Part shown: in pieces, positions 1-64,000 of the stretch
How the letters are laid out: every line of letters begins with the position of its first letter
Position numbering within the stretch: position 1 is the stretch's first letter
Source of the DNA: the human T2T-CHM13v2.0 reference genome, Homo sapiens
DNA length: 64,000 nucleotides
Assembly: GCF_009914755.1 (NCBI RefSeq)
Contig: NC_060936.1
Direction: 5' to 3' (one strand)
The notes under the pieces: model-generated
What the model was told of the DNA's origin: nothing
The model's database searches: none
The model's input: only the letters and a program-made list of their open reading frames with translations
Program-made: the position numbers and the translations under genes

Positions 1-126
1 TATTTTTTTATTTTTTTGAGACGGAGTCTCACTTTATTGCCCAGGCTGGAGTGCAGTGGCACGATCTTGGCTTACTGCAACCTCTACCTCCTCAGTTCAA
101 GGACTTCTCCTGCCTCAGCCTCCTGA

Positions 127-324
<198 letters not shown>

Positions 325-546
325 TAGGCTAAAGTGCAGTAGCATGATCACAGCTCACTGCAGCCTTGACCTCCCAGGCTCAAGTGATTCTCCCATCTCA
401 GCCTCCCCAGGACCTGGGACCACTGCGTGCACCACCACACTTGGCTAATTAAAAAAAATTTTTTTTAAGTCTCACTGTGTTACCCAGGCTGGTCTTGAAC
501 TCCTGGCCTCAAGCAATCCTCCCACCTGAGTCCCACCAAGTGCTAG

Positions 547-708
<162 letters not shown>

Positions 709-2737
709 TAGCTGGGACTATAAAGATGCACCACTACAGCTGGCTCGTTTTTGAATCTTTTTTTATAGAGACAAGGTCTTGCCACGTTGCCCAGGCTGAT
801 CTCAAACTCCTGGGCTCAAGCGATCTTCCCACCTCGGCCTCCCGAAGGGCCCTGATGGCAGGCATCAGCCACCACACCTGGCCATCAAGTGTTTATTGAG
901 CACCTTCTGTGTACATGACACCGAACTAGTCATGAGGGTCAGCGTGGTGAATAAATGAAACCTGATTCTGCTCTCACTGGTTTACAGATGTCAGACAGGC
1001 ACGTGCCATTACAGACCAAGTTGAGTGCCGTGACGGATGTGACAGGGGCTGAGAAAAGTGACCAGGGAGACCCCATGCAGACCATGGGTGCAGGGCAGGC
1101 CTCTCAGGGCAGGGGTCATTTCCGCTGAGACCAGAGGCCACAGAGGAAAGGAGGCCTGGTGGCAAGGACAGCGCAGCACAGGCGGCAGTGAGTGCAAAGG
1201 CCCTGGGGGAGGGGCTGCATCGGGGGATGAGGGCAATGCGGGCTGAGGCGCAGAGGCCATGGGGGTGATGCACGCATGAGCTAAAACAAGCCCAGGCCAC
1301 ACAGTGCCTTAAGGCGTGGGTCAGGGGTTGGATTATCCCCTGCAGGGACAACAGGAGCCTCAGGGTCTCAACATGTAGGGGCTGTGCAAGGCAGGAGGGT
1401 CAGGCAGAGGAGACCAGGAAGGGGCAGCCAGAGAGGACAGACTTCCAGACTTCCAGCAGGGGTGGGCGTCCTCTGTATGCACATGACATGGCTGGAGGGA
1501 AAGGACCCTGCAGTGCAGGGAATTATGGGAAGTGTGGACAGGGCACCAAGGCACTGGGAGGCCCCGGAGAGCGGTACAGAAAGCTGAGCTCCACCACCTG
1601 CTGCCATCGAGCCTCACGGCTTATGACTTCTGAAGTGACGCTCACCTCTCTGAGCCTCTATTCACTCATCTGCAAAATGGGCACGTGAATTATTTTTCCA
1701 TTCTCCACCTTTCTGATGATGCTGTTCATGTAAAGTACATATAGTAGAAAGCTACACAAAGCCATGAAACTGGATGGTGCATCCTCCCACCGATGGCCAT
1801 GGGGGGCATGAGTGCAGCCCTTCAAGCTGAATGACCACTCGGGTTTCTTCTAGTACCTCCTGGGTCCTGCTCAGCTCTGAGGCAGAGAGCTCCACAAAAG
1901 CCCTAAGACCCCACAGAGACGTCAGCCCTGGCTGGTGTGCAGAGGCAGGGATGAAAAGAAGGGGCAAGAATCCATTTAGCCACCAGAATGGCTAAAATGA
2001 GAAGGACTGACACCACCAAGTGCTGGTGAGAAAGTGGGGCAGCTGGAAGACGTGTGCCTTGTTGCTGGAAGTGCTACTATGGAAATTCGTTTGGCCTTAC
2101 CTGCTAAAGCTCACACACGCACTCTAGCAACTGTATCGTGGGGGGCCCTCAACAGGCAGGTGTGCCCACATGCCTCAGGAGGAAGATGGTGAAATTAACC
2201 ACTGTACAACCCACACTGTGCAGCTATTTGAAAGACTGAGGCCAGGCACAGTGGTTCATGCCTGTAATCCCAGCACTTTGGGAGGCCAAGACAGGAGGAC
2301 TGCCTGAGCCCAGGAGTTCGAGACCAGCCACTGCAATACAGGGAGACCTCGTCTCTACAAAAAATTAAAAAATACTAACTGGGTGTGATGGCACACACCT
2401 GTAGTCCCAGCTACTCAAGAGGCTGAAGCAAGAAGACTGCTTGAGCCCAGGAGTTCGAGGCTGCAATGAGCTATGTCGTGCCACTGGATTCCAGCCTGGG
2501 TGACAGAATGAGATACTGTCTCAAAAAAAAAAAAAGATGTATGTGTGTATGTATGGGGATTTGGAGAAATTAGAACCTTTATACACTGCTGATGGGAATG
2601 TAAAATGGTACAGCTAGGCCGTGCACGGTGGCTCACGCCTGTAATCCCAGCACTTTGGAAGGCCGGGGTGGGTGGATCACCTGATGTCAGGAGTTCTAGA
2701 CCAACCTGACCAACATGGAGAAACCCCATCTCTACTA

Positions 2738-2896
<159 letters not shown>

Positions 2897-3063
2897 TCAA
2901 AAAAAAAAAGAAAAAAAAAAAAAAAGAAAAGAGAAAACCAGTGGTTGCCTAGGGCTAGGGGGAATAGGGGGAATGGGGGATTGCTTTTGGGATGACAAAA
3001 ACTTCCAAAAATCAGACAGTAGTGATAGTTGGACAACTTTGTGAATATTCTAAAAACCACTGA

Positions 3064-3165
<102 letters not shown>

Positions 3166-3668
3166 TAATTGAGACCTCGTCTCTACTAAAAATAAAAAAA
3201 TTAGCCAGGCGTGGTGGCCCACGCCTATAGTTCCAGCTACTTGGGAGGCTGAGGTAGGAGGATCACCTGAGTTAGGGAGTTCGAGGCTGCAGTGAGCTAT
3301 GATTGTGCCACTGCTCTTCAGCCTGGGCAACAGAGAGAGACCCTGCCTCAAAAAAAACAAAAAACAAAAAACAAAAAACCCACTGAGTTGTCCACATTTG
3401 AAAGGATGAATCTTATGATTTCTCAATTTCCAAAAAGCATACACTGTATGATTCCATGTATATGAAGTTCAAAACAAGGCTGAATTAATCTCTGGAGACA
3501 AAAGGTCAGAGTCAGGGTGACCTTGTGAAGTTTTGTCTGGTAAGGGATGAGAAGGTGCATTCTGGGGTGTTGAACTATTCTCTATCCTGATCTGAACATA
3601 CATGCAAAAATTCATAGAGCTGTACACTTAAAATGTGTTCACTTCACTCTAAGTTATACCTCAATTTA

Positions 3669-3782
<114 letters not shown>

Positions 3783-4217
3783 TCATTGCACTCCACCTGG
3801 GTGACAAAGTGAGCCCTCATCTCCAAAAAAAAAAAGTTGCTAAAAAAAACAATAGCCAAGGCTGGGCGCGGTGACTCACACCTGTAATCCCAGCACTTTG
3901 GGAAGCTGAGGAGGGCGGATCACTTGAGGTCAGGAGTTGGAGACCAACCTGGTCAACATGGTGAAACCTCTCGTCTCTACTAATAATACAAAAATGAGCT
4001 GGAAATCGCTTCAACTCAGGAGGCAGAGGTTGCAGTGAGCCAAGATCACACCACTGCACTCCAGCCTGGGCAGGAGAGTGAGACTCCGTCTCAAAACAAC
4101 AAACAAACAAACAAACAAAAATAGCCAAGAAGTGGAAGCAAGCTAAATGTCCATCAACGGAAGAATGGAATAAAGAAAATGTGGTCTGTCCATACAACGG
4201 AATGTTACTCAGCCTTA

Positions 4218-4685
<468 letters not shown>

Positions 4686-5312
4686 TCAGCAAGATGAAAG
4701 GGGTCCAGCGCCCTGCTGCCCACCCTCATGCACACAGTAAACACCGCTGCCCTGTGCACTCACACAGGTTACAGAGGGGCAATTCTGCGACATGTTTTCC
4801 ACCAGAATGTTTAAAAGGAAAAGATAAGAAACACTAGCTGGCCAAGGGCCCTACTGGTACAATTCATCTCCGCCTGCTGATGGGGGAAGATGAGGACAGC
4901 CAGTCCCTGGAGCCGAGGCCTGGCATGTGTGGGGCAGGGGCTCCCGATGAGGAAGGTGGGAAAGACAGGGGAAGGCCCCCCTGGACCCTTGGGGAGCCCA
5001 GCGGCAGGGCAGGGTGTCAGCAGGTGGCCGCAGGAGTTGCTCTGCGTCCACTTTCTCTAAGCACAGAACCGGCGACCAAGCCGGGCCCCCCGCTTGCAGT
5101 TGTGAAGTGGACCCTCTCCCCGTCAGCTCTGCTCTCCTGCCTCCGGCTGTGGGTCCTGTGAGGGATTCCCGGGCCATGTGGGGGGCCCGCCTGTGCCCTC
5201 TCTCCTCTCTATGCCCCAGGGACACTGCTGCAGAGCAGTGCTGGGTTTAGCTGGTGGGACCCGGGGACACGGCTAACGCTTCCCAGAAAGGCGACCCTTG
5301 GGCATGTGGGGG

Positions 5313-8168
5313 GTGTGGTGTGTGTGTGTGTGTGTGGTGTGTGAGGTCTGTGTGTGGTGTCAATGTGAGGTCTGTGTCTGGTGTGTGTGTGAGGTCTGTG
5401 TGTGTGAATGTGGGGTCTGTGTGTGTGTGGTATATGTGTGTGATGTGTGTGTGTAGTGTGTGAGGTCTGTGTATGGTGTGTGTGAGGTCTGTGTGTGGTG
5501 TCAATGTGAGGTCTGTGTCTGGTGTGTGTGTGAGGTCTGTGTGTGTGAATGTGGGGTCTGTGTGTGTGTGGTATATGTGTGTGATGTGTGTGTGTAGTGT
5601 GTGAGGTCTGTGTATGGTGTGTGTGAGGTCTGTGTGTGTGTGGTGTGTGAGGTCTGTGTGTGGTGTCAATGTGAGGTCTGTGTCTGGTGTGTGTGTGAGG
5701 TCTGTGTGTGTGAATGTGGGGTCTGTGTGTGTGTGGTATATGTGTGTGATGTGTGTGTAGTGTGTGAGGTCTGTGTATGGTGTGTGTGAGGTCTGTGTGT
5801 GTGTGGTGTGTGAGGTCTGTGTGCAGTGTGTGTGTGAGGTCTGTGTGTGTGTGTATTGTGTGAGGTCTGTGTGTGTGTGGTGTGTGTAAGGTTTGTGTGT
5901 ATGTGATGTGTGAGGTCTGTGTGTGTGTGGTGTGTGTGAGGTCTGTGTGTGTGGTGTGTGCAGTGTGAGTGTATGTCTGTGTGGTGGCATCTGTGTGTGT
6001 GTGGTGTGTGGGGTCTGTGTGTGTGTGAGGTCTGTGTGTGGTGTGTGTGTTAGGTCTGTGTGTGTGGTGTGTGAGGTCTATATGTGTGTGTGTGGTGTGT
6101 GTGAGGTCTGTGTGTGGTGTTTGTGTGAGGTCTGTGTGTGTGTGGTGTGTGAGGTCTGTATGTGTGTGTGTGGTGTGTCTGAGGTCTGTGTGTGGTGTGT
6201 GTGTGAGGTCTGTGTGTGTGTGGTGTGTGCAGTGTGAGTGTATGTCTGTGCGGTGGCATCTGTGTGTGTGGTGTGTGAGGTCTGTGTGTAGTGTCAATGT
6301 GAGGTCTGTGTGTGGTGTCTGTGTGAGGTCTGTGTGTGTGGTGTGTGAGGTCTGTGTGTGTGAGGTCTGTGTGTGAGGTCTCTGTGTGTGTGGTCTCTGT
6401 GTGGTGTGTGTGTGAGGTCTGTGTGTGTGGTGTGTGAGGTCTGTATGTGTGTATGTGGTGTGTCTGAGGTCTGTGTGTGGTGTGTGTGAGGTCTGTGTGA
6501 GGTCTGTGTGTGTGGTATGTGTGAGGTCTGTGGGTGGTGTGAGGTCTGTGTGTGTGGTGTGTGTGAGGTCTGTGTGTGGTGTGTGAGGTCTGTGTGTGTG
6601 AGATCTGTATGTGTGAGGTCTGTGTGTGTGGTGTGTGGTGTGTGTGTGGTGTGAGATCTGTGTGTGTGTGAGGTTTGTGTGTGTGGTGTGTGTGAGGTCT
6701 GTGTGTGGTGTGTGAGGTTTGTGTGTGTGTGGTGTGTGTGAGGTCTGTGTGTGGTGTGTGAGGTCTGTGTGTGTGTGTGAGATCTGTATGTGTGAGGTCT
6801 GTGTCTGTGTGTGGTGTGTGAGGTTTGTGTGTGTGTGTGGTGTGAGATCTGTATGTGTGAGGTCTGTGTCTGTGTGTGGTGTGTGAGGTTTGTGTGTGTG
6901 TGTGGTGTGAGATCTGTGTGTGTGTGAGGTCTGTGTGTGGTGTGTGAGATCTGTATGTGTGAGGTCTGTGTGTGTAGTGTGTGAGGTTTGTGTGTGTGAG
7001 GTCTGTGTGTGGTGTGTGAGGTCTGTGTGTGGTGTGTGTGAGGTCTGTGTGTGGTGTGTGAGGTTTGTGTGTGTGTGGTGTGTGTGAGGTCTGTGTGTGT
7101 GGTGTGTGAGGTCTGTGTGTGTGTGGTGTGTGAGGTCTGTGTGTGTGGTGTGTCTGAGGTCTGTGTGTGGTGTGTGTGTGGTGTGTGCAGTGTGTGTGTA
7201 TCTGCGGTGGCATCTGTGTGTGGGTGGTGTGTGAGGTCTGTGTGTGGTGTCAATGTGAGGTCTCTGTGTGGTGTGTGAGGTCTGTATGTGTGTGTGTGTG
7301 TGTGGTGTGTCTGAGGTCTGTGTGTGTGGTGTGTGAGGTCTGTGTGTGTGTGGTGTGTCTGAGGTCTGTGTGTGTGGTGTGTGAGGTCTGTATGTGTGTG
7401 TGAGGGCTGTGTGTGAGGTCTGTGTGTGTGTGGTGTGAGATCTGTGTGTGTGTGAGGTCTGTGTGTGTGTGGTCTGTGTGTGGTGTGTGTGTGAGGTCTG
7501 TATGTGTGTGAGGTCTGTGTGTGGTGTGTGAGATCTGTATGTGTGAGGTCTGTGTCTGTGTGTCGTGTGTGAGGTCTGTGTGTGGTGTGAGAGCTGTGTG
7601 TGTGTGAGGTCTGTGTGTGGTGTGTGAGGTTTGTATGTGTGTGGTGTGTGTGAGGTCTGTGTGTGGTGTGTGAAGTTTGTGTGTGTGTGTGGTATGTGTG
7701 AGGTCTGTGTGTGGTGTGTGAGGTTTGTGTGTGTGTGTGGTGTGAGATCTGTGTATGTGTGAGGTCTGTGTGTGCTGTGTGAGGTTTGTGTGTGTGTGGT
7801 GTGTGAGGTCTGTGTGTGTGTGGTGTGTGCAGTGTGAGTGCGTGTATGTCTGTGTGGTGACATCTGTGTGTGTGTGGTGTGTGAGGTCCGTGTGTGTGTG
7901 GTGTGTGTGAGGTCTGTGTGTGGTATGTGAGGTTTGTGTGTGGTGTGAGATCTGTGTGTATGAGGTCTGTGTGGTGTGTGAGGTTTGTGTGTGAGGTCTG
8001 CGTGTGTGCTGTGTGCAGTGTGAGTGCGTGTATGTCTGTGTGGTGGCGTCTGTGTGTGTGTGGTGTGTGAGGTCCGTGTGTGTGTGGTGTGAGGTCTGTG
8101 TGTGTGGCGTGTGTGAGTGGGTGTATGTGTGTGTCTGTGTGGGTGTTGTATGTGTGTGGCGTGTGTGT
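5313..8168. repeat. ~2.85 kb complex GT-rich minisatellite (core GTGTGAGGTCT(GT)nG) in RILPL1 intron 2
   Basis: Continuous degenerate repeats of GAGGTCT/GAGATCT/GAGGTTT separated by (GT)n and GG, with higher-order blocks. Source of the His/Thr and Val/Cys ORFs. Confidence 0.97.
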
Positions 8169-9338
8169 TTGGGGGCTGAGGTCCCATGTAGACAGAAGTC
8201 AGTGCCAAAGCCACAAACTCCTCCCGACCCCCCGCCTGCCATTTGAACACTTGTCCCGACATGCCCTGTCCTGGGGCGCCAGGACCCACTCACTCATTTA
8301 CTCCTTGCTGGGGCTGCCTTGGCTCCCCGAGAGGTGGGCGGGAGGCGAGCATGAGGAGAGAGGGGCGGCTGGGTCTATGTGGAAGCCCAGCAGCCTCATC
8401 ACCTTCCTGGGCGGCAGCCGTAGGAGCTATGAGACCGAGGCAGAAGCCTGGCGCCTGACTCCTATCCCAGCTTCGGCCTCTTAGTTGCTTTCCCTTCAGG
8501 CCTCGGTGCTCTCGAGAGGCCTGTGCACGCTTCATCGATGTGAAGTGCTCACAACAGAGGGGCCCAGGGCCAGAGTGTCTAAGTCATTTTATCCTGATAC
8601 GGAAAGACCAGGCCTCCCCGCTTCACAGGTCACTGCTAAGAGAAAGTACAAGAGTGCTTTGGAAAACTAAGAGAAGGCCAAGTATTCTTAACAGACACTG
8701 TTAAAAGCTGGAAGAGTTGTGAGCCATCATACACACCCAGCAATTCAGGATCTAGGGACCTAGATTTTAAGAGACACTTGGGCAGGGGCACCATGGAGAA
8801 GCTCGTCCGTGGCCAGCCACAGCAGCCACACGTGTGGGAGTGAGAATCTGGCAGTGAGCTACTGTCCACCAGCAAGGCACTGTCCAGGCAGTGGGACACC
8901 ATGAGACACGATGTGCCGTCGAAAACACTGAGATAGACTGTTAAGTGACAAAGTTCACAGCAGCACTATCTGTAGCAGATGAAAGATGGAAGCCACCCAA
9001 ATGTCCCCCCGCTAAGAATGGATAAGCACAACGCGCTCAGTCCACACAGTGGAGGACAATTCAGCCATAACGAGGAAAGCAGCTCTGACACGCCACAGCA
9101 CGGATGAACCTCAAAAATGACGTGGGGTCTAAGATCAGACCCCAAGGTTGCATACAGTGTGATTTCATCGATAGGAAATATCCAGAACTGGCAAATCCAC
9201 AGAGGCAGAAAGCAGATTAGAGGCTGCCAGTGGTTGTACCTGCAGGGAGGGAGGGCAGAGACAAGAGGCTGGGGAGAGACCTGCCAGGTGCAGTCACCTC
9301 AGGAAGGTGGTGAAAGTGTTTTGGAACAAAACAGGTGA

Positions 9339-9593
<255 letters not shown>

Positions 9594-9674
9594 TGAAGTG
9601 ATCCACCCACCTCAGATTCCCAAACTGCTGCAATTACAGGTGTGAGCCACCGCCCCCAGCCCATTATGAATAAC

Positions 9675-9782
9675 TTAAATGATACACTACATGCTGCTGA
9701 ATTAAATGATATACTATATGCTACTGAATTAAATGATATACTACATGCTACTGAATTAAATGATATACCACATGCTACTGAA
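9675..9782. repeat. 27-bp tandem repeat x4 (TTAAATGATATACTACATGCTACTGAA) inside an old L1M 3' end
   Basis: Copies start at 9675, 9702, 9729 and 9756, each with 0-2 substitutions from the consensus. Confidence 0.92.
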
Positions 9783-10738
9783 CTGTGCACTTTAAAATTG
9801 TTATCTGTATATTACATGAATTCACCTCAATTAAAAAATAGACAATCCAAACAATAAATACATAAATACTTTTTTTTTTTTTAAGAGACAGGGTCTTGCT
9901 CTGTTGCCCAGGCTGGAGTGCAGTGGTGCAATCAAGGCTCACTGCAGCCTTGACCTCCTGGGCTCAAAAGATTCTCCCACCTCAGCCTCCTGAGTAGCTG
10001 GGACTACAGGTGTGCACCACCATGCCCAGCTAATTTAAAAATTTTTTTGTAGAGACAGGGTCTCACTATGTTGTCCAGACTGGTCCCAAATTCCTGGTCT
10101 CAAGCAATCCTCCTGCCTCAGACTCCCAAAGTGTTTAATTTTATAAATTAAAATACAGAATTTTAATTAAAATACATAATTTTAATTTATAAAAAAGGAC
10201 AAGTAATTCATAGCACAATTTCTTTTATTTTGAAAACAAAATAAACAAATTTGTGTGTAGATAGAAAGGGAAGGTTTTCCCTCTGGCAGTGCAGTGGGGG
10301 TGAAGCAAAGGGGAGTGTCACGTTTTGTGCTTAGTTTTATCTGACTCTTACGCAGTAAGAGTGAATATATACTACAGTGTTTTTTTTTTGTCTGTCTGTT
10401 TTTTGAGACAGAGTCTCACTCTGTCGCCAGGCTGGAATGCAGTGGCGCGATCTCAACTCACTACGACCTCTGCCTCCTGGGTTCAAGAGATTCTCCTGCC
10501 TCAGCCTCCTGAGTAGCTGGAATTACAGGTGCCCGCCACCATGCCCAGCTAATTTTTTTGTACTTTTAGTAGAGACGGGGTTTCACCAGGTTGGCCAGGA
10601 TGGTCTTTATCTCTTCACCCCGTGATCCGCCCGCCTCAGCCTCCCAAAGTGTTGGGATTACAGGTGTGAGCCACCGAGCCAAACACCAGGCTGGGCGTGG
10701 TGGCTCACGCCTGTAATCCCAGCACTTTGGGAGGGTTA

Positions 10739-11062
<324 letters not shown>

Positions 11063-11569
11063 TCATGTAGGAGCTGTAATCTGGGTCTCTTCATATCAGA
11101 CCAGTGTGTTTCTCAGCCCATCAGAGGTAGCAAAGCACCTTCAACATGGGAACGATGATGACCACAGCTCACATTTCTCATGAAGTTGGTCTCGGATCAC
11201 CTGGGCCCGTGTTTACACCACTGCTCTTTGATGTGCCTTTGCTACCTCAGGCATCCTGGCTGGCAGGCTCTGCACTAGAAGTCCAGCTCCTCGCCTAAGG
11301 GCAGGAAAACCCTGAGGTGTAACTTACATTCCAGACTCCCCAGGGGCTAAGGCTGAGGCCACCCTGCCGGACTCTGCTGAGACCACGGCCCTCTGCCGGA
11401 CCCTGCTGAGATCACAGCCCTGCTCCGCTTCCTCTTGCTTTCCCTGTCCTGCTTCCTCCACTCCCTCCCCTCTGGGGGCACTTCTTTCATAAGTCAGTTG
11501 CGTGGGAATCCCTGTCTCAGATTCCCTCCTGGAAGAATCTGACCTAAACAGTTCTGGGCATGGTGGCTC

Positions 11570-12320
11570 TAGATCGCTGTAATCCCAGCGACCCAGAACC
11601 TTGGAATGCGGCCTTATTTGAAAATAGGGTATTTGCAGATGTAATTAGTTAAGATGAAGTCATGGTGGATGAGGGGGGATGAGGGGTAGGCCCTAAATCC
11701 AATACCTGGTGTCCTTATAAGACAAAGGAAGTTGAGCGCTATGCCTCATGCCTGTAATCCCAGCACTTTGGGAGACTGAGGCAGGCAGATCACTTGAGCC
11801 CAGGAGCTTGAGACTAGCCTGGGCAACATGGTGAAACCCTATCTCTACAAAAAGTACAAAAATTAGCTGGGCATGGTAGCACATGCCTGTAGTCCCAGCT
11901 ACTTGGGAGGCTGAGGCAGGAGGATTACCTGAGCAGGAGGTGAGGGAGGAGGAGGTTGCAGTGAGCCAAGATCGCACCACTGCACTCCAGCCTGCGGGGC
12001 AAAGTGAGACCCTGTCTCAAAACAAAAAACAAACAAAAAAATCCCATTAAACAACAAAAGATAAAGGAGAGGGAGCTGAGACACACAGACACGGAGGAGA
12101 ACGTTTGGCTGCAGAGGAAGAGACTGGGATGGTGTAGCCACAGGTGAGGATGCCAACAGCCCCCAGAGGCAAGGAAGGACTCCTGCTGAGAGGCGCTGGA
12201 GGGAGCATGGCCTTGCTGATGCCCGACTATGAATCTCTGGCCTGCAGAACTATGAGAGTAAACTGTTTTTGGTCACCCAATTTGTGGTCATTTATTATGA
12301 CAGCCCCAAGAAGCCAATAT
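11570..12320 (+). mobile_element. MLT1 (ERVL-MaLR) LTR interrupted by an AluJ
   Basis: CCTTATTTGAAAATAGGGTATTTGCAGATGTAATTAGTTAAGATGA and CCCTAAATCCAAT...GTCCTTATAAGA. Confidence 0.75.
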
Positions 12321-12689
12321 GGCAAACATACGGAGAAAGGCCCAGAGAGAGGGCACAGCAATTTTGTTGTTATTGTTTTTTTTTTTTTTTGCGAGTCTCG
12401 CTGTGTTGCCCAGGCTGGAGCGCAGCGGTGGCAATCTCGGCTCACTGCTACCTCCGCTTTCCGGGCTCAAGCAATTCTTGTGCCTCAGCCTCCCGAGTAG
12501 CTGGGATTACAGGTGCACGCCACCACACCTGGCTACTTATTGTATTTTTTGTAGAGATGGGGCTTTGCCATGTTGCCCAGGCTGGTCTCAAACTCCTGGC
12601 CCCAAGTGATCCACCCGCCTCAGCCTCCCAAAGTGCTGGGATGACAGGCATGAGCCACCGCGCTTCTGAGAGCACCGTTGAGCTCAACG

Positions 12690-14115
<1,426 letters not shown>

Positions 14116-15291
14116 TGTAATGCCCTTCAGAAAATGACAACGTGGTCAGTTTTCCTCTTCCCCTGGTGACTAAGCTGTTCCTTTAGAGCCCAAAGATTTT
14201 TTTCCAGACCCATGAGCAAATCTTCACACCCCATCCCCCGGCGCGATGGCTTGCATACCTGTCATTCATTTCTGCCTGTGCTAACAAGTTTCTGCGCGCT
14301 GCCCTCCAGCTGACAAACTGGATTGCCACAAACAGCCGGGAGCAAAGTGCTTTTTAATCTGGAGACTTCCGGGGGTACAGGAGCCTGCCAGGTGCCTCTG
14401 AGCACAGTGTCCAAGTTGAACTGCTGGGAAGGCCACACTGTTCCATGCGGGGCTGGCTCCTCTCAGCACCCCCTCACCCCCCACATAGGAATCGGACGAC
14501 TGCACACCCCCAAGTCCTCGGTCTACCCCTGGCCTCTGCCCAGCACATTCTTAGCCGTCACTTCCCGGGCTCCACCTTCTCCCAAGGACCCTGTCTGTCC
14601 CAGGTCTGTTCCCCTAGCAGGTGGAAGACATGCCTTCTCCTTGTTGTGTTCCCATGGTTTCCCATGCAAAATAAAAATAACCACGAAAGGCATGCCTGGC
14701 ATCTGCCCCGTCTCTCCACTCAGGCAGGAGGGCTGCTGCCGTGCTCCTCCTGAGCTAACCCTTTGGGAGCCGGACCCACGCTAGATGCCATTTAAGTGTG
14801 TCTCAGATTGCTCACGTGTGGGCTGATTCATGACAAGCCCAGCAGGGATCTGGAAGGCTGTGGAAGCAAAGTTCCCTGGGTGGAGGGCGCTGCGAGCATG
14901 CGTGCACTGATGCACAGGGAAGCGGCTCAGAGCCCTCAGGTCCAGGCCCTGTGGGTCCAAGGCCTCCAGGCGCCCTGCAGAAGTGTCAGAAGTTTAACAT
15001 AGTTTCCCTATGGCCCAGCAATTCCACTCCTAGGTACACACCTCAAAGAACTGAAAACATAGGTCCACACAAAAGCTTGAGCACGATGTTCACAGCAGCA
15101 CGATTCACAACAGCCAAAAGGTGGTGACGTCTCACAGGTCCATCCATAGATGAGTGGGCAAACGACATGCAGTATGGCCATAGAACGGAATATGATTCAG
15201 ACAATTCGGACATGAAAAGGCAAGGCTGGGAGTGGTGGCTCACGCCTGTAATCCCAACACTTTGGGAGGCCAAGGTGGGCAGATCACCTTA

Positions 15292-15471
<180 letters not shown>

Positions 15472-16445
15472 TTACAGCCTGGTCGACGGAGTGAGACTCC
15501 GTCTCAAAACAAACAAACAAACAAACAACCAAACAAAAAAGTCCTCCTTCTTGGGCTGAAGGAAATTGGGATAGGGTTCCGGGGTCCTCCAGGCCCAGGC
15601 TTACTTTGCTGCTAGAAAACTTTCTAATGTCCAAGTCACCGCGGCAGGGAGACGCAAGCCCCAGAATGTGCCTCCCTGCCCTGCCTCCAACCTGGCAAAG
15701 CCCAGAACAGGGACAGAGTGGGCACTCCATCAGAGATAAGGGAGACAAAGGGTGAGCAAAGGAATGCATGGCAGGCCTCTGTCTGGAATCGTAAGCTCTT
15801 GGGCAGTGGAACACCACGGCGGATCAATCCATGGTGCGCGTGATTTCAGTCTCCCCACCAGCCTTAACCACAGGTTCTCCAGCAGCCCTGGGTCAAAGGG
15901 TCCCAGAGAGACAGAAGCCTTCCTTCAGGGAGCTGATTTCAGCTGATCTGGGTTCACTTCTGACTCTGCCACTAACTTGCTGTGTGACCTTGAACAAATC
16001 ACTCTCCCTCTCTCAGTCTAAACTTTTCTCATCTGTTCAATCAGTAGGTTGGACTGGATAATGATAACCCGTAGTAATAAGAGCTAATACTTGCTGAGTG
16101 TTTTCTACGAACCAGGTAAGATTCTAAGCGGTCTGTACAGATTCATTGATTTTACCCTCATGACAAGCTTATGAGGGAGGTATGGTCATTTCTTCCATTT
16201 TTACATGGGGGTGCAACTTAGGCACATGAAGGTCACGTGACTTGATCAAAGTCACATAGCAGGGAGGTTTCAGGGTCAGGACTCAAACCTGGGCCGCCTG
16301 GCTCCAGAAACTGCTTAGAATCATGAGAACTTTTGTTTTCATTGTTACTAATCAAATCTCAACAAAGGAAATCCAAGGAAAAGAGAATCCAGACCTGGAT
16401 CAAACTTTTCCTTTTTCCTTGGTTCCCACAGTCCTTTTCAGTGCC

Positions 16446-16729
<284 letters not shown>

Positions 16730-18327
16730 TGAGTAGCTGGGACTCTACAGGCGCCCGCCTCCAGGCCTAGTTAATTTTTGTATTTTTCGTAGAGACGGGG
16801 TTTCATCACGTTGGCCAGGCCTCAAACTCCTGACCTCAAATGATCCACCTGCCTTGGCCTCCCAAAGTGCTGGGATTACAGGCGTGAGCCACTGTGCCTG
16901 GCCTTTAGTGCCATACTTGATTCTGCAGAGAGGTCACCACACATTCTGAAGTTGGGCACCCACCCCAGGTCCGTCCCCGTTCCATCAAACATGAGGAAGA
17001 GGCTCATGTGGGGAGCTAAGGAGTTTCTCAGAAGTATTGACTCTGAGCTTTCCTTGGGGTGAGCTGCAGGAGGCACCCCTGCTTTAGCGGGCAGGAAGCT
17101 GCAGGGCTGAGCAGAGCAGATGCCGCCTACAGCCCCGCCTGGCCCGAATCTTGCGGCCCATTTGTCCTTTTCCCAGCACCAGCAGAGGCCCTGCATGAAG
17201 GTTCTAAACAAGTGCTTATTGGATAAGTGACAGTTCAGGGGCTCCAGTGCCATTCAGGTCTGGGATGCCATCCCGGGCTGCTCACTGGTAAGCGTTTGCC
17301 TGTGATAAGAGCCTCCAATCTCTTCCCAGCACACTTAGAATAAAATCCAAACCTCAGCCTCTAAGGAGCTACATGAACTGACCCCTGTGACCTCATTTCC
17401 AGCCTCCTGAGGCCTCAATCATCTTCTGACACACTAGCCTTCTTTATTTTTTTCATCTTACTGTCGCTCAGGCTGTAGCGCAGTGGTATGATCTCAGCTC
17501 ACTGTGGCCTCGACCTCCTGGGCTCAAGTGATCCTCCCGCCTCAGCCTTCAAGTAGCTCAGACTACAGGTGTGCACCACTGCACCTGGCTTATTTTTAAA
17601 AAAATCGTTAGTAGAGACGGGGTCTATGTTGCCCAGGCTGGTCTCAAACTCCTGGCTCCAAGTGATCTTCCTGCTTCAGCCTCCCAAAGTGCTGGGATCA
17701 CAGGTGTGAGCCACTGCGCGCGGCCTACACCGGCCTTCTTGGTTTCCCCCAAATGCTCATGTCCCAGGGCCTTTGCATGACTGCCCCTGCAACCCCCGAC
17801 CCAACAAATGCAGATATTTGCGTGGCTCACTCTGTTACTTCATTAGGGTTCAAATGTGACCTCCTCGAAGGCCTTCCCTGATGACTGTATCCAAAGATGT
17901 CCCTACCAAGTCACTCTATCACATGCCCCACTGCCGCTCTCCCAGAGCACGGCCGCCCCCTGGAACTATGGTGTCTGTGTGTTTACATGTTAAGCCCCTT
18001 TCTCCTCTGCACAGCACACAAGCTTCCCAAGGGCAGGGTCTCTGTCACGTTTAACACATATCCCAGGGCCAAGAGAGGAGCCTGACAAACAGAGGGGAAC
18101 CTGTGACAGTTTGCTGAAAGGACCTCTGTGTTACCATCTGTAAACTGAGGCTACGTGATGTTTCTCTGGCAGGGTTATGGTGCAAATCAACACAATACAG
18201 AAGGCAAAGGGCTTTGGGAATCAGCCAGCACCGCATCAGCGTCCAGGGGTGGTGGCGACAATCGCTGATGTGGGCAATAAGAAAAGGAATGGCCGGCCCC
18301 CTTGCATTGGCGCCGACCCCCACTTAC

Positions 18328-18478
18328 CTTCATGCTTCTGGAACTCCTCCTCTGAGAAGTTGACATCCTTGTGGGAGAGGTTGGTCATGAGCTGCTTGTT
18401 CTCCTCCTGCAGCTGGGCGATCTGGGAGAGGAGGTCCTGCGCCTCCCCTCGCCACACATCCTCCACCAGCTCCAGCTC
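18328..18478 (-). CDS. RILPL1: RILPL1 coding exon 2 (151 nt), coiled-coil segment ELELVEDVWRGEAQDLLSQIAQLQEENKQLMTNLSHKDVNFSEEEFQKHE(G)
   Basis: Acceptor ttgccttggcag/GAG (AG at 18480-18479) and donor GAAG/GTAAGT (GT at 18327-18326). Phase 0 start continues exon 1 in frame. Further exons are not visible in the window. Confidence 0.95.
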
Positions 18479-19104
18479 CTGCCAAGGCAAGGGGACAGCA
18501 TGGGGTCACTGCCTGCCCAGAGCAGCCGCCCCACCCACTCCGACCCTCAGGGGCAGCTTGGGTTGCTGGGACTTTGGGCCATCCCCTTCCTCGTGAGAAC
18601 TGGGCCGGCAAGGCCACCACGAGTCCCATATGGCACCTCTGCAAGAAACAGAAGCCACCCTTCTTTGGGGCAGATGCCTGCGTTTATGCTGTTAGGACCT
18701 GGCTCAGTTAGAACTGCCCCCAAGGACAACCACAAAGCTAATGCTGCATCTTGGAGCTCTCTTCAGAGTAGACAGAGCAGCCCCAGGATACGGGGGTCCG
18801 AACGTTCCTAACCTCTGGGGGGCACACCCCCTGATCTCTGGACAGACAGTTGGGACAAACCTTTCTCCAAGGGAGCCAGAGGCCTCGAGAATCCTGGGGA
18901 TGCCGAGGCAGACGGGGCCCCCTGCCCCAGCGTTCCTTAGGTATCTGATCCAGGTATCTCTCCATGGGGTCTTCAACCACTGACTCGATCACCCTGAGCC
19001 TCAGTTTCCCTCAGTGGTGGAACCAAAACAAAGGCTCACGAAGTGAATGTGAGGATAAATAAAATCAGTCTATTAAAGTTATTTTGTGGGTGGCTGCAGT
19101 CAAA

Positions 19105-20740
<1,636 letters not shown>

Positions 20741-20925
20741 TGGTAGCCCTCCACCCCCGCAAAAAACAAACAAACAAACAAACAAAAAAACGGTACTTGG
20801 TAAAACCGTAAGCTAGCTCACAAAGCAGGGTTGCTGTTGTCTGTATAAAACAGTGGTTTAAGGGCCAGGCGCAGTGGCTCACACCTGTAATCCTGGCACC
20901 TTGGGAGGCCAAGGCAGGCGGATCA

Positions 20926-21207
<282 letters not shown>

Positions 21208-21799
21208 TCAAGGCATGGACACTGGAGCCTGCCGCCCTAAGTCTGAATCCTGTTTCTGCTGCTTACTAGCTGACCTTGGCGAGTTATTCAGCCTTCTGGT
21301 GCCCCACAAATGAGGAAACTAGTGTGGTATCTGCCGGGAAGGGTGGGTGTGAGGATTAAATGGTTACTATAAGTAAAGCGCCTGGAATATGCCCGGCACC
21401 CAGAAAGCACTAACAATGTGTGTGCTGATCTCTGTCCCATCCCTACAATTCATCACAAGCGGCCAGGTGGCCGGATGCTAGGCATGGCCTCTGTCCATCT
21501 TCTAAATAAGTTCTCAGACCCACCTCCTTTGTCAGAAGCCTGCTGCATTGGGGAAGAAAGGAGTAATAGCCTAGTATTTGCACAGAGGGCGCAAGGTCAC
21601 CAGGGGAGGTGAAGGGCAGGGCCGGGGTGGAAGTGGTGGTGGAGGGATGGAGAGGGAATGTTGACCTCCCATAAGCAGATGGGGCCTGGAAGCAGAAAGA
21701 GGCTCATCCAGCCCTGTTCCTCTCTGTTTCCAACTGGCATAGGCTGGGCTCACACGGGGCTCAGAGAATATCAGTCAAGTGTAACTGGCTGGGGCAGGG

Positions 21800-23620
<1,821 letters not shown>

Positions 23621-23759
23621 GACTTTAACCCTAAATTCTTTTTTTTTCTTCTCTCAACGAACTGAAGTTGATGCTGGGGTTGCTGATTCTCGCCTCTGAG
23701 TTGACCACTCAGAATCTCATGCTGCCTCCATACCAGCCCAGTGGTTCTCCGGAGAAGTC

Positions 23760-25510
<1,751 letters not shown>

Positions 25511-28026
25511 AGCATAGTCTGGTATGTTACACGCGAGTGTATCAGCCCAGCCATTGCTTTCTAGAATTTATTTGTGTTTTCCCTTTCTTCCCTGTTACCC
25601 GCCTGCTGCCTGACATGAGACTTTGCTTTTCTCTGCAGAGCCATGGTACCAAGAAGGGCACTGTGCTCGCTATGGCCTGTCATCAGAGTTGCAGACTGAG
25701 TAATGAGACAGAACATGACACAACTGTGGCCTGCATCTGAGTGATGAGTGGAAGTGAGTGAGTGGGTCTACTGAGAGGAGGAGTAGGGGGAAGAAAGTGT
25801 ATGTCCTTTACTGGAGCCATAATTGCTGAAAGCGAGAGAGACAAGGAAGAAGGGGTAGGGAAGAAGAGGGGAAAGGGAAGAGGAATGGAGGTGGACAGAC
25901 TAAACCAGGACATGCCAAAAACATTTTTGTGGAAATATCACCTTGAAGAGCCTTTGAGACTCTGCAGGAAAAAAAAAAAAAATCATACAAGTCTCTCTCC
26001 ATCCCAAGAATGTGAAGTAAACGGGTCTGGGGCTGGGGTGGGAAAAGAATTGCATCCTTGATTTAGAGAGGTCATCCTCAATGTAAGTCAACAAGCCCTG
26101 GCCCTGAGCGCACGGTGTTCACTTCCCAGCTGAACACGTTCCAGAGGCAACAAGTGCAGCTGCTGACAATTCCATGTGACTTCAGACCTGGTGGCCTCCG
26201 ATGGCTTCCAAGGATTTCTCCCAGCTCCCCCGCAACAGAACTAAAGAGCCCCAGTTGGGGGACAGTATAGGTGCCAGGACTTCTGTGTGATCTGGTCAAA
26301 GCCCCTTGGTCCCTGTTAATAAGAGGCGCCACACGAGAGAATTTCCAAGGTCCCTTGCCTCCTTGACCCTCTATGAGAGATGGAGGCCTCTAGGGTAGGA
26401 GTAGAGGTGCTTGGGGTGGGGACGGTTTCCTAATATGAGCCTGTGAGCACCTCAATGAATGTCTCTCCAGGCCTAAAAAGAATTTTAAGACTTGCAAAGC
26501 CCTTGCTATGGGCAGGCTCTGTCCTGAACACTTTATATGTATTTATATTAACTCTTTAAACCTCATCACATTCTAATGGGGGTACTATTACTATCCCATT
26601 TTAGAACTGAGGAAACTGAAGCACAGAGATGCTGGGTGATTTGCCCAAGATCACACAGCCTGCAAGTGGTAGGGTTTGAAACCAGGCTGTCTAGCTCCAA
26701 AGTCCTAGCTTCTAGGAGTCTTGAAATTAATTACAGGTCAAAGCATTTTCAGGCTCCCAGAGTGACCTTGGAAATGCTGCTCAACTCTTGGGAGCCTGAG
26801 TTTCCTTCCTGCCCCTAGGGCATAGGGACCCATGAGGACGAGCACAGTCAAACATGGCAATGGTGCTGTTACCTACCTGTGGGTCTGCCCTCAGGTAAAG
26901 GGTTCAGACCCAGCTTTGGCTATTTTACTCCAAAACACAGAGATCCATCAAAGTACACAATAAGGGATGGCCTGCCCCTGAGGTTCAGAGAGGCCATCTG
27001 TATTTCCTGAGGCTGAACAGCAAGCTGGAGACTGCTCAGGCACCCTGATCCCTCAAGGAAAGGTGTTTCCTCCCATTCTCAGTCTGAAGGGGCTGCCAAG
27101 AGCATCCCTGGCTGAGGTTAGGGCAGGAAACCACATGTCTTTCACTTCCTTTTCTCCAGAAACCTCGTCTGAACTCCAGGCCCAGTGGGGAGGCCCTGAT
27201 TCAGAGAGACTCCTGATCACAGGGCAGAGGCTTAGCCTTAAAGCCACCCCAAATCATCCCTTTCCCCCAATTCAAACAGGGTGGGGAGGAGACACGGGGG
27301 CTGGGACTCTCTCACCACTAATTTGGGACAAATTGCTCCTCCCACTGTGACCCTCGGTTTCTTTATCTGTAAAATGAAGATAGTCTCTATAGAGTCCTGT
27401 GAGGATTAAGGATAAAATCAGAGGAGAGAACACGGGCTACCACAGGTTCATAAGCTAGGGGAGTCCCGGGAAGAAAGTTGCAAATATGAACCCGAAGACT
27501 AGGGGTCACGAAGCTCAGTGGCTGGAGGTCACATTCCCTTTGCTCTGGGGAGACTGGGAGGGGGGGGGATGAAGAAAGGGTCCTGGGCCTGATGTCACAT
27601 CTTCTTGGGTAACTCGGGAGGCCAAGAGGCTTATTTCATGTCTGGAAGAGAATAATATGTCTAAGCACTTAGCTTATATGGTCCCATTTAATTCTTCTAA
27701 GGTGGGTCCTATTATGATTACCATTTGACAGGTGAGGAAATAAAGCACAGAGAGGTTAAGTAACTTACCTAAAGTCACACAGCTATTAAACGGTAAAGGT
27801 GGGATTGGAACTCCAGAGAACAGCTCTTAATCTCTCGGGTGGTATCTGCCAGCCACCCCTGGTCGGGCAAAAGAAGGCCAGGGCCTCCCTCCCTCCCCAC
27901 GTCGGGTCTCCTCTGGTCCGGTCCCTGAACACACACACGTGCGCACCCACAGCTGCCCAATGCGGAAGAGCCCTTGGGTCCCCGCGGTCCCACTGCCCGG
28001 ACGGACAGACCGAGGCCGCCGCCCAC

Positions 28027-28335
28027 CTTCTGGTGCTTGCGCTCCTTCTCGATGCGGTCCATCCTCTCCAGGCGCAGGCGGTCCAGCTCCAGGCGCAGCT
28101 CGTCCAGCTCGGGCGCGACGTGGTGGCGGCTGACCAGCACCTCCAGGATCTCCAGCACGCGCACGACCTTGGGCATGAGGCGCGCGATGGCCTCGCAGCC
28201 GTGCTGGTCAATGACCCGCTCGAACTCGTGGCCCACAAGCGACGCGATGTCGTACACGTCCATGACGGTCAGCTCGGCCACGTTCTTCTCCAGCGCCGAC
28301 TCGGCCGCCAGCGCCGACCCCCGCTCCTCCTCCAT
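28027..28335 (-). CDS. RILPL1: RILPL1 (Rab-interacting lysosomal protein-like 1) coding exon 1, 103 codons, RH1 domain
   Basis: Translation MEEERGSALAAESALEKNVAELTVMDVYDIASLVGHEFERVIDQHGCEAIARLMPKVVRVLEILE...KERKHQK matches the RILPL1 N-terminus. ATG (CAT at 28333-28335) is in a strong Kozak context gccATGG. Donor AAG/GTGGGC at 28027/28026, phase 0. Confidence 0.97.
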
Positions 28336-29350
28336 GGCCACCCTCCTGGCCTGTCCCCCGCCCCGCAAACTCGTGCAACTCCCAAACTTGCCGCTGTCGA
28401 GGGCCGGGCCGGCCGGGCCCAGCCTGGGCCGCGGGCGGGCGCGCTCAGCCGGCGCTGGGGCGAGGGCGCAGCGGGCAGCGGGCGGCGGGCGCGGGCGCGG
28501 GCACGGGCGGCGGCGCGGGGTGTGCGGGCCCGGGGTCTGGGCGCCCGGCTCGGCCCGGAGCTGCTCCCGAGTGGGCGGCGGCGGCGGCGGCGGCGGCGGC
28601 GGCAGCGGGGAGGGCGCGCGCGTGCGCAGGCCCGCGGCGCCTCCCAAGTTGGGATCCGAGTTGCGCTCAATGGAGCCGGGCCGGGCGCCTCGGGGCGGTG
28701 CGGGCCTGAGGGGCGGCAGAGCGCGGGGCCGGAGAGGAAGGGCGGCCCGCGGCTCCTCCGGGAAACTTTGGCGGCGGCGGCTGCGAGGCCGGGTGATCGC
28801 TTCCCCACAGGGAGGCCGCGCGCCCCGCCCCAATCCCGGCCTGGCCAGGGGCGCGCCCGCTTTCCGCCGCCCGGGGGCGCCCCGGGGTACCCCCCCAAGC
28901 GCCGACTCCGCGGCCTGCACTCCGGGCCCCCCTCTCCAGCCGCCGGACCCGCGGCGCCCCTCACCCGTGCCCCGGCCGCCCCTCCCCCGCCCGGCGCTGA
29001 CTCCTCCCACCACCCGGCCGCCGGGAGGGGTCCAGGCCGCCCCGGGAGAGGGGGCCGGGGGCGCTGGTCTCGCGGGACGATTCGCTGCTCCGGGTAGCGG
29101 CCCCGGCCTTGGAGAGGGATGGAGGGGTCACGAGGAGGTCCCCGGGCTGGGGCTCATCCCAGGAAGAGAACGGGGACCCCCCCCGGCCCGCAGACACTCC
29201 GCGCAGACCCGGCCACCAGGCGGACTTGCAGAGGCGCCCGGAGAGGGGCCGACGTGTCGAGGAATGCTGGATCCCCGGAGCCCCAGGGCGCTCCTCCCCG
29301 AGCCACATCCATCACTGGCTCCTTGTGACATGAACGCCACTTCACAGTAG
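28334..29350 (+). CDS. Candidate antisense ORF reading the GGC repeat as polyglycine: 338 aa from ATG 28334, or 432 aa from ATG 28052
   Basis: Part of track ORF 27974..29350: MATLLACPPPRK...SRVGGGGGGGGGGSGEG...ATSQ*. The GGC units are in frame. Translation cannot be shown from sequence, and GC-rich DNA favours long ORFs. Confidence 0.5.
   Translation: MATLLACPPPRKLVQLPNLPLSRAGPAGPSLGRGRARSAGAGARAQRAAGGGRGRGHGRRRGVCGPGVWAPGSARSCSRVGGGGGGGGGGSGEGARVRRPAAPPKLGSELRSMEPGRAPRGGAGLRGGRARGRRGRAARGSSGKLWRRRLRGRVIASPQGGRAPRPNPGLARGAPAFRRPGAPRGTPPSADSAACTPGPPLQPPDPRRPSPVPRPPLPRPALTPPTTRPPGGVQAAPGEGAGGAGLAGRFAAPGSGPGLGEGWRGHEEVPGLGLIPGRERGPPPARRHSAQTRPPGGLAEAPGEGPTCRGMLDPRSPRALLPEPHPSLAPCDMNATSQ
28574..28606 (+). 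repeat. RILPL1: (GGC)10 AGC trinucleotide repeat, the OPDM4 repeat-expansion locus; normal-length allele
   Basis: Ten uninterrupted GGC units at 28574-28603 followed by AGC, about 240 bp upstream of the RILPL1 ATG. The association of RILPL1 CGG/GGC expansion with oculopharyngodistal myopathy type 4 is established knowledge. Confidence 0.93.
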
Positions 29351-30216
29351 AGCGAAGCCCTCTTGGCATTCCAGCACCACGAGTTCTCTTGTCCCAAGGC
29401 CCCCTGTCCATTTGGGCTGGCCAAATCCACTTGTCCATCAGACCCCCTCCCACTCCCGGGAGAACGTTTCCTGAACCCAGAACCCCATCCACCCTCCCCG
29501 CCCCCCACGCAGGAGTTAAGGACCCCCTTGCAAACTCACAGTCCCCTGCTTGCCCCATCAGGATTGCTCTTAGCATCCTGAGTTTTCACCGTGTGGTTGC
29601 AGGTAGGTTTCCACCGTCAGATCTTGGCTCCTTGAGGGAAGAAATCTTAATGCCCTTGTAGCCATAAAGCGCACCCCAACGTGGCACGTATTGATTAAAA
29701 ATCTAAAAGTTGGCCGGGCGCGGTGGCTCACGCCTGTAATCCCAGCACTTTGGGAGACTGAGGTGGACGAGGTCAGGAGTTCAAGACCAGCCTAGCCAAG
29801 GTGGTGAAACCCCGTCTCTACTAAAAATACAAAAATTAGCCGGGCATGGTGGCGCATGCCTGTAATCCCAGCTACTCAGGAGGCTGAGGCAGAGAGTTGC
29901 TTAAACCCGGGAGGCGGAGGTTGCAGCAAGCCGAAATCGCGCCACTGCACTGCAGGCTGGGTGACAGAGCAAGACTCCATCTCAAAATAATAATATAATA
30001 CAATAAATAAATAAATAAATAGTAAAAAAAAAAAAATTAAGGCCAGGCGGGGTGGCTCACGCCTGTAATCCCAGCACTTTGGGAGGCCGAGGTGGGAAAA
30101 TTTCTAGAGCTCAGGAGTTCGAGACCAGCCTGGCCAACATGGTGAAACCACGCCTCTACTAAAAATACAAAAATTAGCCAGACATGGTGGCATGTGCCTG
30201 TAATCCCAGCTACTCA

Positions 30217-30321
<105 letters not shown>

Positions 30322-30356
30322 TCAAAAAAAAAAAAGAAAAAAAAAAAGTAAAATTA

Positions 30357-30656
<300 letters not shown>

Positions 30657-30848
30657 TTAAAAAAAAGTCTGGTTGCAGTGACTTATGCCTGTAATCCCAG
30701 CACTTTGGGAGGCCAAGGGGGGCAGATCAGTTGAGGTCAGGAGTTCAAGATCAGCCTGGCCAACATGGTGAAACCTCATCTCTACTAAAAATACAAAAAA
30801 AAAAAAAAATTAGCCAGGCGTGGTGGCAGGCGCCTGTAATCCCAGCTA

Positions 30849-30962
<114 letters not shown>

Positions 30963-31260
30963 TCAAAATAAATAAATAAATAAATTAATTAATTAATTAA
31001 ATAAAAATTACCTGACTGTGGTGGCAAGTGCCTGTAGTCCCAGCTACTCGGGAGACTGAGGTGGAAGGATGACTTGAGTCCCAGGGAGCAGAGGTTGCAG
31101 TGAGCTGTGATTACACCACTGCACTCCAACCTGGGTGACATAGGGAGACCCTGTCTCAAAAACAACAAAAAAACTCATACGTTATCTAGCACGGTGGCGT
31201 GAGCCTGTAGTTCCAGCTACTCCAGTGGGAGGATCCCTTGAGTTCAAGAGTTCTAGTCTA

Positions 31261-31466
<206 letters not shown>

Positions 31467-31679
31467 TAGCTAGGATTACAGGCGCATGCCACCATGCCTG
31501 GCCGATTTTTTTGTATTTTTAGTAGAGAGGGGGTTTCACCATGTTAGCCAGACTGATCTCGAACTCCTGACCTCAGGCAATCTGCCTGCCTCAGCCTCCC
31601 AAAGTGCTGGGATTACAGGCATAAGCCATCCTCCCGGACTATTTTTTAATTAATATTTTTTAAAGCATCAGTTTAAATT

Positions 31680-31758
31680 TCTTTTCTTTTCTTTTCTTTT
31701 TCTTCTTCTTCCCTTCCCTCCCCTCCCCTCCCCTTTCTTTCTTCCTTTCCTTTCCTTC

Positions 31759-31817
<59 letters not shown>

Positions 31818-31857
31818 TCCTTTCTCTCTCTTTCCCTCCCTCCCTCCCTCCCTCCCT

Positions 31858-31917
<60 letters not shown>

Positions 31918-31918
31918 T
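31680..31918. repeat. Polypyrimidine compound microsatellite (CTTTT)n-(TTTC)n-(CCCT)n-(CT)n
   Basis: About 240 nt of pure C/T derived from the tail of a minus-strand Alu monomer. Confidence 0.93.
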
Positions 31919-32674
31919 CAGGGTCTAGTTCTGTTGCCCAAGGTAGTGCAGTGGTGCGATCGTAGCTCACTGCAGCCTCAAACTCCTGGGCTCAAGCGGT
32001 CCTCCCACTTCAGCCTCCTGAGTTAGCTGGGATTATAAATTTCTATTTACAGTAGATATGAGCAGATATAACTCACCTAACAAAAGCTCTTTCAAGGCTA
32101 GACACAGTGGCTTACGCCTGTAATCCTAGCACTTTGGGAGGCTGAGGTGGGCGGATCACCTCAGATCGGGAGTTTGAGACCAGCCTGCCCAACATGGTGA
32201 AATCCTGTCTCTACTAAAAATATAAAAATTAGCCGGTGTGTGGCCCGTGCCTGTAATACGAGCTACTAGGGAGGCTGAGGCACGAGAATTCCTTGAACTC
32301 AGGAGACGGAGGTTGCAGTGAGCCAAGGTCATGCCTCTTCACTCCAGCCTGGGCAACAGAGTGAGACTCTGTCTCAAAAAAACAAACAAACAAAAAAACA
32401 AAAACAAACAAACAAAAACTCTTTAAATATTGTTTTAGTGTAAAGGGGCTCTGAGGCCAAAAAGTTTCAGAACTTCTGCCTTATAACATCCTAAGAGGTA
32501 AATTTTATTATCTTATTTTACAAATGAGGAAACTGAGGCACAGAGAGGTTAAAAGGCTCACCCAAAGCCAGGAAGCTGGTGAAGGTAAATTCAGGGTCAG
32601 ACCTGCGCAGTCTGGCCTCGAGTCTGTGCCATAACCTTCTCATCCTTGTTCCTTACACGTGCTAAGCACTCTAA

Positions 32675-33345
<671 letters not shown>

Positions 33346-33404
33346 TGAGCCACGCCTGGCCTTGCTGTCCACTTTCTAAGTTAAAGACAGGGAGGCAGGG
33401 AAAG

Positions 33405-35093
<1,689 letters not shown>

Positions 35094-35418
35094 GAAGGAT
35101 TAGTAACTTGTCCCACAGCTGCAAGGGATAAAGCAGGGAGCTGAACCCAGTGTGTGCCTGTGGTGAATGAAAGAATAAATAGTAAATACCCAAATTGGGC
35201 AACTTTGCACTGAAGGCAACAAAGATGTATTAAGAGTCTGCTGGAAGGAGGAATAAAGATTAAGAAGGACAGTGGCACCCTGCAGCCTGTGCCTTAGGAG
35301 GGGGTGGGAAAGGGATGGGAGGGTGTGAGAGATGGAAATTACTTCAAGGAGGGAAAGGGGAGGCAGGAGTCCATCTGAGTCCTTAGGAGAATGGTGACAA
35401 AATAGGGTGGGAGAGTAG

Positions 35419-35946
<528 letters not shown>

Positions 35947-36246
35947 TAGAGATGGGGTCTCACTATGTTGCTCAGGCTGGTCTCAAACTTCTGAGCTCAA
36001 GCCATTTTCCCACCTTGGCCTCCCGAAGTGTGGGCCTCTACCCACCTCTACCTCCCAAAGTGCTGAGATTAAAGGAGTGAGCCATCGAGCCCAGCCCTAC
36101 CTGGCATGTATTACGAGCTAAATATTGGCCTGGCTTGGTGGCTCACGCCTGTAATCCCAGCATTTTGGGAGGCAGAGTCAGGTGGATCGCTTGACCCAGA
36201 AGTTCAAGACCAACCTGGCCAACATAGTGAAACCCCATCTCTACTA

Positions 36247-36438
<192 letters not shown>

Positions 36439-36667
36439 CTATGAATGAAGTCAATGTAGGTCGAATCACAGCTTCTTTAGTTCTGAACTCAATTTCCACA
36501 TTTCCAGCTGTCAGCTGGACATTTATATCTACACCCAAGAAGGATACATCCTCTAGGTTTCGGCAGTAATAATAGACCCTGTGAGTGGCTCATGTCTGTA
36601 ATCCCAGCACTTTGGGAGGCCCAGGGGGGTGGATCACGAGGTCAGGAGATCGAGATCGTCCTGGCTA

Positions 36668-37003
<336 letters not shown>

Positions 37004-37129
37004 CTAATTTCTGACAGAGCAAGAGTGGGTTAAGAAAGAGGAGGAAAATTAAGAAATGAGTATATCAGCCCCGGTGCAGTGGCCTGTAATCCCAGCACTT
37101 TGGGAGGCCGAGGAGGGCAGATCACCTCA

Positions 37130-37791
<662 letters not shown>

Positions 37792-39088
37792 TAGAGACAG
37801 GGTCTCACTATGTTGCCCAGGCAAATCTAGAAATCCTGGCCTCAAGCAATCCTCCTGCCTTGGCCTCCTAAAGTACAAGCACGAGCCACCATACCTGGCT
37901 GACAAATACAATTTTTTTTTTTTTTTTTTGAGACGGAGTCTCGCTCTGTCGCCCAGGCTGGAGTGCAGTGGCGCAAGCTCAGCTCACTGTAAGCTCCTCC
38001 TCCTGGGTTCATGCCATTCTCCTGCCTCAGCCTCCTGAGCAGCTGGGACTACAGGCGCCTGCCACCACGCCCAGCTAATTTTTTTTTGTATTTTTAGTAG
38101 AGACGGGGTTTCACCGTGTTAGTCAGGATGGTCTTGATCTCCTGACCTTGTGATCTGCCGGTCTCGGCCTCCCAAAGTGCTGGGATTACAGGCGTGAGCC
38201 ACCACGCCCAGCCGACAAATACAATATTTTTATATGTGTAGGCCAAAGCACTATAAAACAATGCTGGACATCTTCCGTCTGCCCCTCCACTCTCCCTCCT
38301 CTACTCCCTGATCTGTGGCCCAGGAAGCTGTCTTATGTGCTCAGGTCAGCAGCCTCCTTTCCTGGCCAGCTTCAGCTGGCGTTGTCCACTGGAGAGTCTC
38401 ATTAGGAGACTGGGGAGTGGGAGGAGAGTGCGATGGGAATCTTAATTCCCCAGATTGCTGCTGCGGGGTCACTGCGGGCTGGCTGCCTTCATCCTCCAAT
38501 CCAATGAGGATCTCCACCCTTCTCTCTGTCTCAGGTTCTGTCTCTTCAGTCCCTGGTCCTGGGATTACAGGCCTGAGCCACCAAGTAACAGCTCCCAGCT
38601 GTTGCTACCTCCAAGGTATTGCACCACCCCTTTTGGCTCCCCTACACTCTCTCACACCTCTGTACAGAGTCCCAGTGGTGTGCTGGAGCTGGCTTGTACC
38701 AAGTTGTGAGAGCCTCTTGTTTGCAACCCTACCCAACTCTGCAGTGAAAGAGTTGGAAAGTGCTGGAGGTTGGTAAACCATGGCAACTGGCAAGTGCTAC
38801 AAATCACAGCCCCCGCACTCCACTTTACTAGTTTACCAGCACACTACTAAAACAGTCTCCTTATTAAATTCTTTGCAAATAATCTCATTTTGAATATGCT
38901 TTCTTATTCCTGCCTGGACACTGACTAATGCAAGAACACAATTCCTTTTTTGGTGGGGAGTGCAGTGGTGTGATCATGGCTAACTGCAGCCTCGAACTCC
39001 TGGGCTGAAGTGATCCTCCTGCCTCAGCCTCAGGAGTAGCTAGGACTACTAGTGTATGCCACTACATTAGGCTAATTTTTTTGTTTAA

Positions 39089-39466
<378 letters not shown>

Positions 39467-40112
39467 TGATACGCCTGCCTCGGCCTCCTAAAGTGCTGAG
39501 GTTACAGATGTGAGCCACTGCGCCCGACCCCAAAATTCTTTTTGAAGAGTTTATAGTATAGGGATAATAATTGTAACTATTTATTGAATGTTTATTTCAG
39601 GTTTATTTCAAGGACTGTCTTAGGTACTTTATAAATAAATCCGATGCTTTAGGTTTTATTATCCCACTTACAGAAAAGGAAGCTGCAGAGGCCCGGAGAA
39701 GTTAAGTAACTTGCCCAAGTCGATGAACATCTTTTAGCTACTACATTAGCACAACCTGGTTTCCTTTTGATTTATTTATTTTTAAATATTTTTGTAGAGA
39801 TGGGGGTCTTGCTATGTTGTCAAGGCTCATCTCGAACTCCTGGGCTCAAGGGATCCTCTTACCTTGGCCTCCCAAAGTGCTGGGTTTATAGGCGTGAGCC
39901 ATCCCACCTGGCTAATTTCCAAATCCCTGCTTGGATAGCTCTTATATGTACCAGGCTCCATTCTAAGCATTTGTCCATTTAAATTTATTTAATCCTCATG
40001 AAATCCTGGAAGACTCTCTGACTTCAAAACTATCTTAAAAAAATGTTTTGGCCGGGCGCGGTGGCTCACGCCTGTAATCACAGCACTTTAGGAGGCCGAG
40101 GTGGGTGGATCA

Positions 40113-41035
<923 letters not shown>

Positions 41036-41913
41036 TCCCTGCTTAAAAAAGCAAATATCATAGAAGGATATACAATGATATACAGTGAACATAAGTTGTT
41101 GCCAGGCAAAACCCATCTTTTTATTCTCCCCAAAGGTAACACATAAACAATAGTCATACATGTGAATACTGTATCCAACTTTATTGGTTTTTTATTTTTA
41201 TTTTATTTGTATCCAACTTTAAGCCAAACTATGTGGCATAATCAGGAATGGCTTCCTGGAGGAGAGGGATTGGAGGTGCAGAGGGGAGAAAAGAGGCTGC
41301 TAAGTCTGTGGGTGAGGCCCAGGGGCAGAATAGGCTCTGTGTGTGTGTGAGTCAGCAGGCTGGGGCTGGATTGGATGGGGCAGGCTGGGGAACCAAGGGA
41401 AAGGAATTTGAAGACAGAATCAGAAATTGTGGGGACAAGTTCACATTTGCTATAGTAGGAATGTTGTGTGACTTCAGGCAAGTCACTGAATTTTTCTTTG
41501 TTTCTGTTTTTTCATTTGTAAAATGGGAGTAATCTCAATGGTACCTCCCTCCAGGATTTTTGTGAAAATTAAATGAATTAAGACGTGTAAAGTCCTTAGA
41601 ACACAGGCTAGCACACAGTAAGGGCTATGTTAATGTTAGTGATTGCCATGATGATCAATATTGTCATTACTATTACATTTGCTGTTATTGCTACCACTGA
41701 AGCATTTCATTCAGAACATCGTGGAACCAACACGGATGTCCAATTGTGGTATGAAGGACTGCTAGAGAAATTAGAACATTAGGGAAACCAAGTCTTATCA
41801 AGTTTACCTCCAAAATTTCTCTCAAATCCATCCACTTTTCTCCACCTCTTTGCTACTACCCTGGCCCAGTTTACTATTATTTCACCTACTGAAAGGCTAC
41901 AGTAGGCTTCTGA

Positions 41914-42210
<297 letters not shown>

Positions 42211-42475
42211 TAAAGCGATCCGCCAGCCTCAGTCTTCCAAAGTGCTGGGATTACAGGTGTGAGACACCACGCCTGGCCCCTCATCGTCTCTTTTCTACAC
42301 AGAACTAGTAATCTTGATTTTGAAAAACGTAAATGTCATCACATCAGGTGTCCATGCCAATTTACAATGAAACCCCTGGTCCTTACCATGGCCAACATGG
42401 ACTTTCTGTGTCTACTTCACCATCTTCATATCATACCTATCTCCTCACTCTCTAAGCACCAGCCATCGTCTGTGA

Positions 42476-42625
<150 letters not shown>

Positions 42626-43296
42626 TGAGTAGCTGGGACCACAGGCAAGCGCCACCTTACCTAGCTACTTTTTTTTAGTATTTTTGGTAGAAATGGGGTT
42701 TGCCATGTTACCCAGGCTGGTCTCAAGCTCCAGAGTTCAAACAATCCACCTGCCTCAGCCTCCCAAAGTGCTGGGATTACAGGTGTGAGCCATCATGCCC
42801 AGATTTTTTTCTTTTTTTAAACAGAGTCTTGCTGTTACCTAGGCTGGAGTGCAGTGGTGTGATCATAGCTCTCTGCAGCCTCAACCTGGGCTCAAATGAT
42901 CCTCCTGCCTCAGCCTCCTGAGTAGCTGGAACTACAGGCATGTATCACCATGCCCAGCTGAACCATGATTTGTCTGTTCCAAAATCAAAATTTTGGTGAA
43001 AGCATCTGAATGGCTGAGCTTGGGTCACAAGCTGTGCCCCGGGCATGAGGATAAGGGAAAGCAAGGATTTAACCTTCTCATCATCTGTAGAAGGAACAGA
43101 GCCCTGTTTTCACCAAGACAGACACTGCTCACAATTAGGAAGGGCATTCAGATGCTGAGCAGGAAACAACATGTGACTTGTTGAGGAGAGCATGCAAGTG
43201 CAGGCCAGAGCAGAATTGCTAGGGACAATAGAAAGGAGATTCAAGGTTGCTCCATAGGAGAACAACTTTATTCATTCATTCCACACAGAGTACTAG

Positions 43297-44058
43297 CGAG
43301 AGACAGGACTAGCTGGATTTCCTAGGCCAACTAAGAATTCCTGAGCCTAGCTGGGGAAGGTGACTGCACCCATCTTTAAACATGGGGCTTGTAACTCAGC
43401 TCACACCCGACCAATCAAGTAGTAAAGGGAGCTCACTAAAATACCAATTAGGCTAAAAGCAGGAGGTAAAGAAATAGTCAATCATCTATCGCCTGAGAGC
43501 ACAGCGGGAGGGACAATGATCAGGATATAAACCCAGGCATTGGAGCCAACAGTAGCAACCCCCTTTTGGTCCCCTCCCATTGTATGAGAGCTCTGTTTTC
43601 ACTCTATTAAATCTTGCAACTGCACACTCTTCTGGTCCGTGTTTTTTCCGGCTTGAGCTGAGCTTTTGCTTGCCATCCACCACTGCTGATCACCACCGTC
43701 GCAGACCCGTCACTGACTTCCACCCCTCCGGATCTGGCAGGGTGTCTGCTGCTCTTCTGATCCAGTGAGACACCCATTGCCACTCCTGACTGGGCTAGAG
43801 GCTCGCCATTGTTCCTGCATGGCTAAGTGCCCGGGTTCATCCTAATCGAGCTGAACACTAGTCGCTGGGTTCCACGGTTCTCTTCCATAACCCATGGCTT
43901 CTAATAGAGCTATAACACTAACCACATGGCCCAAGGTTCCATTCTTTGGAATCCATGAGGCCAAGAACCCCAGGTCAGAGAATAGAAGGCTTGCTGCCAT
44001 CTTGGGAGCGGCCCACCACCATCTTGGGAGCTCTAAGAACAAAGACCCGCTTGTAACA
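43297..44058 (+). mobile_element. HERV-W 5' LTR (LTR17)
   Basis: CCAAT boxes, TATA-like GATATAAA near 43524, ATTAAA poly(A) signal near 43606, ends TGTAACA before the PBS. Confidence 0.95.
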
Positions 44059-44060
44059 TT

Positions 44061-44078
44061 TGGTGGCCCATATGGGGA
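44061..44078 (+). promoter_or_regulatory. Primer binding site complementary to tRNA-Ile(AAU)
   Basis: TGGTGGCCCATATGGGGA versus the tRNA-Ile 3'-end complement TGGTGGCCCGTACGGGGA: 16/18, both mismatches are CpG transitions. Major splice donor GTG/GTGAGT follows at 44090/44091. Confidence 0.8.
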
Positions 44079-45186
44079 TTCTCCAAAGTGGTGAGTAATA
44101 CTGGGCCATTTTTGCTTGCTATTCTGTCCTATCCTTCCTTGGAATTGGAGGAAAATATAGGGCACCTATCGGCTGGTTAAAAATGATTAGCGTGGCCGCC
44201 GGAGTGAGGCTTTCTGGAAAAAGGCTTTCTAACAACCCCCAACCCTTCTGTGTTGGGAGCATTGGTCTGCCTGGAACCAGCTTCTGTTTTCACAATATTC
44301 CTGGGGGAAGCCGAGGGCCAACTAGAGGCAGAAAGCTGTCGTCCTGAACTCCTGGCATTGGCCAGTTGAGATCATGGTGCAGCCAGAAGTCTCTACTCAA
44401 CAGTCGTCCATGCGTGTGCCCCTACCTCTCCTTCTGACCCATACCTCCTGGGTCCTGACCATGACTTTCTTGAAAGTGTAGCCCCAAAATTCTCCTTACC
44501 TCTGTATCTACTTCCTCCTATCCCTGTCTCCTAGGTACTAATGCTTCAGGCTTTCACTTCCTTTCCCAAGTATTAGAGCAAGTTGTATCTCCAAAGGGAT
44601 CTAAGGAAGCTCTACACTGCATCCTTAGGCACCTAGGCTATGAATGCAGGGAATCTTGTCCCTGGTGTCTCTCCCAATTTAGGTATACAGCTCTCGACAT
44701 GGGCAGTTATGTGGGATCCATTCCCCACCACACTAGCCAGGGCCCCAAGTTCTATTATGAGCTGTGGACCAAGTTTGTAAATGGCTAGGAGGATTGATCT
44801 TCCACTGTGTAAGATGTTCTTCTCCCCCAATTTCTACCCAGTTTACCCACCCTGTAATACAATCTCCAAGCCTTGGCTCCTTGGCCAGGGCCTTAGAACT
44901 GATGACCCAGTACTTTAATAATTGGAACTGGGTCTATGACAACATAATAGATCAGGATGAAAACGAATTGAGTAAATTAAAGGGAGGCACATATTCCTAT
45001 AACGGCAAATGGGGGCAACGAGCGAACGTCCTTCCACTGTGTTCCCAAAATCCATCTACCAAGAGAGGAATTATCTCTTTCACAGCTTTGCCTAGTGATT
45101 CTATGTAAGTCAATACTACTGGAAGGACAACATAGTGCCCAGAAGTTTATTAACTGGACTTTAGCACATAAAAACCAGCAAGCCCA

Positions 45187-45490
45187 CGCCGGGCATGGTG
45201 GCTCACACCTGTAATCCCAGCACTTTGGGAGGCCGAGACGGGTGGATCACCTGAGATCAGGAGTTCGAGACCAGCCTGGCCAACATGGTGAAACCCCGCC
45301 TCTACTAAAAATACAAAAATTAGCCGGGTGTGGTGGTGGGCGCCTGTAATCCCAGCTACTCAGGAGGCTGAGGCAGAAGAATCACTTGAACCTGGGAGGC
45401 AGAGGTTGCAGTGAGCCAAGATCACGCCACTGCACTCCAGCCTGGGTGATGGAGCAAGACTCCATCTCAAAAAAAAAAAAAAAACAAAAA
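45187..45490 (+). mobile_element. AluS inserted in the HERV-W leader
   Basis: TSD AAA(A/C)CCAGCAAGCCCA at 45171-45186 and 45491-45506. Confidence 0.92.
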
Positions 45491-46109
45491 AAACCCAGCA
45501 AGCCCATCCTTTTCTCATTGCTCTCCTTCTCGTAGGAAAAAGGCACACAAGATAAACAGGATCCATCTCTCCTATTTCTTACCCAAAAGGACTTAATCTG
45601 GGGCAACAAGAGGTTTAAGATAGATAATTAGGGCATATTCCTGCAAAGGAAAAGAAGGATAAAGGCCCTAGTGGGGAAAAATTCTATCTCAATCCTGACT
45701 CAAAAAGTTACTTACACCCTCTCTGAAATGAATTTGCATAGGAACTGTTGCTTATGGGACCAACTGGGTTGCAACTGGGTTGCAGATGGGGCAACTGGGT
45801 TGTTATGAAATACTCAGGAAACCAGCCCAGCTCTAGAACTCACCCCTGAGCACAAAGGTGATGTTGGGCACACTGGTAAAGGACCACTAGAATCCAGCAG
45901 CCTGGACCCCTTTCTTTGTGGTCAAGAAAGGCAGGAAAACAGGTGCAGGACTGCTACATCGGTGAGCATAACTAATCCGATAAGCAGAGGTCCATGGCTG
46001 GTCACACACCCTGGAAAGGAATAAGCGTTAGGACCATAGAGGACACTCTAGGACTAATGCTCATCGGAAAATGACTAGGGGTGCTGGCATTCCTATGTTC
46101 TTTTTTCAG

Positions 46110-51366
<5,257 letters not shown>

Positions 51367-51393
51367 GGAAAGTAACTAGAATCGTAGATCCCC

Positions 51394-52230
51394 ATGGCCC
51401 TCCCTTCTCATATTTTTCTCTTTACTGTTCTCTTACCCCCTTTCACTCTCACTGCACCTTATCCATGCCACTGTACTGTCAGAAGCTCCCCTTACCAAGA
51501 GCTTCTATGAACAATGTAGCTTCCCAGAAATATTGACGCCCCATCGTATAGGATTTTTTTCTAAAGGAAACCCCACTTTCACCGCCCACACCCGTATGCC
51601 CCACAACTGCTATAACTCTGCTACTCTTTGCATGCATGCAAATACTCATTATTGGAGAGGGAAAATAATTAATCCTAGTTGTCCTGGAGGGTTTGGAGCC
51701 ACTGTCTGTTGGACTTACTTCACCCATACTGGTATGTCTGATGGGAGTGGAGTTCAAGATCAGGCAAGAGAAAAACACGTAAAGGAAGTAATCTCCCAGC
51801 TGACGCAGGTACATAGATAGCACCCCTATCCCCTACAAAGGACTAGACCTCTCAAAGCTACATGAAACCCTCCATACCCATACTCACCTGGTAAGCCTAT
51901 TTAATACCACCCTCATTGGGCTCCATGAAGCCTTGGCCCAAAACCCTACTAACTGTTGGATGTGCCTCCCCCTGCACTCAGGCCATATATTTCAATCCCT
52001 GTATCTTTAACCTCCTTGTTAAGTTTGTCTCTTCCAGAATCGAAGCTGTAAAACTACAAATGGTTCTTCAAATGGAGCCCCAGATGCAATCCGTGACTAA
52101 GATCTACCACAGACCCCTGGACCGGCCTCCTAGCCTATGCTCTGATGTTGATGACATCAAAGGCAACCATCCCAAGGAAATATCAACTGCACGACCCCTG
52201 CTACACCCCAATTCAGCATGAAGCAGTTAG
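51394..52230 (+). pseudogene. HERV-W env remnant (syncytin-1 paralog) with a stop at codon 39 and a large internal deletion
   Basis: MALPSHIFLFTVLLPPFTLTAP; SKGNPTFTAHTRMPHNCYNSATLCMHANTHYW; QDQAREKHVKEVISQLT; then jumps to PCIFNLLVKFVSSRIEAVKLQMVLQMEP. Confidence 0.94.
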
Positions 52231-52288
52231 AGTGGTCATCGGCCAACCTCCCCAACAGCACTTGGGTTTTCCTGTTGAGAGGGGGGAC

Positions 52289-53643
52289 TGAGAGATAGGA
52301 CTAGCTGGATTTCCTAGGCCGACTTAGAATTCTTAAGCCTAGCTGGGGATGGTGACTGCACCCACCTTTAAACACGGGGCTTGTAACTCAGCTCACACCC
52401 GACCAATCAGGTAGTAAAGAGAGCTCACTAAAATACCAATTAGGCTAAAGGCAGGAGGTAAAGAAATAGTCAATCATCTATCACCTGAGAGCATAGGGGG
52501 AGGGACAATGACCGGGATATAAGCCAGGCATTTGAGCCAGCAGTGGCAACCCCCTTTGGGTCCCCTCCCATTGTATGGGAGCTCTGTTTTCACTCTATTA
52601 AATCTTTTTTTAAATTTATTATTATTATTATACTTAAAGTTTTAGGGTACATGTGCACAATGTGCAGGTTAGTTACATATGTATACATGTGCCATGCTGG
52701 TGTGCTGCACCCATTAACTCGTCATTTAGCATTAGGTATATCTCCTAATGCTATCCCTCCCCCCTCCCCCAACCCCACAACAGTCCCCAGAGTGTGATGT
52801 TCCCCTTCCTGTGTCCATGTGTTCTCATTGTTCAATTCCCATCTATGAGTGAGAACATGCGGTGTTTGGTTTTTTGTCCTTGCGATAGTTTACTGAGAAT
52901 GATGATTTCCAATTTCATCCATGTCCCTACAAAGGACATGAACTCATCATTTTTTATGGCTGCATAGTATTCCATGGTGTATATGTGCCACATTTTCTTA
53001 ATCCAGTCTATCATTGTTGGACATTTGGGTTGGTTCCAAGTCTTTCCTATTGTGAATAGTGCCACAGTAAACATACGTGTGCATGTGTCTTTATAGCAGC
53101 ATGATTTATAGTCCTCTGGGTATATACCCAGTAATGGGATGGCTGGGTCAAATGGTATTTCTAGTTCTAGATCCCTGAGGAATCCACTCTATTAAATCTT
53201 GCAACTGCGCACTCTTCTGGTCCGTGTTTCTTCCGGCTCAAGCTGAGCTTTCGCTCACAGTCCACCACTGCTGATTGCCGCTGTTGCAGACCCGCCGCTG
53301 ACTTCTAGCCGTCCGGATCCGGCAGGGTGTCTGCTGTGCTTCTGATCCAGCGAGGCACCCACTGCTGCTCTGGATGGGGCTAGAGGCTCGCCATTGTTCC
53401 TGCGTGGCTAAGTGCCCGGGTTCGTCCTAATCGAGCTGAACACTAGTCGCGGGGGTCCACGGTTCTCTTCCGTGACCCATGGCTTCTAATAGAGCTATAA
53501 CACTCACCGCATGGCCCAAGGTTCCATTCCTTGGAATCCGTGAGGCTGAGAACCCCAGGTCAGAGAACAAAAGGCTTGCCGCCATCTTGGGAGTGGCCCG
53601 TCGCCATCTTGGGAGCTCTAAGAACAAAGACCTGCTGGTAACA
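52289..53643 (+). mobile_element. HERV-W 3' LTR (LTR17), interrupted by an L1; PPT GAGAGGGGGGAC at 52277-52288
   Basis: Colinear with the 5' LTR once 52607-53200 is removed. Confidence 0.95.
52607..53184 (-). mobile_element. 5'-truncated L1PA (L1PA3-like), ~580 bp: ORF2 C-terminus, 3'UTR and A tail
   Basis: ORF 52832..53074 KKMWHIYTMEYYAAIKNDEFMSFVGTWMKLE. 16-bp TSD CACTCTATTAAATCTT at 52591-52606 and 53185-53200. Lacks the L1HS-Ta ACA diagnostic. Confidence 0.93.
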
Positions 53644-55011
53644 CTAGTACTCAACCTCCCCTCTAAATAACCTGCAACAACTATGTAAAGACTGTGGGCT
53701 TACTAAAATATTTCTAAATATAATAATATAATGTCTGGGAATTACTTTAAAATAGTCTGCTGGGGGCCAGGCGTTGTGGCTCACACCTGTAATCCCAGCA
53801 CTTCGGGTGGCTGAGGTGGGTGGATCGCCTGAGGTCAGCAGTTTGAGACCAGCCTGACCAACACAGTGAAACCCCGCCTCTATTAAAAATACAAAAATTA
53901 GCCAGGTGTGGTGGCACATGCCTGTAATCCCAGCTACTCGGGAGGCTGAGGCAGGAGAACTGCTTGAGCCGGGGAGGCAGAGGTTGCACAAGCCAAGATT
54001 GCACCATTGCACTCCAGCCTGGGCGACAGAGCAAGACTCCGTCAAAACAAATAAATAAACAAACAAACAAAAACTATGGACTTGAAGGAGTGACAAAGTA
54101 TTAGCATGTCTGGAATGACCACAAGACTTACTTTTACCATGGATAAAAGAAGAAAGACCTATCTGGATGTGGTGACAAGCGCCTGTAGTCCCAGCTATTC
54201 AGGAGGTTGAGGAGGGGTTGGGGGATTGCTTGAGCCCAGGAGTGAGCTACGATCACCACTGCATTCCAGCCTGGGCAACAGAGTGAGACAAAAAAAAAAA
54301 AAAAAAAAAGAGAAAGAAAGATTAAGAAAGAAAAGAGAGAGAAGATTTGATGCCACCAACAGAGATCTGTTGATTTCTCCAACAGATTTGGAGAAAAAAA
54401 ATGAGCTCTAAGGGACAGCACTGGGGATCTCAGGGCTAGATGCAGGGGACCACCATGGTTAGGGGCAGGAGGAAGAGCTGTGGACAGATGACAGATGGTT
54501 CCTCCCTCTGTGAGGCACTAGGGCAGGGCATGTGGCAGAGAGAAGCAGTGATTCTGTGGAAGGAGAAGTCACTGCTTCCTGGAAAATCAGGCCACAGGGG
54601 CCTGAGAAACCACATTAGGAATAGAAAGACGACGGCAGGTACTTGAGTGTAGCTTGCCTGTGCTGTGGCCAATGGACTCTTTCTTCCTGTTGTTTTATTT
54701 TTATTTTTTTGAGATGGAGTCTCGCTCTGCTGCCCTGGCTGGAGTGCAGTGGCACGATCTTAGCTCACTGCAGCCTCCACCCCCCGGGTTCAACCGATTC
54801 TCCCTGCCTCAGCCTCCCAAGTAGCTGGGACTACAGGCATGTGCCACCATGCCTGCCTAATTTTTGTATTTTTAGTGGAGATGGGGTTTCACCATGTTGG
54901 CCAGGCTGATCTTGAACTCCTGGCCTCAAGTGGTCTGCCCGCCTCAGCCTCCCAAAGTGCTTGGATTACAGGAGTGAGCCACTGTGCCTAGCCTCCTTTT
55001 TTGTTTAAAAT

Positions 55012-55054
<43 letters not shown>

Positions 55055-55576
55055 TTTGAGACAGGGTCTTACTCTGTCTCCCAGGCTGGGGTGTGGTGGT
55101 GATCATGACTCTGCAGCTTCAAAGTCCTGGGTTCAAGCGATCCTCCTGCCTCAGCCTCCTGAGTAGCTGGGACTACAGGCACGTGCCACCACACCCAACT
55201 AATTTTTAGATTTTTTGTAGAGACAGGGTCTCGCTTTGTTGCCCAGGTTGGGCTCAAACTCCTGGGGTCAAGCGATCCTCCTGCTTCGGCTTCCCAAAGT
55301 GCTGGGATTACCGGCAGGAGCTACCGCGCCTGGCCAGGGGACTCTCATGAGCACCAACATTTCTCAGGAGTCTGAGCAGTCATCAGGCCACCTGCCTTAC
55401 CTGTCCTGTCCCAGGGCTAGATTACAAGGCCTGGCAATCTGAAATAGCTGCCCACCCACACACTTCTTCGTGACTTTCCACAGTTGCTGCTGCGGCTCTT
55501 CGTTTATTCTCTTCCATCTCCTCCTCCTTTTCCTCCTTCACTTTGACAGTCTTGGGGGGGTCATGACTAATTTTGA

Positions 55577-55858
<282 letters not shown>

Positions 55859-56993
55859 TAAGATGCTGGGATTCAGGCGTGAGCCACCATGCCTGGCTGC
55901 ATTGTTTTTTAATTTTTAAAAACTTTTCATAGGGACAGGGTCTCACTATGTTGCCCAGACTGGTCTGGAACTCCAGGGCTCAAGCAATCCTTCTGCCTTA
56001 GCCTCCCAAAGTGCTGGGATTACAAGCGTGAGCAACCGCACTCGGCCATCACGGCATCTTTAAGCACCAGAAATGTCATTTAGCACTCACGGTCTGTTCT
56101 GCACTGCCTTCTCCTTAGTTGCCAGACCCCATCCCCAAGGACACTGTATGAGAGATATGATCAGACTCCCCAAAACCCATCTTGGGAAACAAGAAACTTA
56201 GCAACTGGATTTTACCTGCATTGGGCACACTTGCTGAATTTCAATGTCTGCTTCTTTCTGAAGAGAGATTACCAGTAAATGCTAATGCTACATTTGTGTA
56301 GATTTTTCCATAACAGTTGCATTAACCTGGTTAATGCAACCTGTGCTTCTGTGCTTCAAGAATCTCATCCCTTAATGGTTGAGTTCTTCTTTTCTTTTTT
56401 AAGACAGGGTCTGGCTCTGTCACTCAGGCGGAAGTGCAGTGGTGCAGCGGTCTGATTTTTTCTCACTGCAACCACTTCTTGGGCTCAATCCATCCTCCTC
56501 ACCTCAGCCTCCTGAGTAGCTGGGACTACAGGCTCATGCTACCACACCCAGATAATTTTTGTATTTTTAGGAGAGACGGGGTTTCACCATTTTGCCCAGG
56601 CCGGTATCGAACTTGTGAGTTCAAGTGAGCTATCCGCCTCAACCTGCCAAACTGCTGGGATTACAGGCGTGAGCCACCACGCCAGGCCAATGGTTGAGTT
56701 CTTAATTTAAACAAATATTGGCCAGGTGCAGTGGCTCACGCCTGCAATCCCAGCATTTTGGGAGGCCGAGGTGGGCAGATCACTTGAGGTCAGGAGTTCA
56801 AGACCAGCCTGGCCAGCATGGCGAAACCCCGTCTCTATTAAAGATACAAAAATTAGCCAGACATGGTGGTGGGCGCCTGTAGCTTCCGCTACTTGGGAGG
56901 CTGAGGGAGGACAATTGCTTGAACCTTGGAGGCAGAGGATGCAGTGAGTCGAGTTTGAGCCACTGCACTCCAGCCTGGGCGACAGAGAGAGAC

Positions 56994-57146
56994 TAAGTAA
57001 GTAAGTTAGTAAATAAATATATATATATATTTTTATATATAAATAAATAAGTAAATAAATATATATATAAAATATATAAAGAAAAATATAAATATATATA
57101 AATATATATAAAATAAGTAAGTAAATAAATAGATAAATATATACTT
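56994..57146. repeat. AT-rich (TAAA/TA)n spacer between tail-to-tail Alus
   Basis: Lies between a plus-strand Alu at ~56720-56993 and a minus-strand Alu at ~57147-57429. Confidence 0.85.
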
Positions 57147-57530
57147 ATTTTTTGAGACAGAGTCTCGCTCTGTTGCCTAGGCTGGAGTACAGTGGCACGT
57201 GATCTCCGCTCACTATAACCTCTGCCTCCTGAGTTCAAGCGTTTCTTCTGCCTCAGCCTCCCAAGTAGCTGGGATTACAGTTGCCCACCACCACGCCTGG
57301 CTAATTTTTGTATTTTTCTTAGAGACGGGGTTTCACCATGTTGGCCAGGCTGGTCTCGAACTCCTGACCTCAAGTGATCTGCCCGCCTCGGCCTCCAAAA
57401 GTGCTGGGTGTGAGCCATTGCACCTGGCCAAGAAAAAACATTTAAAGAGAAATATTTAAAAAGTAGAAATCACCCATGGCTTTGTTTTGGTTCCCTAGAA
57501 AACAGGGCCTGAGGTGAAGATTAGGAGCTA

Positions 57531-57668
<138 letters not shown>

Positions 57669-58484
57669 TCACGAGGTCAGGAGATCGAGACCATCCTGAC
57701 CAACATGGTGAAACCTTGTCTCTACTAAAAATAAAAACAATTAGCCGGGTGTGGTGGTGGGCGCCTGTAGTCCCACTTACTTGGGAGGCTGAGGCAGGAG
57801 AATCCCTTGAACCTGGGAGTCAGAGGTTGCAGTGAGCTGAGATCACATCACTGCACTCCAGCCTGGGCAACAGAGAGAGACTCCGTCTCAAAAAAAAAAA
57901 AAAAAAAAGGAGGTAGTGTAAGTTCATGACAGAGCATCCCAGAGGCAGCCCCAACTTCACACCAGCACTCAGCCAGTTGCTGGTCTTCTGGGGTGTCTCT
58001 GGAGAGGATGTAGGAAAGCAGTGAATCTCAGAATGTTCTGTTAGTGCAGAGTGTAGCAATGGGAAGTGTGTGGTGGGTATGGGGAGGGAGGTGAACAATT
58101 TATCCGCCAGCTCCTTCACGTCCTCATTTGTTTTCCCCCTGGGGCATTAGCCTCCCCCCATTTGCAGGTGGAGCCCCTCTTGGGGGGTGTCGGTCTTGGA
58201 TGCAGAGGTGGCTGCAATTCTTTGCCCCTGACCTTCAGAGACAATCGGAAATGTTAGGAGCTGAAATGACTGTGGCACTGGGCAGAGCTTTATAACCATG
58301 GAACAGTGTGAGCCGTCGCTGATGCTGTCTGCGCCAGAGAGAAAGGTAAGTATGTGATTTCTGGGGGTGGGGGGCACAGGTGGGATGAATGGATTCGGAT
58401 TTGCCATTTCCATAATCCAACATGAGAAAAATTATGTATTTAAGCTGGGTGTGGTGGTGCACACCAGTAGTCCCAGCTACTCTA

Positions 58485-58586
<102 letters not shown>

Positions 58587-58661
58587 CTAAAAACAAAAAG
58601 AAAGGCATGGTGGCTCGCGCCTGTAATTCCAGCACTTTGGGAGGCCAAGGCGGGAGAATCA

Positions 58662-58838
<177 letters not shown>

Positions 58839-59196
58839 CTACTGTACTCCAGCTTGGGAGACACAGGCTGGAGTGAAAACAGAGAAAAAATAATGTATTT
58901 AAAAGAAATCCCTCCCATCTAATTTCTACTCCTAGGTAACTACTGTTGACAGTTTGGTCCATGCTTTTCCTGATAATATAAATATTTGCATATCTGTACA
59001 CACTGTATGTCTAAACATACACTTAGTTTTAAAATGGAAACACGACATACAAACATACAAAAAAAGCAGTTTGCTTTTTTCACTTAATAATACCCTATAA
59101 TCATTTTTCCAGCTCAGCACATATAGATCTACCTTATTTTTTAAAAATAGATAATTCCTGTTTCATTCTTTTATTTTTTATTTTTTTTTATTTTGA

Positions 59197-59637
<441 letters not shown>

Positions 59638-59873
59638 TAGAGATGGGGTTTCACCATGTTGTCCAGGCTGGTCTCAAACTCTTGACCTCAGGTGATCTGC
59701 CCACTTCATCATTCTTTTAAATGATTGTGCAGTCTTTTGTTTTATGTATGTACTGCAATTTGCTTGATCATTGTTCCCTTGGTGGTCATTCACTCTGTTT
59801 TCTGGTTTGGACTATTTTAAACAATGTTGCATTGCAAGTTTACACTTAATTTTTGGTCCCCTCAACTTCATGA

Positions 59874-60230
<357 letters not shown>

Positions 60231-60337
60231 TAGCCAGGATGGTCTTGATCTCCTGACCTCGTGATCCGCCTGCCTCGGCCTCCCAAAGTGCTGGGATTAC
60301 AGGCGTAAGCCACTGCGCCTGGCGCATCTTTGTTTAA

Positions 60338-60691
<354 letters not shown>

Positions 60692-60731
60692 TAGTAGGAG
60701 TGCAATTGGTCAAACCACTTTGGAAAACTGG

Positions 60732-61432
<701 letters not shown>

Positions 61433-61871
61433 CTGGCAGTATCTACTAAGTCTAAGCATACACCTCCCCTATCACCCTGCAATTCTGTTGCTAGGTTTAA
61501 ACCCAGCAGAAATCAGAAAATAATGCGCACAACAACTTTGCTCAAAATCATCCAAAACAGGAAATAAGGGGAATGTCCATCAGCAATAGAATGGATAAAT
61601 AAATTCTTACAGCGAAATGTTATGCAGCAATGAAAAGTAACAAGCAATTCCCAATGCAACAGTAGGAATGACTCTCACAGCTATAACATTGTGAGAAATT
61701 AATCAGGCACAAAGGAGTCCACACTGTATGGCTCCTTTTGTATGAAATTTCTGAACAGGCAAAACTAAGTTCAAGGGATTGAAAGCAGAGTAGTGGTTGC
61801 CTGGTAGGAGGTGGGAGTGGGGACTGACTGCAAGGAGGCACAAGGAAGCTTTTCTAGAGTGAAGGAAATGA

Positions 61872-62225
<354 letters not shown>

Positions 62226-62305
62226 TAAAATGCAGTTAATCTGGCTGGGTGTGTTGGTTCATGCCTGTAATCCTAGCACTTTGGGAGGCCGAGGCGGGTG
62301 GATCA

Positions 62306-62799
<494 letters not shown>

Positions 62800-63409
62800 T
62801 TAATTTCCTAAATCTTTCTTTAAGTATTGTTTCTCCCTCTTCACTAATATTCTCTCCCGTGGATCCAATAATCAAGAATGCCCCCTTCCAGAGGTTGCAG
62901 TGAACCAAGATGGTGGCACTGCACTTCAGCCTGGGCAACAGAGAGAGACTCCGTCTCAAAAAAAAAAAAAAAAAAAAACCAGGCTGGATGTGGTGGCTCA
63001 CACCTGTAATCCCAGCACTTTGGGAGGCCAAGGCAGGCAGATCACAAGGTCAGGAGTTCGAGACCAGCCTGGCTAATATGGCAAAACCCCATCTCTATTA
63101 AAAATACAAAAATTAGCCGAGCGTGGTGGCACATGCCTGTAATTCCAGCTACTCAGGAGGCTGAGGCAGAAGACTTGCTTGAACCCGGGAGGCGTAGGTT
63201 GTGGTGAGCTGAGATCACTGGAGCCACTGCAAGCCAGCCTCAGTGACAGAGTGAGACTCCGTTAAAAAAAATAAATAAATAAAGGAATAACCCCCTTGCC
63301 TGGGTGAAGTGGCTTGCACCTGTGATCTTAACACTTTGGGAGATGGAGGCGGGAGGATCACTTGAGCCCAGGAGGTCAAGACCAGCCTAGGCAACGTAGG
63401 GACATCCTA

Positions 63410-63772
<363 letters not shown>

Positions 63773-64000
63773 TCAAGTGATTCTCGTGCCTCAGCCTCCT
63801 GAGCAGCTGGGATTACAGACGCACACACCATGCCCGGCTACCAGGCTGGTCTTGAACTCCTGATCTCAGGTGATTCGCCTGCCTTGGCCTCCCAAAGTGC
63901 TGGGATTACAGGCATAAGCCCCCGGGCCTCGCCCTCCTGTAGCATTTTCTATCTGGATTACACCATTCAGTCTGTGTTCGTTACTTCCCGACTCCGAGCC

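What the first reader, a model, noticed from the sequence alone, without database searches (positions are those of the whole stretch)
28052..29350. Antisense ATG-initiated ORF that reads the OPDM4 repeat as polyglycine
Seen: on the strand opposite RILPL1, one frame is open from 27974 to TAG 29348-29350, with several in-frame ATGs (28052 through 28334) upstream of the (GGC)10, which encodes Gly10. Known: GGC-expansion diseases (FMR1/FXTAS, NOTCH2NLC/NIID) act through polyG proteins from hidden ORFs, whereas on the RILPL1 sense strand this repeat is CCG. I recall antisense transcription and an antisense polyG product being reported for this locus, so the idea may not be new. Inference: an antisense RNA starting within exon 1 would make a canonical 338-432 aa Gly/Arg/Pro-rich protein that becomes long polyG on expansion. 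ATTAAA at 29694-29699 is a possible 3' end.
Basis: partly seen in the sequence, partly recalled or inferred. Interest (0 to 1): 0.85.

Follow-up and report, generated by a model that had tools for sequence, protein, structure and literature searches.

The report
Published antisense RILPL1 polyglycine ORF
The open reading frame on the strand opposite RILPL1 that reads the OPDM4 repeat as glycine is real, but it is the already published and experimentally tested asRILpolyG reading frame, so the finding is correct and not new.

Summary
On the + strand an ATG-started ORF runs 28052..29350 (432 aa) and reads the pure (GGC)10 at 28574-28603 as Gly10. Small corrections: the frame is open from 27929, not 27974. 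Boivin et al., Nat Genet 2026 (PMC12987736) show that the antisense RILPL1 GGC repeat is translated from a classical ATG into a polyglycine protein, asRILpolyG. An antibody stains the p62 inclusions of OPDM4 muscle, the protein is toxic in cells, mice and flies, and the sense CCG RNA is not translated. My additions are minor. All 7 of 7 + strand ATGs in 28052-28620 lie in the Gly frame because each mirrors an Ile or Met codon of RILPL1 exon 1. The proximal one shares the palindrome CCATGG with RILPL1's own start. No ATG precedes the repeat in the Ala or Arg frames or in any sense frame. The 248 codons after the repeat look like open GC-rich non-coding DNA. Still open: the endogenous antisense start site, which ATG is used, and why the paper speaks of peptides under 100 aa when the unspliced ORF is 338-432 aa.

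The parts
28574..28603 (+). Pure (GGC)10, the OPDM4 repeat. It reads GGC = Gly on the + strand and CCG/GCC on the RILPL1 sense strand.
   Evidence: TRF period 3, 28574-28608, 11.7 copies including the imperfect AGC GG tail. Yang 2023 gives a 30-bp repeat 3 bp upstream of the annotated RILPL1 TSS.
28052..29350 (+). Longest ATG-started ORF through the repeat in the Gly frame: 432 aa, 16.7% Gly, 15.5% Arg, 14.1% Pro, net charge +52.
27926..27928 (+). In-frame upstream stop TGA. The frame is open from 27929.
28052..28264 (+). Six distal in-frame ATGs (28052, 28175, 28187, 28211, 28247, 28262). Each is the reverse complement of C|AT at an Ile or Met codon of RILPL1 exon 1.
28334..28336 (+). ATG nearest the repeat (context tcctccATGg), inside the palindrome CCATGG shared with RILPL1's own start codon (minus strand, 28335-28333). 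It is the only in-frame ATG that gives an N-terminus under 100 aa (80 aa).
28337..28573 (+). N-terminal flank of the polyG (with the ATG, 80 aa: 17.5% Arg, net +15). It is antisense to the RILPL1 5'UTR, 83% GC, and holds no ATG in any + frame.
28604..29347 (+). 248-codon Pro/Gly/Arg-rich tail after the repeat in unspliced DNA. GC by codon position is flat, and it matches no Pfam family.
29348..29350 (+). TAG stop of the Gly frame.
29694..29699 (+). ATTAAA, the first canonical poly(A) hexamer on the + strand after the repeat. It sits at the edge of the repeat-masked block, just before an Alu-like sequence. Its use is not shown.
   Evidence: hub annotation (masked 29693-31180).
28027..28572 (-). 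RILPL1 exon 1 (RefSeq), CDS 28027-28335. The antisense ORF overlaps it.
   Evidence: Hub annotation. Searches show the minus-strand ORF starting MEEERGSAL at 28335.

Best explanation
This is the asRILpolyG reading frame of the OPDM4 locus. A + strand (antisense to RILPL1) RNA that begins left of 28334 carries the repeat as GGC. Scanning ribosomes start at an AUG in the glycine frame and read the repeat as glycine. When the repeat expands to roughly 50 to several hundred units, the product is a polyglycine protein with Arg-rich flanks that aggregates in p62-positive nuclear and cytoplasmic inclusions and is toxic to muscle. Shown by sequence here: the frame, the ATGs, the absence of stops, and the absence of ATGs in the other five frames ahead of the repeat. 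Shown in print: translation in the Gly frame only, dependence on the ATG, antibody staining in OPDM4 muscle, and toxicity in cells, mice and flies. Inferred: that the ATG used is 28334, that the unexpanded ORF has no selected function, and that the Arg-rich flanks explain the stronger nuclear localisation reported for asRILpolyG.
For: Sequence. The ORF 28052..29350 reads (GGC)10 as Gly10. All 7 of 7 + strand ATGs between 28052 and 28620 are in the Gly frame, and the only other ATG found in 27900-28620 is 27960, out of frame with a 57-codon ORF. There are 0 ATGs ahead of the repeat within the open stretch of the Ala and Arg frames and of all three sense-strand frames. This matches the published result that only the glycine frame of the antisense RNA is translated and that the sense CCG RNA is not. 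Literature, PMC12987736: N-terminal mass spectrometry, a classical ATG, and loss of expression on start-codon deletion. asRILpolyG antibody staining of p62 inclusions in OPDM4 muscle, specific to the subtype. Toxicity and inclusions in LHCN-M2 cells, more nuclear than the other polyG proteins, and no toxicity from start-less GGC RNA. Mouse and fly toxicity. Locus identity: Yang 2023 describes a 30-bp repeat 3 bp upstream of the annotated TSS. The review PMC13142886 says the repeat is CCG in the RILPL1 direction and that antisense transcription was seen by RNA-seq. A 2026 preprint lists asRILpolyG among accepted polyG peptides.
Against: The endogenous + strand start site is not documented in anything I could read. 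The published constructs are plasmid-driven (Constructs passage), so an RNA that includes an in-frame ATG in muscle rests on the antibody result and on RNA-seq data I did not see. The paper's text says the unexpanded peptides are <100 aa, while the unspliced genomic ORF is 338-432 aa. Its control-length stability experiments cover GIPC1, NOTCH2NLC and LOC642361, not RILPL1. The text also says translation starts with an acetylated methionine. By N-terminal processing rules that I recall and did not test, a Met-Ala start (28334, 28187) would normally lose its Met, which pulls against 28334. The ORF shows no coding signature beyond being open: GC by codon position after the repeat is 0.80/0.77/0.75, Pfam gives 0 families at E up to 1, and the 248-codon tail stays open in 294 of 5000 shuffles.
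Confidence: 0.9

Rival explanations
1. The long ORF is a by-product of composition and of the RILPL1 codons on the other strand. It has no function in its unexpanded form and matters only because expansion makes its product toxic. This concerns the normal allele and is compatible with the best explanation.
For: The region 27929-29350 is 76% GC. The + CGG frame (435 codons) and the - CCG frame (450 codons) are nearly as long. The 248-codon tail stays open in 294 of 5000 shuffles, analytic estimate 0.062. GC by codon position after the repeat is flat, 0.80/0.77/0.75, against 0.77/0.30/0.98 for RILPL1 exon 1. Pfam gives 0 families. Each in-frame ATG mirrors an Ile or Met codon of RILPL1 preceded by a C.
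Against: The full ATG-ORF length of 432 aa or more is reached in only 14 of 2000 and 20-39 of 2000 shuffles. The paper suggests that some of the new ORFs may encode functional microproteins, but the examples it gives are uN2C and LOC6, not asRIL. Conservation across primates could not be tested here.
Confidence: 0.75
2. PolyG is made in vivo from a near-cognate codon between 28337 and the repeat, as for FMRpolyG and uGIPpolyG, because the endogenous antisense RNA starts inside the region antisense to the RILPL1 5'UTR, downstream of every ATG.
For: In-frame near-cognate codons exist: CTG 28424 (A at -3, G at +4), GTG 28520 (G at -3), TTG 28388 (A at -3), and CTG 28346 and 28394. No stop lies between them and the repeat. 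The endogenous start site is unknown to me.
Against: In the published constructs, translation starts at a classical ATG and its deletion abolishes polyG expression. The near-cognate codons alone were therefore not sufficient there.
Confidence: 0.1
3. OPDM4 is caused mainly by repeat RNA (sense CCG or antisense GGC foci sequestering RNA-binding proteins), and the polyG protein is a bystander.
For: RNA toxicity was proposed for RILPL1-related OPDM, according to the discussion of PMC11283466 and the review PMC13142886. The sense RNA does include the repeat, through an alternative start site about 230 bp upstream (ESTs, FANTOM5 CAGE, RNA-seq).
Against: Expression of 100 pure GGC repeats without a start codon was not toxic, while asRILpolyG encoded by mixed GGN codons was toxic in cells, mice and flies. 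The original RNA-foci papers (Yu 2022, Zeng 2022) were not held, so I could not read their evidence.
Confidence: 0.1
4. The sense strand makes an N-terminally extended RILPL1 carrying polyproline. The CCG frame runs without a stop from 29127 into the RILPL1 coding frame.
For: The minus-strand CCG frame is open from 29127 to 27775 and ends at the same stop as the RILPL1 exon 1 read-through ORF, so it is in frame with the RILPL1 ATG. Sense transcripts start about 230 bp upstream.
Against: No in-frame ATG lies upstream of the repeat on the sense strand. [quoted passage not shown]
Confidence: 0.03

Closest known systems
asRILpolyG (Boivin et al., Nat Genet 2026, PMC12987736)
   Same: Same locus, same strand, same frame, ATG-initiated, polyG on expansion. 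It is the same object as the finding.
   Different: The paper's text calls the unexpanded products small (<100 aa), whereas the unspliced genomic ORF in this window is 338-432 aa. The exact ATG and C-terminus are in a figure and supplements that I could not read.
uN2CpolyG (NOTCH2NLC uORF, NIID/OPDM3) and LOC6polyG (LOC642361 lncRNA, OPML)
   Same: The GGC repeat lies inside an unannotated ORF and is read as glycine; p62-positive inclusions. ATG start: stated for LOC642361; for NOTCH2NLC an upstream AUG start codon is stated in PMC13078011.
   Different: Those ORFs lie on the sense strand of their host transcripts. Here the ORF is antisense to a protein-coding exon, and its start codons are mirror images of the host's Ile and Met codons.
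FMRpolyG (FMR1, FXTAS) and uGIPpolyG (GIPC1, OPDM2)
   Same: A GGC/CGG repeat in a 5' leader is read in the glycine frame into an aggregating protein.
   Different: They start at near-cognate codons: ACG for FMR1 and CTG for GIPC1. They are on the sense strand.
JPH3 antisense CAG transcript giving polyglutamine in Huntington disease-like 2 (Wilburn et al. 2011)
   Same: A repeat read as a toxic homopolymer from an antisense transcript of the host gene.
   Different: Different repeat and amino acid. I saw only the title, in the reference list of PMC8918734; the comparison is otherwise recalled.

Membership tests
polyG-disease ORFs (GGC repeat inside an unannotated ORF) | The repeat is read as GGC (Gly) in the frame of an upstream start codon | tested here: met
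   seven in-frame ATGs, with GGC in frame with 28052.
polyG-disease ORFs (GGC repeat inside an unannotated ORF) | No stop codon between the start codon and the repeat | tested here: met
   the Gly frame is open from 27929 to 29350.
polyG-disease ORFs (GGC repeat inside an unannotated ORF) | The repeat-bearing strand is transcribed and the RNA includes the start codon | not testable with these tools
   No human transcript data are held. The review PMC13142886 reports antisense transcription found by RNA-seq, citing Zeng 2022. I did not see the start site.
polyG-disease ORFs (GGC repeat inside an unannotated ORF) | The polyG product with locus-specific flanks is detected in patient inclusions | not testable with these tools
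   Reported in PMC12987736 section 8. Not an analysis of mine.
OPDM4 locus (RILPL1 repeat) | A 30-bp CGG/GGC repeat immediately upstream of the annotated RILPL1 TSS on chr12 | tested here: met
   Repeat at 28574-28603 against RefSeq exon 1 end 28572 (hub annotation). Yang 2023 gives a 30-bp repeat 3 bp upstream of the gene.
Conserved protein-coding gene | Coding signature: codon-position bias, a known domain, conservation | tested here: not met
   GC by codon position after the repeat is flat and Pfam gives 0 families. Conservation was not tested, as no vertebrate genomes are held.

The most novel reading that the evidence does not exclude
The native, unspliced antisense RNA would encode not a micropeptide but a 338-aa, strongly basic protein (up to 432 aa). 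Its 248-aa Pro/Arg/Gly-rich tail and Arg-rich 80-aa head, rather than polyG alone, would account for asRILpolyG being the most nuclear and among the most toxic of the polyG proteins. Its start codon would be the mirror image of RILPL1's own start in the palindrome CCATGG, so any variant at that site would change both proteins at once.
Probability: 0.2. Interest if true: 0.35.

Novelty: already known. Interest (0 to 1): 0.15.

Why it matters
The locus matters medically: it explains how a repeat that is CCG in the RILPL1 mRNA can cause the same polyglycine inclusion disease as the GGC repeats of NOTCH2NLC, GIPC1 and FMR1. That point has already been made and tested in print (PMC12987736), so this finding adds no new biology. 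The residual value lies in three details. First, any unspliced + strand RNA starting between 27961 and 28334 meets an AUG in the polyG frame first, because of how RILPL1 exon 1 is coded. Second, the other five frames have no ATG ahead of the repeat. Third, the size of the native product and the endogenous antisense start site remain undocumented in the text I could read.

Tried and rejected
I could therefore not identify the ATG used or the C-terminus. A text search of the paper for the first residues of the 28334 product found 0 occurrences, which says nothing because figures are not held. The two original OPDM4 papers were not held (Yu 2022; Zeng 2022). Pfam scan of the 432-aa ORF: 0 families at E up to 1. 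Rfam on 27000-32000: one match, Metazoa_SRP at 30813-30966, inside the repeat-masked block and unrelated to the ORF. A crude splice-donor consensus scan after the repeat gave only weak candidates (best 28793 and 28698, scores about 5 bits), so it neither supports nor excludes a spliced short ORF. I considered the large protein-database searches and a structure prediction and did not run them. The ORF is low-complexity, no annotation of it is expected, and the result would not change the verdict. Primate conservation could not be tested because the genome tools hold prokaryotes only. Passages read in PMC13023157, PMC11903759, PMC13078011 and PMC8918734 added nothing on the antisense ORF.

Full report
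**Observation**

The window sequence and a standard-code ORF listing confirm a + strand ORF from ATG 28052 to TAG 29348-29350. A pure (GGC)10 lies at 28574-28603 and is in frame with 28052, so it is read as Gly10. In-frame ATGs ahead of the repeat are at 28052, 28175, 28187, 28211, 28247, 28262 and 28334, giving products of 432 down to 338 aa.

Two corrections apply:
- The frame is open from 27929, after TGA at 27926-27928, not from 27974.
- The repeat begins 2 nt past the RefSeq end of RILPL1 exon 1 (28572), so it lies just outside the RefSeq gene.

ATTAAA at 29694-29699 exists and is the first canonical poly(A) hexamer on the + strand after the repeat.

**Is it more than chance?**

Only partly. 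The stretch 27929-29350 is 76% GC.

| Test | Result |
|---|---|
| Dinucleotide shuffles of 27700-29600: ATG-ORF of 432 aa or more | 14 of 2000 |
| Same shuffles: ATG-ORF of 338 aa or more | 79 of 2000 |
| Same shuffles: open stretch of 473 codons or more | 39 of 2000 |
| Shuffles within 50-, 100- and 200-nt blocks: 432 aa or more | 34, 20 and 39 of 2000 |
| Same block shuffles: 338 aa or more | 196, 165 and 209 of 2000 |
| 248 codons after the repeat stay open | 294 of 5000 shuffles (analytic 0.062) |
| 80 codons between ATG 28334 and the repeat stay open | 2705 of 5000 shuffles |

Two other frames across the repeat are almost as long: the + CGG frame at 435 codons and the - CCG frame at 450 codons. 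GC by codon position after the repeat is flat at 0.80/0.77/0.75, against 0.77/0.30/0.98 for RILPL1 exon 1. Pfam finds nothing at E up to 1. The ORF therefore has no coding signature of its own. What matters is the arrangement of start codons, frame and repeat.

**Anatomy**

- All 7 of 7 + strand ATGs between 28052 and 28620 are in the glycine frame. The only other ATG in 27900-28620 is 27960, out of frame, with a 57-codon ORF.
- The reason is mechanical. Each in-frame ATG is the reverse complement of C|AT, where AT begins an Ile or Met codon of RILPL1 (residues 1, 25, 30, 42, 50, 54, 95) and the C is the preceding base.
- The ATG nearest the repeat (28334) lies in the palindrome CCATGG, which is also RILPL1's own start on the other strand.
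- No ATG in any + frame lies between 28337 and the repeat.
- Within their open stretches, the Ala and Arg frames of the + strand and all three frames of the sense strand have no ATG ahead of the repeat.
- It follows that any unspliced + strand RNA starting between 27961 and 28334 meets an AUG in the polyG frame first.

**What is known**

A full-text search led to Boivin et al., Nat Genet 2026 (PMC12987736). I read its outline and abstract, passages and sections 7, 8, 9 and 13. It reports the following:
- The antisense RILPL1 sequence with about 50 GGC is translated in the glycine frame, with negligible alanine or arginine products.
- The sense RNA with a CCG expansion gives no detectable translation.
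- Mass spectrometry places the start at a classical ATG upstream of the repeat, and deleting the start codon abolishes expression.
- An antibody against the protein, named asRILpolyG, stains p62-positive rimmed vacuoles and intranuclear inclusions in OPDM4 muscle but not in other subtypes.
- The protein forms inclusions and is more nuclear than the other polyG proteins. It is toxic in muscle cells, mouse muscle and flies, while GGC RNA without a start codon is not toxic.

A 2026 preprint already lists asRILpolyG among accepted polyG peptides. The term asRILpolyG occurs in 2 papers of the library.

Other papers support the identity of the locus:
- The review PMC13142886 (passages) states that the repeat is CCG in the direction of RILPL1, lies immediately upstream of the annotated gene and is transcribed. 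It also says that antisense transcription was seen by RNA-seq, citing Zeng et al. 2022.
- Yang et al. 2023 (PMC10590002, passages) place the 30-bp repeat 3 bp upstream of the annotated start site. They describe an alternative sense start about 230 bp upstream, supported by ESTs, FANTOM5 CAGE and RNA-seq.

The sequence anatomy above fits each of these results.

**What remains open**

- I could not see the endogenous + strand start site. The published constructs are plasmid-driven.
- The paper's text says the unexpanded peptides are under 100 aa. Among the in-frame ATGs only 28334 gives an N-terminus under 100 aa (80 aa), and it would leave at most 9 residues after Gly10. The unspliced genome has no stop for 248 codons. 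Either the RNA is spliced or ends early, or the general statement does not cover asRIL. The control-length stability experiments cover GIPC1, NOTCH2NLC and LOC642361, not RILPL1.
- A crude donor scan after the repeat found only weak candidates.
- The text also says translation starts with an acetylated methionine. By N-terminal processing rules that I recall and did not test, Met-Ala starts (28334, 28187) usually lose the Met, which pulls the other way.
- Fig. 2d and the supplements would settle these points. The two original OPDM4 papers were not held.

**Mechanism, with status**

- Shown by sequence: the frame, the ATGs, the absence of stops, and the absence of competing ATGs.
- Shown in print: glycine-frame translation from an ATG, the product in patient inclusions, and toxicity.
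- Inferred by me: the unexpanded ORF is a by-product of GC richness and of RILPL1's codons rather than a selected gene (about 75%). The start is 28334 (about 55%).
- Also inferred: the Arg-rich flanks contribute to nuclear accumulation. The 80-aa head is 17.5% Arg with net charge +15, and the tail is 15.7% Arg and 19.8% Pro.

**Rivals**

Each of these is given low odds for the reasons in its field:
- initiation at a near-cognate codon (CTG 28424, GTG 28520 and others);
- pure RNA toxicity;
- a polyproline extension of RILPL1 from the sense strand. The CCG frame is in frame with the CDS.

**Verdict**

Interest is low as a discovery, although the locus is medically important.

Noticed in passing
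window 28333-28338: RILPL1's start codon and the antisense ATG nearest the repeat share the palindrome CCATGG, so one variant there would hit both start codons.
   Followed up: partly
window 27775-29127, minus strand: The sense-strand CCG (Pro) frame is open from 29127 and runs in frame into the RILPL1 coding sequence with no stop and no upstream ATG. Near-cognate initiation on transcripts from the upstream start site would give a polyPro-extended RILPL1. The 2026 paper reports no detectable sense translation.
   Followed up: partly
window 31261-31386, + strand: The annotated MIR3908 lies on the same strand as the antisense ORF, about 2.7 kb downstream of the repeat, and AATAAA at 31294 lies inside it. 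Rfam at gathering threshold gave no miRNA match in 27000-32000. Whether it shares a + strand transcript with the antisense RNA is unknown.
   Followed up: no
window 30813-30966, + strand: A Metazoa_SRP match (71 bits, gathering score 70) lies inside the repeat-masked block 29693-31180. It most likely reflects an Alu element, which derives from 7SL RNA (the derivation is recalled).
   Followed up: no
window 28770-28781: A second short (GGC)4 run lies downstream of the main repeat. In the ORF frame it is read as CGG (Arg3 in ...KLWRRRLRG...), not Gly.
   Followed up: partly
window 28066-28110: A 21-nt unit repeated 2.1 times lies inside RILPL1 exon 1. On the sense strand it corresponds to the repeated LELDRLRLE-like stretch of the protein.
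   Followed up: no
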